A stretch of 64,000 bases of DNA. It comes from an uncultured Gemmatimonadales bacterium. GTDB taxonomy: Bacteria; Gemmatimonadota; Gemmatimonadetes; Longimicrobiales; RSA9. The stretch spans positions 64,001 through 128,000 of the forward strand of contig CAWCRS010000008.1 of assembly GCA_963798085.1 (NCBI GenBank), written 5' to 3'. Both the position numbers and the translations under genes were made by a program. How positions within the stretch are numbered: position 1 is the first letter of the stretch; the number at the start of each line of letters is the position of its first letter. Of this stretch, positions 1 through 64,000 are shown piece by piece. The notes beneath the pieces are model-generated. The model saw only the letters and a list, made by a program, of their open reading frames with translations, was not told the DNA's origin and ran no database searches.

Positions 1-1674
1 GCGCACAGCAAGACGGACGGGCTGAGTGGCTACAGGCGGCCGGTGCACAAACCGCACGGCGCCGCCAAACTGCCTGTTATGCCGGAGCCGCCGGACCAGG
101 AATTCGATGTCGTGATCGCGGGGTCGGGGCCGGCCGGCACCCTGCTCGCCGCCCGCCTCGCGGCCGCGGACAGGTCCGTGCTGCTGCTCGAGGCCGGACC
201 CTACATCCCCGAGAAGGAAATGGGGCCGGACGAGCTGGAGAGCATCGCGAAGCTGTACAAGGAAGCGGGCCTGCAGCGTGCCAACCAGCCGGAATCGATC
301 TTCGATCAGCCCGGTCCTTCGTTCTTCGTATTGCAGGGACAGTGCGTGGGTGGCGGCGGCATTGTCAACAACGCGGTGTGCTTCCAGCTGCCGGCGCACA
401 AGCTGCTGCAGTGGCAGGCGGTGGGTTTCCCCATCGCGGAAGTGGACCTGCGCAGCGCGTACCGTCGCGTGGCCATGGAGCTGCCCATCATTCCCATCGG
501 CGAGTCGACGCCGCTGCTCAATCCGGCCGGTCCGTTCCTGGAGAAACAGTTCGGCCCCATACGCAAGCCGTCGGTCGAGGATCCGCCCGAGACCGGGCTG
601 TTCGAGTGCCTGGTCAATCTCGAGCGGCGCACCAGTGCCGACGACAGCACCGGCTGCATTGGATCGGGGCTCTGCAATGTGGGCTGCGGCTCGGAGCGCA
701 AGCGCAACGGCGTGCAGGTATACCTGCCGACCGCGGTTGCTAACGGTTGTGTTATCGTGCCCGATGCGCGCGTCACGGAAGTGAAGCTGGCGGCGGCTGT
801 GCCGGGCGGGCCGCGCCGCGCCACGGGCGTGGTGGCGCGGCTCAGGGATGGGCGTACCGTGACGGTGCGCGCCCGCCAGGTGATCCTGGCCGCAGGTCCG
901 ATCGGCAGCACGGAGATCCTGCTGCGCTCGCGCGATCTCGAGGACCCCATCCGCACGCTGCGCCTGCCCGTGGGCAGCCGCTTCTCCGCCAACATCGGAT
1001 CACCCCTGTTCGCCTTCATGCCCAATGCCGTCGAGCTGCCACCCGGCGTGCAGATCGCGCACTACTACATGCCGCCCGGCGCCGACGACGGATTCGTCGT
1101 GGAGACCTGGTACAACCCGCCGGGCGCCAACGCGCTGGCCACGCCCGGCTACATGCAGGAGCACTTCGATCGCATGAAGCAGTACACATCGACCATCGCG
1201 GCGGCGCCACTGGTGGGCACCCGGGCGCGCGGTCAGGTCAAGCTGCAGAACGGCAGGGTCGCCGTGCGCCTGCCCGTGGACGGCCGCGAAGTCGAGCGCG
1301 TGGCCGCAGGCCTATGCACGCTGGGCAAGGCGTTCCTCAAGGGCGGCGCGCGATCCGTGCTGGCAGGATTCGAGGGCGGACGCACGCTGAAGAACGAGGC
1401 CGATGCTGACAAGTTGCAGAAGGACCTGGTAGCCGTGGCGAACAATCGCGACCGGCTGCACCAGCTCCAGGTGGGTACAGGCCATCCGCAGGGCGGCAAT
1501 CCCATGAGCGACGACCCCCGCATCGGCGTGCTCGACGCCGCCTTCCGCGTGCGCGGCATCGACAATCTGCGCGTCTGCAATGGCAGCATATTCCCGGATA
1601 GCGCGGGCGTGAACCCGCAGTGGACCATCATGGCGCTGGCCGACTGCTGCGCCCAGGCCGTATTGCGTTCCTGA
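1..1674 (+). CDS. GMC family oxidoreductase (5'-truncated by window edge)
   Basis: Frame open from base 1; FAD motif DVVIAGSGPAG..LLLEAG, GQCVGGGGIVN, C-terminal GHPQGG and GSIFPDSAGVNPQWTIMALA. Confidence 0.9.
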   Translation, partial: AHSKTDGLSGYRRPVHKPHGAAKLPVMPEPPDQEFDVVIAGSGPAGTLLAARLAAADRSVLLLEAGPYIPEKEMGPDELESIAKLYKEAGLQRANQPESIFDQPGPSFFVLQGQCVGGGGIVNNAVCFQLPAHKLLQWQAVGFPIAEVDLRSAYRRVAMELPIIPIGESTPLLNPAGPFLEKQFGPIRKPSVEDPPETGLFECLVNLERRTSADDSTGCIGSGLCNVGCGSERKRNGVQVYLPTAVANGCVIVPDARVTEVKLAAAVPGGPRRATGVVARLRDGRTVTVRARQVILAAGPIGSTEILLRSRDLEDPIRTLRLPVGSRFSANIGSPLFAFMPNAVELPPGVQIAHYYMPPGADDGFVVETWYNPPGANALATPGYMQEHFDRMKQYTSTIAAAPLVGTRARGQVKLQNGRVAVRLPVDGREVERVAAGLCTLGKAFLKGGARSVLAGFEGGRTLKNEADADKLQKDLVAVANNRDRLHQLQVGTGHPQGGNPMSDDPRIGVLDAAFRVRGIDNLRVCNGSIFPDSAGVNPQWTIMALADCCAQAVLRS

Positions 1675-1854
1675 ACCGGTACACCGCGCCGGCACTGAAT
1701 CGCGGCGGCCGCAGGGTCGCTGCCATACCGTTCATTCCTGCCATTCGCCCCCGTAAAACATTGATTCACCCCACAACGCGCGCTCGAAGTGCGTGCTCCT
1801 GATTAGAGATAGAAGCGTCACCCCTAGATTGTTCACCCCGCAACGGAGCGGCGC

Positions 1855-2670
1855 GTGTCTTTGCTCAAGCGTAACCTGCGCACTCTGATCGTGGACAATG
1901 AAGCGCCCGCGCGCGAGAGCATCCGCGAGCGGCTGCGCGAGCTTCCCGGTTTCGAAGTCGTGGGCGAAAGTGCCAATGCGCTGGCCGCCATTCGCGACGT
2001 GCTGGCCCTGCGACCCAATGTGGTCTTCCTCGACATCCAGCTGCCTCGCCTGGACGGCTTCAATGTGCTCGAGGCGGTGGCCCGCCAGCACGCGCCGCTG
2101 GTGGTGTTCGTGACTGCATGGGAGGAACTCGCCGTGCGCGCCTTCGAGGCGCACGCCATCGACTATCTGCTCAAGCCCTTCTCGCGCGAGCGCTTTCTGC
2201 AGGCGGCGGAGCGCGTGCGCTCGGCCGCGCTCAACAGCGCACTGCTTGCCGCGCACCACCGCGCCACGGCCACGCTCCTGGACAGTCGCGCGGGCGCTTC
2301 GCCCAGGGAAAGCCGGCTGGCGCTGCGTGACGCGCGCGGCTTCCGCTTCGTCTTCCTTTCCGACATCGAGTGGATCGAATCGGCCGACAACTACGTGCGC
2401 ATCCACGCGCACGGCGGCAACTACCTTGAGCGGCAGACCCTGAACGAACTCGAGGCGACGCTGGACCCCGAACGTTTTCTGCGCGTACACCGCCGCTTCC
2501 TCGTGAACGTCCAGCACGTGGACCGCGTGCTGCCGGGCAGCAATGGCGGCTGTGCCGTGCGCATGAAGGATGGCACCATGCTGCGCATGAGCCGGTACCG
2601 CCGGCCCGTGCTGCTCAGCCGGCTGGCCGACATCGGCACACCGCCCGCGCAGCAGGAAGAAAGCGCCTGA
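1855..2670 (+). CDS. LytTR family response regulator
   Basis: Receiver domain (IVDNE, FLDIQLP, FVTAW, DYLLKP) plus LytTR (IEWIESADNYVRIH, FLRVHRRFLVN). Confidence 0.92.
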   Translation: MSLLKRNLRTLIVDNEAPARESIRERLRELPGFEVVGESANALAAIRDVLALRPNVVFLDIQLPRLDGFNVLEAVARQHAPLVVFVTAWEELAVRAFEAHAIDYLLKPFSRERFLQAAERVRSAALNSALLAAHHRATATLLDSRAGASPRESRLALRDARGFRFVFLSDIEWIESADNYVRIHAHGGNYLERQTLNELEATLDPERFLRVHRRFLVNVQHVDRVLPGSNGGCAVRMKDGTMLRMSRYRRPVLLSRLADIGTPPAQQEESA

Positions 2671-2697
2671 AGCGCAGGTAACGGTTACGCGCGTCGC

Positions 2698-4098
2698 TCA
2701 GCGCAGGGCGGGTCGCAGATCGAGCGGGATGTCCACTGGCGGCGCGTCGTGCCAGGTGATGCGCACGACCACCTGCTCCGTGCCGGGCGGCACCTCGAAG
2801 ATCACGCGGTCGCGGTCGGAACTGCCCTTCCGCACATCCTCCGACACACTGACGAAGGGTTCACGCGTTTCGCCGTCGACGACAAGGCGGAACGGCTCGG
2901 GCCCGAAATGCAGCACGCCGTCACTGTGGTTGGCGAAATCGAACCACACGAAGACCTGCAGCAGGTTGGCGAAGCGGCGCACCACGTAGCGCCGGGGCGT
3001 AATGGTAACGTCGCTGTTCTGGAACGCGGGGTTGTCCGTCGCGACGGGCAGTTCCACCGTTACGGCGCGCGAGAGCGCATCGCCCGGATCCGCGGTGTCA
3101 GCGGGCGTCACCGGTGCGCCGGGTGTCAGGTCGAGCGGCAGCTCCGCCGTCTTCCCGCCACTGCGTACGCGCAGCGTTGCGCTGCTCGCCGAGCCGGGTA
3201 CCTCGAACAGCACTTCGCCCTGCTCGATGGACATGGCCGGGACCATCCGTCCAATGGGATCGACCGGCGCATACTCGCGGTTGCCAATGAGGAGGCGAAA
3301 GGAATCGTCGCCGGTGGCGGCGCCGCTCTCACCCTCGTTCACGAAGCGCATGCGCAGCCGCAGCGTGCGCACGCGGCCGTGCCGCGCGAGACTGCCCCAG
3401 AGCAGCGTGTAGACTTCACGACCCAGCACCATCTCGGACACGTGCGGCACCGCGATGCGCAGTGCCGCGCCGCTGGCACCGCGCGCGCTGGCGCCTCCGC
3501 CCGGACGCGTCAGCCGCGGTACCAGCAGTGCCACGGCGAGGAGCGCAGCGCCCATGGCGGCCCACACGAGCAGCGGCACACCCCGGCGGTGCGCCACGCC
3601 GGCGACCGCTGTTGCGCCTGCGCCGGCAGGTGTGGTGCCGAGAATCTTGTGGATGGCGGCGGCCAGCCGGTCGACATCGCCGTCCCATGATTCATCGCGC
3701 AGCGTGATGGCTTCGCGCCGCACCAGCGCGCGCATGTCTTCCGGCAGCTGCTCCTCCGCCGGCATGCCTGCGCCTTCCGTCAGCACCGGGATGACCACGA
3801 CGTTGTCGCGCGCGAGTGCCACCGCCACCTCGCGGCGCACGTAGTCGCCCGGCTGCTGCAGCCGCAGCGTGCCGCTGCGGTCGCGGGCCTCGAGCCAGTC
3901 CCTGCCTATGAGCGTGAGGAACACACGACAGGCGTGCACGCGTTCGTCGATTGTGGCGACGAAGTCCTGTCCCGGCTCCAGCGTGTCCACATCGCGGAAT
4001 ACTTCGCCCCGGCCCACGCGCTCCTCGAGTGAATCGCGGAGCCGGCCGGCGTATCCCGCCGAGTCGTCACGCCGGTAACTGAGGAAGATGCCAGGCAC
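2698..4098 (-). CDS. TIR_2 domain protein with TM helix and two C-terminal Ig-like (DUF4352-like) repeats
   Basis: IFLSYRRDDS..FRDVDTLEPGQDF..DYVRREVAVAL..VIPVL; hydrophobic VPLLVWAAMGAALLAVALLVP; two repeats each with FRL..FEVP..PLDL; GTG start at 4098 inferred. Confidence 0.85.
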   Translation of the reverse strand: MPGIFLSYRRDDSAGYAGRLRDSLEERVGRGEVFRDVDTLEPGQDFVATIDERVHACRVFLTLIGRDWLEARDRSGTLRLQQPGDYVRREVAVALARDNVVVIPVLTEGAGMPAEEQLPEDMRALVRREAITLRDESWDGDVDRLAAAIHKILGTTPAGAGATAVAGVAHRRGVPLLVWAAMGAALLAVALLVPRLTRPGGGASARGASGAALRIAVPHVSEMVLGREVYTLLWGSLARHGRVRTLRLRMRFVNEGESGAATGDDSFRLLIGNREYAPVDPIGRMVPAMSIEQGEVLFEVPGSASSATLRVRSGGKTAELPLDLTPGAPVTPADTADPGDALSRAVTVELPVATDNPAFQNSDVTITPRRYVVRRFANLLQVFVWFDFANHSDGVLHFGPEPFRLVVDGETREPFVSVSEDVRKGSSDRDRVIFEVPPGTEQVVVRITWHDAPPVDIPLDLRPALR

Positions 4099-4156
4099 GA
4101 AACGCAATATATTCCGTCGCCATGGTGACTGAAAGCATCGCACATGGGAAGGGGCC

Positions 4157-5149
4157 ATGAAGTTCACGACACTCGGCAGCAGCGGACTCTCCGTATCGCG
4201 GCTCTGCCTGGGCTGCATGACCTATGGCACACCCGAATGGCGAGCCTGGGTGCTGGATGAGGCCAGCGCGCGACCGTTCTTCCGGCAGGCCGTGGAAGCG
4301 GGCATCAACTTCTTCGACACCGCCGACATGTACTCGCTCGGCGTTAGTGAGGAAGTCACGGGCCGCGCGCTGCGCGATTTCGCGAACCGTGAAGAGATCG
4401 TGATCGCGACCAAGGTCAACTTCGCCATGTCGCGCGGTCCCAACATGGGTGGCCTCTCGCGCAAGCACGTGCTGCAGGCGTGCGAGGCAAGCCTGCGCCG
4501 TCTCGGCATCGAGACCATCGACCTGTATCAGATCCATCGCTTCGATCCGGCCGTGCCTATCGAGGAGACGCTCGAGGCGCTCAACGATCTCGTGCGCGGC
4601 GGCAAGGTGCGCTACATCGGCGCCAGCTCGGGTCCGGCCTGGCGCATGGCCCAGGCACTTTCCACCGCGGAACGCAATGGCTGGGCGCGCTTCATCTCCA
4701 TGCAGAATCACTACAACCTCGTGTACCGCGAAGAAGAGCGGGAAATGGTGCCGCTCTGCCTGCAGGCGGGTGTGGGCCTGATCCCGTGGAGTCCGCTGGC
4801 CCGCGGCATGCTGGCGCGGCCCCGGCCCGACGATTCGCAGGTGAAGAGCGGTGGCACCACGCGCGCCGACAGCGACACCTACTCGCCCATGCTCTACGAC
4901 AGCCCCGGCGACTGGGAGGTGGTGGATGCGGTGCAGCAGGTGGCCGCGAAACGCGGTGTTAGCATGGCCGAAGTCGCCCTGGCATGGCTGCTGGCCCGGC
5001 CCGGTGTGGTCGCTCCCATCATCGGCGCCTCCAGGCCCGGACACCTGGAGGCGGCGCTGGGCGCGCTCGACATCGAGCTGACCGCCGAAGAACGCAGCGC
5101 GCTCGAGGCGCCCTACCGGCCGCACGCCGTGAAGGGCCACACGTCGTAG
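4157..5149 (+). CDS. Aldo/keto reductase
   Basis: VSRLCLGCMTYG, FFDTADMYS, ATKV, IDLYQIHRFD, GKVRYIGAS, PWSPLARG. Confidence 0.95.
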   Translation: MKFTTLGSSGLSVSRLCLGCMTYGTPEWRAWVLDEASARPFFRQAVEAGINFFDTADMYSLGVSEEVTGRALRDFANREEIVIATKVNFAMSRGPNMGGLSRKHVLQACEASLRRLGIETIDLYQIHRFDPAVPIEETLEALNDLVRGGKVRYIGASSGPAWRMAQALSTAERNGWARFISMQNHYNLVYREEEREMVPLCLQAGVGLIPWSPLARGMLARPRPDDSQVKSGGTTRADSDTYSPMLYDSPGDWEVVDAVQQVAAKRGVSMAEVALAWLLARPGVVAPIIGASRPGHLEAALGALDIELTAEERSALEAPYRPHAVKGHTS

Positions 5150-5207
5150 CGCAGCGCCTTCGAGGCGCAGCTCACGTGCGGACGGCGGCGGCCGGCCGCG
5201 CCGCCGC

Positions 5208-7287
5208 TCAGGTGCTCGGCTTGAGCCAGCGCTCGAACCAGTGCAGCTCGTGCAGCATGCGGTGCACGTTGTTCCAGTTGCCGCGGATGCCGTGCGGCTG
5301 GCCCGCGTACTGGATCATTTCCGCCGGCACGCCGTTCTTCTTGAGCGCCGTGTACATCTGTTCGCCCTCCTCGTACGGCACGCGCTGATCCACTTCGCCG
5401 TGAATGAAGAGCGTGGGCGTGCGCACGCGCCCCGCATACGTCAGCGGCGACTGCCGGATCATGACGGCTCTGGCCCGCTCATCCCAGGGGTGGCCGTAGA
5501 ATTCCGTCTCCTTGGTGCGCGCGATGTCGGCGGTGCCGTAATCGCTCAGCCAGTTGGTAATGCCCGCCCCCGTGATCGCGGCCGCGAAGCGATCCGGATA
5601 CTGCGTGATCAGCCAGTTGCTCATGAAGCCGCCGTACGAGTGGCCGATGTGGCCCACGCGATGGGCATCGACCGGGTAGCTGGCAATGACGTAGTCAATG
5701 CCGGCGATCACGTCCTCGCCGTCCTTGTCGCCCCAGGCCCCCCATGTGGCCCAGAGAAAATCATCGCCGTACCCGGTCGAGCTGCGGAAGTTGGTCTGCA
5801 GCACGAAATAGCCGTGCGCCGCGAAGTAGTGCAGCTTGAAGTCGAAGTCATAGCCCGAGGCCGCATGGGGCCCGCCGTGGCTGCTGACGATCGAGCGGAT
5901 ACGGCCCGCCGTCCGGCCGGTAGCCGTACGGAAACAGCAGGAAGCCCTCGATGGGCGTGCCGTCGCGGCTCTGATAACGAACTGTTTGAGCCCGGCTCAG
6001 CCGCACCTCGGCGAGGAAGGGATCGTGCACGTGCGTGACCTGGTGCTCGCCCGTGCCGTCGATGTTCGACACGCGGATTTCCGCGGGCGCATCGAGCAGG
6101 CCGACGGTGTAGGCCATGTGCTGCAGCGAGCGATCGAAGCTGATGCCGCCCAGGCGCCGCTCGCCTTTCGTCACCTGCTGCACTTCGCCGCCGCTGCCGG
6201 CCACGCGAAACAGGTGCCGTCCACCGCCCGTCTCCGCCGTGAAGTAGATCCAGCGCCCATCCGGGCTCCACGTGGGCGCGCCCGCCTGCAGCTTCCACTG
6301 CGCCGTCAGATTGACGGCCGCTCCGCCCGTGGCAGGCATCACGTACAGGTCGGTGGGCCCGCCGTTGTCCAGCTTGTTGCGAATGATGTAATCGCTGCCC
6401 CAGCTGCGCACGAAGGCGATGTTCCTGCCATCGGGTGAGAAGCGCGGACTGCGGTTGTCGATGCCATAATCGTCTGTCAGGCGGGTGAGCGTTCCCGTAG
6501 TCGTGACCTGCCAGACATCGCTCTGCCCGTAGCGGCTCTCATCGCGGTAGGACGAGTCGGCCGTGAATACCAGCGAGCGCCCGTCCGGCGACCATGAAAC
6601 GTCGCGCGGCTGCAGGCCCAGCCGCGTCAGCGGCCTGGCATCGCCACCAGCCGCTGGCTCCAGCACGATCTCGCTCGCCGGATTGGCCACGGGATCCCGC
6701 GGATCCGGCACGGGGAAGGGACCACCGTCGCGCTGAAACCCGAGCCAGTCGAACGTCACACCCTTGAAGCGCTCCTCATGGCGCTGTTCGAACTCGCTCA
6801 TGGCCGCCGGCTCCGGCCGTTGCGCGCGCGTTGCCCGCACGATCGCGCGCCACTGCCCGTCCGGACTCAGCTCGCCCGACTCCCGCGCCGGCGCCGCCTC
6901 GGGCGAGGCGTCCCGGTGCGCCGGGTCGATGACGAATGCCGCCGGTCCCACCACGTAGCGCAGTCGCCCATCCGCCAGCCACGCAGGCGACGACGCATTC
7001 TCCGCCGCGCGACTGACTCGCCAGGCCGGCGTGGCGCCATCCGCCGCCACCAGCCACACGCCCGACGCATCGCTGTTCGTTTCCTCGACATGCTGCGTCA
7101 CCGTGAACGCAACCCACCGCCCGTCCGGCGACAACTGCGGCGAGCCCACCGTTTTCATGCGATAGTAGTCCTCGATCGCGAGCGCTCGGCCGCGCGCAGC
7201 CTGCTGTGCGTGCAGAGGCGGCGCAAAGCCCGCCGCCAGCCCCCACACCATCGACGCGCCCGCCAGAATCCCACGAGTACCACGCAT
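5208..7287 (-). CDS. S9 family (prolyl oligopeptidase/acylaminoacyl) peptidase; single-base frameshift near 5892
   Basis: Signal peptide, PD40-like SPDG repeats; removing one base gives PLIVSSHGGPH continuing to GHSYGG (Ser), DQRV (Asp), QPHG (His). Confidence 0.9.
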
Positions 7288-7706
7288 GAAAGCAAACACC
7301 AAACCCTCCCAGCTCCCTGTTCATTCGCACAGCATGGTCCCCAGTCTAGACCCCCTCGCCCACCCAAGCCAGCAATCCCGCCAAAGGAACGGCGCCCATC
7401 CCCCCGCGCACGCCCATCCGGCCCCCCGATCCTCTCCCTTCTCTCCGACAACCTCTGTGTGAAAACATCCGTTCGCCTGGAACCACCCCCGCGCCAGAGT
7501 AGCCGCACCGGAACACCCCCGCGTCAGAGGAACCGCCCACACAGCCGAGGTCCCCGGCGCTGCCCCCGACACCCTCCGCAGCCCCACCGGAAGCCTCAAC
7601 ACCAGACCCACTCAGCCCTCGCCCCGGCCCGCTCGCACCGCCCCAGCGTACTGCGCAGTCCAGCGCGATTGCCTCGTCGCAGGCCACCCGATTACGCTCA
7701 ACCCGA

Positions 7707-8795
7707 ATGACGCGTCATCGCGTGCTCCACTCGATACCGCTCCGGCTGCGGCCGCTGCTCCTCACATGGACCGCGGTCGCGGTCTTCTTTGCACTGCAGA
7801 ACGCGATCGGGGGAATCGCGCGCGGCCGCGGCATCGACTGGCAGTGGGATGTGATTCACGAGCTGATCTACTGGGGCCTCTGGGGTCTCGCGACACCCCT
7901 GATCGCGCGCCAGGCCGCCAGGTACTGGCTCGAGCCGGGGAGCGGCATCGGGCCCTGGCTCGCGCACGCGCTGTCCGCCGCGCTGCTCTCGCCCGCGCAG
8001 GTGTTCTGCACGTACGTACTCACGGGACTCGTGCGCGCCGCGACTACGCCACTGACACTGCGTGATGTGCCCGCGTGGGTCGCGGGGCTGCGCATGCCGG
8101 CAGCGATCATCGCCATCACCGGTTTCATCTACTACTGGATGATCCTCGCCGCGCTCTACGCGGTGGCGTATCGCTGGCTCTACCAGGCGCAGCGCCGCCA
8201 GACGGCGCGCGCGCAGCTGGACGCGTTGCGCGCGCAGCTGCACCCGCATTTCCTGTTCAATGCACTCAATTCGATTTCCGTGCTGACCGAGGAAGACCCG
8301 GCGCGCGCCAATCGCATGCTCATCCGTCTGAGCGACCTGCTGCGTACCGTGCTGCGCCGCAACGATGATCACGAGGTGCCGCTCGAGGAGGAGCTGGCGT
8401 TCCTGCGCAGTTATCTCGAGATCCAGCGGCTGCGGTTCGAGGAGCGCCTGACTGTGAACATTGATGTAGACGACGAGGCTCGTACCGCCTTCGTGCCCGT
8501 GATGGTGCTGCAGCCGCTCGTCGAGAATGCCGTGCGCTACGCGGTGGAGCCGCAGCGCGAAGGCGGGCGGGTGAGTGTGCGTGCCCGTCGTGTCGCGGAG
8601 CAGCTGCTTCTCGAGGTGTGCGACGATGGCCCGGGTCTGGGTTCGGAGCGCGAACACCACAGCGGCATTGGCCTGGCCAACACGCGCGCACGGCTCGAGG
8701 GGCTGTATGGCGCCGCGCAGGAGCTGCGGCTCGAGGCCGCCAAGGGTGGCGGCCTGGCGGTGCGCATCCGCATTCCCTGGCGCACGAAGGCGTGA
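7707..8795 (+). CDS. LytS/YehU-type sensor histidine kinase
   Basis: N-terminal TM helices; LRAQLHPHFLFNALN, LQPLVENAVRY, DDGPG, GIGLANTRARL. Confidence 0.93.
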   Translation: MTRHRVLHSIPLRLRPLLLTWTAVAVFFALQNAIGGIARGRGIDWQWDVIHELIYWGLWGLATPLIARQAARYWLEPGSGIGPWLAHALSAALLSPAQVFCTYVLTGLVRAATTPLTLRDVPAWVAGLRMPAAIIAITGFIYYWMILAALYAVAYRWLYQAQRRQTARAQLDALRAQLHPHFLFNALNSISVLTEEDPARANRMLIRLSDLLRTVLRRNDDHEVPLEEELAFLRSYLEIQRLRFEERLTVNIDVDDEARTAFVPVMVLQPLVENAVRYAVEPQREGGRVSVRARRVAEQLLLEVCDDGPGLGSEREHHSGIGLANTRARLEGLYGAAQELRLEAAKGGGLAVRIRIPWRTKA

Positions 8796-8798
8796 GCG

Positions 8799-9578
8799 AT
8801 GCGCGTGCTCATTGTCGATGACGAGCGGCTGGCCAGGGCCGGCATCCGGCAGCACCTGCGGCGCATGCCCGATGTACAGGTGGTCGCGGAATGTGCGAGT
8901 GGCGACGAAGCCGTGCGCGCCATCGACGAGCATCATCCGGACCTGGTGTTCCTCGACGTGCAGATGCCAGGGCTGGATGGCTTCCAGGTCATCGAGCGCG
9001 TGGGCGTGGATCGCATGCCGGCCGTGATCTTCGTCACCGCGTGGGATGACTATGCCGTGCGCGCCTTCGAAGCCGATGCGGTGGACTACCTGCTGAAGCC
9101 ATTCGATGACGAGCGTTTTCGCGATGCCTTCGCGCGCGCATCGCGGCGCATCGAGCTGGAGCAGTCGGGCCGGCTGTCGGCCCGGCTGGAGTCGCTGCTG
9201 GAGCGACTCGAGCGCCCCCTCATTGCCGACACCAGTCACAACGCCGACCGCATTCCCGTGACGCGTGGCGGTCGCATCGTGTTCCTCTCGCCTGCGGACA
9301 TCGAATGGATCGAGGCCGCCGGCAACTATGCCCGCCTGCATGTGCGCAATGAGACGCACCTTGTGCGCAACAGCCTGGAAACCATGGAGCGGCGACTGGC
9401 GCCGCGTTTCCTGCGCGTGCGCCGCTCCGCGCTCGTGAACCGCGAAGCCATCGAATCGGTCGAGCCGTACGCGAAGGGCAGCTGGCTGCTCCGCCTGCGC
9501 GCCGGCGCGGCCGTGCGCACCAGTCGCCACTACCGTGCGAATATCGCGCCACTGCTGGGCGGCCGCGGTTCCGCCTGA
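8799..9578 (+). CDS. LytTR family response regulator (cognate of upstream kinase)
   Basis: IVDDE, FLDVQMP, DYLLKPF, IEWIEAAGNYARLH; 3 bp after the kinase stop. Confidence 0.94.
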   Translation: MRVLIVDDERLARAGIRQHLRRMPDVQVVAECASGDEAVRAIDEHHPDLVFLDVQMPGLDGFQVIERVGVDRMPAVIFVTAWDDYAVRAFEADAVDYLLKPFDDERFRDAFARASRRIELEQSGRLSARLESLLERLERPLIADTSHNADRIPVTRGGRIVFLSPADIEWIEAAGNYARLHVRNETHLVRNSLETMERRLAPRFLRVRRSALVNREAIESVEPYAKGSWLLRLRAGAAVRTSRHYRANIAPLLGGRGSA

Positions 9579-9699
9579 GCGCGGTTGCACGAGCAGAGGA
9601 ACGTCCCGGCCTCGCACCGGCACCACTCGCACCGCGCGCATTTGCCGCTACCGGACCCGACTGTTAGGCTGCGCCGTCCAATAACGAACGGAGGGTGCA

Positions 9700-10185
9700 A
9701 TGCGACGTGTCGCACACATTCTGCCCGCGGCCCTGGCCACACTGCTCCTTGCCGGCGTCCATCCGGCCAGCGCCCAGAGCGCCGCGGATTCCGCTGCCAT
9801 TCGCGCGACTGCGCTCGATTACATCGAGGGCTTCTTCACCGGTGATGCCACCCGCATGGAGCACGCGCTGCATCCGCACCTGGCCAAGCGGCAGGTCATG
9901 ACGAGCCCGCAGGGCTGGAGCAATCTGGGCGACATGACCGCACTGGACCTGATCCAGGCCACGGCGAGGGGCGGCGGCAAGAACATTCCCGCGAACCAGA
10001 AGAAGACCGACGTCACCATCCTCGACATCTTCCAGAACATTGCCATGGCGAAGATCGATGCCGGCGTATGGATGGACTATCTGCAGCTCGTGAAGTGGAA
10101 CGGGAAGTGGGTGATCATGAACGTGGTGTGGGATCCGCGCGCTCGCGGCGATGGCCCGGCGCCAGCCGGCCGCGAGCAGCCGTAG
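9700..10185 (+). CDS. Secreted NTF2-like (lumazine-binding family) protein
   Basis: Signal peptide ..PASA/Q; DYIEG..ALHPHL..DYLQLVKWNGKWVIMNVVW; RBS GGAGG. Confidence 0.8.
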   Translation: MRRVAHILPAALATLLLAGVHPASAQSAADSAAIRATALDYIEGFFTGDATRMEHALHPHLAKRQVMTSPQGWSNLGDMTALDLIQATARGGGKNIPANQKKTDVTILDIFQNIAMAKIDAGVWMDYLQLVKWNGKWVIMNVVWDPRARGDGPAPAGREQP

Positions 10186-10405
10186 TCGAGCCTCCCCGCA
10201 GTCGTATCGTCGAACAGCGGCCGGACGCGAGCGGGGCGGTCGAACCGGATCCCCCGCCCGCGCCGCCGCCGCGCACGCTGCGTTACATTGCTGCATGGCG
10301 ACGCGTTTCACCACGGCGGTTGCCGACACGACCGCCGAGCCCCAAGTTGCGTTGTTCTGGCCATGAGCATGGGCGACGGTACGGAGATACCTCAAATAGA
10401 CAGGC

Positions 10406-12289
10406 ATGACCGCTGACGGGGACCCGGCGCGACCGCCGGTTCCGGTCGCGCCTTCGCTGACTTACGAGCTTCACAACATCGCGCCGGCGCAACGGCAGCC
10501 GCTCGAAGACCTCGGACGGCTGGTCCGCATGTCGCTGTTCGCGGTCGGCGTTGCGTTCCTCGCCGGCATTGCCGCGCAGCTCCTCATCGCGTTGATCGGC
10601 TTCATCACCAACCTGGCGTTCTACGGCCGGTTCTCCTTCGAATTCGTTTCGCCCGCCAACAACCATCTGGGACTCGGCGTGCTCGTCGTGCCGGTGATCG
10701 GCGGGCTGATTGTCGGCGCCATGGCCAGGTTCGGCTCCACCGCGATCCGCGGGCACGGCATCCCCGAAGCCATGGAGCAGGTGCTCATCAACGAGAGCCG
10801 CATCCCGGCAAGGGTCAGCATTCTCAAGCCGGTGAGCGCGGCCATTTCGATCGGCACGGGTGGGCCCTTTGGAGCGGAGGGCCCGATCATCGCGACCGGC
10901 GGTGCGCTCGGCTCGCTCTGTGGTCAGCTGCTGCGCACTACCGCGGACGAACGCAAGGTGCTGCTCGCCGCAGGCGCGGCCGCGGGCATGACCGCCACGT
11001 TCGGCAGTCCGGTGGCGGCGGTACTGCTGGCGGTCGAGCTGCTGCTGTTCGAGTACCGCGCTCGCTCGCTCATTCCGGTTTCGCTCGCGTCCGCCACAGC
11101 GACGGGCGTGCGCATCGCGTTCCAGGGTTCCGCGCCCGTCTTCCCCATGCCGTCCGTGCCCGCACCCGGCGGCGAAGCGCTTGTCGCCTACATTCTGCTG
11201 GGCGCGCTCAGCGGCCTGGTCGCCGCCGGCATAACACGCTCGTTATACGGCGTCGAAGACCTGTTCGAGCGCTCGCGCATTCACTGGATGTGGTGGCCCG
11301 CACTGGGCGCGCTGGCCGTGGGTCTCATCGGCTGGTTCTCGCCACACACGCTGGGCGTGGGCTACGACAACATCCAGGACGTGCTGGGCGGCACCATCGT
11401 GATTCACACGCTGATTGCGCTTGTCGTGCTGAAATTCGTGTCCTGGGCCATCGCGCTGGGCAGCGGCACCTCGGGCGGGACACTCGCGCCCATATTCACC
11501 ATCGGCGGCGGCTTCGGCGCCATCATCGGTACGATCGTGGCGCGCATCGATCCTTCGCTCGGCATCGACCCGCACGTGGCCGCGCTCGTGGGCATGGCTG
11601 CCGTTTTCGCCGGTGCATCGCATGCGCTGCTCGCGTCCGTGGTGTTTGCATTCGAGACCACACGCCAGGCCATGAGTCTGCTGCCGCTGCTGGGCGGCTG
11701 CAGCGCGGCCTACCTGGTGGCGCTCGGCATCACGCGCACTTCCATCATGACCGAACGCCTCGCGCGCCGAGGCCACGTGGTCAGCCCGGATTACGCCATG
11801 GACACACTCGCGCTGGTTACGGCGACCGCACTGATGACCCCGAAGCCGGTGACCCTGCGTGCCAGTGATTTCGTCGAGGATGTGCGCGACGGCATGGCCT
11901 CCGGCAAGCCGGAATTCCAGCACCAGGGCTATCCGGTGACCAATGACGATGGCCGCCTCGTCGGTGTTGTCACGCGCCGCGACCTGCTGCAGCTGGATCT
12001 CTCGTACACGGCCACGGTCGGCGACCTGATCAAGCGGCCGCCCGTCGTCGTCTTCGCTGATGCCAGCGGCCGCGAAGCCGCCGATCACATGGTGCGCGAA
12101 GGCGTGGGTCGTCTGCCTGTCGTTGGCCGTGAGGATCCATCCCGCGTGCTGGGCCTGCTCACACGTACGGACCTTCTTTCCGCCGACGAAAACCGGCTCG
12201 AAGCCCTCGACCGCTCCGAACGCTCCCTCGATTTCCGCCTGCGCATGATCCGCCAGACCGCCACCGGCCATTCGGAAACACCGCCCTGA
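10406..12289 (+). CDS. ClC chloride channel/antiporter with C-terminal CBS pair
   Basis: GHGIPE, GGPFGAEGPII, GTSGGTLAP; CBS motifs GYPV..LVGVVTRRDL and GRLPVV..GLLTRTDL. Confidence 0.93.
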   Translation: MTADGDPARPPVPVAPSLTYELHNIAPAQRQPLEDLGRLVRMSLFAVGVAFLAGIAAQLLIALIGFITNLAFYGRFSFEFVSPANNHLGLGVLVVPVIGGLIVGAMARFGSTAIRGHGIPEAMEQVLINESRIPARVSILKPVSAAISIGTGGPFGAEGPIIATGGALGSLCGQLLRTTADERKVLLAAGAAAGMTATFGSPVAAVLLAVELLLFEYRARSLIPVSLASATATGVRIAFQGSAPVFPMPSVPAPGGEALVAYILLGALSGLVAAGITRSLYGVEDLFERSRIHWMWWPALGALAVGLIGWFSPHTLGVGYDNIQDVLGGTIVIHTLIALVVLKFVSWAIALGSGTSGGTLAPIFTIGGGFGAIIGTIVARIDPSLGIDPHVAALVGMAAVFAGASHALLASVVFAFETTRQAMSLLPLLGGCSAAYLVALGITRTSIMTERLARRGHVVSPDYAMDTLALVTATALMTPKPVTLRASDFVEDVRDGMASGKPEFQHQGYPVTNDDGRLVGVVTRRDLLQLDLSYTATVGDLIKRPPVVVFADASGREAADHMVREGVGRLPVVGREDPSRVLGLLTRTDLLSADENRLEALDRSERSLDFRLRMIRQTATGHSETPP

Positions 12290-12294
12290 ACAGA

Positions 12295-12400
12295 AACGGC
12301 GTAGCCGGGGCTGGTTGCCCGGGAACTTCCTGACAGATTGTTAGAACGCCCCGACGCTCCCATTTCCAGCCCCAGCACGAGCCCGAGCCCGAGCCCGAGC
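12295..12400. repeat. REP-like inverted pair (family A) plus (CGAGCC)n between convergent genes
   Basis: AACGGCGTAGCCGGGGCTGGTTGC at 12295 and inverted CCAGCCCCAGCAC at 12366, followed by GAGCCC repeats. Confidence 0.6.
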
Positions 12401-13365
12401 TACTGGTACAGTATGAAGAGTGGCGGCGGTTTGAGCGCCAGCACTTCCGCGGGGGTCATGAGCGGGCGGTCCTGCTGGTAGAACAGCTTGAAGCCCGTGT
12501 ACTGCACCGGCCTGCCGCCCACGACCGCGCGGTAGGCGCCGCGCTTGAGCCCGGGCGGGCCGAAGCCGTCCATGTCGATCACCACCTGCACGCGCGGGTC
12601 GAGCCGGATGCTGTCGCTGCCTGTCAGCATCTTCTCGGTGAAGCGGTGCACGACCAGGATGCGCGGCGGCAGGTCATAACGCTGCATTACACGGATCAGC
12701 GTATCAATGGCGACGTTCACTTCGCGGGCATCGAGGGAGCCGATCACGCAGCCCGGCACGGTGGTGCTGTCCATGGCGAATTCCGGATCGAGCGCCAGGT
12801 GCACCCACGGCCGGCTCAGGTACTTCGTCAGCGAGCCGACTTCCTCGGCCACAGTGCTGCGGCCCACCTGCACGTCGAGGAACAGCAGTTCATCGTGCTG
12901 CTCTGCCCAGTCCGAGATACGCTCAATGAGTGTGTCGGGCGCGCGCAGCCGGTACTTCGCGCTCGCGCCCGGGATACTCTGCGCCACAATGGTTACGAGG
13001 TGCAGTGCGGGCAGAACCGGCAGCGTGCTGTCGGCCAGCGCCCACGCACGAACCTGCCCGTCGAGGTGGTGCTGCATGGAATCGAGCGGCAGCGCTCCCA
13101 GGATGCCCATGCGCGCGGAGGAGGGATTGCCGTAATAGGCGACAATGCGATGCGCGGGCAGCAGCGCCGCTTTCGCGTGCTTCGGCTGCTGCAGCGGCAC
13201 GGCAGGCAGTGGCAGTGGCGGCCTCACGAGCGCACCGCCCTTGTGCAGCATGGTTGCTCGTCCGGCGAACACCAGTGTGAGGAGCGCGACGCTCAATGCC
13301 GTTCGCTGCGCAGCGCGCGCACCCGGCCATTTTCCCGCGCGATTCAGCCAACGCGGCCCTTCCAT
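12400..13365 (-). CDS. Conserved hypothetical exported protein
   Basis: RIVAYYGNP..MGILG, LFLDVQVG, HLALDPEF, ILVVHRF, DMDGFG, GFKLFY pattern of a widespread uncharacterised family; start uncertain. Confidence 0.75.
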   Translation of the reverse strand: MEGPRWLNRAGKWPGARAAQRTALSVALLTLVFAGRATMLHKGGALVRPPLPLPAVPLQQPKHAKAALLPAHRIVAYYGNPSSARMGILGALPLDSMQHHLDGQVRAWALADSTLPVLPALHLVTIVAQSIPGASAKYRLRAPDTLIERISDWAEQHDELLFLDVQVGRSTVAEEVGSLTKYLSRPWVHLALDPEFAMDSTTVPGCVIGSLDAREVNVAIDTLIRVMQRYDLPPRILVVHRFTEKMLTGSDSIRLDPRVQVVIDMDGFGPPGLKRGAYRAVVGGRPVQYTGFKLFYQQDRPLMTPAEVLALKPPPLFILYQ

Positions 13366-13614
13366 GATGCACCTGCTTCCTGCAAGCTGCCCGTGTTACC
13401 TTACACCAGAGAGCGCAAGACGAATCCGGGACTTTTCGTCCGGCGAAGCGGCCACTCTGTCCACCAGAGGCAAGTATCGGCCACTCGCCTTTCCAGCATG
13501 GCAAGAAGCACGCGCGGTCGTTACGCGTCGCCCGCGCGGACTGGTCCGGCTCGTGCATTGCCGGGTGCACGGAGCGCTGTCGCAGCACGGAATTCCCGGC
13601 TCCAGGAGGAGATC

Positions 13615-13917
13615 ATGGCTGAGGAGTGGACCAACACGGCGGGTGGTGACACACAGACCGGGACGAAGCAGAGTCGCGCGGAAACCCATCGCGTGACCGG
13701 CGACCGCGTGATCGGCAAGGTCAAGGAGCTGATCCACGAGGGCAACGTCCGGCGCATCGCCATCAAGAATGACGAAGGCCGCACGCTCATCGAGGTGCCG
13801 CTTACGGTCGGCGTTGTGGGCGCAGTGCTCGTGCCCGTGTGGGCGGCGATCGGTGCTATTGCCGCGCTGGTTGCGAACTGCTCGATCGAGGTCGAGCGGG
13901 AAGCGCCGGAGGCTTGA
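13615..13917 (+). CDS. DUF4342 domain protein
   Basis: RBS GGAGGAG; KVKELIHEGNVRRIAIK..LIEVPLTVGVVGAVLVPVWAAIGAIAALV. Confidence 0.88.
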   Translation: MAEEWTNTAGGDTQTGTKQSRAETHRVTGDRVIGKVKELIHEGNVRRIAIKNDEGRTLIEVPLTVGVVGAVLVPVWAAIGAIAALVANCSIEVEREAPEA

Positions 13918-14362
13918 CGCAGATCGGGCAGGGTCCCAGTTGCGGGTCCTTGCCGAAGCGGACCGTGACGGGGCCGAGTGCGACGACGCTCTTCTGAACC
14001 GTGTCGTTCACAGCCACCGTCACGGTTGCCGTCGCGCCCTGTACGACGCCCGCGATCTGCGCGGGCAGCGGTGGGCCGATGGCGACGGGATAGGCGTGCA
14101 GCACGTAGCTGCCGGTGACGGCGAAGCGGCCGTTCTCGTCCAGTTCGATCGGGCCCGGGAAATTGCCGTAGGTGCAGCCGATGTGCACGTGTGCCAGCGT
14201 GTCGTCCACGATCATGCCGGCATTCTCGCCGCCCCAGGTACCCACCGAGAGCCGATCCGAAGAAGGCGGCAGGATGTCGTTCTTCGCGCAGGTCGCGAGC
14301 AGCGCACAGCCGATTACGCCTGACACGCGACGCAGCACGCGGACCATCGATTGGTTCTCCAT
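13856..14362 (-). CDS. Hypothetical lipoprotein
   Basis: Lipobox-like LLATC; GTWGGE..GCTYG..LDENGRF; C-terminal CPIC; 3' end overlaps the convergent DUF4342 gene. Confidence 0.7.
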   Translation of the reverse strand: MENQSMVRVLRRVSGVIGCALLATCAKNDILPPSSDRLSVGTWGGENAGMIVDDTLAHVHIGCTYGNFPGPIELDENGRFAVTGSYVLHAYPVAIGPPLPAQIAGVVQGATATVTVAVNDTVQKSVVALGPVTVRFGKDPQLGPCPICVKPPALPARPRSSSSQPARQ

Positions 14363-14554
14363 CCTCGCTCGCCTCCGTTGTCTCCCTGCATCAGAACGCT
14401 CACCGGGCTCTACTCCTAACGCACCCCGGCGGGACCCCGGTTTGTGCCACCCGCGCGAAAGCCGCATAATCCAGCCGTGTCTGCTTCGGGGTGCGCCCGC
14501 ACGATCCCTCGTGGCACGCGGTGGCACCCGTTTCCATTCCGCCGAGGAGGCCGT

Positions 14555-16465
14555 GTGCGCACCGCCGTTTCCCGAGCCCTGCTGTTCGCTCTGTTCGCCG
14601 CCCTGCCCGTGCGTGGCGCACACGCCCAGACCGTGGCGGATACATCGCGCTTCCGCGCGCTGAATCTGTTTCCCTCGCCTGGTCCGTTCCGCACCGGGTC
14701 GGGCCGGCCGGGCAGCGCGTACTGGCAGCAGCGTGTGGATTACCGCATCGATGCCACGCTGGATCCGCAGAAGAATACACTGACCGGTCGCGAAACCATT
14801 CGTTATCACAACAATTCGCCCGACACGCTGCACTATCTGTGGCTGTACCTCGAGCAGAATATCTGCGCGCCCGAATCCATCACCAACACGCTGAACCAGC
14901 CGCCGCTCGTCTTCCAGGACGCGGTCTTCGACTTCTCCTGCAAGGGTTTCAAGGGTGGCGTCACCCTGACTTCGCTGCAGAGCAATGACGCCAACGTGCC
15001 GCGCGAGATCTACGGCACCACCATGAAGCTGCTGCTGCCGCGCGCATTGCCGCCGGCGGGCGAGTTGACCCTCAATGTCGCCTGGAGCTTTGCCGTGCCC
15101 GAGTACGGCGCCGGCCGCATGGGCCGCGATGGCCCGCTCTACGAAATCGCCCAGTGGTATCCCCGCCTGGCTGTGTACGATGACGTCACCGGCTGGAACC
15201 ACGAGCCCTACATTGGCTCGGGCGAATTCTATCTCGAGTATGGCAGCTTCAATGTCGCGTTGACCGTGCCCGCCAGCTATATCGTCGCCGCTACCGGCAC
15301 CCTGCAGAATCCGGAACAGGTGCTGACCGCCACCCAGCGCGAGCGCCTCACCCGCGCACGCCAGTCGGAAACGCCCGTCGCCATCATTGGCGCCGATGAA
15401 GTCGGCAAGCCGTCAACCCGCCCGACTTCCAGCGGTACGCTGACATGGCGCTTCCACGCGGACAGTGTGCGTGATGTCGCGTTCGCGGCAACGCCCACTG
15501 CACGCTGGGATGCGGTGGGCTACGACGGCATCCTCATCGAAACCGTGTATCGCCCCAGCGCGGACAAATGGCCCGAGGCCATTCGCATGGCGAGGCAGGT
15601 GATCAAGCATTACAGCGAGCAGTGGTTCCACTATCCATACTCGCACGCCACCACGGTCGAAGGGCCGATCGAAGGCATGGAGTATCCCATGCTCACGTTC
15701 GTGCCCAATGGCCCGTCGCGCGAGGAAACCTACTGGACCCTGGCACACGAATTCGGTCACGAGTGGTTTCCCATGATCGTCGGTTCCAATGAACGGCTCT
15801 ATCCGTGGATGGACGAAGGCTTCAACACCTTCATCGACATTCAGGTCACGCAGGAGTACTTCGCAGGCCAGGCATTCGGTGACACGGTCGCGAACATCCC
15901 GCTGCACCTCTACGCTGCGCACGCCGTGCCGGGCGAAGAACAGGCACTGATGACGAAGCCGGTCGAGTCCCACGACCTGTTCTGGACCGGTTATCGCAAA
16001 CCATCCCTGATGCTGCACCTGCTGCGCTACGAAGTGCTGGGGCGGGATCGCTTCGACGCAGCGTTCCGCGACTACATCCGAACCTGGGCGTTCCGCCATC
16101 CCACACCGGCGGACTTCATGCGCCTGATGCGCGATGCCTCGGGCATGGAACTGGACTGGTTCTGGCGAGGCTGGCTCTTCACCACGGCACGGCTGGATCA
16201 GGCGGTGGATTCCATTGCGCCGCGACAGGGCGGCGGCAGCAACGTCTTCCTCTCCAACCGCGCCACCATGGTGATGCCGGCCGAGTTGAAGCTCAACTTC
16301 GCCGATGGCAGCACGCAGACCGTGCGTCTGCCCGTCGAAATGTGGAACCTGGGACCGAACTTCCTGTACCGCGTGCCCGGCACCCGGGAGGTGACAGCGG
16401 CCGAGCTGGATCCGCGTCACGTCTATCCGGACATCGATCGCGGCAACAATGCGCGGCGGCGATGA
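14555..16465 (+). CDS. M1 family metallopeptidase (secreted)
   Basis: RBS GAGGAGG, GTG start, signal peptide AHA/Q; GMEYP, HEFGH..WMDEG zinc motif. Confidence 0.93.
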   Translation: MRTAVSRALLFALFAALPVRGAHAQTVADTSRFRALNLFPSPGPFRTGSGRPGSAYWQQRVDYRIDATLDPQKNTLTGRETIRYHNNSPDTLHYLWLYLEQNICAPESITNTLNQPPLVFQDAVFDFSCKGFKGGVTLTSLQSNDANVPREIYGTTMKLLLPRALPPAGELTLNVAWSFAVPEYGAGRMGRDGPLYEIAQWYPRLAVYDDVTGWNHEPYIGSGEFYLEYGSFNVALTVPASYIVAATGTLQNPEQVLTATQRERLTRARQSETPVAIIGADEVGKPSTRPTSSGTLTWRFHADSVRDVAFAATPTARWDAVGYDGILIETVYRPSADKWPEAIRMARQVIKHYSEQWFHYPYSHATTVEGPIEGMEYPMLTFVPNGPSREETYWTLAHEFGHEWFPMIVGSNERLYPWMDEGFNTFIDIQVTQEYFAGQAFGDTVANIPLHLYAAHAVPGEEQALMTKPVESHDLFWTGYRKPSLMLHLLRYEVLGRDRFDAAFRDYIRTWAFRHPTPADFMRLMRDASGMELDWFWRGWLFTTARLDQAVDSIAPRQGGGSNVFLSNRATMVMPAELKLNFADGSTQTVRLPVEMWNLGPNFLYRVPGTREVTAAELDPRHVYPDIDRGNNARRR

Positions 16466-16577
16466 TGCGAGGCTGTGGTCGTGCCGGGATCAGGCGACGA
16501 CGGGTCGTCTCCGTTACGCTCACGACGCAAACACCGCGTTGACGGATTTTTTCAGGGATTGCACGCAGGCGAGGCGT

Positions 16578-17600
16578 TCAGTGCACGGGGTGAATATTGA
16601 GCACCTCACCCGATTCTTCGAGAAGCACCGAGGTGTGGCCGCGGTAGGCTTCGCTGGGTGAGCGCAGCCACCACTTGCGGATGATCCATGCACCCGTGTC
16701 GAGGCGCTGGAAATCCGCGTGGCCGGTATAGTCGCCCGCCAGCATGTTGCGGGGAATGTTGCGATACGAGAACTCGAGTGTCTGCAGCTCCGCCGTACGT
16801 TCGTCCAGCCAGAGCACGCCCTCGATATCCGTGAGCCTGCGCCCGGGAATCGGGCGGAAGCTCAGACCAATGAGGCCGGGGTGCTGCGTCTCGCGGGTCA
16901 GCGCGAAGCAGTGCGTCGCCTGGAAGCCGCTGGACAGCAGCACGTTCGTGCTGGGCCCGTACACCCAGAAGTCGCCATTCTCGCGGCGCACATAGCCCTC
17001 GCGCGCCAGATCCTCGGGCGGCAGGGTGCTGAAGGGTGCATTGTCGACCTGTGCCGCGAGGCGCGTCTGTTCGTCCAGCACGCGTTTGCCGTGATCGCCG
17101 AGCAGACGGTGCACCTTGCGCACGTCGAAGCGGAACACCGCCTGCGCCCGCGTGATCGATTCCGCGTTCAACGCTTTCTGCGCTTCTTCCCAGACGACGT
17201 GCGTCGCGCGCGCCGCATCGTCGCGCACCGAACAGCGCTTTGCCGAGTTGATGTCCAGTGCATCCAGCCGGATGGGTTCGAAGGGCAGCGACAGCGTCAG
17301 GAACGGCGCATCATCCGCCACCGTGAACGCCTCCGACTGGACGCCTTTCCTGCCGATCATCTCGGCCAGCAGCCGATACCGGCCGCGCACCACATCCGTG
17401 AATCCGAACAACCCGTCAGGATTCGAGAGCACCGCCCGCTGCCGCGTCCCCTCCGCATCCAGCAGCGTGACCACCGCCCCGACCATGGGCGCGCCGTCCG
17501 TCGCATCCGTGACTTTCCCGCGCACCGTCTGGGCTGACACGAGCACGGAAGTGCTCAGGAGAAGCGACAGAGCGAGGCAGGCGCTGCGGGGTGAGCACAT
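16578..17600 (-). CDS. Carboxypeptidase-regulatory-like domain secreted protein
   Basis: Signal peptide ..VSA/Q then VRGKVTD..PMVGAVVTLLD..DGLF..GRYRL..IG. Confidence 0.8.
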   Translation of the reverse strand: MCSPRSACLALSLLLSTSVLVSAQTVRGKVTDATDGAPMVGAVVTLLDAEGTRQRAVLSNPDGLFGFTDVVRGRYRLLAEMIGRKGVQSEAFTVADDAPFLTLSLPFEPIRLDALDINSAKRCSVRDDAARATHVVWEEAQKALNAESITRAQAVFRFDVRKVHRLLGDHGKRVLDEQTRLAAQVDNAPFSTLPPEDLAREGYVRRENGDFWVYGPSTNVLLSSGFQATHCFALTRETQHPGLIGLSFRPIPGRRLTDIEGVLWLDERTAELQTLEFSYRNIPRNMLAGDYTGHADFQRLDTGAWIIRKWWLRSPSEAYRGHTSVLLEESGEVLNIHPVH

Positions 17601-17696
17601 TGGCGTCCGGGGTCCGGGTGGTGAGGGCTGCTCCCAGTCTAAGGCCTGGCCTCCACGCGCTGCAACCCTCGCGGACAGGCTCACCGCCGAGATCAG

Positions 17697-18145
17697 GAGG
17701 TCGCGGAGAACGACATCATTCTCACACAGTGGACACAGGGTCAGACAGAGGGGCGCTTTGCCTCTGACGGATGCGTGAGTTGCGGATATGTGAGTTGAGG
17801 ATGCGTGTGGTCTGGTGCGTGATCTGTTGTGGTCCCGAAAGGAGCGCGTTCGGGGCGGACCTGCAGGATCCAGACTTGAGGAAATCGCAATGCATGCGGG
17901 GCAAGGGCGACTTCGAGCGGGCGCGCAGCAACTCCCGGCTCCTCATGGACCGGCATTCGTATTCACACAAATTTGGCCTGCTCGCACAATGACAATGGGG
18001 ATGCAGAAATCGGTGCAAATCACAGCTACCACTGCGGCGACAAGGGAAGCAATTTGTTGCTCGTGACCGGGGCAACCCCTTCAGGAAACGCGCCCCTCCG
18101 TCACCCTGTCTCCACTGTGTGAGAATCGTCGTCCTCCGCGACCTC
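17697..18145. mobile_element. MITE/REPIN-like non-coding element with ~65-70 bp imperfect terminal inverted repeats (family B, copy 1)
   Basis: 17697-17767 GAGGTCGCGGAGAACGACATCATTCTCACACAGTGGACACAGGGT.. matches the reverse complement of 18081-18145; lower-GC interior. Confidence 0.7.
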
Positions 18146-18247
18146 TTCCCACGACCTCCTCCCGCCGCGTCCGTCTAGCTGCTCGTTAGGAATGGCCGTG
18201 CACCCCCCAGACCCCTCGCCCGCAGCCACCGCGTCCACCCCCCAGGC

Positions 18248-18742
18248 TCAGGCAATGCTCAGCGTGTCGGTGGATGCATCGTAGGTGGTGGCATAGGACC
18301 GCATGTTGGTGGTGCGCTGGCCGCCCTGCCAGGCGCCGGTCAGGCTGAAGCGCGCGCCGTGGCGGGTGCACATGAAGCCGCTGCCGGCGGTGTTGATGGT
18401 ACCGCCCTGGTGCGGGCAGATGCGGGACAGCGCCACGAAGCTGGTCTCGCCTGTGCGCACGATGGCCACGAGCGCGCCGTTCAGATTGACCAGCGCGATG
18501 CCGTTCGTGCTGGCGAGTGCGGGATAGTCGGAGACCTTGATCGATGAGCCGATCGAAGTGGGCGGTGTTCCCAGAGACAGGCCGGTGGAGGTGTCGATGG
18601 CGCACGCGGCCAGCGCCAGCAGCGCCGCGGCCAGCGCGCCTTGCGTGAGAAACGCCCGCCGGTCGAACGATGTCACACCGATTTCTTCGCTGCCACGCGC
18701 GCAACCCGCGCACGTCTGACGGCATTCCTGCGACTGCTTCAT
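18248..18742 (-). CDS. Rieske [2Fe-2S] protein, Tat-type lipoprotein
   Basis: DRRAFL twin-Arg, LALAAC lipobox, CPHQG and CTRHG Rieske boxes. Confidence 0.9.
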   Translation of the reverse strand: MKQSQECRQTCAGCARGSEEIGVTSFDRRAFLTQGALAAALLALAACAIDTSTGLSLGTPPTSIGSSIKVSDYPALASTNGIALVNLNGALVAIVRTGETSFVALSRICPHQGGTINTAGSGFMCTRHGARFSLTGAWQGGQRTTNMRSYATTYDASTDTLSIA

Positions 18743-18755
18743 ATGCTGCTTCCCT

Positions 18756-19268
18756 TCACGACACGTTGGTGAGCACGGTGCCGGCCACGGCAGTGACCAG
18801 CCACAGCACGAGACTGAGACGGGCGCGTCGGCCCAGCCGGCGCCACAGTTTTTCGGCTGGCTCGACGCCGGCCGCGCGTGCCGCCAGCAACCGGGACTCC
18901 GTGCGGAACAGGCCGGCGCCGTTGATCAGCAGCAGACCCACCAGTCCCAGCTTGATCCAGAACAGTGCGGATGTGGCGAAGGTGTTGACGTCCGCGGCTG
19001 CCAGCAGGACGCCGCTCGCGACCAGCACGCTCAGCGCCAGCAGCACGGGCCGGTGCACGGCGCGCAGCTCCTGCAGCGGATGGGCACGATCACCTGCGGG
19101 CAGACGCAGCGTGCGCAGTGTGGTGCGGTCCGCGGCAATGGCCAGGCCGCCGCTCAGCAGCAGGGCCACAATGTGCAAGGTGGTGACCGTTGCGGACACG
19201 GCCGTCGAATCCGAGTACAGTGTCTGCCAGGGTGAGAGCCAGCGGGCCAGCTCGTGCACGAGTTGCAT
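18756..19268 (-). CDS. Four-TM membrane protein (DUF6644/DUF2214-like)
   Basis: TLHIVALLLSGG..DR, SGVLL, FWIKLGLVGLLLING, SLVLW. Confidence 0.75.
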   Translation of the reverse strand: MQLVHELARWLSPWQTLYSDSTAVSATVTTLHIVALLLSGGLAIAADRTTLRTLRLPAGDRAHPLQELRAVHRPVLLALSVLVASGVLLAAADVNTFATSALFWIKLGLVGLLLINGAGLFRTESRLLAARAAGVEPAEKLWRRLGRRARLSLVLWLVTAVAGTVLTNVS

Positions 19269-19271
19269 GCT

Positions 19272-19973
19272 TCAGTCCTTCCTCAGCCACATGATCAGCG
19301 TGCTCGCCACACTGAGCGACATCGAGCCGATGGCATAGTTGCGGTGGCGGCGGGCGCCACTGTCCGAGAAGCGCGCGGCGCGCGCCTGCGTGCTCGTGTA
19401 GAAGAAGCCGGCATCGGAAGCCAGCATGAGCCCGGCGTGCAGATAACGGCGTGTTCGGTCGTTCGGGTCCTTGCGGCCCTCCCACAGATTCCACACGCCG
19501 GTCACGGTGTTCACGGCGAAGACCGTGCCGATGGCGCCGGCCACCACACGGTGCGCCGGCTTCACCCAGGTGGGCACGTTGGTGGCGGTGAAGAGCTTCT
19601 GGCCCATCAGGTACTCCCCCGCGAACAGCGGCAGGATGGTGTAGCTGCCCACGCGGTGGATGGTCAGCCGCGTGTAGTACGCATCACTGTATTCGATCAG
19701 CCGCGTACGGGGCGTGTCCGCCGGCGGCAGCGTGAGCGGCAGACGCCCCATCGTCGCCGGCAACACGCTGTTGGCTGATACCGCCGGCGGAACCGAGAGG
19801 AATGCGGGCGCCGGCCAGTGCAGTCCCGGCTGCGTCAGCGCAGCCGGCGGGTCCGCTCCGCCGGCGGGGCTTCCCGCCTGTGCCCGGCCGGGTGCCGGAG
19901 CGAGCAGCGGCGCCCCGGCCACCACCAGTAACCACCACCCTCGCATCACACCCGGCCTCCTGTTGCCTGCCAC
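19272..19973 (-). CDS. Membrane protein with four helix-borne His (cytochrome b-like, putative)
   Basis: IHRVG, AHRVV, LHAGL, RHRNY, each at the start of a hydrophobic segment. Confidence 0.65.
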   Translation of the reverse strand: MAGNRRPGVMRGWWLLVVAGAPLLAPAPGRAQAGSPAGGADPPAALTQPGLHWPAPAFLSVPPAVSANSVLPATMGRLPLTLPPADTPRTRLIEYSDAYYTRLTIHRVGSYTILPLFAGEYLMGQKLFTATNVPTWVKPAHRVVAGAIGTVFAVNTVTGVWNLWEGRKDPNDRTRRYLHAGLMLASDAGFFYTSTQARAARFSDSGARRHRNYAIGSMSLSVASTLIMWLRKD

Positions 19974-20008
19974 GTCGCGGGTTACCGCTTTAACATCGTG
20001 TTACCAGA

Positions 20009-20914
20009 CTACTGGCACGTCAAATGGCCGTGCGGCAGCGCCAGCGTGCAGTTCTTCGTCACGCCATCCTGCGTGATCACGACCTGCGCCGTGGCCGAGC
20101 CGTCGTAGGTGACCACCTCGCGCCGGCTCGAGCTCTTCGGCGACTGCCCCGCGTACGTGAGCGTGGCCTGCATGGCACGGATCACGGTGCCGGCAATGGG
20201 ATACGTGTGCATGCCCGGCTGTACCGGGATCACCACGTTCTTCGTCGTGTCGCCCATGATGCGCACCGCGGTGAACGCGCCCTGATCATTCGTGCCGCTG
20301 GTCGTTTCCGTGCCCGCCAATGTGCCGTTGATCGTGCGCTGCGTGCTGCCCGCCACCAGACCGGACACGGTGCGATCACTGGTGTGCTGCACCGTGCTCG
20401 TGCTGCTGTCATGGCGAGTGGCCGTGCCGCTCACGTCAATGCGCGTGTTGATCGTGTTGGTGGTGAGACTGTCGAACGCGGACTGCGCATGGCCATTGGC
20501 GTCCGTATACGCAGCCGAGCGCGTGATGGTGAGGCCGTGAATCGTCACCGGGTCGCACGCCACACGGCCGGACGCGGCGTTGTACGGGCAATTGTTCGAG
20601 AGGTGGTCGTCGTCACCGAAGCGGCCGTGATGGAAGCCCGGACCGAAGCCATCGCCCAGGAAAAGGCCGCCCATGCCGCCACCCATCAGGAAGCCTTCGC
20701 CATGGCCGGGCCCTCGCCCGCGCGGCATCCATGCCAGCAGGCCACCATCGGGGCCGCCGGAGAAACTGTTCAGCGTGTTGTTGTAGCCGAGGAGCACTGA
20801 ATTGAACGCTTCGGAAAACGCCGCCGTCGGCTCGAGTCCTGTGGGCGTCTCATTGCAGGCCACTGCGGCCAGCACGACAGCAGCCGCGAGCAGGCGATAG
20901 GGCGTGCAATGCAT
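20009..20914 (-). CDS. Hypothetical lipoprotein (Gly/His-rich linker, Thr-rich beta region)
   Basis: RBS GGAGG, lipobox AVAC, Cys pairs at both ends of a beta-rich domain. Confidence 0.78.
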   Translation of the reverse strand: MHCTPYRLLAAAVVLAAVACNETPTGLEPTAAFSEAFNSVLLGYNNTLNSFSGGPDGGLLAWMPRGRGPGHGEGFLMGGGMGGLFLGDGFGPGFHHGRFGDDDHLSNNCPYNAASGRVACDPVTIHGLTITRSAAYTDANGHAQSAFDSLTTNTINTRIDVSGTATRHDSSTSTVQHTSDRTVSGLVAGSTQRTINGTLAGTETTSGTNDQGAFTAVRIMGDTTKNVVIPVQPGMHTYPIAGTVIRAMQATLTYAGQSPKSSSRREVVTYDGSATAQVVITQDGVTKNCTLALPHGHLTCQ

Positions 20915-20984
20915 CAGGCGACCTCCTGGCAGAGCCGCCCACGCGCACTCGAACCGCTCGAGTGGGTGGCGGCTTCAGCAGGAA

Positions 20985-21009
20985 GGACACGTCAGCGCCG
21001 GCGGTACCC
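20985..21009 (-). promoter_or_regulatory. Candidate ECF sigma promoter GGGTA-N10-TGACGTGTCC
   Basis: Same two boxes and spacing as 21681-21705; lies upstream of the 20914 gene. Confidence 0.65.
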
Positions 21010-21016
21010 TGACGCG

Positions 21017-21568
21017 TTACAGGTCGTCAATGTGGGGAAGCCACGGCGCCAGCCGTTCCCGCACCAGGCGGAGCGCCTTGCCCATCTGCGCTTCTACGGT
21101 CTTCACCGAGATTTCCAGCGTTGTCGCGATCTCCGCGTACTTGAGTCCGTGCACACGACTGAGTTCGAAGACCTCGCGACAGCGCGCAGGCAGTTCGCGC
21201 ACGGCGCCACGCAGTGCTTCCTGGATCTCCTGCTGCACAATGCGCGCGTCCGCCGCGGCCGGCACGTGCGCATCCGGGCCCGCGTGCGGCTCCGCGCGCC
21301 GCGCCACTTTCTCGTGACGGATGTGGTTCAGAGCGCGATTGCGCGTCGCGCGAAAGAGGTAGGCCCGCAGTGATGTTTCGATGGCGACCGTTTCCCGGCG
21401 CCGCCACAGCTCGAGCATCACATCCTGCACGACCTCCTCCGCCGCCGCGGAATCGCGCAGCATGGCGCCGGCCACACCAACCAGGTGTGCGTAGTGCGAA
21501 CGGAAGATGGAGTCGAAGGCGGCCTCACTGCCCGCGCGCAGCTGATCCAGCAATTCCCGTTCGGTCAA
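21017..21568 (-). CDS. ECF RNA polymerase sigma-70 factor (FecI-like)
   Basis: AEEVVQDVMLELW, YLFRATRNRALNHIR, LKYAEIATTLEISVKTVEAQMGKAL; TTG start inferred. Confidence 0.92.
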   Translation of the reverse strand: MTERELLDQLRAGSEAAFDSIFRSHYAHLVGVAGAMLRDSAAAEEVVQDVMLELWRRRETVAIETSLRAYLFRATRNRALNHIRHEKVARRAEPHAGPDAHVPAAADARIVQQEIQEALRGAVRELPARCREVFELSRVHGLKYAEIATTLEISVKTVEAQMGKALRLVRERLAPWLPHIDDL

Positions 21569-21680
21569 TTGCGCGCAGCGTCCGTCGGCAGGGCGAACCG
21601 GGGGCGAGGGTCGCGAAATGCTGCTCGAAGCGCGAAGTTTACCCCGGTGCCTGCCGCCCGACAATCCTTTGCACGCATAG

Positions 21681-21705
21681 GGGTATGCAACGGCGTGACG
21701 TGTCC
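21681..21705 (+). promoter_or_regulatory. Candidate ECF sigma promoter GGGTA-N10-TGACGTGTCC
   Basis: Immediately before the fecR-like ATG (21708); duplicated at 20985-21009 on the minus strand. Confidence 0.65.
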
Positions 21706-21707
21706 AC

Positions 21708-22787
21708 ATGGGCATGACGAACGATCCGTCGGCATCCATGGTCCCCGAGGGGGACGAGCGCTGGGAGGCGCTGGCGCGCTATCTCGCGGGCGAAGCACCG
21801 CCCGACGAAGCGCGTGCGCTGGAACAGTGGCTCGCACAGGAGCCGCAGCGCCGCGCACTGCTCAATGCCGTGGCCCGCTCGCTCCAGGCTGTCACGTTCG
21901 AGACACCTGCGGACCTCGACGTGGAGGCCGCTCTGGCAAGCGTACGCACCCGCATGCACGAGCCGCAGGTTCTGCCCTTCGAGCGCCCGGCGCTCTCGCC
22001 GGAACGGCGGGTTTCACGCTGGAGTACCATTGGACTGCGCGTGGCGGCGGCCATCCTGGTGGTTCTGGGTGGCAACATGCTCTGGCACGCACAATGGCGG
22101 CGCCCGGGCGTCGGACCAATGGCCCGCTCGATCGAGTCCACCATTGGCCATACGGATACAATCCCGCTGCCTGACGGCAGCCGCGTGCTGCTCTCGCCCG
22201 CCAGCCGGCTGCGCATTGCGGCAGGCTACGGCGAGAAGGGGCGCGAGGTTACGCTGGAAGGGGAAGCACTGTTCGAGGTGGTGCACCGTGCGGACCTGCC
22301 CTTCCTGGTGCATGCGGGTCCGGCGACCATCCGCGACCTTGGCACGACGTTCGCCGTGCGGGTTAACGAGCAGAGCGGCGTACGCGTCAGTGTTACTGCG
22401 GGATCGGTCAGGCTGCAGGCCAAGGCGCAGCCGGCCGACAGCGGCGTGATGCTGGCCGCGGGTGACCGCGGCATTCTGCGCCCCGACGGACGCGCGGAAG
22501 CGCAGCGCAGCGGGGTGAAGCCGGAGGACCTGGCCTGGACGCGCGGCCAGCTGATCTACGACAATGCGCCGCTCGAGCAGGTCGTCGATGATGTACGCCG
22601 CTGGTACGGTGTGCAGCTGCGCTTCAGGGGTGCGGCATTCGAGGGCCGCCACCTGACGACGAACCTGACGGGAGAAACGGTACAGGAAGTGCTGAACGTG
22701 ATCGCGCTGTCCCTGGGCGGCCGCATCGAGAGAAAGGGTGATACGGCGATCGTGAGTCTGAAGGAATCGGGAGCCGGTATACAATGA
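21708..22787 (+). CDS. FecR family anti-sigma/signal transducer
   Basis: LARYLAGE..WL, single TM, LPDGSRVLL, LEGEALFEV, DLGTTFAV, AWTRGQL. Confidence 0.93.
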   Translation: MGMTNDPSASMVPEGDERWEALARYLAGEAPPDEARALEQWLAQEPQRRALLNAVARSLQAVTFETPADLDVEAALASVRTRMHEPQVLPFERPALSPERRVSRWSTIGLRVAAAILVVLGGNMLWHAQWRRPGVGPMARSIESTIGHTDTIPLPDGSRVLLSPASRLRIAAGYGEKGREVTLEGEALFEVVHRADLPFLVHAGPATIRDLGTTFAVRVNEQSGVRVSVTAGSVRLQAKAQPADSGVMLAAGDRGILRPDGRAEAQRSGVKPEDLAWTRGQLIYDNAPLEQVVDDVRRWYGVQLRFRGAAFEGRHLTTNLTGETVQEVLNVIALSLGGRIERKGDTAIVSLKESGAGIQ

Positions 22788-25402
22788 GGCGCCGCGGCGC
22801 CGCGTGGACGACGTGCACGGCGTTGTGCGTCGTCGTCGCTAACGCCGTGTTGTGCTCGCCCGCCGCGGCGCAGGACTGCCCAGCGCCGCGGCTGGTGACC
22901 GCGCACGCCTGGGCGCCACCGCTGGGCCGGCGCATCACCGTGCACGAAGGCCGGCTGTCACTGCACGATGCGCTGGAACGGGTGGCCCTGGCCGCCGGTC
23001 TACGCATCTCCTACAGCGCGGAAGGCCTGCCGCTCAGCCGCAGTACCTGCATGTCCTACGACACGGCGGCCGCCGGCGACATCTTCACCGACCTGCTGCG
23101 CGGCACGTCCGTCGTGCCGGTTGCGGTGGCTGCCGATCACGTGGTGCTGGCGCCGGTGGGCACGCGCACGGACGAAGATCCGACGCCGCGCATGGCCGCG
23201 AACAGCACACCGCAGGTCTATCCGCTCGATCCCGTGACGGTGCGCGCCAATGCCATGGTGGTGGCGCCGGAACCCGCGGGCGTGGCGCGCAATGTGATCG
23301 AAGGCAGTCAGCTGGACCAGCCTTTCACCAGCTCCCTGACGCAGGCCTTCAACAGCACGGTGCCCGGTCTCTGGGTCTGGGATCAGTCCGCATCCAGCGT
23401 GATCGCGCGCTACGGCAGCATGCGCGGCGCCAGTTCCTTCGGCATGAGCGCGCCCAAGATCTACATCAATGGCATCGAGGTCGCTAATCCACTGCTGCTC
23501 ACTCGCCTTTCGCCTGATGCCATCGATCGGGTGGAAGTGATTCGCGGCCCCGAGGGCGGTGCGCTATACGGCGCCGATGCCATCAATGGTGTGACCAACA
23601 TCATTACCGGCTTCGGCACAATCACGCCGGGCGCGCCGCGTACGCGCGTGCGCAGCGTCATGGGCCTGGCCAGCAGCGAGTTTGCCAGTGCCTCGCTGGC
23701 GCAGGACCACACGGTCAGCCTGCGTGCCGGCACGAATGCACGCTCGGCGGGTCTGGATCTGGCCCTGGGCAGTGTGGGCCAGTTCATGCCCGGCGGCTGG
23801 ACGCGTCACGCCACCCTGGACGGCTCCGGCCGGCTCGTCGGCACACGCACCGTCGTGACCGGGACGCTGCGCTATTTCGCACAGCAGGCCGGCACCTCCA
23901 CGAGCCCGCTGCTCACGGACGTGCTCGCGGCGCGCCCCGTCGGCCCCTCGCCAGCCCTGAGCGCGGCCGCTAACAGCAGCACACTCAATGTGCGCGAGTA
24001 CACGGCCGGCGTACGCGCTTCATTCGCGGGCGGCGCCCACTGGACACATGCCCTGGTTCTGGGTGTCGATGGCTACACGCTGGATGGCGTCGCGGACCGC
24101 GCCATGGCGCTGCTGTCGCCCTCCGACTCCGCACTGCTCGCGGCCGGCTCGAGCGCGCTGCGCGGCACGTTCCGCCTGACCAGTACGGGCCGCTTCAATG
24201 CGGGCCGCGACGTGGCGGGCGCGCTCACGCTCACACTCGATCACTCCACACTGCGCCAGCAGGGCGGTGTGCAGGCGTTCGAGCCGGGTGGCTCAACCGG
24301 CTGGACCATGAGCAACCGGCCCATGACGCCGCGCATGGATGAGCAGCTGGGCGGCAAGCCGGGCGCGAGGGCCGTTGACGAACACAAATACGATGCGACG
24401 TCGATCGCCGCCGGCGAGGATGCGGTCAACCTGGTGCGCAGCAACACGGGCATCAGCGCGCAGCTCAATACCGAGTGGCGCAATCGCCTGCTGCTGACCA
24501 GCGGTGTGCGACTGGAGCGCGAGATGGCGGGCCTGCAGGACAGCTATGCCTCGCTGCCCATGGTGGGAGCGACCTGGCTCGCGGCACAGGGACCGGTTTC
24601 GCTGAAGCTGCGCGCCGCGTGGGGCAGAGGCGTGCGCTGGAGTGACACGCCCATCCGCGCCGGCGGCTGGAACGATGTGCACGAAGAGCTGGCGCGCTTC
24701 GCGCTCACGCCCGAGCAGCAGGCAGGCGTGGAAGCAGGCTTCGATCTGAGCGTGGCCCAAACACTGAGTTTGGGAGTGACGCGCTTCGATCAGCTGGCTA
24801 CGGGTCTCACCCAGCGGGTGGCCGTGGCCGTGGCCGCAGACGCCAGTGTACTGCCCGGCGGCACGCGCTCCATGACGCACGAGCTGCAGAACGTGGGTGA
24901 GATCGCCAACCGGGGCTGGGAGCTGCAGGGCCGCGTGACGCGCCGCAGCGTGTCGCTGGCGGGCACGCTCTCGCTGGTGGACAGCCGCGTGCGCCGACTG
25001 GCAACGGGGTACAGTGGCGACCTGCAGGCCGGTGACCGCATGCTGGCCGTGCCGGCACGCACCATGAGTCTCACCGCCGCGTGGTCGCACGCCCGTTGGA
25101 CTACGGCGCTCACCGCCTATCGCGCGGCCGACTGGGTCAACTATGACCGCGTGAGTCTGGCGAGAAACTTCATTGGCGGCGGGGCGCCACTCGATCAGCT
25201 GACCGGTGCCGAGCTGCGCTCCTACTGGCTCGACTACCCGGGCATCACACACCTGCGCTTCGGTCTGGCGCGCGACATCCGCAGCGGCCTGACACTGCTG
25301 TTTTCCGGCGACAATCTGTTGAATCAGCAGGTGGGTGAGCCCGACAACATCACGGTGCTGCCGGGCCGAACCGTGTCCGTCGGGATTCGCGCCCGCTTCT
25401 GA
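22784..25402 (+). CDS. TonB-dependent receptor with N-terminal signalling extension
   Basis: ATGA overlap with fecR; plug IYINGI..IDRVEVIRGPEGGALYGADAINGVTNIIT; NVGEIANRGWE; C-terminal Phe. Confidence 0.9.
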   Translation: MRRRGAAWTTCTALCVVVANAVLCSPAAAQDCPAPRLVTAHAWAPPLGRRITVHEGRLSLHDALERVALAAGLRISYSAEGLPLSRSTCMSYDTAAAGDIFTDLLRGTSVVPVAVAADHVVLAPVGTRTDEDPTPRMAANSTPQVYPLDPVTVRANAMVVAPEPAGVARNVIEGSQLDQPFTSSLTQAFNSTVPGLWVWDQSASSVIARYGSMRGASSFGMSAPKIYINGIEVANPLLLTRLSPDAIDRVEVIRGPEGGALYGADAINGVTNIITGFGTITPGAPRTRVRSVMGLASSEFASASLAQDHTVSLRAGTNARSAGLDLALGSVGQFMPGGWTRHATLDGSGRLVGTRTVVTGTLRYFAQQAGTSTSPLLTDVLAARPVGPSPALSAAANSSTLNVREYTAGVRASFAGGAHWTHALVLGVDGYTLDGVADRAMALLSPSDSALLAAGSSALRGTFRLTSTGRFNAGRDVAGALTLTLDHSTLRQQGGVQAFEPGGSTGWTMSNRPMTPRMDEQLGGKPGARAVDEHKYDATSIAAGEDAVNLVRSNTGISAQLNTEWRNRLLLTSGVRLEREMAGLQDSYASLPMVGATWLAAQGPVSLKLRAAWGRGVRWSDTPIRAGGWNDVHEELARFALTPEQQAGVEAGFDLSVAQTLSLGVTRFDQLATGLTQRVAVAVAADASVLPGGTRSMTHELQNVGEIANRGWELQGRVTRRSVSLAGTLSLVDSRVRRLATGYSGDLQAGDRMLAVPARTMSLTAAWSHARWTTALTAYRAADWVNYDRVSLARNFIGGGAPLDQLTGAELRSYWLDYPGITHLRFGLARDIRSGLTLLFSGDNLLNQQVGEPDNITVLPGRTVSVGIRARF

Positions 25403-25633
25403 GCGTACGCAGCGCGGATTGCAGGCGACGACACCGCTTCGCCCGCTCACCGTTTCTTCGACGTTATCCCGATTCTGCCTTTCCGATCCGGTGCCGCGGC
25501 CGTACCCTGTAGTCAGCCAGGCCCTTCCATTGTACCGCGAAGCCAGCCGGGCCATGTCACGTAAGAGAGTTGTGTCTCGCACCGCCTCCCCGTGCAGAGA
25601 ATCACGGCGGCGAGGCCGCGCGCTGGATGGGAG

Positions 25634-26248
25634 ATGCTGATGAACGCGCTCTACTGGTTCGCATTGATCGTGGGCGTGGGCATGTACGGCTTCTCACTCG
25701 CCGCGGACTTCCTGGGCCACACGGACATTGACACGCACGCGGACGCCGAGATGCATCACGGCGGGGCGGAGGACAAGGGTGGCGGGAGTTTTCGCATCCT
25801 CTCCATCCGCAACATGACGTACTTCCTGTTTGCATTCGGCGTTACAGGGGTACTGCTATCCTGGCTCTGGGGCGGCAGTCGCGGTCTGCTGACGGCTGTG
25901 CTCGCGACGACGCTGGGCGCCACCGGCGGCGCGATCAGCTCACTGGCCTTCGGCTGGATACGGCGGACCGAGGCGGGCGTCCTGCCGGGCGATCACGGCT
26001 GGGTCGGACTCACGGGCCTCGTGCTGCTGCCACTTTCGAGCGACAGCACCGGCAAGATCGTCGTCGCACGCGGCGGCCGCGAACACGAGCTGCTGGCGCG
26101 ACCGTTCGATCCTCGCGCCGAGCGGCCCGACAGCTGGGCCAGCGTCATGGTGATCGAGATGCAGCAGGGCGTAGCGCTCGTGGCGCCGCTGGACCGGGCA
26201 ATGGATAACCCGGAAATGGCTCGAATAGCCCCGACATCGGAGTCCTGA
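25634..26248 (+). CDS. NfeD-like membrane protein
   Basis: TM helices with a His/Asp-rich loop, C-terminal OB-like GLVLLPL..GKI; directly upstream of flotillin. Confidence 0.8.
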   Translation: MLMNALYWFALIVGVGMYGFSLAADFLGHTDIDTHADAEMHHGGAEDKGGGSFRILSIRNMTYFLFAFGVTGVLLSWLWGGSRGLLTAVLATTLGATGGAISSLAFGWIRRTEAGVLPGDHGWVGLTGLVLLPLSSDSTGKIVVARGGREHELLARPFDPRAERPDSWASVMVIEMQQGVALVAPLDRAMDNPEMARIAPTSES

Positions 26249-26250
26249 CC

Positions 26251-27736
26251 ATGGAGAACATCTTCGCGCAGGTGGGCGTCATCGCGGGCCTCGTCGTGCT
26301 CGCACTGCTGCTCCTGGCCGTCATGACGATCAGCCGGCTGATCGTCATCGTGCCGCCCAACATGGCGGCGATCATCACGGGCCGGAAACGTGAAGTCGAC
26401 GAGGGTGGCGTCGTCGGTTTCCGCACCGTCATGGGCGGACGCACGCTGCGCCTGCCCGTCATCGAGCGCGTGAACTGGCTCACGCTCTCCACGATTCCGC
26501 TCGAGTTGTCCGTCGAGGACGCGTACTCGCGCGGCAACGTGCCGCTCACGGTCAAGGCGGTCGCCAACGTGAAGATCGCGTCCGCGCCGGAAGTCGTCTT
26601 CAACAACGCGGTCGAGCGGCTGCTGGGCAAGAACATCGCGCAGATCGAGCAGCTGGCGCGTGAAACGCTGACCGGCAACCTGCGCGGCGTGCTGGCCAAG
26701 CTGACACCCGAGGAAGTGAACGAAGATCGCCTGGGTTTCGCCAAGCACCTTTCGGAAGAAGCGGATCACGACCTGAAGAAGCTGGGACTGCAGCTCGATG
26801 TCCTGAAGATCCAGCACGTGATGGATCGTGTGGGCTATCTCCAGTCGATCGGTGAGAAGCGCACCGCCGAGGCATTGCGCGATGCGGAAATCGCCAAGGC
26901 CTCCGCCATTGCGGAGACGCGCACCAAGCAGGCGGAGTCGAAGAAGATCTCGGAAGTGGCGGTCGCCGACAACGAATCCGAGATCAAGCAGCGCCAGGCG
27001 GCCGCGAGGCAGCTCGCGGAAATCGCCGAGGCTGAAGCGGACGCAGCCATCAAGCAGCAGCAGGCAAACGCGCGGCAGCTGGCCGAGGTTGCGGCCGCAC
27101 ACGCGGATGTGACCATCTCCGGAAGCGCGCAATCTGCTGCGTGTGCGACAGGCCGAGCTGGGCCGCGAAGCGGAAACCGCCGAGCGCGTTGCCAAGGTAT
27201 CCGCGCTCAAAGCGGAGACCGAAGCGCAGACGGAGCTGGAATCACGGCGAGTAGAGCGCGAGAAGACTCGCCTGCAGGCAGACATTGTGCAGCCCGCCGA
27301 GGCCCAGCGCATCGCCGCCGAAGCGCAGGCCAAGGCACTGGCCGCGCCCATCTTCGAGAAGGGTCGCGCGCAGGCCGAAGTGCTGCGCATGCTCTACGCG
27401 GAGATCCAGAAGGCCGGCGATACGGGACTGCAGGTCTTCCTCGCGGAAAAACTGCCGGCCATGCTCGGCATCACCGTGGACGCGATGAAGGACGTGCAGA
27501 TTCAGCGGCTCACTGTGATCGACAGCGGCGGCGGCAAGGGTGTCGCCAACGCCGCCACGCAACGCGTCAACGCTTCCATTGCCGCACTCGAGCAGGTCGC
27601 CGGCGCCATGGGTCTCGATCTCGACCGCTTCCTGAAGCGCATCACGGGCGGACACGAGTTCGATGGCGCGGATGCGCCAACGGCGCGCGTGATCGATGCG
27701 GTGCCACCCGTGCCGGATCGTGTGAAGAAGGGCTGA
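26251..27736 (+). CDS. Flotillin/SPFH domain protein; single-base frameshift near 27120
   Basis: SPFH (GGRTLRLPVIE, ETLTGNLRGVLAKLTPEEVNEDR); AE-rich coiled coil continues in ORF 27143..27736. Confidence 0.9.
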
Positions 27737-27902
27737 ACCGCGCTCCGTCCTGGCGCAGCAGCAGCTTCGGATCGAGCGCACTCGCACGGCGGGCGGGCGA
27801 CCACGCGGCCACAGCGCGAGGTTGAACGCCGATGGCTGTTGAATGCCCATCTCACCGGGCAGTGCGCTCGCACCCGCACATTCCCATTGAAGGAGGGCTC
27901 CA

Positions 27903-29567
27903 ATGGCAGGCAGAGCAGGGGCCGCGTGGGTCACGCTGGCATTCGCGGCATTGGCCGCGTGTGGTGAGCGACCCGCGGCGTCGGGTGATGCGGCGCGGGC
28001 AGAGGAGCAGATGGCGCTGATGGATGGGCTGGGCGACCTGCACCACGCAATTACGACGCGCGCACCCCGTGCGCAGCAGTTCTTCGATCAGGGACTGCGG
28101 CTGGACTATGCGTTCAATCATGCGGAAGCGATCCGCTCGTTCCGCGCGGCGCAGAGTCTCAATGCGGAGTGCGCCATGTGCTTCTGGGGAGAAGCGCTGG
28201 CCTGGGGCCCCAACATCAATCTGCCCATGGACTCGGCGTCCGCGGCGGCGGCGTTCACGGCGATTACCAGGGCGAAGCAGCTGGCAGGCAGCGCCAGTGA
28301 GAAGGAGCGCGCGTACATTAATGCGCTGGCGTGGCGCTATTCACCCGTGCCTGCCGCCGACCGTGCCGCGCTGGACACTGCCTACGCGCGCGCCATGCAC
28401 GATCTGACACAGCGTTATCCCGAGGATGATGATGCCGCCGTGCTCTGGGCCGAATCGGAGATGGATCTGAGTCCCTGGGACTACTGGGTGGACAACCAGC
28501 ACGCGAAGCCGAACATGCAGGCGGCGATCGCCGCGCTGGAGACGATCATGGCGCGGTCGCCGGATCATCCGGGTGCGTGCCATTTCTACATTCACGCGGT
28601 GGAGAAGACGCAGCCGGAGAAGGCCGTGCCCTGTGCCGAGAAGCTGCCCTCACTGATGCCGGCGGCCGGGCACATCGTACACATGCCGGCGCACGTGTAC
28701 ATCCGCGTAGGCCGCTACGCAGAAGCGGTGGAGCGCAACGTGCACGCCACGCACGCCGACGAAGCCATCATGAAGGACATGGCGCCGGACGGCATTTACC
28801 GCGTTGGCTACTATCCGCACAACTACCACTTCCTCGCCTTTGCGGCGGGCATGGCGGGCATGAGCGAGCAGGCCATCAGTGCGGCGCAGCACACGACGCA
28901 GGCGGTGGACACGTCGCTCATGCGCAGGCCGGAGATGACGACGCTGCAGCAGTATCGTGCGGTGCCCTACTGGATGCTGGTGCGCTTCGGACGCTGGCAG
29001 GATGTACTGGCGCAGCCCGCGCCGGCCGCGGATCTGGCATACGTGGGCGCCCTCTACCACTACGCGCGGGCCGTGGCGCTGGCGCGCACGGGTCGCGTTC
29101 CCGATGCGGAGGCGGAGCTGCGGCAGCTGCGCACGGCGAAGGCGGACAGCTCGATCCGCGGCGTGCGCGTGTGGGGCATCAACGAAATGAACGCACTGCT
29201 GGAGATTGCGGACAACGTTGCGGCCGGCGAGATCGCGGCCGCGCGCAAGGACACGCCGGAGGCGATCGCGCGACTGCGTGTCGCGGTGCAGCAGGAGGAT
29301 GCGCTCACCTACGATGAGCCGCCTACGTGGATGAATCCGGTGCGCCCGGACCTGGGCGCCGTGCTGCTCGCGGCGGGCCGTGCGGCGGATGCCGAGAAGG
29401 TCTATCGCGAAGACCTGGACAAGTTCGCCGAGAATGGCTGGTCTCTGTTCGGGCTGGCCCAGGCGCTGGAGGCGCAGGGAAAGAAGGCGGAAGCGGCCGC
29501 CGTGCGCGAGCGCTTCACGAAGGCGTGGTCGAAGAGCGACGTGACACTGACGTCATCACGCTTCTGA
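27903..29567 (+). CDS. TPR-repeat lipoprotein
   Basis: Lipobox LAAC; FFDQGL..FNHAEA, HPGACHFYIHAVE, GHIVHMPAHVY, NGWSLFGL. Confidence 0.85.
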   Translation: MAGRAGAAWVTLAFAALAACGERPAASGDAARAEEQMALMDGLGDLHHAITTRAPRAQQFFDQGLRLDYAFNHAEAIRSFRAAQSLNAECAMCFWGEALAWGPNINLPMDSASAAAAFTAITRAKQLAGSASEKERAYINALAWRYSPVPAADRAALDTAYARAMHDLTQRYPEDDDAAVLWAESEMDLSPWDYWVDNQHAKPNMQAAIAALETIMARSPDHPGACHFYIHAVEKTQPEKAVPCAEKLPSLMPAAGHIVHMPAHVYIRVGRYAEAVERNVHATHADEAIMKDMAPDGIYRVGYYPHNYHFLAFAAGMAGMSEQAISAAQHTTQAVDTSLMRRPEMTTLQQYRAVPYWMLVRFGRWQDVLAQPAPAADLAYVGALYHYARAVALARTGRVPDAEAELRQLRTAKADSSIRGVRVWGINEMNALLEIADNVAAGEIAAARKDTPEAIARLRVAVQQEDALTYDEPPTWMNPVRPDLGAVLLAAGRAADAEKVYREDLDKFAENGWSLFGLAQALEAQGKKAEAAAVRERFTKAWSKSDVTLTSSRF

Positions 29568-30308
29568 GACGCTTTCGCCGGCCATGGCGCGCGCCAGCGT
29601 GAGTGCATTGATCCGGGCGCGCGCCCAGCGGCCGGCAACGCGGCCCTGTTGCAGGACCACGAAGTCGTGGCCGGCGCGAAACGCCTGCGCCGGGTTGTGC
29701 GTCACCAGCAGCACGGCCACGCCCTGCCGCGCGGTCGCTTCAATGACTTCGAGCACGCGCTCCGCCTGGCGCACGCCCAATGCCGCGGTGGGCTCATCGA
29801 GGATCAGCACGCGCGCGCCGGCGTGCACGGCCCTGGCCATGGCCAGCGCCTGACGCTGTCCGCCGGACAGGCTGCCCACCGACTGGGACACATCGCGTAT
29901 CTCGATGCCCAGCCGGGCGAGGGCCTGCAGCGTGAGGGCGCGGGCGCCCCGCACATCCAGGCGGCGCAGCGGCCCGCGGCCGTGTGTCGGCTCGCGCCCC
30001 AACACGAAATTACGCCACACGCTGAGGAGCGGCGCCAGCGCCAGGTCCTGGTGGACGGTCGCCAGGCCCAGCGCCTGCGCCTCGCGCGGCGAACGCAGAC
30101 GGACATCGTCGCCTGCAATGCGCAGCACACCCGCCGCGGGCTCGACCACGCCGGAGAGGATGCGGATGAGCGTGGACTTGCCGGCGCCGTTCTCGCCCAG
30201 CAGGCAGGTCACGCGGCCGGCGTGCAGCTCGAGCGACACGTCCTCGAGCACGACGGCACTGCCATAACGCATGGTTAGGCGCTCGACAGCTACCAGCGGC
30301 GTGTCCAT
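29556..30308 (-). CDS. Sugar ABC transporter ATP-binding protein
   Basis: GENGAGKST, LSGGQRQ, ILDEPTAALG; start overlaps the permease stop. Confidence 0.92.
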   Translation of the reverse strand: MDTPLVAVERLTMRYGSAVVLEDVSLELHAGRVTCLLGENGAGKSTLIRILSGVVEPAAGVLRIAGDDVRLRSPREAQALGLATVHQDLALAPLLSVWRNFVLGREPTHGRGPLRRLDVRGARALTLQALARLGIEIRDVSQSVGSLSGGQRQALAMARAVHAGARVLILDEPTAALGVRQAERVLEVIEATARQGVAVLLVTHNPAQAFRAGHDFVVLQQGRVAGRWARARINALTLARAMAGESVSEA

Positions 30309-31288
30309 CAGCGCTCCTCGGCGCGCGCGCGCAGCACGTTGTTGGAGAGCACGGCCAGCACCAGCAGCGCGCCCAGCACCACCTGGAACCAGTCGGCATC
30401 GATGCCGGTCATGACGATGCCCTGCTGCACCATGCCGAAGAGCAGCGCGCCGCAGAAGGCGCCGGGCACGGAGCCGTAGCCGCCGGAGAGCAGGGTGCCG
30501 CCCATGACGGCGGCGACGATGGCGCGGAACTCCTGGAACTCGCCGCGCAGCGCATCGGCGCCGTTGAAGCGCACCGCCTGCAGCAGCGCCACGAGCGCGG
30601 CCGCCACGGCCGTGGTCACGAAGAGACCGATCTTCACGCGCGCCACGGGCACGCCGCTGTTGCGCGCCGCCTGGGGCGCACCGCCGCAGGCCAGGATCCA
30701 GTTGCCGGAGCGGGTACGCAGCAGGACCCATGTGGCGATCGCGCTGAGTGCGATCCACCAGAAGATGGCGACGTCGAAGTGGGGCAGCGGCTGGCTGGCG
30801 AGCAGCAGCTGCGCCAGCGGGAAGCGGCGGGCGGCGTCCAGGCCGCCCAGCTGCGTGCGTCCGGTGAGCGCGCGGCTCACGCCAATGGTGGCGCCGCGCA
30901 GGATGAAGAGCGTGCCCAGCGTGATGATGAAGGAGGGCAGTCCGGTGCGTACCACGAGCCAGCCGTTGGCGAAACCCACCGCACCCGCAAACAGCAACGT
31001 TAGCAGCAGAGCGAGCCAGAGGGGCAGTCCCAGGTGGGTGACCAGCAGGAGCAGCAGCATGCCGCTGGCGCCCACAATCGAGCCCACCGAGAGATCGAAC
31101 TCGCCGCCCATCATGAGCAGCGCCACGGCGATGGTGAGAATGCCGAGCGGCGCGGCCGCGTTGAGGTACGCCGCGGCGCCGGCCTCGCCGCGGAAGGGCG
31201 CACCGGCGGCGATCGCGAAGATGCACCAGACGAGCAGCAGTCCCGCGACCGCGCCCGCCTCCGGATGACGCAGTGCGCGGCGGATCAC
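30308..31288 (-). CDS. Sugar ABC transporter permease (RbsC-like)
   Basis: [31 protein letters not shown]. Confidence 0.93.
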
Positions 31289-32295
31289 CGGATGCCGCGC
31301 GCGGCGAGATCGATGACGGCGGCGGCGTTGTCGCGGGTGACGAAGCCGGGCCCGGTCGCGATCACACGCCCGCCGCCCGGCATGGTGCCGGTCTCGAGAT
31401 AATTCACGAGCAGCACCACGGGCAGGTAACCCTGGAGGTACTGCTGCTGATCGATGGCGAAGCGCACGCGGCCGTCACGCACCGCTTCCAGCACGCGCGG
31501 TGTCAGGTCGAACGTGGCGTATGCGACGCGGTCCGCGTGCCCGCTCTGTTCCAGCGCGGCGAGCGTGGGGTCGGCGGCTGCCGGACCGAGCGTCAGCAGG
31601 CCATCGAGCGTGGCATCGGCCGCGAGCGCGCCGGCAACGCGCTGTTGCGTGTCCGCGGGATCGGCCAGGTCGACGGCAAGGACGCGCATCGTCGCGCCCG
31701 CCCTGGCGAGCGCATCGTGAAAGCCGGCGCAGCGCCGGTCGAGCGCGGCGTTACCCACTTCATGATTGATGCAGAGGGCATGCTTCACGCCGCCGCCGGC
31801 CATGCGCTCGCCGGCGCCGAAGCCGGCCTCGTACTCGGTCTGGCCCACGTGTGCGAGCGCGCCCAGGGCGTGAGACGCATCGTCGCCTGAATTGATGGAG
31901 ATCACCGGAATGCCGGTGCTCACCGCCGCGCGCACGGCGGGACCGAGTGCATCGGCATCGGGAATCGAGACCACGAGTCCGGATGGTTTCGAGGCGACGG
32001 CCGCTTCGATGATGTGACTCATCTCGACCATGTCGAAATGCGCGGGCGCCTGGTACTCGACGCGCACGCCCAGGTCCTTCGCCGCTGCGCGGGCACCGTT
32101 GGAGACCACGGACCAGAACGGATCCGCGGACTGACCGTGGGTGACGAACACGATGCGCACACCGGCGCGGCCACCCGCTGCAGCCGAGTCCGGGCTGCGC
32201 TGCGCGCCCCGGTCGGGGGATGCACACGCCGCCACGACCACCAGCGCGGCCGCGCAAGTCGTGACCGTTCCTGAACTGGTCCGGTTCCTGCCCAT
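31285..32295 (-). CDS. Sugar ABC transporter substrate-binding lipoprotein (inositol/ribose type)
   Basis: VAAC lipobox; [37 protein letters not shown]. Confidence 0.9.
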
Positions 32296-32425
32296 GGGCG
32301 ACGAAGCTACGCGGCGTGCCGGCCCGGTTCAATCGAACGGCCGGTTCGCGTGTGTGGCGGTGCCTGCTATACTTTGGGCCACGCTGCCGTACGGCGCCCC
32401 ATTTCGCTTCGCTGCCGGGATCTGC

Positions 32426-34306
32426 ATGACGCACATCGCGAACGCATCCCCTGCCCTGATCTTCGCCCTGGCGCTGGCCATCGGCATGCTGGCACAGGTG
32501 GTGGCTCGCCACGTCCAGATTCCGGGCATCGTGCTGCTGCTGGCGGCCGGGGTGGTGTTCGGTCCCGATGTGCTGAACATGGTCCGGCCGCAGGAGCTGG
32601 GCAGCGCCGTGCAGACGATTGTCGGCATTGCCGTGGCCATCATTCTGTTCGAAGGCGGCCTGCACCTCGACGTGCGACGGCTGCGCGCGGAAGCGAAAGT
32701 CATCCGCCGGCTGGTGACGGTGGGCGGCATCATCACGGCGCTGGGCGGCACCCTCGCGGCACGCTACATCATGCACTGGGACTGGCGCCTCTCGCTGCTC
32801 TTCGGCACGCTGGTCATCGTCACGGGCCCCACCGTGGTGACGCCGCTGATCCGGCGCCTGCGGGTGCAACCGCCGGTGAGCACGATCCTGGAAGCCGAGG
32901 GCGTGCTGATCGATCCCATCGGTGCGATCATCGCGGTGGTCGCGCTGGAATTCCTCTACGCCACGAACGCCAACGCCACGTTGCTGGCCAGGCCCGCGGC
33001 TGTGCTGGCGGGCGGAGCGGCCTTCGGACTGATCGGCGGCATCGTGATCGCCCTGCTGCTGCGGCCGCGGCGGCTGGTGCCCGAGGGTCTCGAGAATGTG
33101 CTCGTGCTCTCACTCGTCGTGGCGCTCTTCGAGCTGAGCGAAGGGCTGCTTGCGGAGAGCGGACTGGCCGCCGTGGTGGCCGCCGGACTCACGGTTGGCA
33201 ACCTGCGCACACGCGTGGGGCAGGGTCTGCTCGAGTTCAAGGAACAGGTGACCGTGCTCATGATCGGTCTGCTGTTCGTGCTGCTGGCATCCGACGTCCG
33301 GCTGGCCGAGGTGCGTGCGCTGGGCTGGCCCGCGCTCGCCACCGTGGCTGCACTCATGCTGGTCGTGCGGCCCATCGAGGCGTACCTGTGCACGGCGGGT
33401 GCGCATCTCAGCTGGCGCGAGCGCACCTTCATCGCGCTGCTCGCGCCGCGCGGCATTGTGGCCGCCGCCATTGCTTCTCTGTTCGCCGAGACCATCACCG
33501 CACGGGGCCTGCCCGGCGGCGCCGAACTGCGCGCGCTCATGTTCATCGTGATCGCGGTGTCCGTCACGGTGCACGGTCTGACGGGTGGCTTCATTGCGCG
33601 CGCGCTGCGCGTGTACCGTCCATCGGAGCAGGGTTACGTGATCCTGGGCGCGAACGGACTCTCGCTCGCGCTGGCGAGGCTGCTGCGCGAGGACCAGCCG
33701 GAGATCGTGTTCATCGACTCCAACCCGGACCACGTGATGCGGGCGCAGCGGCAGGGCTTTCAGGCGCTCTACGGGCAGGGTCTGCTGGCCAGCGTGCTCT
33801 CGAGTGTCGACCTGGATACCAAGCTCGGGTGCATTGCACTCACGCCCAACGAAGAAGTGAATCTGCTCTGGGCCACGCGCGTGCGGGCGGAAACACACGC
33901 GCCACGCACGTGGGTGGCGCTGCGCGCGGATGCGCGCAGTCTGCCCACCGAGCAGGCGCACGATGTGGGGGCGGTCGTGCTCTTCGGCCGGGGCCAGCCC
34001 GTCGATTTGTGGTCGAACCGGTTGCAGAACGGGGAGGCGGCGGTGGAGCGCTGGCGGCACGAACGCTCGCCTGCGACACTGGCCGGGCCGGAGGCCAGCG
34101 GCGCTCAGCCGGTGGCAACCGATGCGCTGATCCTGCTCACGGTGCGGCGCTCCGGCCGGGTGCGCCCGTTCGACGACGAAACGTCGCCACGTGAACGCGA
34201 TGAGGCGGATGTCGCGATCTTCCTAACGCGGCGTCAGGAAGCGGAGTCCTGGCTGCGCGAGCGCAACTGGGCACCGGTGGAAGCGGAAGAGGCGGCGCTG
34301 CTCTGA
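32426..34306 (+). CDS. CPA1 cation:proton antiporter with TrkA-N-like domain
   Basis: ILFEGG, VTGPTVV, EGVLIDPIG, APRGIVAAA; C-terminal ILGAN..FIDSN. Confidence 0.9.
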   Translation: MTHIANASPALIFALALAIGMLAQVVARHVQIPGIVLLLAAGVVFGPDVLNMVRPQELGSAVQTIVGIAVAIILFEGGLHLDVRRLRAEAKVIRRLVTVGGIITALGGTLAARYIMHWDWRLSLLFGTLVIVTGPTVVTPLIRRLRVQPPVSTILEAEGVLIDPIGAIIAVVALEFLYATNANATLLARPAAVLAGGAAFGLIGGIVIALLLRPRRLVPEGLENVLVLSLVVALFELSEGLLAESGLAAVVAAGLTVGNLRTRVGQGLLEFKEQVTVLMIGLLFVLLASDVRLAEVRALGWPALATVAALMLVVRPIEAYLCTAGAHLSWRERTFIALLAPRGIVAAAIASLFAETITARGLPGGAELRALMFIVIAVSVTVHGLTGGFIARALRVYRPSEQGYVILGANGLSLALARLLREDQPEIVFIDSNPDHVMRAQRQGFQALYGQGLLASVLSSVDLDTKLGCIALTPNEEVNLLWATRVRAETHAPRTWVALRADARSLPTEQAHDVGAVVLFGRGQPVDLWSNRLQNGEAAVERWRHERSPATLAGPEASGAQPVATDALILLTVRRSGRVRPFDDETSPRERDEADVAIFLTRRQEAESWLRERNWAPVEAEEAALL

Positions 34307-34343
34307 AGAGCGGAAGCCATGTCGTCGCCTGAATCCGTACCCC

Positions 34344-35222
34344 TCAACGCTGCGCTGCCAGCCGCCTTGCGCGCTCGAGCAGCTGCGTGTCCCCCAGCTC
34401 TGCCGCGAATTTCGCGAAATCCGCGCGCGGCCCCCGCCAGCGCAGCGTGTCCACGTCGGTGCTGACCGGTGCGTCCTCACGCAGCGTGGCGAGTGTGCGG
34501 AACAGCAGCACCGTCTCGCGCTGCTCGTTGAGCGTGGCCGCCAGCCGCAGTGCGCCACGCACATTCACATCCCAGTCGAGCGCCAGCTGCGGGATCTGCT
34601 CGATGTGGTGCCAGCGCGCGAGCACGGTGGCGGCAGAGCGCGGGCCCCAGCCGCTCAGCCCCGGATAGCCGTCGGCACTGTCACCCACGAGCGCGAGATA
34701 GTCGGTGATCGATGCCGGCAGCACGCCGAACTTCGCCTGCACACCGGCCTCATCACGCAGCTCATTGATGCGACGATCCAGCTGCACGACGCGGCCGTCG
34801 CGCACACACTGCGCAAGATCCTTGTCCGGGGTGCAGATCACGACCTGCTCGACGCGTTCATCGCGCGCCGCCATGGCCGCGCCCGCCGCGAGTGCGTCGT
34901 CCGCCTCGAACTCGACCATGGGCCACACCACGAGACCCAGTGCCGCCAGCGTCTCCTCGAGCGGAAGGAACTGGCCGTACAGCAGCGGATCGATGCCCTC
35001 GCCCGTCTTGTAGCCCGGCCAGAGCGCGTTGCGGAACGACTCGATCACGTGATCCGTGGCCACGGCGAGGTGCGTGGCGCCGCCCTCAATCATGCCCAGG
35101 ATCGTGGCGACGACGCCGCGCACCGCCCGTCGCGACTCGGGAATCGTCGGGTCGACATTGGCCGCCGGCGAATAGAAGTGGCGGAACAGCTCGAACGTGC
35201 CATTGATCAGGTGAACGCGCAT
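34344..35222 (-). CDS. 5'-3' exonuclease / flap endonuclease
   Basis: SFRN..YK, FEADD, DKDL, ALVGDSADGYPGLSGWG (H3TH). Confidence 0.92.
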   Translation of the reverse strand: MRVHLINGTFELFRHFYSPAANVDPTIPESRRAVRGVVATILGMIEGGATHLAVATDHVIESFRNALWPGYKTGEGIDPLLYGQFLPLEETLAALGLVVWPMVEFEADDALAAGAAMAARDERVEQVVICTPDKDLAQCVRDGRVVQLDRRINELRDEAGVQAKFGVLPASITDYLALVGDSADGYPGLSGWGPRSAATVLARWHHIEQIPQLALDWDVNVRGALRLAATLNEQRETVLLFRTLATLREDAPVSTDVDTLRWRGPRADFAKFAAELGDTQLLERARRLAAQR

Positions 35223-35250
35223 GGCGGGAATACTGCTGGAAGAGCGACGA

Positions 35251-35499
35251 CGTTGCTAGGGCTGGTCGCTCGTGCTGGTGCTGGGAACGGATTGTACTGA
35301 TAGAACTGCGTTGCTTGGGCTGGTCGCCTGGGCTGGATGCTGGGGAACAACGTGTAGGCATTGAACTGCGTTGCTGGGGCTGGTTGCCTGGGCTGGATGC
35401 TGGGGAACAGCGTGTAGGCATTGAACTGCGGTGCTGGCGCGGGTTGCTGCGGCGGGATGCTGCGGAACAGCGTGCATGGATCGAACGCGGTGCTGGCGC
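35251..35499 (+). repeat. 60-bp tandem repeat (3 full, 2 partial units) built from REP-like family A
   Basis: Units start at 35303, 35363, 35423, 35483; units 1 and 2 differ at 3 of 60 positions. Confidence 0.9.
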
Positions 35500-36008
35500 C
35501 GGAGGCTCAGGAAGGGACGGGGGGCGATGTGCGTTCGGTTGGGCGGATCTCGCGCTGCGTGGAGAGCAGTGGCCTGGTGCGAGCTCTCGCCGTTCTGAGG
35601 TGTACAGCGATGAGTCCGCGTGGCGCAGGTCGGTGCGGTGTATTGCGTTGGGTGGCGAATGGCAGTTGCGCGAGGGCGCGGGTGTGCGACTTTCTCGCTT
35701 GTGTGCGATTCACAAGCAACTAACACGGCTGCAGCATGTCGAATGCCGCACCGCGCGAACGCGTGAGTCGGGGCGATGCCATTCTGGTGCGCAGCGGAAC
35801 TGCTGGCACCAGGATATCTGCCCGAGCAACGAGCTCGGCCAACAGCGCGAGCAACGGATTCGATCTGTCCCGAGCCCGAGCCCCGGACCCGTATTCGGGA
35901 ATTCTGTTGCCGCAACGCCTCACCAATTACTTTTGTCGTAGTCGGTGCCCCGGGACCGCGGCCCCTGTTCGGACCGCACGCCTCTACCCAATGAAGCAGG
36001 GGGATCAC

Positions 36009-36413
36009 ATGAAACCTCGTTCGCTGGTCCTGTTTGCGTTGTTTGCTGTGCTTGGCTGCGCCAGCGGTGGCGGGAGCAGCTCGACACAGACTGGCAGTTC
36101 CACGCCCCGGCAGCAGCGCACGACGCGCGATGTGATTGCGCAGGCGGAGATCGAGCGCACGGAAGTGAGCAATGCGCTGGATCTCATTCAGCGGTTGCGG
36201 CCGGAGTTTCTGCGGCCGCGTGGTGCGGGCGGGGTGCAATCGGTGCCGGTGGCGATCTACGTCGACGGCATCAAGCAGAGCAGCGCTTCCGTCCTCTCCT
36301 CGGTTCCCAAGAACCTGGTCGTGGAAATTCGCTTCATCAACGCGACGGATGCCACGACGCGCTTTGGCTCGGATCATGGCAATGGCGCGGTCCTCGTCAC
36401 CACGCGGCACTGA
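36009..36413 (+). CDS. Small lipoprotein with stand-alone TonB-plug-like domain
   Basis: VLGC lipobox; DVIAQAEI..NALDLIQRLRP..IYVDG..EIRFI..RFG..GAVLVTT. Confidence 0.8.
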   Translation: MKPRSLVLFALFAVLGCASGGGSSSTQTGSSTPRQQRTTRDVIAQAEIERTEVSNALDLIQRLRPEFLRPRGAGGVQSVPVAIYVDGIKQSSASVLSSVPKNLVVEIRFINATDATTRFGSDHGNGAVLVTTRH

Positions 36414-36416
36414 CGC

Positions 36417-37798
36417 ATGACGGCTGCGGCGTCACGCGGTGCGGGAGCGGAGCACAGACTCGCGGACGCCGACGTCGTCATCATCGGTTCAGGTCCGGGT
36501 GGTTCGACACTGGCGCGCGAGCTGGCGCGCGCGGGCCGGCGGGTCGTGCTGCTGGAGCGTGGCCGCGACTGGCGAGGTCATCCGCTCTACGGCACGTACG
36601 CGGGTGCGCTGCTCTACGCGGACCGTCGTGCGCTGCTGTTCACACGCGAGGGCCTGAACATCATTCGCCCGCTCATGCTGGGCGGCGCGACCAGCATGTA
36701 CTGCGGCTGCTCGTCGCCGCCACCCGCATGGTGGCGCGAGCGTCATGGGCATCGACCTCGACGACGGACGCGGCGCGGACTGTCGCCGAGCTGGGCGATC
36801 GCGCCACTGCCGGCGGAACTGCGCGGTGCAGCGTCGACGCGTCTGGCGGAAGCGGGGATGGCGCTGGGCATGCCGTGGATGCCGCAGGAGAAGTTCATTT
36901 TTCCCGCGCGCGCCGCACTTCGCATGTGGTGCGCAGTGCATGCTGGGCTGCCGCTGCGGTGCCAAGTGGAATGCGGCGGAGTTCGCGGACCAGGCCGTCA
37001 GCGGCGGGGTGCCGCGTGATCCCGCGGGCGCGCGTAGAGCGCATGCTGATTGAAGGATGGTGCGCGGCGGGCGTTGCGGGCCGATGCGGGCGGGTGCCGT
37101 TCAGCTGCGGGCGGACACGGTGATCTGCGCGGCCGGCGGTATCGGGCAGCGCGCGACTGCTGAGTCGCAGTGGTTTCGAAGGCGCAGGGCAGGGCATGGC
37201 CATGGACACCACGGCCATGGTGTACGGCCTTGCGCCGTTCCGCGGCAACGGCACGGATCCGCCCATGACATGGAGCGCGGCCGACGATGAGCTGGGTGTG
37301 CTCTACTCGACGCTGATCGATCCCTGGCTCATGTACCCGATCATCACTGATGACGCAAGGGGCCAGCGTATTCACTCACGTGGCACCGCTGGGGCCGGAC
37401 ATCGGGCATCATGATCAAGCTCAAGGACGAGATCAGCGGCTGATCGATGAACGCGCGGCATCAGCAAGGGACTGACCGTTCGCGGACGCGGAGCGCCTGA
37501 CGCGGGCGGAGGAGGCGGCGCGCCGGATCCTTCTGCCGCGCCGGCTGCGCTCCCTAACACCATATTCAGGACCCCACTTCGTGGTACACACCCTTCCGCG
37601 ACCGTACGCATCGGTGAACTGGTGAACAGCGAGCTGGAGACCGGCGTGCGCAGCCTTTACGTGTGCGACGCCAGCGTGTTCCCCGAGGCGCTGGCGCGGC
37701 CGACGGTGCTCACCATCATGGCGCTCGCCCGCCGGCTGGCGCGCTCACTCGCAACCGCGGCGGGTGCGGGTGCATCCAAGGGAGTGCACACGACGTAG
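36417..37798 (+). pseudogene. GMC oxidoreductase with multiple frameshifts (pseudogene or low-quality sequence)
   Basis: DVVIIGSGPGG..LLERG; FACGAQCMLGC in another frame; C-terminal GTHPSATVRIG..YVCDASVFPEALARPTVLTIMALA ending at TAG 37798. Confidence 0.8.
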
Positions 37799-38201
37799 CT
37801 TGGGGGACCTGCCGGAATGAACCGGGCGCACCGGCCGGTTCGCCCGCGCGGGTTGATCGCCGACGTCAAGAGCGGCGTAATGGTCCGGCCGGAGCGCCAG
37901 CCGCCGAGGGCAATGCAGCGCCTTGCAATTGCAAGGCTTCGGCAGCGCGTCCCGCCGCGGCAGCGCCGTCCTTGCTGTCGGTCAAGGATGCCACGGTCCA
38001 CTGGCCGTGGTCCTCGCCGCTCCCTATTCCGCAAATGTACTGTTTGGTGTTCAGGCCAGGCGTGGCACCTGTTCCGATCGTTGCGGTGCTACGGTGCGGG
38101 GAAACCGGCCGGTCTGCCGGCCGCAGCCGTCTCATGCTGGAACGGGCGCGGTGGTTCTGCCCATCGGGCGTGCGCTCGCAATGCACCCAAGCGGGGGAAT
38201 C

Positions 38202-40626
38202 ATGCTGCCTCTCGACGTGCGTTATGCGCTTCGCCTGCTGCGCAAGCGGCCCCTCTTCTCCTTCGCCGTCGTGCTCACGATCGCGCTGGGCATTGCATCC
38301 AGCACGGCGATCTTCAGTCTCGTGGACGGCGTGCTGCTGCGGCCGCTGCCCTATCGTGATCCCGGCAGCCTGGTCTTCGTGTGGGAGCGCGACTTCCCGC
38401 GCGACCGCGATCGCAATGTGGTGTCCCCGGCGAACTACCTGACGTGGCGCGAGCAGCAGGGACTGTTCACGGGTATCGCCGCACTGGCAGGAACGAGCGG
38501 CACCATCACCGGGCAATGGCGACCCCGAGCGGGTCGGTGTGGTGCTCGCCTCGCCGGCGTTCTTCCAGCTGGTGGGCGTGCAGACTGTGACCGGGCGCGC
38601 CTACGCAGAAGCGGAGGACGCCGCCGGTGTGGCGCCGACGGCCATGCTGAGCTGGGAATTCTGGCAGCGGCGTTTCGGCGGCGATCCTGCCATCGTCGGC
38701 AGCACCATCACGCTCAATGACCGGTCGCGCACCATTGTGGGTGTGCTGCCGCGCGGCTTCCACTTCACGCTGTCCTTCGTGGTGGGCAGCACGCTGGCGC
38801 AGGATGTGTGGATTCCGCCGCAGTTCAGTCCCGCGGCGCGCACCGCGAGCGGCCGCTACCTGCAGGTGCTGGCGCGGCTGGCACCGGGCGTCTCGCGGGA
38901 TGCCGCGCAACTGCGCATGGCGGCGCTGGCGAAGCAGCTGGAGCAGCAGTTCCCCAGTCGGCAGGCGGGCTGGGGCGTCAACATCGTGCCCCTGCAGGAG
39001 CAGACCGTAGGCGATGTGCGGCGCGCGCTCCTCATCATTTTCGGCGCGGTGGGCTTCGTGCTGCTCATTGCCTGCGCCAATGTTGCTAACCTGCTGCTAT
39101 CGCGCGCGGCGGAGCGGCATCAGGAGGTGGCGGTGCGGGCGGCGCTGGGCGCGGGCCGCGGGCGAATTGCCCTGCAGCTCATGACAGAGAGCCTGGTGCT
39201 GGCGGCGACGGGCGGGCTGCTGGGCGTGGGTCTGGCCGCCTGGGCGGTGCGCGTGCTCAAGCTCATGGGTCCATCGATTCCTCGGCTGGACACGGTGAGT
39301 CTGAACAGCGGCGTACTGGCGTTCGCCGCGGTGACCACACTGCTGGCGGGCGCGCTGTTCGGCATGGCGCCCGTCCTGCACGTGATACGCTCGGATCTGG
39401 CAGGCTGGCTGAAAGGCCGACTGGGAATGGGCGGCTCGCGGGAATCGCGGCGCACCCGCAGCGCGCTGGTGGTGGCGGAGATCGCGCTTTCGCTGGTGCT
39501 GCTGATCGGCGCGGGTCTGCTCATTCGCAGCCTGCTGCGCCTGATCGATACGGGCGTGGGCTTCGACACGGGACACCTGCTGACGGCGCAGATCGAGCTG
39601 CCGTCCGCGCGCTACCCGCAGGATGCCGATCATGTGCGGTTCTTCGACGACCTGATCACTCGGGTGCGTGCGCAGCCGGGCGTGCAGTCGGCGAGCGCCA
39701 TCACATTTGCGCCGCTCGGGGGGTCGGGTTCGGCGACCAGTTTCTGGGCGAACGACCGCGCCATCCCGGAGCCGGGGCGGTTCCCCGTGGCGGACGTACG
39801 CTGGGTGCACCGTGACTATCATCGTGTTATGGGCATTCCCCTGGTGACCGGGCGCTACTTCGATGCGAGCGATCGCGCCGGCACACCCTACCACATTCTG
39901 GTGAGTCAGGCGACCGTGGCGGAGCTGTGGCCGGGGCAGAATCCGCTGGGCAAGATCATCTCCATGCCGTGGGGCGATACGCTGGTGGCGGAAGTCGTGG
40001 GTGTGGTGCAGGACGTGCGCACGGAAGGGCCGGCCACCGCGCCACGCTCCATGCTCTACTGGAACTACGAGCAGTTCCAGTCATTTCCCTTCATGACCGT
40101 GCTGGTGCGCACCGCAGGCGACCCGCTGGCGTTCACGTCCACGCTGCGCAGTGCCGTGCACGCGATCGACCCGCAACTGCCGGTCTTCGACGTGAAGACA
40201 ATGGACGCACGCTTCTCCGATGCGCTCACACGCGCACGCTTCGGGGCATCGGCACTGGCCTCTTTCGCCGTGATCGCGCTGCTGCTGGCGTGCGTGGGCA
40301 TCTACGGCGTGATGTCCTACATCACGGGGCAGCGCACGCAGGAGTTCGGGGTGCGCATGGCCATGGGCGCGACGACGCGGGAGGTGGTGGGCCTGGTGCT
40401 GGGCGAGGGCGCGCGGCTGGTGGCGCTGGCGCTGGGAATCGGAATGGCGGCCGCGCTGCTGCTGGCGCGGTTGCTTCGTACCCTGGTGTTCGAGGTGGGG
40501 ACAACCGATCCGGTGACGTTCGGCATCATGAGCGCGTTGCTGGCGGTGACCGCGCTGGCCGCGTGCTGGCTGCCGGCGCGCCGGGCCGCGCGCGTGGACC
40601 CGGTCCGGGCGATGCGCATGGACTGA
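38202..40626 (+). CDS. ADOP/MacB-like duplicated ABC permease; frameshift near 38512
   Basis: DVRYALRLLRKRP..LLRPLPY; LLIACANVANLLL; RTQEFGVRMAMGA; PARRAARVDP. Confidence 0.92.
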
Positions 40627-41680
40627 CGGACCGTCTTGGCGTTCTTGGCTTTGGCGCAAGTCGCTATGGGTGCGCCCGGATCACGCACGCAGATTGTGCG
40701 CCATGTCACGGCAGAAGCGCTTCTACCTCGCAGGCGCGTCGTTCCACGTGACGGCGCGCACGTTGAACCACGAACCGTGGTTCGACGAGACGCTGCGCGA
40801 TCGCGTGGTAGCCATCCTTGCGGAGTGCTTCTCACGCTCCGACGCAAAACTGATCGCGTACGTCGTCATGCCGAACCATTTTCACCTGGTCGTGCGCCAG
40901 CAGAGGCTTCCGCTGGGTCACATCATGCAGCGCGTGTGTCGCAGTGTTGCGCTGGCTGTGAACCACGCGCGCGAGCGCGAGGGATATGTCTTCGAGCGGC
41001 GTTATCGGGCCAAAGCCTGTCTGGACCCGGACTATCTGCGCGACGCTATCAGCTACGTTCACCTGAATCCCAGACGAGCCGGTCTCTGCACGGAGCTGCA
41101 CCAGTACCAATGGAGTTCGCATCCCGAGTATGCACAGTGCGCCCCTAACAGGCTCTCAGCCCTTGTCCGGCCGCATCTCACCACGGCGCTGGAGCTGTAC
41201 TCACCGCGCGGTCCCCTGGATGCGTCGCGCCAGATTCTGGCCTATCTGGCCTACCTGGCATGGCAGGAAAGTCGCCACCAGGAATCCGATGACAGGCCAC
41301 CGCCGCCGCGCCCGCGGTGTGCGTACGGCGATCACTACTGGAGGACGAACTTCACCACGCTCACGCTCCCGCTGAATCCCAAGCCCGATCTGCGCGACAT
41401 CGTGTTGCGTGTTCTCCAGGAAGAAACGCCTGGCGTGAACCTGAACATTCTGCGTTTGCGACGAGGCGGAACAGCGATGGTTCGAGTCCGCCACCGAGCC
41501 ATCGAGCGCGCATATCTCGCAGGCTATCGCGGTGTCGATGTTGCGCGCTTTCTCAACATATCCGAGACCACGGTCTCGAAGGTGTGCACGAGCCTCGTTG
41601 CCAGCGGGGTCAATGCCCTGGCGGGTCGCGAGCCCGGCATGGGAGGATGGCGCACAACCCAAGAACGCCAAGACGGTCCG
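40627..41680. mobile_element. Y1-transposase unit bounded by a perfect 22-bp inverted repeat
   Basis: CGGACCGTCTTGGCGTTCTTGG (40627-40648) is the exact reverse complement of 41659-41680. Confidence 0.75.
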
Positions 41681-41719
41681 AAGCTGCAACCCTTCGCCCA
41701 ACCCCTCCGTATGGTCTGA
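40703..41719 (+). CDS. RAYT-like / IS200-family HUH (Y1) transposase with C-terminal HTH
   Basis: MSRQKR..G..FHVTAR, AYVVMPNHFHL (HUH), GYVFERRY, YVHLNP, YQWSS; C-terminal DVARFLNISETTVSK. Confidence 0.88.
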   Translation: MSRQKRFYLAGASFHVTARTLNHEPWFDETLRDRVVAILAECFSRSDAKLIAYVVMPNHFHLVVRQQRLPLGHIMQRVCRSVALAVNHAREREGYVFERRYRAKACLDPDYLRDAISYVHLNPRRAGLCTELHQYQWSSHPEYAQCAPNRLSALVRPHLTTALELYSPRGPLDASRQILAYLAYLAWQESRHQESDDRPPPPRPRCAYGDHYWRTNFTTLTLPLNPKPDLRDIVLRVLQEETPGVNLNILRLRRGGTAMVRVRHRAIERAYLAGYRGVDVARFLNISETTVSKVCTSLVASGVNALAGREPGMGGWRTTQERQDGPKLQPFAQPLRMV

Positions 41720-41779
41720 CTGCTCGCGGGAACGCTCGCCCGCCGACACACGGGTTGGTCACACTGCACGGGAGGACCG

Positions 41780-44193
41780 ATGTCGAGGCTCATCCAGGAT
41801 GCCAGGTACGGGTTCCGCATGCTGATCCGGACGCCTGTGGTCTCCGGGGTCGCCGTGGTATCCCTGGCTCTGGGCATTGCCGCCGCCACGGCCATGTTCT
41901 CCCTGGCCAGCGCCTTCTTCCTCGAGCCCCTGCCTTTCGGCGATCAGAACGGGATGGTCCTCATCCGCCAGGCGCACCCGGGCGACGGTCAGGACCAAGC
42001 CACCGGCCTGTCCATGCCCAACATGCGGGATCTGGAACAGGCATCGTCGGCATTCACCGGGCTCACCACCTTCACCACTGATAACACCAATGTTACCGGG
42101 CTGGATCAGCCCGAGCAGATCCAGGTGATGAGCGCCACGCCCAACTTCTACGATGTGCTGCACATCCAGCCGTGGATCGGCCGCGGCTTCCGGAAGGACG
42201 AAGGCGTCGAAGGTAGCGGGCGCGTACTGGTTCTCTGCACGCCTGGTGGAAGCGCCGTTTCCTTTCCGACCCGGGTGCAGTGGGCCGCACGCTCAATCTG
42301 GACGGGCAGCCCTACACGATCATCGGCGTCATGCCCGAGACCTTCGAGATGGTGCCGGCCGACGTGCAGGCGTTCCGGCCCACCAATTTCGCGGCCGACC
42401 AGGACCGCGCCACGCACAATTACATGGTGCTCGGGCGCCTTCGTCCGGGCGCCACACTCACGCAGGCGAATGCAGAGGTGAGCAGCGCCTTCCGCCGGCT
42501 GGCAGCGGAGTTCCCCGATGCGAACAGCAACTGGACCGTGCTGGTGCAGCCGGCCCGTTCCTTCTTCCCCGGCCCGACGGACACCAGGCTCGTCCTGCTG
42601 CTGCTGGTAGTGGCGCTCTTCGGCGTCGCCATTGCCTGCGCCAATGTCGCTAACCTGATGTTGGCGCGCGCCGAGCTGCGCCTGAAGGAAATGGCCGTGC
42701 GCACGGCGCTGGGCGCGCGCCGCGGGCGCCTGCTCGCACAGCTGCTGACCGAGAGCGTGCTGCTGTCACTCATGGCCGGCGCGCTGGGTACCGTCTTCGC
42801 CACCTATGCGATCCGCGGCCTGCGCGCGTCCATGCCACCCGTGCTGCCACACTCGTTCTGGCCCAGGCTCGACATACCGACAATGCTGGCGACGACGCTC
42901 GTCGCCATGCTCACCGGAATCCTGTTCGGACTGGCGCCCGCACTGCACGCCACCAGGAGCGGATTGCGCGAAGCCATGGGCGACAACAGTCGGGGCGGCA
43001 CCGCGAGCCGCAACCGGAAGCGCATCCGCAATGCCTTCGTCATCGGCGAGATCGCCATTGCGCTCGGACTGCTCACGGGCGCGGGATTCCTCATGAAGGC
43101 CATGGACACGGTCATCAACGCGGATCCGGGCTTCAATCCGCACGGGCTGCTGACATTGCAGATGACGTTGCCCGAGTACCGCTACCGCAACGATTCGGAA
43201 CTGGGCCGCTTCCAGGACGAGGCCGTCCGCCGGCTGACCGGGATTCCGGGCGTGAGCGGCGTCGCCCTGATGAGTATGCTGCCGCGCAGCATGTCGAACT
43301 CGAGGACGACGTTCCACATAGCGGGCACACCCGTTGTCGAGGCCAACAAGCTGCCCGGCTCCTACTGGGAAACGGTCAACCCGGACTTCTTCCCCACACT
43401 CGGCATCCCCTTGGAGGCCGGGCGCCTCTTCAACGCATCGGACCGCGCGGACTCGAGGCCCGTGATCGTCGTGAGCCGGGGATTCGCCAACCGCTGGCTC
43501 ACGGGCGGTCCGGCGCTCGGGCAGCGCATCGAGGTCTTCGGCGTGGAGCGGGAAGTGGTGGGCATCGTCGGCGACATCATGCAGACGCGCGTTCCGCTGG
43601 GGCCGGAAGACAAGACGGCGATCTACATCGCGGCTGCGCAGCGGCCACCGCGTAATCCCGCGTTTGCCCTGCGCGTGAGCGGCGATCCAGCGACGCTCGC
43701 GGCCCAGGTGCGAAGCGCCATCGCGCAGATCGATCCGGACGAGCCGGTCGCCGATATCCGTACGCTGGACGACCACATCAGCGAAGCGCTGGGCGGGCCA
43801 CGCGCCATCGGCGTCTTCGTCCTCGCGCTCGGCACCCTTGCCATGGTGCTCGCCGCCATCGGCATTTACGGCGTCATGGCGCACAGTGTGGTGCAGGCGA
43901 AGCGTGAGATCGGCATTCGCGTGGCTCTGGGCGCCAGACAGGGTCAGGTCGTGGGCATGGTTGCGCGGCGGGGCATGGTGCTGGCTGGCGTGGGCCTGCT
44001 GCTGGGACTGCCCATCGCGATTCTCGTACATCGCGCCGTGGTCAGCTCACTGAACATCTTCGCCATCAATCTGTCGCCCGCCTATGCGCTGATCATGGCC
44101 GGAATGCTCGTGACAGTTGCGGTTTTCGCGAGCTGGCTGCCGGCGCGCCGCGCCGCACGCATCCAGCCTGTGCAGGCACTGCAGGCCGAATAG
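41780..44193 (+). CDS. ADOP/MacB-like duplicated ABC permease; frameshift near 42236
   Basis: RBS GGAGG; IQDARYGFRMLIRTP; IACANVANLML; REIGIRVALGA; PARRAARIQP. Confidence 0.92.
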
Positions 44194-44295
44194 CCACGCA
44201 TTGCGGTCACATTGCAGCGCCGCCGCGCGTTGCCAGAGGGCGTACCGGAGATGCCGGCGCGCCCTCCTCCTTCTACAGTCAAGGAGCGCGGCCTC

Positions 44296-44802
44296 ATGCG
44301 CATCCACCGATTCGCGACACTGCTGCTGCTGGGATGCGCTCTTGCCTGTTCGCAGGATGCGACTGCGCCGGATCCAGCGAAGCTCACCTACGATCCGTCG
44401 CTGGGCATCGATATCACGCAGATGACGCACACGGCCAGCGGCCTGTACTACCAGGACGTGACCGTGGGCAGCGGCACCGCAGCCAGTGCGGGCAGCACCG
44501 TGCACGCGCTGTACAGCGGCTGGCTGCATGACGGCACGCTGTTCGGCGCCGCCGAGGATCCCAACGACCCGCTCATCTTCCGGCTGGGTGTGGGCGAGGT
44601 GATCAAGGGCTGGGATGAAGGTGTGGCAGGCATGCGCGAAGGTGGTGAGCGCAAACTCGTGATTCCGCCTGCACTCGGTTACGGCAACCGCGCCAACGGA
44701 CCGATTCCGGCAAATTCCACACTGGTGTTCCGCATCCAGATCATCAGCGTGCAGCTACCGATGCGCGCCCCCAATGTCGGGATACATTGTGGCGGCGGGT
44801 AA
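44296..44802 (+). CDS. FKBP-type peptidyl-prolyl isomerase (lipoprotein)
   Basis: ALAC lipobox; TASGLYYQD, VIKGWDEGVAGM, RKLVIPPALGYG, IPANSTLVF. Confidence 0.93.
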   Translation: MRIHRFATLLLLGCALACSQDATAPDPAKLTYDPSLGIDITQMTHTASGLYYQDVTVGSGTAASAGSTVHALYSGWLHDGTLFGAAEDPNDPLIFRLGVGEVIKGWDEGVAGMREGGERKLVIPPALGYGNRANGPIPANSTLVFRIQIISVQLPMRAPNVGIHCGGG

Positions 44803-45874
44803 GTCACTGCCCTCGAGTTCACGCGCGCACCACGCGAGAATGCGACCGCGCAGGTCGGCGGGCACGTCCTTGTGTCGATCGGCGGTGCCGCGCACGAACA
44901 GCTCGGCATTGGTCTGCAGCAGGTGCGGCGGGTTCATCTCGAAGGCGTCCTTGTGCCGCTGCATGTAATCGAAGCCGGTCTTCTCGACGATGCTCGCGAC
45001 CTCCGCATCCGTGAGCGGCTGCATGCCCAGGAAATCAGCGACCCGGCGCACGGTGCCGGGCAGGTCACGCTTCATTTCCTCGAAGTACACAAACAGAACG
45101 TTAGTGCCGGACGTGGACCGCTGCCACCAGCCCCTGACATGGTCCGGCCAGGTGCCCCACCACATCAGCTCGGGTGAACAGAACCACGCCTCGACCTCGG
45201 ACAGCGGCGGCGCCGCCGCGCCAATGTTGGTGGCCACGAAATCGACGCAGCTGGCGAAGCACGATACCGGATGGCGTGCCACATACACGTACTTCGACTC
45301 CGGGCTGAACGGGCACAGCTGCGCGGGCAGATGCGTCTTGATGATGCGAGAAGGGCGTTCGCTGCCGATGAGTGGCGCCTGCTCGATGGGTACGCTCTTC
45401 AACGCCTCGATCCACGGCGAAATCGCGTACATCGTCCTGCCCGTGTCCACAATGTCGCCGTGACCGCGCTGCAGAACCTCGTACACGACGTGCTGCATCC
45501 AGGTCGTGCCGCACTTCATTCTGCGTGGCCACAAAGATGTCTTCCGGGCGCGCGTGGTACTCGTCCGCGCGGGCGAAACTCGCCGCACTGCAGGTGCCGC
45601 GCGGGCCCGCGATTCCCTTGTGGTGAAAACTCCCCTTGGCAAACGTGAAGGACGAGAAGCGCCCGATCAGCCGCAGGATCGGAAAGAGGATGCGAGCCTG
45701 ACGACGAAGGGTCGCCTTGAACTGCTCCCGTTCCGCCGGCGAGAGACCGTAATAGCCCAGTCCGTTCGTCTTCTGGTCACCCCACGTCAGCACCACCGAC
45801 AGATAGATCAGCTGGCCGAACAGGAACACCACCACGGCCGCAGCCGCGATCAGAATCCATTTCACGACACCCAT
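44755..45874 (-). CDS. Sulfotransferase with N-terminal membrane anchor; frameshift near 45520
   Basis: EDIFVATQ/MKCGTTW (5'-PSB), IIKTHLP, YVARHP, WPDHVRGWW, FEEMKRD. Confidence 0.88.
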
Positions 45875-46098
45875 GCGCTCGCCCCTCGACAGTCGCTGCG
45901 ATGGCGCAAGCATAGACGTCCCGCACCGCGCCCGGCAAGCACCACGCAGTGGCCGCACACACCCGCGACACGGCGCGGCCCCGCCTGCCCGCCGCAGATG
46001 CGCCTTGCCGTACTACTGTCGATATGATACTATCATGTTGACAGTGCCGGGCCGCCCACCAGCGCAACGCTGCCACCATGCAGCAGGGAGCATGCTCG

Positions 46099-48786
46099 AT
46101 GATGCGGGTCTATCGCTGGCTGCTTCGCCTGTTCCCGCGCGAATTCCGCGACACGTTCGGCGCCGACATGGAAGCGCTGTTGCGCGAGCAGCTGCGTGCG
46201 GCCGGTGTTTCGCGCAGGCGACGGGCGCGGGTCTGGGTGGGCGGCGTGCTGGACGTGGTCACGCAGGGATGGGCGGAGCAGCGGCGACGTCGGGCAGCAG
46301 GCTCACGCCGGGCGGGTGCGCTGATACAGGATGCGCGCCTGGCCGTGCGTTCGCTGCGCCGCACGCCCGGTTTTGCGGCGGTGTCACTGCTGACGTTGAT
46401 GCTGGGCACGGGCGCGACTGCTGCCGTGTTCAGCGTCGTGAATGCGCTGTTGCTGCGGCCGCTTCCGTTCCCGCAGCCCGGGCGGCTGGTGGCGGTGTGG
46501 CCCGAGAAGGGTTTTAACGCGGTACTCGTGCACCGGCTGGCGCAGCGGCTGCCGGCGCTCCAGGCGGTGGCGGGCGTGGGCGGGTACACGCTGACGCTCG
46601 CCGGTGACCGTGGCGTGGAGCCGCGCCAGATCAACGCGCTCCTGGTAACACCGAATTATCTGGACGTGCTGGGTGTGCGACCGGTGCTGGGCCGTGGCTT
46701 CGCGCCGGGGGAGGACGGGATCGGCAGTTCCGGCGTGGTGCTCCTGAGCTACGAGCTGTGGCTCGGGCGGTTCGGCGGGGACCGGGGTGTGCTGGGCCGC
46801 GAGATCGCGCTGGCGGGCGCCGATCACGAGACCCGCGTCGTAATCGGTGTGCTGCCGCCGCTGCCGCGCGCCGTGGGAGGCACGGGCGACGTGTGGGTGC
46901 CGCTGCAACCGCGCGCGTCGCTGACGGTGGCGGACGGGTCGCAGAGCTGGGTTCCGCTCGATCCCGGGACGGCGGCGTACGCGGCGGACGGGTCGTACTG
47001 GGTCAATCTCTGCATCGGCCGTCTGGCGCCCGGAGCGACGCGCGAGCAGGCGACGGCGCAGCTGCGCGCCGCGGCGGCGGCACTGCAGCGGGAGTCGCCG
47101 ACGCTGGTGCGCGATGAGGAAGTACGCACGGCGAGTGTGCGGGACCTGCGCTCGGCGCTGACTGCCGACACGCGACCGGCGCTCTGGGTGCTTTTCGGCG
47201 CTGTGGGTCTGGTACTGCTGATCGGCTGCGCCAACCTCGCGAATCTCATGCTGGCGCGGGGTGAGGCTCGTCAGCGCGAGCTGTCGTTGCGGGGCGCGCT
47301 GGGCGCCGGCCGTGGTCGCATCATCGGCATGCTGCTGACCGAGGCGCTGGTGCTGTCGCTGGCCGGTGGCGCAGCCGGCCTGGTGCTGGCCCGGGTGCTG
47401 CTGCGCGTGATCACGCTGCTGGCGCCACCGCAGCTGGGCACTCTCGACGGCGTGGCGATCAATGGCGGCGTGCTGACATTCGCGTTCGCGGTGTCCGTCG
47501 GCGCCGCGCTCCTCTTCGGTACTGTGCCGGCGGTGCGGGCGGGCCGCTTGCCGGCGGGTGCCACGCTGCGTCAGGGCGGCCGGGGCACACTGGGGATGAG
47601 CCGGAAGGGCGCGGTCAGTCGCACGCTGGTCGCACTCGAGCTTGCGCTCGCCATCGTCGTGGTGGTTGCTTCGCTGCTGATGGTGCGCAGCCTGCGCCAG
47701 CTCTGGGCCGTGGACCCGGGTTTCCGCGCGGATCGTGTGCTGGTGATGCGGCCGAGTCCTGCGGAATCATCGGCGCCCAACGCTGCGGCGTATCTGCGCT
47801 TCTACGACCGCGTGCTGGAGCGTGTGCGCGCACTGCCCGGCGTCGAGACCGCAGCCGCGATTCAGGTGCTGCCCGCGACCGGCTCGGGCTGGCAATTCCC
47901 CACCTTCGTGGAGGGGCAGGAGACACCTGCTGGCACACCGCCGCCCGCTTACAGCTTCCGGGTGATCACGCCTGATTACTTCACTGTCCTGGACATTCCC
48001 CTGCTGGGGGGCCGCACCATTGCGTCGGGTGACCGCGCCGGCACGGACCGGGTCATGGTGGTGAACCACGCGTTAGCGACACTGCTGTGGCCGGGCCAGG
48101 ACGCCATCGGGCGCAGGATCCGCATGTTCGATCGGACCGGTGCGCCCTTCACCGTGGTGGGCGTCGTGGGGGACACGCGGCAGCGACTGAACCGCCCCGC
48201 CGAGCCGGAGCTGTACGTGGCGCTGGCCCAGATCGGCTGGGAAGTGACCATGAACCTTGTGCTGCGCACCCGTCCGGCGGATCCCATGACACTGGCGCCG
48301 GCGGCGCGTGCCACGGTGTGGTCCATCGACCCGCAGGTGCCCATTACTCAGCTGGGAGCACTGCGCGATGTGGTCGGCAGGGGCACGGCGAACACGCGTT
48401 TCCTGACACTGCTGTTAGCGGCGTTCGGCGGACTGGCGCTGCTGCTGGGCGCCATCGGTGTCTATGGCGTGACCGCGTACACCGTGGCCCGGCGCATTCC
48501 CGAGTTCGGCGTGCGCATGGCGCTGGGGGCAGGGCCTGCGGCTGTCATGGGATCGTCGCTGCGGAGCAGCATGCCACCCGTGTTCGCAGGCCTGGCGCTG
48601 GGCCTGATCGGCGGGCTCGTGGGCGGCCGGCTGCTGCGCGACATGCTGTTCGGCGTGGACGCGCACGACCCACTCACGTTCCTGGCTGTGACGCTGGCAC
48701 TGCTGGCTGTGGCGATGCTCGCGATCCTGGTCCCGGCGAGGCGGGCCACACGTGTCGATCCCGCCAGCATCCTGCGGGGCAACTGA
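46099..48786 (+). CDS. ADOP family duplicated ABC permease
   Basis: YRWLLRLFPREFR N-terminal extension; QDARLAVRSLRRTP; LLIGCANLANLML; EFGVRMALGA. Confidence 0.93.
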   Translation: MMRVYRWLLRLFPREFRDTFGADMEALLREQLRAAGVSRRRRARVWVGGVLDVVTQGWAEQRRRRAAGSRRAGALIQDARLAVRSLRRTPGFAAVSLLTLMLGTGATAAVFSVVNALLLRPLPFPQPGRLVAVWPEKGFNAVLVHRLAQRLPALQAVAGVGGYTLTLAGDRGVEPRQINALLVTPNYLDVLGVRPVLGRGFAPGEDGIGSSGVVLLSYELWLGRFGGDRGVLGREIALAGADHETRVVIGVLPPLPRAVGGTGDVWVPLQPRASLTVADGSQSWVPLDPGTAAYAADGSYWVNLCIGRLAPGATREQATAQLRAAAAALQRESPTLVRDEEVRTASVRDLRSALTADTRPALWVLFGAVGLVLLIGCANLANLMLARGEARQRELSLRGALGAGRGRIIGMLLTEALVLSLAGGAAGLVLARVLLRVITLLAPPQLGTLDGVAINGGVLTFAFAVSVGAALLFGTVPAVRAGRLPAGATLRQGGRGTLGMSRKGAVSRTLVALELALAIVVVVASLLMVRSLRQLWAVDPGFRADRVLVMRPSPAESSAPNAAAYLRFYDRVLERVRALPGVETAAAIQVLPATGSGWQFPTFVEGQETPAGTPPPAYSFRVITPDYFTVLDIPLLGGRTIASGDRAGTDRVMVVNHALATLLWPGQDAIGRRIRMFDRTGAPFTVVGVVGDTRQRLNRPAEPELYVALAQIGWEVTMNLVLRTRPADPMTLAPAARATVWSIDPQVPITQLGALRDVVGRGTANTRFLTLLLAAFGGLALLLGAIGVYGVTAYTVARRIPEFGVRMALGAGPAAVMGSSLRSSMPPVFAGLALGLIGGLVGGRLLRDMLFGVDAHDPLTFLAVTLALLAVAMLAILVPARRATRVDPASILRGN

Positions 48787-48798
48787 TCGCTTGCGAAT

Positions 48799-50107
48799 TC
48801 AGCCGATCAGCGTCGCGGGCCGCGTGCGGCCGTGCTGTACCGCGAAACGGATGGCCTCCCAGTCGGCCATGCCGAACCAGAAGATGGTCCAGCGATCATC
48901 CTTCACGGCGCCATCGCAGTTCGCGAAGTAGAATTCGTTGATCGCATTGCCTCTACGGGAACGCCAGAAGAGCTGCGGGTTCTCCGGTCGCATCACCTGC
49001 CAGAATGGCTCGCCCGAGGCCTTCGCCCTGTGCGTCGTCCGCCACGACGAACTTGTCCATCCACGTCAGCTTCCCTTCGCGCGTGAGCACGATCGCGGCG
49101 CGATAATGCTCGCTCAGGTAGACGCGGAACGGCCGTGTCGTTTCGAAGTAATCCTGTGTCAGGGGCCGGCCGAAGCTCGACTGCACGAGCGTACGCAGGC
49201 GCTCCCGGTCAATGCGCTTCCACAATGGGTAGCGACGAATGCGTTCGCCCCGGCGGACCAGTGTGCCCGAGCCGCGGTGCGTGAAGAGCTCCTTCGCCAT
49301 TTCGTCGGGACGGGTGATGGACAGCGAGCTGGAGGGCGGCAGCTGCATCAGCAGGGCATGAATCTGCTCGATCTCCCGGCGCATGCCGGGCTGCAGCCAC
49401 GGCTGGCGGATCAGCTCATCGTACTCGGTACTGAGGTTGATGGAATCGATCACGCGCTCGCGATCATCGAGCAGGCCACCGGTCGGCGTCAGGAAAATGA
49501 TCTTGTAGGGCTGCAGCCGCCTGACCAGCTCGTGCGTCGCGGAGTCGACACTGACATCGAGGATCTGCCCGCCTGCGGTTTCGCCCAGCGAGGCCAGCAC
49601 CGGAATCGAGCCCACCGCGATGGCCGCTTCAATGCCGGACGTGTGCACACGGACGACGCGACCGCACAGGCCGTGGCGACCGCCCGTGAGGAGGTCCGCC
49701 TCGAATACACCGGAGGGAATCGACGTCGCGCGCACGCCCTCGGCCTGCAGTGCCTCGACCAGCCGCAGGTTTTCCAGCTGCAGCACGCGTCGCACCACCG
49801 CGAGCGCGGCGGCACTCGTGTACGGAGTTCCGGCGACGCTGCGCCTCCGGATGCCGGCGGCCGTCAATTCCTCGTCGAGACGCGGCCCCGCGCCATGCAC
49901 GACGATCGGTGTCAGTCCCACCTGCTGCAGGAAGGCGAGCGAAGAGACGAGCGGATCCAGCTCATCGCGCAGGATCGCGCCACCCGCCTTCACCACCGCG
50001 AAGCGCGCGGCGTCGATCTGCGAGAAGCGCTTCAGATAGAGCTGGATCTCGCGCGTGCTGCCCATGTTCGAGAGCAGGCGCACAATGGTGGGACGCATGT
50101 TGGTCAT
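48799..50107 (-). CDS. argB: Bifunctional acetylglutamate kinase/synthase (NAGS/K, Xanthomonas/Maricaulis type); frameshift near 49004
   Basis: [50 protein letters not shown]; after the shift LFWRSR..N..NEFYF..DG..FWFG. Confidence 0.88.
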
Positions 50108-50120
50108 GGCGCGGACACCC

Positions 50121-51183
50121 TCATCGGCAGCGACCCTGCTTCACGCCATGGATCAGCTCATCCTGCGACAGGATCTGTGGGCGCGGCAGCATGAGCGCGG
50201 GGAAATAGTGCCGCGTATAGATACGCACCATCAGACTGTCACGCGTCCGGCCGAACGTCAGCACCTCGATGTGCTCCACGCGATCGGGCAGCATGTTGTC
50301 CAGCCGCTCGTCGCCTGTGAACGGCGGCCCCTCGTCGATGACGAAGCAGCCGACGCGCTTCAGGCGGGTGCCCAGATACTCCTTGAGTACGTCGCGCACC
50401 GTCCGGTTCACGTTGATGAGCAGCTGCTCGCGGGTGATCACGGGTGTTGACGGATCGCTGCGCTGCGCCGAGCGCGCCGTCAGCCTTGCCTTGGCGTCCG
50501 CGATCAGACGGTTGGCAATGGGGTCGAGCTTCGAGCGCGATGCGCAGAATCGTGTCATTCTCGGCCACGACGGCCAGCGACCGGGGCTTGTAGCCGAGAT
50601 CGCTGATCTGCAGCACGAACGGCACATTCGCCGGCACTTCCTTGAAACGGAAACGCCCCGAGACATTGGTACGCTGCGGCTTGCCGGGCGGTTTTGCGAC
50701 CACCACATCGAGCAGCTCGCGGCCCGTCTCCGCGTCGGTGATCACGCCGCTGACCGACACCTTCGCTGCCTGCACGTTCACGGTATCGAGTGCGACGGGC
50801 GCAGGCTCGAGCGCGATGGTCAGCGTGGTGTCACGGTGCACGAGAAAATCGACCTCCTCGTCCTTCCATCCCAGCGCGTGTACGACGATGGTGTAGCGAC
50901 CCGCCGGCACGTCGTCGAACCGGAACTGCCCGTCACTGCCCGTCAGCACCGTCAGCAGGCCGCGCAACTCGACACTTGCGCCGGCAATGCGACCGCCTGT
51001 CCGCTGCTCTGTCACCGTGCCCTGTACCGTGTACTGCTGCGCGGCAGCGCTCGCCGCGGTCACAGCCGTGGTGACGAGGCTCAGCCCGAGCGCCACGCCA
51101 ATACGCGTGAGACTTGTTTCGCGCACCACGGCACGCGACGCGGCGACTCCGCAGGAAGTCCTCCGCGCGGGGGTGCAGGCCAT
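50121..51183 (-). CDS. Secreted protein with two carboxypeptidase-regulatory-like domains; frameshift near 50531
   Basis: VQGTVTE..IAGASV..DGQFRF..GRY..ALGW; second VSGVITD..GRFRF; C-terminus VEHIEVL..RIYT in ORF 50121..50708. Confidence 0.75.
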
Positions 51184-51333
51184 GACTCCACCATCTCTCT
51201 GATTCGAGGCCTCGCGGACAGCGAAAGGTTCGGCAACGGGCGCCTGCTCGCAAGGGCAGCGAAGCGGTGAAGCGCCGCATCGCCGCGATGAACGGATCAA
51301 GCCGGGCGGTGGCGCGCAGTGCGCCGCACGCAT

Positions 51334-52554
51334 TCAGGAGTGCGGCCGCAGCGCGTCCAGTGGCAGGAAGGTGCCGTCATCGACGTGGCCATCCTTCACG
51401 TGGTACACGGTGATGCCGGAGCGGAGCCCCATCGGTCCTCCGCTCGTGGGAGGATCCGTCACCGCCGCAGTCTGGTAGAAGCGGCGCGTGCCGACGGCCG
51501 TCTCGTAACGGAGCATCTCGCGACAATGCATGTGGCCGCCCAGCGCGATTTCGAGATGGCCGCCCACCACCGCCAGCACATCCTGCACATTGCTCACAGT
51601 GTGGCGGAAGTAGGTGTGGCCATTGACGCGGATGGTCGTCGGCGCCGGACCATCCTCATTGAAGCCGTTGAGCTGGTCGTTCGCGCTGAGCAGGGGGATG
51701 TGGTTGAAGGTGACGACGGGCCGGTCGGGCGGCAGCCGCGCCAGATCACGCTCGAGCCACGCCAGCTGCACACTGTCGACATGGCCGTGATACCAGAGAT
51801 CCTCGTAGTCCTGCGTGTCCAGCCCGACGAAGTGCACGCCGCCAAAGTCGAACGCGTAGTAGTCCGGCCCGAAACGGGACCGGTACATGCGCTTGCCATA
51901 CAGCGGATGGGACGCGCTGACCAGAGAGCGCTGCCGTTCAATGCCGAAGATGTCGTGATTGCCGGGCACGGTGTGCACGGGCATGCGGAAGCCGGCCAGC
52001 TCGTGCGCCACCATGTCGAAATAGCCGGTCGCCTGGGCCTCACCCACACGCAGCGCGTCGCGCACCAGGTCACCCGTGATGAGCACGAACGCAGGCGAGA
52101 TCGAGTCCACCATGTGCTCCATGCGCCGCATGCGGGGAAGGTCGGCCGAGTCGAGGTGCGTGTCCGAAGCGTGCACGAAGGTGAACTCGCGCGGTGCGGG
52201 TGCCCGGGTCACTGCAAACGACATGTTAGAGCCAGGCTCGGCGCGCCGCCAGAAAGAGCCGCGCAGAGCGTAGCCATCGGGCTGCTCGATGAAGACGACG
52301 CCGTACCCCTGCGCGTCCATGGCGAACCGGCCGGCGGCATCCGTGCTCACGACCGAGACCTGATCCGACACGGCGACGCCCGCCAGACCTGCCTCGCCGG
52401 GATCACGCACACCATTGCCATTGCCGTCCACAAAGACCTCGCCGGTCACATGAGCCGGCTGGCGCACACGCTCCGCAAGCTGCGCACGGAGCGGCGCTGC
52501 AAGGCAAACGAGCCCGATGAGGAGAGGTCCCGGAGTCATTGTCTTCATGGTCAT
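51334..52554 (-). CDS. Calcineurin-like metallophosphoesterase with N-terminal beta domain
   Basis: VFVDGNGNG..GVAVSD; SDTH, TGDL, PGNHD, FNHIP, GGHMH. Confidence 0.92.
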   Translation of the reverse strand: MTMKTMTPGPLLIGLVCLAAPLRAQLAERVRQPAHVTGEVFVDGNGNGVRDPGEAGLAGVAVSDQVSVVSTDAAGRFAMDAQGYGVVFIEQPDGYALRGSFWRRAEPGSNMSFAVTRAPAPREFTFVHASDTHLDSADLPRMRRMEHMVDSISPAFVLITGDLVRDALRVGEAQATGYFDMVAHELAGFRMPVHTVPGNHDIFGIERQRSLVSASHPLYGKRMYRSRFGPDYYAFDFGGVHFVGLDTQDYEDLWYHGHVDSVQLAWLERDLARLPPDRPVVTFNHIPLLSANDQLNGFNEDGPAPTTIRVNGHTYFRHTVSNVQDVLAVVGGHLEIALGGHMHCREMLRYETAVGTRRFYQTAAVTDPPTSGGPMGLRSGITVYHVKDGHVDDGTFLPLDALRPHS

Positions 52555-52742
52555 CCCGCTGTCAGGTAACAGGACAGTCGAAACCGTCCGCCCGCTCATT
52601 CCCGATCGTAATGCGGCCCGGCCCGAAAAGCATGCGTCGCGGGGCGGTCCGTGCGCCATACCCTCCCGGGTTGCCCTCTGCGGGGGTGAGGACTCGTGCG
52701 AACACGCATTCTCTCGCGTCATCGGCGGGCGGGGAGGGGCCG

Positions 52743-53219
52743 GAGGAACGGATAACGGCAACGGACAACGGACAACGGAAATTCTCACACAGTGGCCACG
52801 GAGGGCACTGGGGACGGATCGACGGAAACAGGATCGGCGATCGCGGGGGACACATTTCCTGAGAATGACTGCAACAGGGAGAAGCCTGCGCTGCGGGCAG
52901 AATCATCATGGATGGAAAGGAGTATGTCTGGCATCAGCACTGCCCGCACGGTCGCGTGCGCGGCAGCGCGGGATCGTGGAGCGAATGTCGGTCAGAGTCG
53001 TTGCCCGCAGCAAGGTGTCATATAACTGACAAACCGGGCACCACTGAAACCGATCAACCACAGCTACCGACTCCCCGTCACCACCTCCACTCCAGCTCCT
53101 GCATCGAGACTGTTCAGCCCCAATGCCCCCCCCCGTGTCCGCACCCTGCCGACTCGTGTGTTATCCGTCCTCAGTGCCCCCTGTGGCCTCTGTGTGATAA
53201 AATTCTGTTATCCGTCCTC
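52743..53219. mobile_element. MITE/REPIN-like non-coding element with imperfect terminal inverted repeats (family B, copy 2)
   Basis: ..ATTCTCACACAGTGGCCACGGAGGGCACTGGGGACGGAT (to 52819) vs ATCCGTCCTCAGTGCCCCCTGTGGCCTCTGTGTGATAAAATT.. (53163-53219). Confidence 0.7.
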
Positions 53220-53265
53220 GGCGCCCTCGTTTTCGAGCCTCCGAGCCTCGCTGCACGAGTCGCGA

Positions 53266-54457
53266 TCACCGCCCCCGCCGAAGACCCGTCCCCGCGTAGC
53301 CGGTCAGCTCGACGTAGCCCCTGCCTGCAATGGGGGCGCCGGCGCGCGTGCCGCGCACATCTACGGCGCCCTCCCAGTAGCGCACGGCGAGGTTCAGTTC
53401 CTGGTCTGCTGACACGGGTGTTACCTCGAGGTCGAGGCCGAGACCGGGCACGCGCACGCGCCACCGGGAAGGATAGCGCGCTCCGTCCAGCGGGCTGATC
53501 CAGGTGGCCAGCGGGGTGATCGTTGCGGCTGCGGCATCGAGATGGGTCGTGCCGCCGCGCGCGTCGACGAACGTGCCGGCGCTGAACGGATCCGTGCTGT
53601 CGTCCGAGCGGCGCAGGCGGTACACCATCAGCTCGGTGGAGTCGTTGAGCTGCAGCGCGAACCAGTCCCAGCCGGCGACGCCGGGTCCCAGGCTGCTGGT
53701 GCTCCATTCGCGATCGAACCAGCTGGCGCCCTGGACGCGCGTTTCGCCCGCTGGTGTATGCACGGTGCCTTCTGCAGGCAGGCGGGTGAACGAGTAGTAG
53801 TAGCTCGCGCTGCCCGGGGCGTCGCTCTTGCGGCTGAGGCCGGCATCGCCGTGCAGAACCAGCGGCTTGCCCGCAGTCAGGACGAGATCAATGGCGACAC
53901 CGCTGTCCGCAGCCTGCACGTGCAGCGGGAAGAATGCGGAATCGGTCGAGCGCATGCTCCAGTCTTCGAGCCACACGCGGAAGGGCGCCGCTTCCGCGCC
54001 GGCCAGTTCCTCCGCGCCGCGCGCGAAGCGCTCGAATGCGTGATAGCGACCGGCCCGCACATCCGTGAGCGCGAAGTGCGCCATGTACACCTGGCGCGTG
54101 GCCCAGCCCGATGCACGCTGCGGCATCGCGGGCGCGAGCGCGCTCCGGAAAATCGTGAGCTGCCAGCCGAAGCGCGCGCCCGTTTCGCTCTGCAGATTGC
54201 CGGTGAGATACCACCACTCGGTGCGGAAATCGGGGTGCGGGCCGTGGTCGCGCGGAAATACGAACGGCCGCGGTACAAACGCACGGGCATAACCCGCTGT
54301 GTCCTCGCCGCCCACTGCCTGCGCGACGGACAGCGTGGCGCGCACCACGTCGCGCGGCGAGGCGCCACCCAGCAGGCGCACGGCCAGCGCGCGCGAGCAC
54401 AAGCACCAGACCACCCGCAGCGAAGCCGCGCCACAATGAGCGCCGGAGCAGGCTCAC
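53266..54457 (-). CDS. CrtC-like/lipocalin-like secreted hydrolase (AttH-like); probable frameshift near 54390
   Basis: FPRDHGPHPDFRTEWWYLTGNL, SYYYS, WFDREWS, GWDWFALQL, YWEGAV, GYVELTGY; N-terminal TM segment lies in another frame. Confidence 0.88.
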
Positions 54458-54496
54458 CGGTTGCCGCACCGGGCCGCAAGCGCGTAATGCATGCGA

Positions 54497-57037
54497 TTAC
54501 TCCTCGCGCAGCGCGGCGGCGGGCGGCGTTCCGGCCATGCGCAAGGCGGGATAAATGCCCGCGAGCAGCGCAGCCAGCAGCGCCAGGCCAACGGCCTGCA
54601 GCAGGCCGGTCCCGTCGGCGTGCAGGTTCATCGTCCAGCCGAAGGAGCGACGATTCACCACACGGATGAGGAGCCAGGCCATGGCCAGTGCCAGCGGTGC
54701 GCCCAGTACGCCCGCGGCCAGGCCCATGAGTCCGGTCTGTGCCGTCACCAGGCCGCGCAGCTGTCCCGGTGTCAGGCCCGTGGCGCGCAGTACGCCCAGC
54801 TCGCGGGTCCGCTCCAGCTGCAGCGCCATCAACGAGGAGAGCACGCCCACGAACGCGACCAGCAGCGCCAGCGCGCGCAACACGCGTGTGATCGCGAAGG
54901 TCCGATCGAACACATCGAGCGTCACCTGGCGCAGCCCGCGATTGGAGCGCACGAACAGCTGCTGCACACCGGCCGTGCGCTGCGTGATGGCTGCCGCCAC
55001 CGCCTCGGCATCCGTGCCGGGCGCGAGGAACACCGCCATCGAGGAAACACCCGCGTCGCGCCACCACGTGTCATAGGCAGCACGATCCAGGAAGGCCACG
55101 CCGAATTCGCTGGAATAGTCCCGGAACACGGCCGCCACCGGAAAACCATGAGGGCCGCGATCGGTGGCCAGAACCGCCGTGTCGCCTGCACTCAGATGAT
55201 TGCGCCATGCGAAACTCTCGGACACCAGCAGCGCGCCGCGCGCGAACGCCGGCCACACCGCCTGCGCATCGCCCTGCAGGAAGCTGAACGCCGCGCGGTG
55301 CCGTGGGAACATGGCAAGGGCCACGAGGTGCAGGTCGCCGGCCGGATAACGCAGCGTTATCTGGCGGTAGCGGCTCACACCGGCAATGCCGGGCGACGAC
55401 GCCACCGCCGCCACTGCGCGCGGATCCAGCGTGCCTTCGCCGCGGCCGCTGGTCGCCGTGGAGACGTAGAGGTCGGCCTGCAGCGTCGTGTCCAGCCAGT
55501 GCTCGACACTGCGCCGGAAGCTGCTCACCATGATGGCGACCGCGGCGCCCACCGACACGGCCACCATGAGCGCGGCCACGGCCGGACCGGTGCGACTGAG
55601 CGCAGCCGTAACGCCACGCACGGCCATGCTGCCCAGCTGCCCGAACAGGCGGGTCGCGAGCGGGCGCAGCAGGCGCATGAGCAGCATGGTTCCCAGCGGC
55701 GCCAGCAGGGCCGCGGCCAGCACGACCGAGAACATGGCGCCGAAGCCCGCACGCAGATCGCCGCCCGGCAGCGCAATGAGGATGGCCGCCAGCGCCAGCA
55801 GCAGGGCGCCGCCTGCCGCGGCGCGCAGCGCAGTGCGCCGGGCCCGCGACTCGAGCAGCGAGCGCACCGTGGCGGATCGCGGCGTCGTCGACGTGGCTTC
55901 GCGCAGCGGCGGCAGCGTGGCCAGCACGGTGGCGCCCATGCCGAGCAGCACGCCCTTGAGCAGAGAAACGGGGGCGAGCGAGACGTGCGTGACGCTCACC
56001 GCGAAGTACAGGTCATTGATGGTGCGCGCCACCAGCCGCACCAGCGCACTGCCCAGCGCCGCGCCCAGAACCAGACCGAGCAGCGTCGCCAGCAATCCGA
56101 TGACCACGGCCTCACCCAGCACCAGCGCGAAGATCTCGCGCCGGGTCACGCCCACGGCGCGCAGCAGCCCGATCAGCTCGCGCCGCTGCACCACCGCGAA
56201 ACTCATGGTGTCATAGATCAGCAGCGCGCCAAACACCAGTGTTATCAAGGCGAAAGCGGAGAGGTTCAGCTCGAACGCTCGGGCCATGCCGAGCGTGCTC
56301 TGAGCCCGGGCCGCCGTGGTCACGACTTCCGCGCCCGGTGGCAGCACGGCGCGCACGCGCTGCAACTGCCGCTCGCCTGCTTCGCCCGCCGCCAGTTCGA
56401 GGTCAATGCGGTCCAGGCCGTGGCTGCGTCCGGTCAGCTCCTGCGCCGTCGCAATGTCCGCGAGCACCAGATCGGCGAGACCCGCACGACTGCGCGCATC
56501 GGACGGCCGCAGCACACCGGCCACCCAGGCAGAATGCGTGCGGCCCGCGAACTCGAGTGTCAGCGAATCACCGGGCGTGAGGCCCAGCGCGCTCGCGGTG
56601 GCCGCGGGCAGGAGCAGCGCGCCCGGCCGCGTCAGCATCACCGCGAGATCGGCATCGCCGGCCGACACGTCCAGGTATCCGCGGAACCTCGCCTCGGCGA
56701 ACGGGTCGACGCCCAGCAGCTGCGCGCTGCGCACGCCGGCCGCCGCGCGCAGGCGCACCGCCGCGTCGACGACCGGCGCGGCGGGCAGGCCGAGATCCAC
56801 ACGCAGCACGCGATCGAGACTGTCCGGCAGGCCGGCCGGTCCCGCCAGCAGCTGGTGCGTGGTGCGCCCGAACACGGCTTCCGCTGAGAGCGTGAAGGCG
56901 CGGCGCGCGCTGGCCGTCGCCAGGTCGACCAATGTGACCACGGCCACACCCAGCGCAATGCCGATCACGGCCAGCGCCGCCTGCCAGGGATGACGCAGGT
57001 AGTGCCGCAGACCCGCACGGCGCAGCAGCGGACTCAT
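54497..57037 (-). CDS. FtsX-like ABC permease (AttF/G-like)
   Basis: [46 protein letters not shown]. Confidence 0.92.
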
Positions 57038-57735
57038 CGGAGAGCACCGCGCTCGAGCAGATGGCCGTGCGAGAGCTGCAGCACGCGGTCCGCCCGCTGC
57101 ACGACACGCTCACTGTGTGTTACCACCAGCAGCGTACGCCCGGCCGCGCGCGTCAGCGACTCGAGCAGGTCGAGCACGGCTTCCGCATTGTCGTCGTCGA
57201 GATTGCCGGTGGGCTCATCCGCCAGCACCAGCACCGGCTCGTGCACCAGCGCACGCGCAATCGCGACGCGCTGCTGCTCACCACCCGAAAGGCGATCGGG
57301 AAACGTGTCCGCCCGGCGCGCCAGCCCGACCCGCTCGAGCAGTGCATGCGCCACGGCAGGATCCGCGCGGCGACCATTCAGCTCCAGCGGTAACAGCAGA
57401 TTCTCCGCGACCGTCAGCGTGGGCAGCAGATTGAAGAACTGGAAGATGAATCCCACACGGCGCCGCCGGAACAGCGTGCGCGCCCGCTCGTCCAGACGCC
57501 CGAGCGAGACGCCGCCCACCACGATCTCCCCCGCGTCCGGCAGATCGATGCCGCCCACCAGATTGAGCAGCGTCGACTTGCCCGATCCGCTCGGCCCCAG
57601 CAGCACCACGAACTCACCCGCACCCACACACGCGCTTACGCCATCCAGCACCACGTGCTCCGCGTCGCCCTCGCGGTAGCTCTTGCGTACATCCGTCAGG
57701 CGGATCAAGACATCGGTTTCGGCAGCGTTGCGCAT
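57034..57735 (-). CDS. ABC transporter ATP-binding protein (LolD/AttE-like)
   Basis: [36 protein letters not shown]. Confidence 0.95.
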
Positions 57736-57786
57736 GGCGCAAGGTAATGCTGGAGCCGGCGGGCTGCCTGCAGCGGTCTCTCAATA

Positions 57787-57945
57787 GCGTTGCTGGGGCT
57801 GGTTGCTCGCGCGGATCCAGCGTTGCTGCACGGGCTGGTCGCTGTGAACTCGACATGCGCGCTTCAATTGTCCAGCCGCCGAACAATGCGAAGTCCGTTC
57901 ATCCGTTCCCCAGCAACCAGCGCCAGCAACCAGCCCCAGCAACGC
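57787..57945. repeat. REP-like family A inverted pair (perfect 21-bp arms)
   Basis: GCGTTGCTGGGGCTGGTTGCT at 57787-57807 and its exact reverse complement at 57925-57945. Confidence 0.85.
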
Positions 57946-58020
57946 CGTTGATCCAGCCGTGTGTGTCGCTCTTTCCCAACCGCAGCCCGTGACCCGGCCC
58001 CGGCAACGCGGGGCAACGCG

Positions 58021-58549
58021 CTATTTCCCGACGGACGCCCGCAACTGCCGGGCCTCCCGGAGATGGGCCTCGAGCACGGGCTCCACCTTCTCGAGCAGCG
58101 CTTTGAGCTGCGGATTCTTCGCGCCGGGAACCAGCACCTGTGTCACCGCATCGATCACAGCCTGGTGATACGCGACTTCGCGGTCCGCATAGGCGACGTC
58201 GAAGGCGGCGCCGCTCAGGGGCTGCAGTCGGGCCCTGGCTTCGGTGGCGCCCTGCTGCAGCGCCCGGCTGGTGGTGTTGTCGGCCGGGGTCACGTGCAGC
58301 GCCTGAACCAGCGTCGTCGCCTGATCGATCACGCTTGCGTGATCCTGAGCCATCATGCGCGCGAACTGCAACACTGCCTGATTCCGGCTCTTCGACTGCG
58401 CCAGCTTCGCCATGTCAATGTCGATCTGGTTCGCGGTCACGGCAATGTGGGCAATCTCCGCATCAGTGGGTCCCGGCTGCTGAGCCCGGGCCAGCGCGGG
58501 CAGGGCCACGCTGACGATGAGACTGAATGCCTGCGATGCTTCGGCTCAT
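58021..58549 (-). CDS. DUF4142 family secreted ferritin-like protein; extra base near 58530
   Basis: TDAEIAHI..ANQIDI..FARMMAQDH..FDVAY..EVAYH..HL; ATG 58549 with RBS GGAGG is one base out of frame. Confidence 0.85.
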
Positions 58550-58668
58550 GGTCGTCTTCCTCCTGGATGCCATCCGGTTTCCGCCGGCGCCACTGGGTCG
58601 GGCGCTCCGCGTCGCGGCGGTGCGCGAGGCGAGCCGGCGGCTGGTGTGCGGAGGAGGGTAGCTCCACA

Positions 58669-58685
58669 ATCGACACTTTGTCAAT
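58669..58685. promoter_or_regulatory. Imperfect palindrome ATCGACA-CTT-TGTCAAT overlapping a minus-strand TTGACA
   Basis: AT-rich island between the divergent DUF4142 and HTH regulator genes. Confidence 0.5.
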
Positions 58686-58790
58686 ATCTTTATTGTATAA
58701 ACTCGCCACGGCCGGACACGTCGCGCAGATTGCACACCGCACATCACCGCCGCCGCACCCGACGCAGCGACCCGCGTGGAGGACCAGACA

Positions 58791-59408
58791 ATGGCGAAAT
58801 GGCACGAGCGCATGGCGGCCGGCACGCGGGGCCGCATCCTGGCGCTGCTGCGCCGCTCCGATCAGACGATCCCGGAGCTGGCCGAGTCGCTCGGGATCTC
58901 CGGGAACGCCGTGCGCGTGCACGTCGCGGCGCTGGAACGCGATGGCCTGCTGCATGCCGCCACATCGCGCAGTACCGGCGGCAAGCCGGCGCAGGTCTAT
59001 GCGCTGACGGATGCGGGGGTCGAGTTGTTCCCGCGTGCCTACGCGATCTTCCTTGCCGAGATGCTCGGTCTGGTGCTGGAACGCGACCGCGCCACTGCAC
59101 GCCGGCTGCTGCGCGAAGTGGGTCGCCGCGTCGGCTCGCGCCAGCCGGCCCGGCAGGGGACCGTGGCGGAAGGCGTACAGGCGGCGGCCGCGGCGTTGCG
59201 CCTGCTGGGCGGCAATGTGGAGGTGGAAGCGACGGGGACTGGATTTCGCCTGCGCGGACACGGCTGCCCGCTGCGCGCCGTGACGGCGCAGCAGCCCGCT
59301 GCCTGCGTGATGGCCGAAGCGTTCGTCGCCGCCGTGACCGGTCAGCCCACGACGGAAAAGTGCGAGAAGGGCGACCGGCCCCGCTGCGTCTTCGAGGTGA
59401 GAAGCTGA
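58791..59408 (+). CDS. ArsR/SufR-like HTH transcriptional regulator
   Basis: TRGRILALL..ELAESLGISGNAVRVHVAALERDGL..GKP..YALT; C-terminal GCPL..C..C..C. Confidence 0.88.
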   Translation: MAKWHERMAAGTRGRILALLRRSDQTIPELAESLGISGNAVRVHVAALERDGLLHAATSRSTGGKPAQVYALTDAGVELFPRAYAIFLAEMLGLVLERDRATARRLLREVGRRVGSRQPARQGTVAEGVQAAAAALRLLGGNVEVEATGTGFRLRGHGCPLRAVTAQQPAACVMAEAFVAAVTGQPTTEKCEKGDRPRCVFEVRS

Positions 59409-59601
59409 CCACCCGCAGCCGAAGCGGAGCAGAGCCGCGGCGGCATCGTCGCCTGAAATACGTTGTCAGGAAGATTGTGTCGGAGTGCGCCCGGCCTGCG
59501 CCGAAGCGCCGGGGACCGCTGCGCGCGCCTGCGCACGAATCAGGATCGCAGACCCAGCCCCAGCCGGCTGCAGCTCAGTTCCACTCCCGGCTGCCCGTGG
59601 G

Positions 59602-60004
59602 CTACAGGAGCCAGCGCAGCACGCGGAACACCCAGTCGGCGCTGGCGATCAGCGTGGGCAGCAGGGCGAGGCCGGCGGAGAAGGTGAGGCCCATGCGGAA
59701 GAGCACCGGGCCCGTGGGAAGCACCTTGCCGCCGCCCAGCTTTTCGATCGCGATCTCGGTCATGGGCCCGAACAGGTAGCAGAATGTTTCCCATCACGGC
59801 GAAGACCAGAACCGCGCCCAGCGGCAGCATCGCATGCGGGTCCGGCGGCAGCCAGGTGAGCAGCCGGATCACGCCCAGCGAAAACAGGCCGGCCGCCCCT
59901 ACGGCGAGGTTCCACTTCAGGCGGCGGGCCTCCCACCAGCGGAAAATGGCCGGGGCGCTGCGCGCGGCAGGCGCAGGAAAGAGGAACTCCGTGAGCGCGG
60001 TCAT
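59602..60004 (-). CDS. Three-TM membrane protein; frameshift near 59783
   Basis: WWEARRLKWNLAVG; removing one base gives NICYLFGPMTE..LFRMGLTFS..LL* with stop at 59602-59604. Confidence 0.75.
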
Positions 60005-60068
60005 CAGCAGGCTGCCGGGTTGTGTGATGCGTGTCGGTTGCCTGGAGGATGGCGGTCCCGGTCCCGTG

Positions 60069-60084
60069 TGTCAAGTACTTCACA
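60069..60084. promoter_or_regulatory. Operator-like palindrome TGTCAAGTACTTCACA overlapping a minus-strand -35
   Basis: 14/16 palindrome; minus strand reads TTGACA-N17-CATCCT upstream of the 60004 gene. Confidence 0.55.
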
Positions 60085-60369
60085 TTGCAAAGTTGCGGAC
60101 CTGCCAACCCGCGCGCAGGCGTGCGGCATTGCGCGGATCCATTCGCGCAGAGGCGCGCAAACCGGCCTGGCCGGGCTGCCATGCGCACGACTGCAAGTGA
60201 CTGACAGGTCGTTAGTTGTGCGATCCGGTCGCGCTGGCCTGCCGGGTGCCTTGCGCGTCAGGGCCGCCGGGGTTCGGCGGTTCCCGGACGCGCGGACGCG
60301 GCCGGCCGCCGCCGCGCCGGGACAGGAAGTCACGCGCTCTCCAGAGAGCGCAGGGCAGGGAGGTGTGTG

Positions 60370-60685
60370 ATGCAACGTTCAGTCAGTCGGGTGGTGGCGG
60401 CGTGCGTGCTGCTTCTGGGCGGCTTCGCGATGGCGCTGAGCGCGAAGGAGGCGCTGGGCTGCGCCAACATGATCTCGGGTGACATCGGTCATCCGGTGAC
60501 GGGCTACCTGATCGGTACGGAGACCCGCACGCAGACGTGGACAGTGACAGTGATCACGGCGCCTGGCGGTGTGGGCGGATCGGCCGCTTCCACCGTTTCG
60601 GTCACGTACGACGTGGGATTCTACCGAGATGTCCGACGGCACACGGCTGGCTATCGACTGTCGGAGCTACGACGTCACTTCCTGA
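60370..60685 (+). CDS. Small secreted two-Cys beta-hairpin protein A (104 aa after correcting one extra base near 60625)
   Basis: RBS GGAGG, signal peptide ALSA/KE; corrected C-terminus GFY(E/Q)MSDGTRLAIDCRSYDVTS* aligns with the paralog at 61373. Confidence 0.8.
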
Positions 60686-60700
60686 GTCCGCCGTTCGGAG

Positions 60701-60723
60701 GGGACCGGCACCATGCCGGTCCC
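60701..60723 (+). terminator. GC-rich hairpin after peptide gene A
   Basis: GGGACCGGCA-CCA-TGCCGGTCCC perfect 10-bp stem; no U-tract. Confidence 0.5.
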
Positions 60724-61372
60724 GCTCCACGGCGCCCGTTGCGCCGGCTCCCGCCGCTGGTGTGTCCGTTGCGCGTGGCGCGCGAGGCGGCGGTGCGTCC
60801 CCGTCGCCCTGGCAGTGGGATGCGGCGTTGGCTGGAGTGACCGCGGCCGGTCGCCTCTAACCTTGTCTTAGCACCCATCCTCGCCGGGTCCGTCCGCGCC
60901 GCCGGGTGAGGGTTGCATCGCCTGTCCGGTTCATGGAATGCGACACGCGTGTCCTCGTCCGGCGCGTGCCTGCTGCCCGCGTCTCGCCGAATGTCCGATC
61001 CGGCTATGGCCTTCCGAAACCGCAATGACAACCCTGTCACGGCCGGCATCAGCCCCCGCCGCGCTGCAAGCCGGGCAGGCGCGAGCCGCGGCGGGTGGCG
61101 TACGTGGCGACGGGCGGCTGGGTCTGGCGCGCCTGGTGTCATTGGCGGGGTCCGTGTTCACTGGCTGCGCAGAAGCGGGCAGACATGGGAAGACCTGCGC
61201 AGTGCGGGACGCCGAGGCGTGCCTGCGATTCCTTCTAACTCACTGTTGCAGGAAGACCTGGAGCCGTGACGTCCGGCGGTCCGGGGTGTGCGTTGCCAGC
61301 GGGCAGGGGCGGCACTCGCGGTCGCAACAGATCGGCCGCTCTCTGCAACACACAACGCACCGGGAGGAAGAC

Positions 61373-61675
61373 ATGCGGGCATGGCGGGGAGCGGCGCTCA
61401 TTGCGTGCGCGAGCATGACGGCGCTGGCGTCGGCGCGGGCGCACGCCAAGGAATCGGGATGTGCAGACACGCTGAGCGGAGCGACGGGCAATGGCGAGCC
61501 GATGAGCGGCTACCTGCTGGGTGCGGAGACGCACACGTATTACTTCCCGTTCTTCTCCGGGGGTACGTGGATCCTGGCGCAGGGCACCTACAGCGAGGGC
61601 TACTACCAGTTCAGCGATGGCACGCGTCTGCTCATCAGCTGCGACGATCTGAAGATCACGGTCACGGGCACGTGA
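61373..61675 (+). CDS. Small secreted two-Cys beta-hairpin protein B (100 aa)
   Basis: RBS GGGAGG, signal peptide AHA/KE; GCADTLSG..GYLLGAET..GYYQFSDGTRLLISC. Confidence 0.82.
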   Translation: MRAWRGAALIACASMTALASARAHAKESGCADTLSGATGNGEPMSGYLLGAETHTYYFPFFSGGTWILAQGTYSEGYYQFSDGTRLLISCDDLKITVTGT

Positions 61676-61729
61676 ATGCCCGCGCGACCGGGAACGCAAC
61701 GAAATTCACCTGGACCGAGGGGGACCGAC

Positions 61730-62791
61730 ATGATGCGCTCGACAGGTCTGATCCGGCCGTCCCGGCGGGTCCGCATTGCCGCGCTGCTGCTCTGCGACGT
61801 AGTCGCGGGCTGCGGTGGACGGGTTGCCGACGCATCCGGCGTCATGGAGGAGCAGCGGCCATCGCTGGTGCTCGAGGCGGTGGAAGCGTCGGGTCCGAAG
61901 GCAGCAGGCGAGCACCCGGTCGAGCTGTTTCACACGACGGATCTCGCGCTGGTGGGTGACACGATCGTGCTGGTCGATTCGGGGAACGACCGCCTCGTGC
62001 TGCTGGACGCCAGTCTGAGTCCGCTCGCGGTGATCGGCAGGCAGGGAGCCGGCCCGGGCGAGTTCGAAGCGCCGCTCACCATCCGGACCGCGCCGGACCG
62101 GATGGTGGTTTACGAGCTGGGCAACGCGCGGTTCAATGTGTTCGAGCGCAACGGCGAGTTCCGCCAGGTCATTCCCGGGATCACGAGTGGTGGCTGGTTC
62201 GAAATGCTGAGCGACGGCCGCGTGGTCGTGCCGGCTCGGTCCGCCGCCAACTACCTCGCCTTTGCCGGCGACACTGCGCACGCTTTCGCCGGCCGTGTGG
62301 ACACGGCGCGCACGGAGCAGCAGATCAGGGCCGCAATGGAGGGGTTCCGGTACCCGCTGCTGGCGGCCACGGGTGACACGCTGCACGTGTTCGACGCGGT
62401 GGCGGGCGTGCTGCTCAAGTACGATGTCCGTGGCAGGCTGCTGTTGAAGCGAGCGCTGCCCACGGCGCTGCTCGATTCACTGAAGAGCGAGCTGCACGAC
62501 ACAATGGCGCCATTTCTGAAGCGGGGAGCGGTGATCGGTGGGGCGGGCGTGGCGAAGGGTCTGACGGTCACGCGCGATGGCCGGCTGCTGCTCCTGCTCA
62601 GCTATTCGCGCACGGTCGCGCTGCTGATAGACCCGGTGACCTATCGAGCGACCCGCATCATCGTGCGGGATGATGGGCCAGCAGCCACCAGCTTGCGTGT
62701 GGCGGCGGCGGCAGTGTACGCGCAGCCGAGGCTCTACGCGGTGACATCGGACAGCGTGATCGCCTATCGTCTGGGGCCGGCCACGAAATGA
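61730..62791 (+). CDS. Six-bladed beta-propeller (NHL-like) lipoprotein
   Basis: Lipobox VAGC; DTIVLVDSGNDRLVLLD..IGRQGAGPGEFEAP. Confidence 0.8.
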   Translation: MMRSTGLIRPSRRVRIAALLLCDVVAGCGGRVADASGVMEEQRPSLVLEAVEASGPKAAGEHPVELFHTTDLALVGDTIVLVDSGNDRLVLLDASLSPLAVIGRQGAGPGEFEAPLTIRTAPDRMVVYELGNARFNVFERNGEFRQVIPGITSGGWFEMLSDGRVVVPARSAANYLAFAGDTAHAFAGRVDTARTEQQIRAAMEGFRYPLLAATGDTLHVFDAVAGVLLKYDVRGRLLLKRALPTALLDSLKSELHDTMAPFLKRGAVIGGAGVAKGLTVTRDGRLLLLLSYSRTVALLIDPVTYRATRIIVRDDGPAATSLRVAAAAVYAQPRLYAVTSDSVIAYRLGPATK

Positions 62792-63507
62792 AGGATCGCG
62801 CCGCACCCGCCAGCATCGCGCGGACGCGTTTTCCCCTGATGCTCGGGCTGGCCGCGTGCGCCGGTGCAGGCTGGCTGGGCGGCAGGATCTGGAGCGCGCA
62901 GCGAGGCGCCGTGCAGGAACACGCAGTCAGGGGCTGGACAGGGATCCCATTCGCGGGTTCCGGCATCGTGGTCCCGGCGACGGCCGGCACCGCGACGAGC
63001 GGCACGCAGCCCGTGTTGCGCATTTTCGGCGATTACGAGTGCTCCGGCTGTCGCAGCCTCGAGGCGACGATCGGCGATTCGCTGCGTGCGCTGGCCGCGC
63101 GCGGTCGCCTGCGCCTCATCTACTACCAGGCCCCGTTACGGGCGCATCGCAGAGCACCCATCGCCGGCGCGTTGACGTATTGCGCGGAGGCGCAGGGCCG
63201 TGGCATTGCCGTGCAGCACGCTCTGTACGCCAGCATTGGCGCATGGAGTCACGATGCGCCGTTGCCCGCCATGCTGCGGGCTGCAGCCGGCGCCGACGCC
63301 GATACGCGGCGCTTGCAGACGTGCATGGCGAGCGGGTCAGGCGAGGCTGCAGTACGGCGCGACCGGGCACTGGCCGAACGCATCGATACGCGAGCGGTGC
63401 CGCTCATACTCCTGGACAGCATGCGACTCGAGGTCTCGTCCTGGCGCGCACTGCTTCGACATGTGAGGAGGCGATTGCTGCCTGATGACGTCCACGAGGG
63501 TGTGTGA
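62788..63507 (+). CDS. DsbA/thioredoxin-fold protein with N-terminal anchor
   Basis: ATGA overlap with the propeller gene; FGDYECSGC (CxxC), CAEAQG, AVP cis-Pro position. Confidence 0.85.
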   Translation: MKDRAAPASIARTRFPLMLGLAACAGAGWLGGRIWSAQRGAVQEHAVRGWTGIPFAGSGIVVPATAGTATSGTQPVLRIFGDYECSGCRSLEATIGDSLRALAARGRLRLIYYQAPLRAHRRAPIAGALTYCAEAQGRGIAVQHALYASIGAWSHDAPLPAMLRAAAGADADTRRLQTCMASGSGEAAVRRDRALAERIDTRAVPLILLDSMRLEVSSWRALLRHVRRRLLPDDVHEGV

Positions 63508-63690
63508 TCCTCGGACAGCAGGCTCTCCCGCGACTCACCGCGTCCGGCTTAATGTCAAGAATGGCCGCACGTCACAACCACGCTGATGTGCGAGAAGATC
63601 CGGAGGCCGCCGGCATCGGGTGGCTGAGTTGCAACGCGGTCCGGAGCCGACATCACTCCGGACCGCCTCTCGCGCGACTGCGTGTATGCT

Positions 63691-63993
63691 TCAGGAAGTG
63701 GACGCGGGACCCGAGGCCGGCTCTTCGTCGCGTACGATGCGATCGATCTCGGATTGCTTCTGCTTCATCTGCTCTTCGATGGCGTGCACCTGATCGCATG
63801 CGGCGGCCAGCTCTGCCGGCGCCTTGCCCGCGGCGTGAAGCGCGATCACGCGCTCGCCGATATCGTGCAGCAGGTCGGTCCGGCGTCGATTGAGCCCACT
63901 GATCTCCATGCGCAGGCGGGTGGTCTGCGCCAGGTCGCTCGCCTCGTCCTTGGCCTTCTCCAGCCCCGATTTGATCTTGTCCATGAGGCCCAT
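63691..63993 (-). CDS. Hypothetical coiled-coil protein
   Basis: MGLMDKIKSGLEKAKDEASDLAQTTRLRMEI..DIGERV; helical and charged. Confidence 0.75.
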   Translation of the reverse strand: MGLMDKIKSGLEKAKDEASDLAQTTRLRMEISGLNRRRTDLLHDIGERVIALHAAGKAPAELAAACDQVHAIEEQMKQKQSEIDRIVRDEEPASGPASTS

Positions 63994-64000
63994 GGGTGGT

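Follow-up and report, generated by a model that had tools for sequence, protein, structure and literature searches.

What do two very small paralogous proteins do that are encoded ahead of a predicted β-propeller lipoprotein and a DsbA-like protein? This question is raised by a locus near the end of the window, by which we mean the whole stretch of 64,000 nucleotides under analysis, from an uncultured Gemmatimonadales bacterium. The locus comprises the following features.

60261..60285, forward strand: GC-rich stem-loop, probably part of the mRNA leader, some 100 nt ahead of gene A
60334..60351, forward strand: second stem-loop, immediately 5' of the gene A ribosome-binding site; perfect 7-bp inverted repeat
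60370..60624, forward strand: 5' part of gene A, encoding a signal-like N-terminus, the first Cys, the strands of the head, a two-faced hairpin of 35 residues and GxY
60625..60628, forward strand: frame break of gene A, one extra base
60629..60685, forward strand: 3' part of gene A in the -1 frame, with the second Cys and the CxxY motif
61373..61675, forward strand: gene B, a type B mini-protein of 100 aa with two mature Cys and a 27-residue hairpin with aromatic tip; CxxY absent
61730..62791, forward strand: six-bladed NHL/DUF5128-type β-propeller, predicted lipoprotein (Cys28)
62788..63507, forward strand: DsbA-like gene, with thioredoxin fold, N-terminal hydrophobic anchor and CSGC active site

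Gene A is read from a start at 60370, shifts to the -1 frame at the break and ends with the stop at 60685. A family profile matches the 5' part at E 4e-12, and the 3' part gives a separate match to positions 78-95 (E 0.03). Against a family profile built without gene A, the reading with an X at the break scores 77.1 bits over profile positions 2-74, versus 52.1 and 50.1 for the other two readings, and with the X gene A has 49% identity over 105 aa with the intact member P0013. The closest homologue (L186) has the identical four-gene order with an unbroken A, and its DNA alignment to gene A contains a lone gap of one base. The extra base suspected near 60625 is thus borne out and lies within 60625-60628. 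Since that homologue has A whole and frameshifts are many in the source assembly (among 48 conserved genes, 8 are spread over more than one frame, though one of these is a tandem pair and not a shift), an assembly error is the likely explanation; the three DNA runs leave the break uncovered by reads and contigs alike. The hairpin of gene A, with its 35 residues, is in step with the type A length series described below.

The other three genes, gene B and those for the propeller and the DsbA-like protein, are real and intact. As had been supposed, gene B sits inside a longer spurious ORF of 245 aa, the upstream part of which looks non-coding from its GC content by codon position (0.70/0.66/0.72, versus 0.55/0.58/0.85 in gene B); it is preceded by GGAGG, and a short-read contig spans 61396-61657 gap-free with one substitution. 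Genes A and B are also upheld as paralogues, at 53% identity across 32 aa (E 7e-8) and, with the X in A, at 35% across 95 aa. The 687-nt spacer between them holds no recognised gene, and a search of it for peptide, propeller and DsbA remnants found none. A promoter and terminator scan remained at chance level. The stem at 60261..60285 recurs at -100 to -108 in five loci of family f1 as a 9-pair consensus helix, both sides of one core pair being changed in one of the five; the genome contains 23 copies of the exact motif, so this evidence is only modest, and an Rfam search of the stem gave no match. Several other loci have stems at about -35, in a sequence unlike that of 60334..60351.

On the evidence of their sequences, the mini-proteins belong to a family without a name, made up of tiny two-Cys proteins of Gemmatimonadota, the matches being labelled Gemmatimonadota or Gemmatimonadales. 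Of 401 genomes sampled from the source organism's order, 33 have the family. The 56 loci considered here leave out seven weak matches in six genomes (E 0.0016-0.005). The cysteine pair is invariant in all 85 cores, as the earlier note anticipated; the 'KE' that it placed after the signal is not a family trait. Precursors are 84-142 aa long and 82 of 85 have a signal-like N-terminus by a crude charge-plus-hydrophobicity check, so that Sec export is likely; the mature cores are mostly acidic. In agreement with the earlier impression that the peptides match no named family, gene B has no Pfam or NCBIfam match, a search of the main texts of open papers found no description of the family, a plasmid and phage search with P0013 gave zero matches and the ESM Atlas no usable one. 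One further match (G022) was rejected as a member, having a stop inside and unrelated genes around it. Features of RiPPs or class II bacteriocins, namely a double-glycine leader, modifying enzymes and a peptidase ABC exporter, were not found, the leaders appearing Sec-signal-like and not of the double-glycine type. When the genes around 32 loci were clustered, only the propeller and DsbA recurred across unrelated loci; a conserved regulator is absent, and signalling through a linked regulator is rejected. Whichever reading of its function proves true, this is a new small-protein family missed by curated libraries.

The earlier note linked the peptides to both a propeller and a DsbA, and only the first half of that linkage stands. 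Of the 56 loci, 52 have a cognate propeller downstream, and no type A locus uncut by a contig end is without a propeller. DsbA, by contrast, is found at only 15 of the 56 and at none of the 17 loci of family f7, so that it is accessory and not a core part. In the source locus the two genes are indeed translationally coupled through an ATGA overlap. The DsbA-like gene matches Thioredoxin_4 (PF13462, E 3e-9), and its relatives keep CxxC and the VP loop expected at the cis-Pro position. The propeller carries a lipobox-like VAGC at its N-terminus, such a motif being found in 44 of 53 members of its clade. Taken alone, it has no PF17170 or NHL match at E 0.01 and no Pfam match below E 0.1; within the clade, PF17170 is matched by 15 of 43 members and NHL by 5 of 43, and the clade profile retrieves NHL propellers among known structures (best E 3e-46). 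At clade level the protein is a DUF5128/NHL six-bladed propeller and, as judged from sequence, a lipoprotein.

The proposed β-hairpin fold is supported by AlphaFold models of A and B (pLDDT 86), in which a small head with the two Cys bears a single long hairpin; the gene B strands are at 18-37 and 40-55. The type A hairpin has 27, 31, 35, 39, 43, 47 or 51 residues in 43 of 64 members; 18 are one residue shorter than the series, three are one longer and none is two off. These four-residue steps hold in 24 of 30 clusters formed at 60%, and the p value of 4e-10 for the series is inflated by kinship. Six of seven later-found type A members are in step, five of these six from one genus, and one newly found member, counted by hand, has a 37-residue hairpin and is out of step. 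Large hydrophobic residues make up 48% of one face versus 7% of the other, a bias with the same direction in 29 of 30 cases, and the second face is 72% Ser/Thr/Gly (35% Thr, 24% Ser). Across 23 long hairpins, the apolar face is 0-7% charged up to residue 10 from the tip, 20% charged at residues 11-14 and 37% beyond, which delimits at the tip an apolar belt some 10 residues in depth, like that of β-pore stems. The alternation score exceeds that of shuffles in just 26 of 61 type A, some hairpins being mis-parsed. Gene B has an aromatic tip and no clean two-faced pattern, and the paralogues are not equivalent. Copies of B with aromatic tips occur in several lineages, adjoining A or in A-bearing genomes, and type B is absent from most loci. 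Hairpin-less or short variants (L165, L122, L173) adjoin the same or related propellers, as do extra-Cys variants (L123, L220, L221); the head can persist, then, without a pore-length hairpin. Foldseek against PDB and viral structures gave nothing below E 0.001, PDB sequence-profile searches only chance matches, and the VIA fold search SH3/Tudor-like heads at best (Z 4.5 and 4.2). A complex prediction with four type A copies scored 0.21, for a mark of 0.42, and weighs on neither side.

The turnover of the locus resembles that of a toxin-immunity pair in its linkage, its orphan and tandem propellers and its fast divergence, immunity being one of the propeller roles that the earlier note had suggested. 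Within one genus, identity is 94% and 90% for flanking housekeeping genes, 68% for the propeller, 65% for the head and 55% for the hairpin. Broken or lost peptide genes adjoin intact propellers, no peptide was found at 15 of 20 further propeller-clade loci, and tandem propellers are present at some loci; three type B genes are solitary, A and a propeller lying elsewhere in their genomes. Like immunity genes, the propellers diverge fast, duplicate and outlast the peptide, although the orphan and tandem copies may reflect general expansion, because the source genome has 37 DUF5128 matches.

The reading that we favour, at slightly less than even chances, is that of a minimal β-barrel pore toxin against competing cells, the propeller lipoprotein being the producer's guard. 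The mini-proteins would be exported to the periplasm, where the head disulfide would be closed by DsbA or, where DsbA is unlinked, by the host DsbA/VKOR pathway. The propeller would hold the monomers and block assembly in the producer's envelope; freed type A subunits would assemble side by side, with the apolar belt of the tip toward lipid and Ser/Thr/Gly toward the lumen, extra four-residue steps lengthening the stalk above the membrane. Type B may serve as a minor subunit that anchors or nucleates, or else be a variant directed at a different target. The hairpin-less variants and the acidic charge count against a pore, as do the lack of a receptor-binding domain in the mature cores and the missing two-faced pattern of gene B. 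A wider proposal, which we find doubtful as a whole, is that these minimal pore formers, with stem hairpin, disulfide-closed head, propeller guard, four-residue-tuned stalk and aromatic-tipped nucleator paralogue, are a new class and represent the pore-forming arm of a larger system in which Gemmatimonadota swap mini-proteins and propellers; stalk-length tuning would let pores reach membranes under envelopes of differing thickness. If the pore reading is true, the family would provide a β-pore former about one quarter the size of small known ones, a natural stem-length series useful for barrel assembly studies and nanopore work, a candidate weapon between bacteria in a phylum that is abundant and for the most part uncultured, and a testable role for a greatly expanded, uncharacterised propeller family.

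The same hairpin chemistry would serve to build a channel or ring for the outer membrane of the producer itself, with the propeller as a pilotin- or BamB-like assembly factor, and the strict linkage of A to the propeller fits this, as does the high expression suggested by strong ribosome-binding sites and by the conservation of leader stems; the patchy distribution, the fast divergence, the loss or breakage of peptide genes beside intact propellers and stalk lengths ranging from 26 to 51 nevertheless make it improbable. We also regard it as unlikely that the mini-protein acts as a disulfide-locked monomer, a ligand serving as signal, kin tag or inhibitor, with the propeller as receptor or carrier and the hairpin as a variable display arm. 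The four-residue steps and one-sided apolar belt are not needed by a free arm and no conserved regulator or transporter was found beside the cassette in the clustered loci, even if the acidic charge, the head-only and extra-Cys variants beside propellers, and the unrelated Cys-rich mini-proteins that precede more distant propellers (L180, L185) are in its favour. In one genus the identities of propeller and hairpin co-vary, as those of a receptor and its ligand might (rho 0.38, from pairs that are not independent), but propeller identity follows that of gyrB too (rho 0.46). Least probable is a surface fibre or amyloid-like sheet with type A as major subunit, B as anchor or nucleator and the propeller as assembly platform. 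The two faces and four-residue register fit it as well as they fit a pore, and the aromatic-tip B copies and weak single matches to a fimbrial model and to choice-of-anchor E agree with it, but the apolar belt does not run the full hairpin length, type B is missing at most loci and orphan propellers are many.

Among known systems, the NVEALA (PF14055) loci of Bacteroidota also have a small exported protein upstream of a DUF5128-like six-bladed propeller lipoprotein. The kinship that this suggested was not borne out, as none of 60 members matches PF14055 at E 0.1 and the source genome has no PF14055 match above cut-off; the motif differs and the mini-proteins have a long two-faced hairpin.

The small β-pore-forming toxins (α-haemolysin/NetB/Epx and aerolysin/lysenin) are described, like type A, as contributing one amphipathic hairpin per protomer (PMC7914777, PMC4865846, PMC3565830). 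A membrane-length amphipathic stem hairpin is found in type A and is not clear in gene B, and Ser/Thr tracts run along the hairpin as in aerolysin-type toxins; in the lysenin pore, the hairpins turn Ser/Thr toward the lumen and have long stalks, as is proposed for the mini-proteins (PMC4865846). At the level of families, no clear sequence or fold match joins the two: three group profiles, that of the gene A clade included, match no pore toxins, and the best Epx model score is 19.9 bits for a cut-off of 400. In the fold search, an aerolysin prepore appears amid unrelated folds (Z 3.3, rmsd 4.3, 56 aligned; best matches Z ≤4.5). One member of 60, picked after the fact, aligns to a NetB segment (E 1.2e-4) that, with an inferred offset, would be the prestem, residues 140-186 (PMC3565830). 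The mini-proteins are also smaller (about 70-95 residues versus about 300) and, in their models, lack the β-sandwich, rim, latch, cap or receptor domain ascribed to α-haemolysin-type toxins; unlike the small β-pore-forming toxins, they have a hairpin predicted to be already extended, a terminal disulfide and a dedicated propeller.

The CDCLs of Bacteroidota differ in being large CDC/MACPF-fold proteins that need protease activation, with no sequence relation seen to the mini-proteins, and the portion of the description of BcdI considered here does not mention a propeller fold (PMC11169675). As there described, however, the CDCL/BcdI system is close to our proposal in having two related pore components, a co-encoded pore-blocking lipoprotein and related bacteria as targets, and BcdI sets a precedent for a lipoprotein that blocks a bacterial pore toxin (PMC11169675).

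The window, which belongs to an assembly of 12 contigs and 6.2 Mb (genome G000), encodes two small, likely exported two-cysteine proteins (type A and type B mini-proteins), followed by a six-bladed NHL/DUF5128-type beta-propeller, predicted to be a lipoprotein, and a DsbA-like thioredoxin-fold protein.

Genes of the cassette
60370-60685, + strand: gene A (type A mini-protein), broken, with a frame break inside
61373-61675, + strand: gene B (type B mini-protein), with a short-read contig over 61396-61657 and codon-position GC in its support
61730-62791, + strand: propeller gene, overlapping the next gene by ATGA
62788-63507, + strand: DsbA-like gene, sharing that ATGA with the propeller gene

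The earlier note had taken A and B for paralogues, gene B for a real gene and the DsbA-like gene for one coupled to the propeller gene by ATGA; sequence comparison of A and B bears out the first, the contig and codon-position GC support the second, and the overlap is confirmed at 62788-62791. Upstream lie a DUF4142 exported protein (58021-58509, −) and a divergent HTH regulator (58791-59408, +), which are not recurring neighbours among 32 clustered loci.

The mini-proteins are a real and undescribed family. The note recognised no named family for them; none in Pfam or NCBIfam fits, and no published description was found in the literature searched. Using gene B as query we obtained two convincing relatives in 60 other genomes and four among 1.84 billion representatives, while profile matches were found in 33 of 401 genomes sampled from the phylum (E 0.01, several weak), 33 of 401 from the order and 34 of 301 from the class, samples that overlap and all include G000; the proteins of relatives carry the labels Gemmatimonadota or Gemmatimonadales. 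Across 85 distinct cores the two cysteines, a pair already singled out in the note, and the GxY motif are essentially invariant, and the invariance of the pair suggests a disulfide within the head. Hand sorting, from which five loci were excluded as broken or atypical (L069, L070, L112, L122, L123), gave 64 type A cores, with a Ser/Thr/Gly hairpin and mostly a CxxY motif, and 21 of type B, with an aromatic or Pro-rich tip and lacking CxxY. Head-only variants with a hairpin of ~10–13 residues occur beside propellers (L165:2348-2754, L173 upstream of 3726, L122:6203-6439), and variants with extra cysteines share the N-terminal head and an aromatic/Pro tip (L123:5935-6249, L220:3513-3614, L221:2678-2866); the latter may bridge to Cys-rich mini-proteins. 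Short tandem DNA repeats lie immediately 5' of some peptide genes (L061 upstream of 8223; L165:2255-2310).

The note's extra base near 60625 agrees with the profile scores: with an X placed at 60625-60628, gene A reaches 77.1 bits along almost the full length of the family profile, the other readings 52.1 and 50.1. The order A-B-propeller-DsbA recurs on a metagenome contig (L186), where A is whole and the DNA differs by one base at the break; in G001, from the same genus, an unbroken type A gene stands with a propeller and a DsbA gene next to orthologues of the window genes at ~53–58 kb. In G000, 8 of 48 conserved genes tested are frame-split (e.g. C2:170824-172723, C3:488263-490094), one being a tandem pair and another presumably gyrB-like. 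Given these intact copies and split genes, we judge an assembly error likely, if well short of certain; frameshifts found elsewhere in this assembly should be read with care. No read spanning the break was found among the DNA reads searched, and broken type A genes also occur at L069 and L070. A small membrane-protein gene divergent from A (59540-60004, −, and 59602-59763, −) appears frame-split, probably by another assembly indel.

AlphaFold monomers of gene B and the G001 type A protein (pLDDT 86, pTM 0.64–0.65) predict a single long hairpin, as the note had proposed, that projects from a small head, with both cysteines near the ends; fold searches gave weak matches of the head to SH3/Tudor-like structures, and an aerolysin prepore came up at Z 3.3 (rmsd 4.3, 56 residues aligned) amid unrelated structures. 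Measured from the conserved Leu to GxY, type A lengths are 27, 31, 35, 39, 43, 47 or 51 in 43 of 64 cases (35 in gene A), while a further 18 fall one short of this series, 3 exceed it by one and none is two off; the series fits 24 of 30 clusters at 60% identity and 6 of 7 later-found members, the exception being 37. Since two more residues per strand leave the same face outward, the tip orientation would seem to be under selection. Large hydrophobic residues make up 48% of one face versus 7% of the other (same direction in 29 of 30), this second face being 72% Ser/Thr/Gly. Long hairpins have almost no charge on the apolar face within 10 residues of the tip, and beyond 15 residues 37% of that face is charged, the picture being of an apolar belt about as deep as a bilayer, carried on a polar stalk of variable length. 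The two-faced pattern is weaker in type B hairpins (10 of 15) and not clear in gene B. One type A protein (L218:2929-3210) has an extra Cys pair that spans the hairpin in a way that fits the predicted register.

Over 13 loci of one genus, mean identity falls from 94% and 90% in the flanking genes (which we take to be gyrB- and glpK-like) to 68% in the propeller, 65% in the head and 55% in the hairpin. Hairpin lengths are intermixed on a FastTree of 73 propellers, which suggests, as read off the tree, that length has changed repeatedly. Type B leaders are, in several genera, similar to that of the type A gene in the same genome, suggesting that type B arose repeatedly by duplication.

Linkage to both propeller and DsbA had been expected; the former holds, and DsbA is an accessory part. 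A propeller of one clade lies within 400 nt downstream in 52 of 56 loci. Of the other four, one is cut by a contig end and three are type B genes standing alone in genomes that have A and a propeller elsewhere. A DsbA gene occurs in 15 of the 56 loci (9/10, 4/27, 2/2 and 0/17 in four families). G000 has two VKOR genes and other DsbA homologues, with no match to DsbB, and so has a disulfide pathway of its own. A converse search with the propeller profile gave matches at E 1e-25 in 67 of 401 genomes. Of the strong loci (E below 1e-35), 20 lacked a peptide hit: two are at contig edges, one has a partial peptide, two have short head-only variants and 15 have no peptide within 750 nt, about 8 of these with full-length propellers. 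A presumed recN-like gene directly adjoins the propeller in genomes G364 and G246, the order being recN-A-propeller in G392 and G313; a G246 propeller nearly identical to that of G580 has a transposase-like gene upstream in place of the peptide. Two to four tandem propellers follow a single peptide in G313, G430 and G592. G000 has 37 DUF5128 matches and over 50 weak matches to the propeller profile, only one of all these propellers belonging to this clade. Unrelated Cys-rich exported mini-proteins precede more distant propellers (L180 near 2073-2210, L185 upstream of 1717), and a large exported repeat protein lies near the cassette (L006:2165-5110, L007:10893-13820), 3' in G023 and G010 and 5' in G043.

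It is quite possible, in our judgement slightly short of an even chance, that the mini-proteins are a minimal beta-barrel pore toxin from which the propeller would guard the producer. BcdI, an immunity lipoprotein against Bacteroidota CDCL toxins, is a precedent for a lipoprotein that blocks a pore (PMC11169675). However, head-only variants beside propellers, extra-Cys variants, the acidic charge, the lack of a targeting domain and the general expansion of propellers argue against a pore toxin. We consider it unlikely that the proteins form a channel in the membrane of the producer itself, and give the same low credence to a monomeric ligand with the propeller as receptor; a fibre seems less probable still.

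On the tests run, the mini-proteins fell outside the haemolysin and RiPP families and also outside NVEALA, to which the note had compared the locus. One member aligns with the pore former NetB (E 1.2e-4) and weakly with Epx, but it is a single case among 60, and three group profiles gave no match to pore toxins. The apolar belt and polar stalk of the hairpin agree with beta-pore stems as described in PMC7914777 and PMC4865846, and the mini-proteins may work like a beta-pore toxin.
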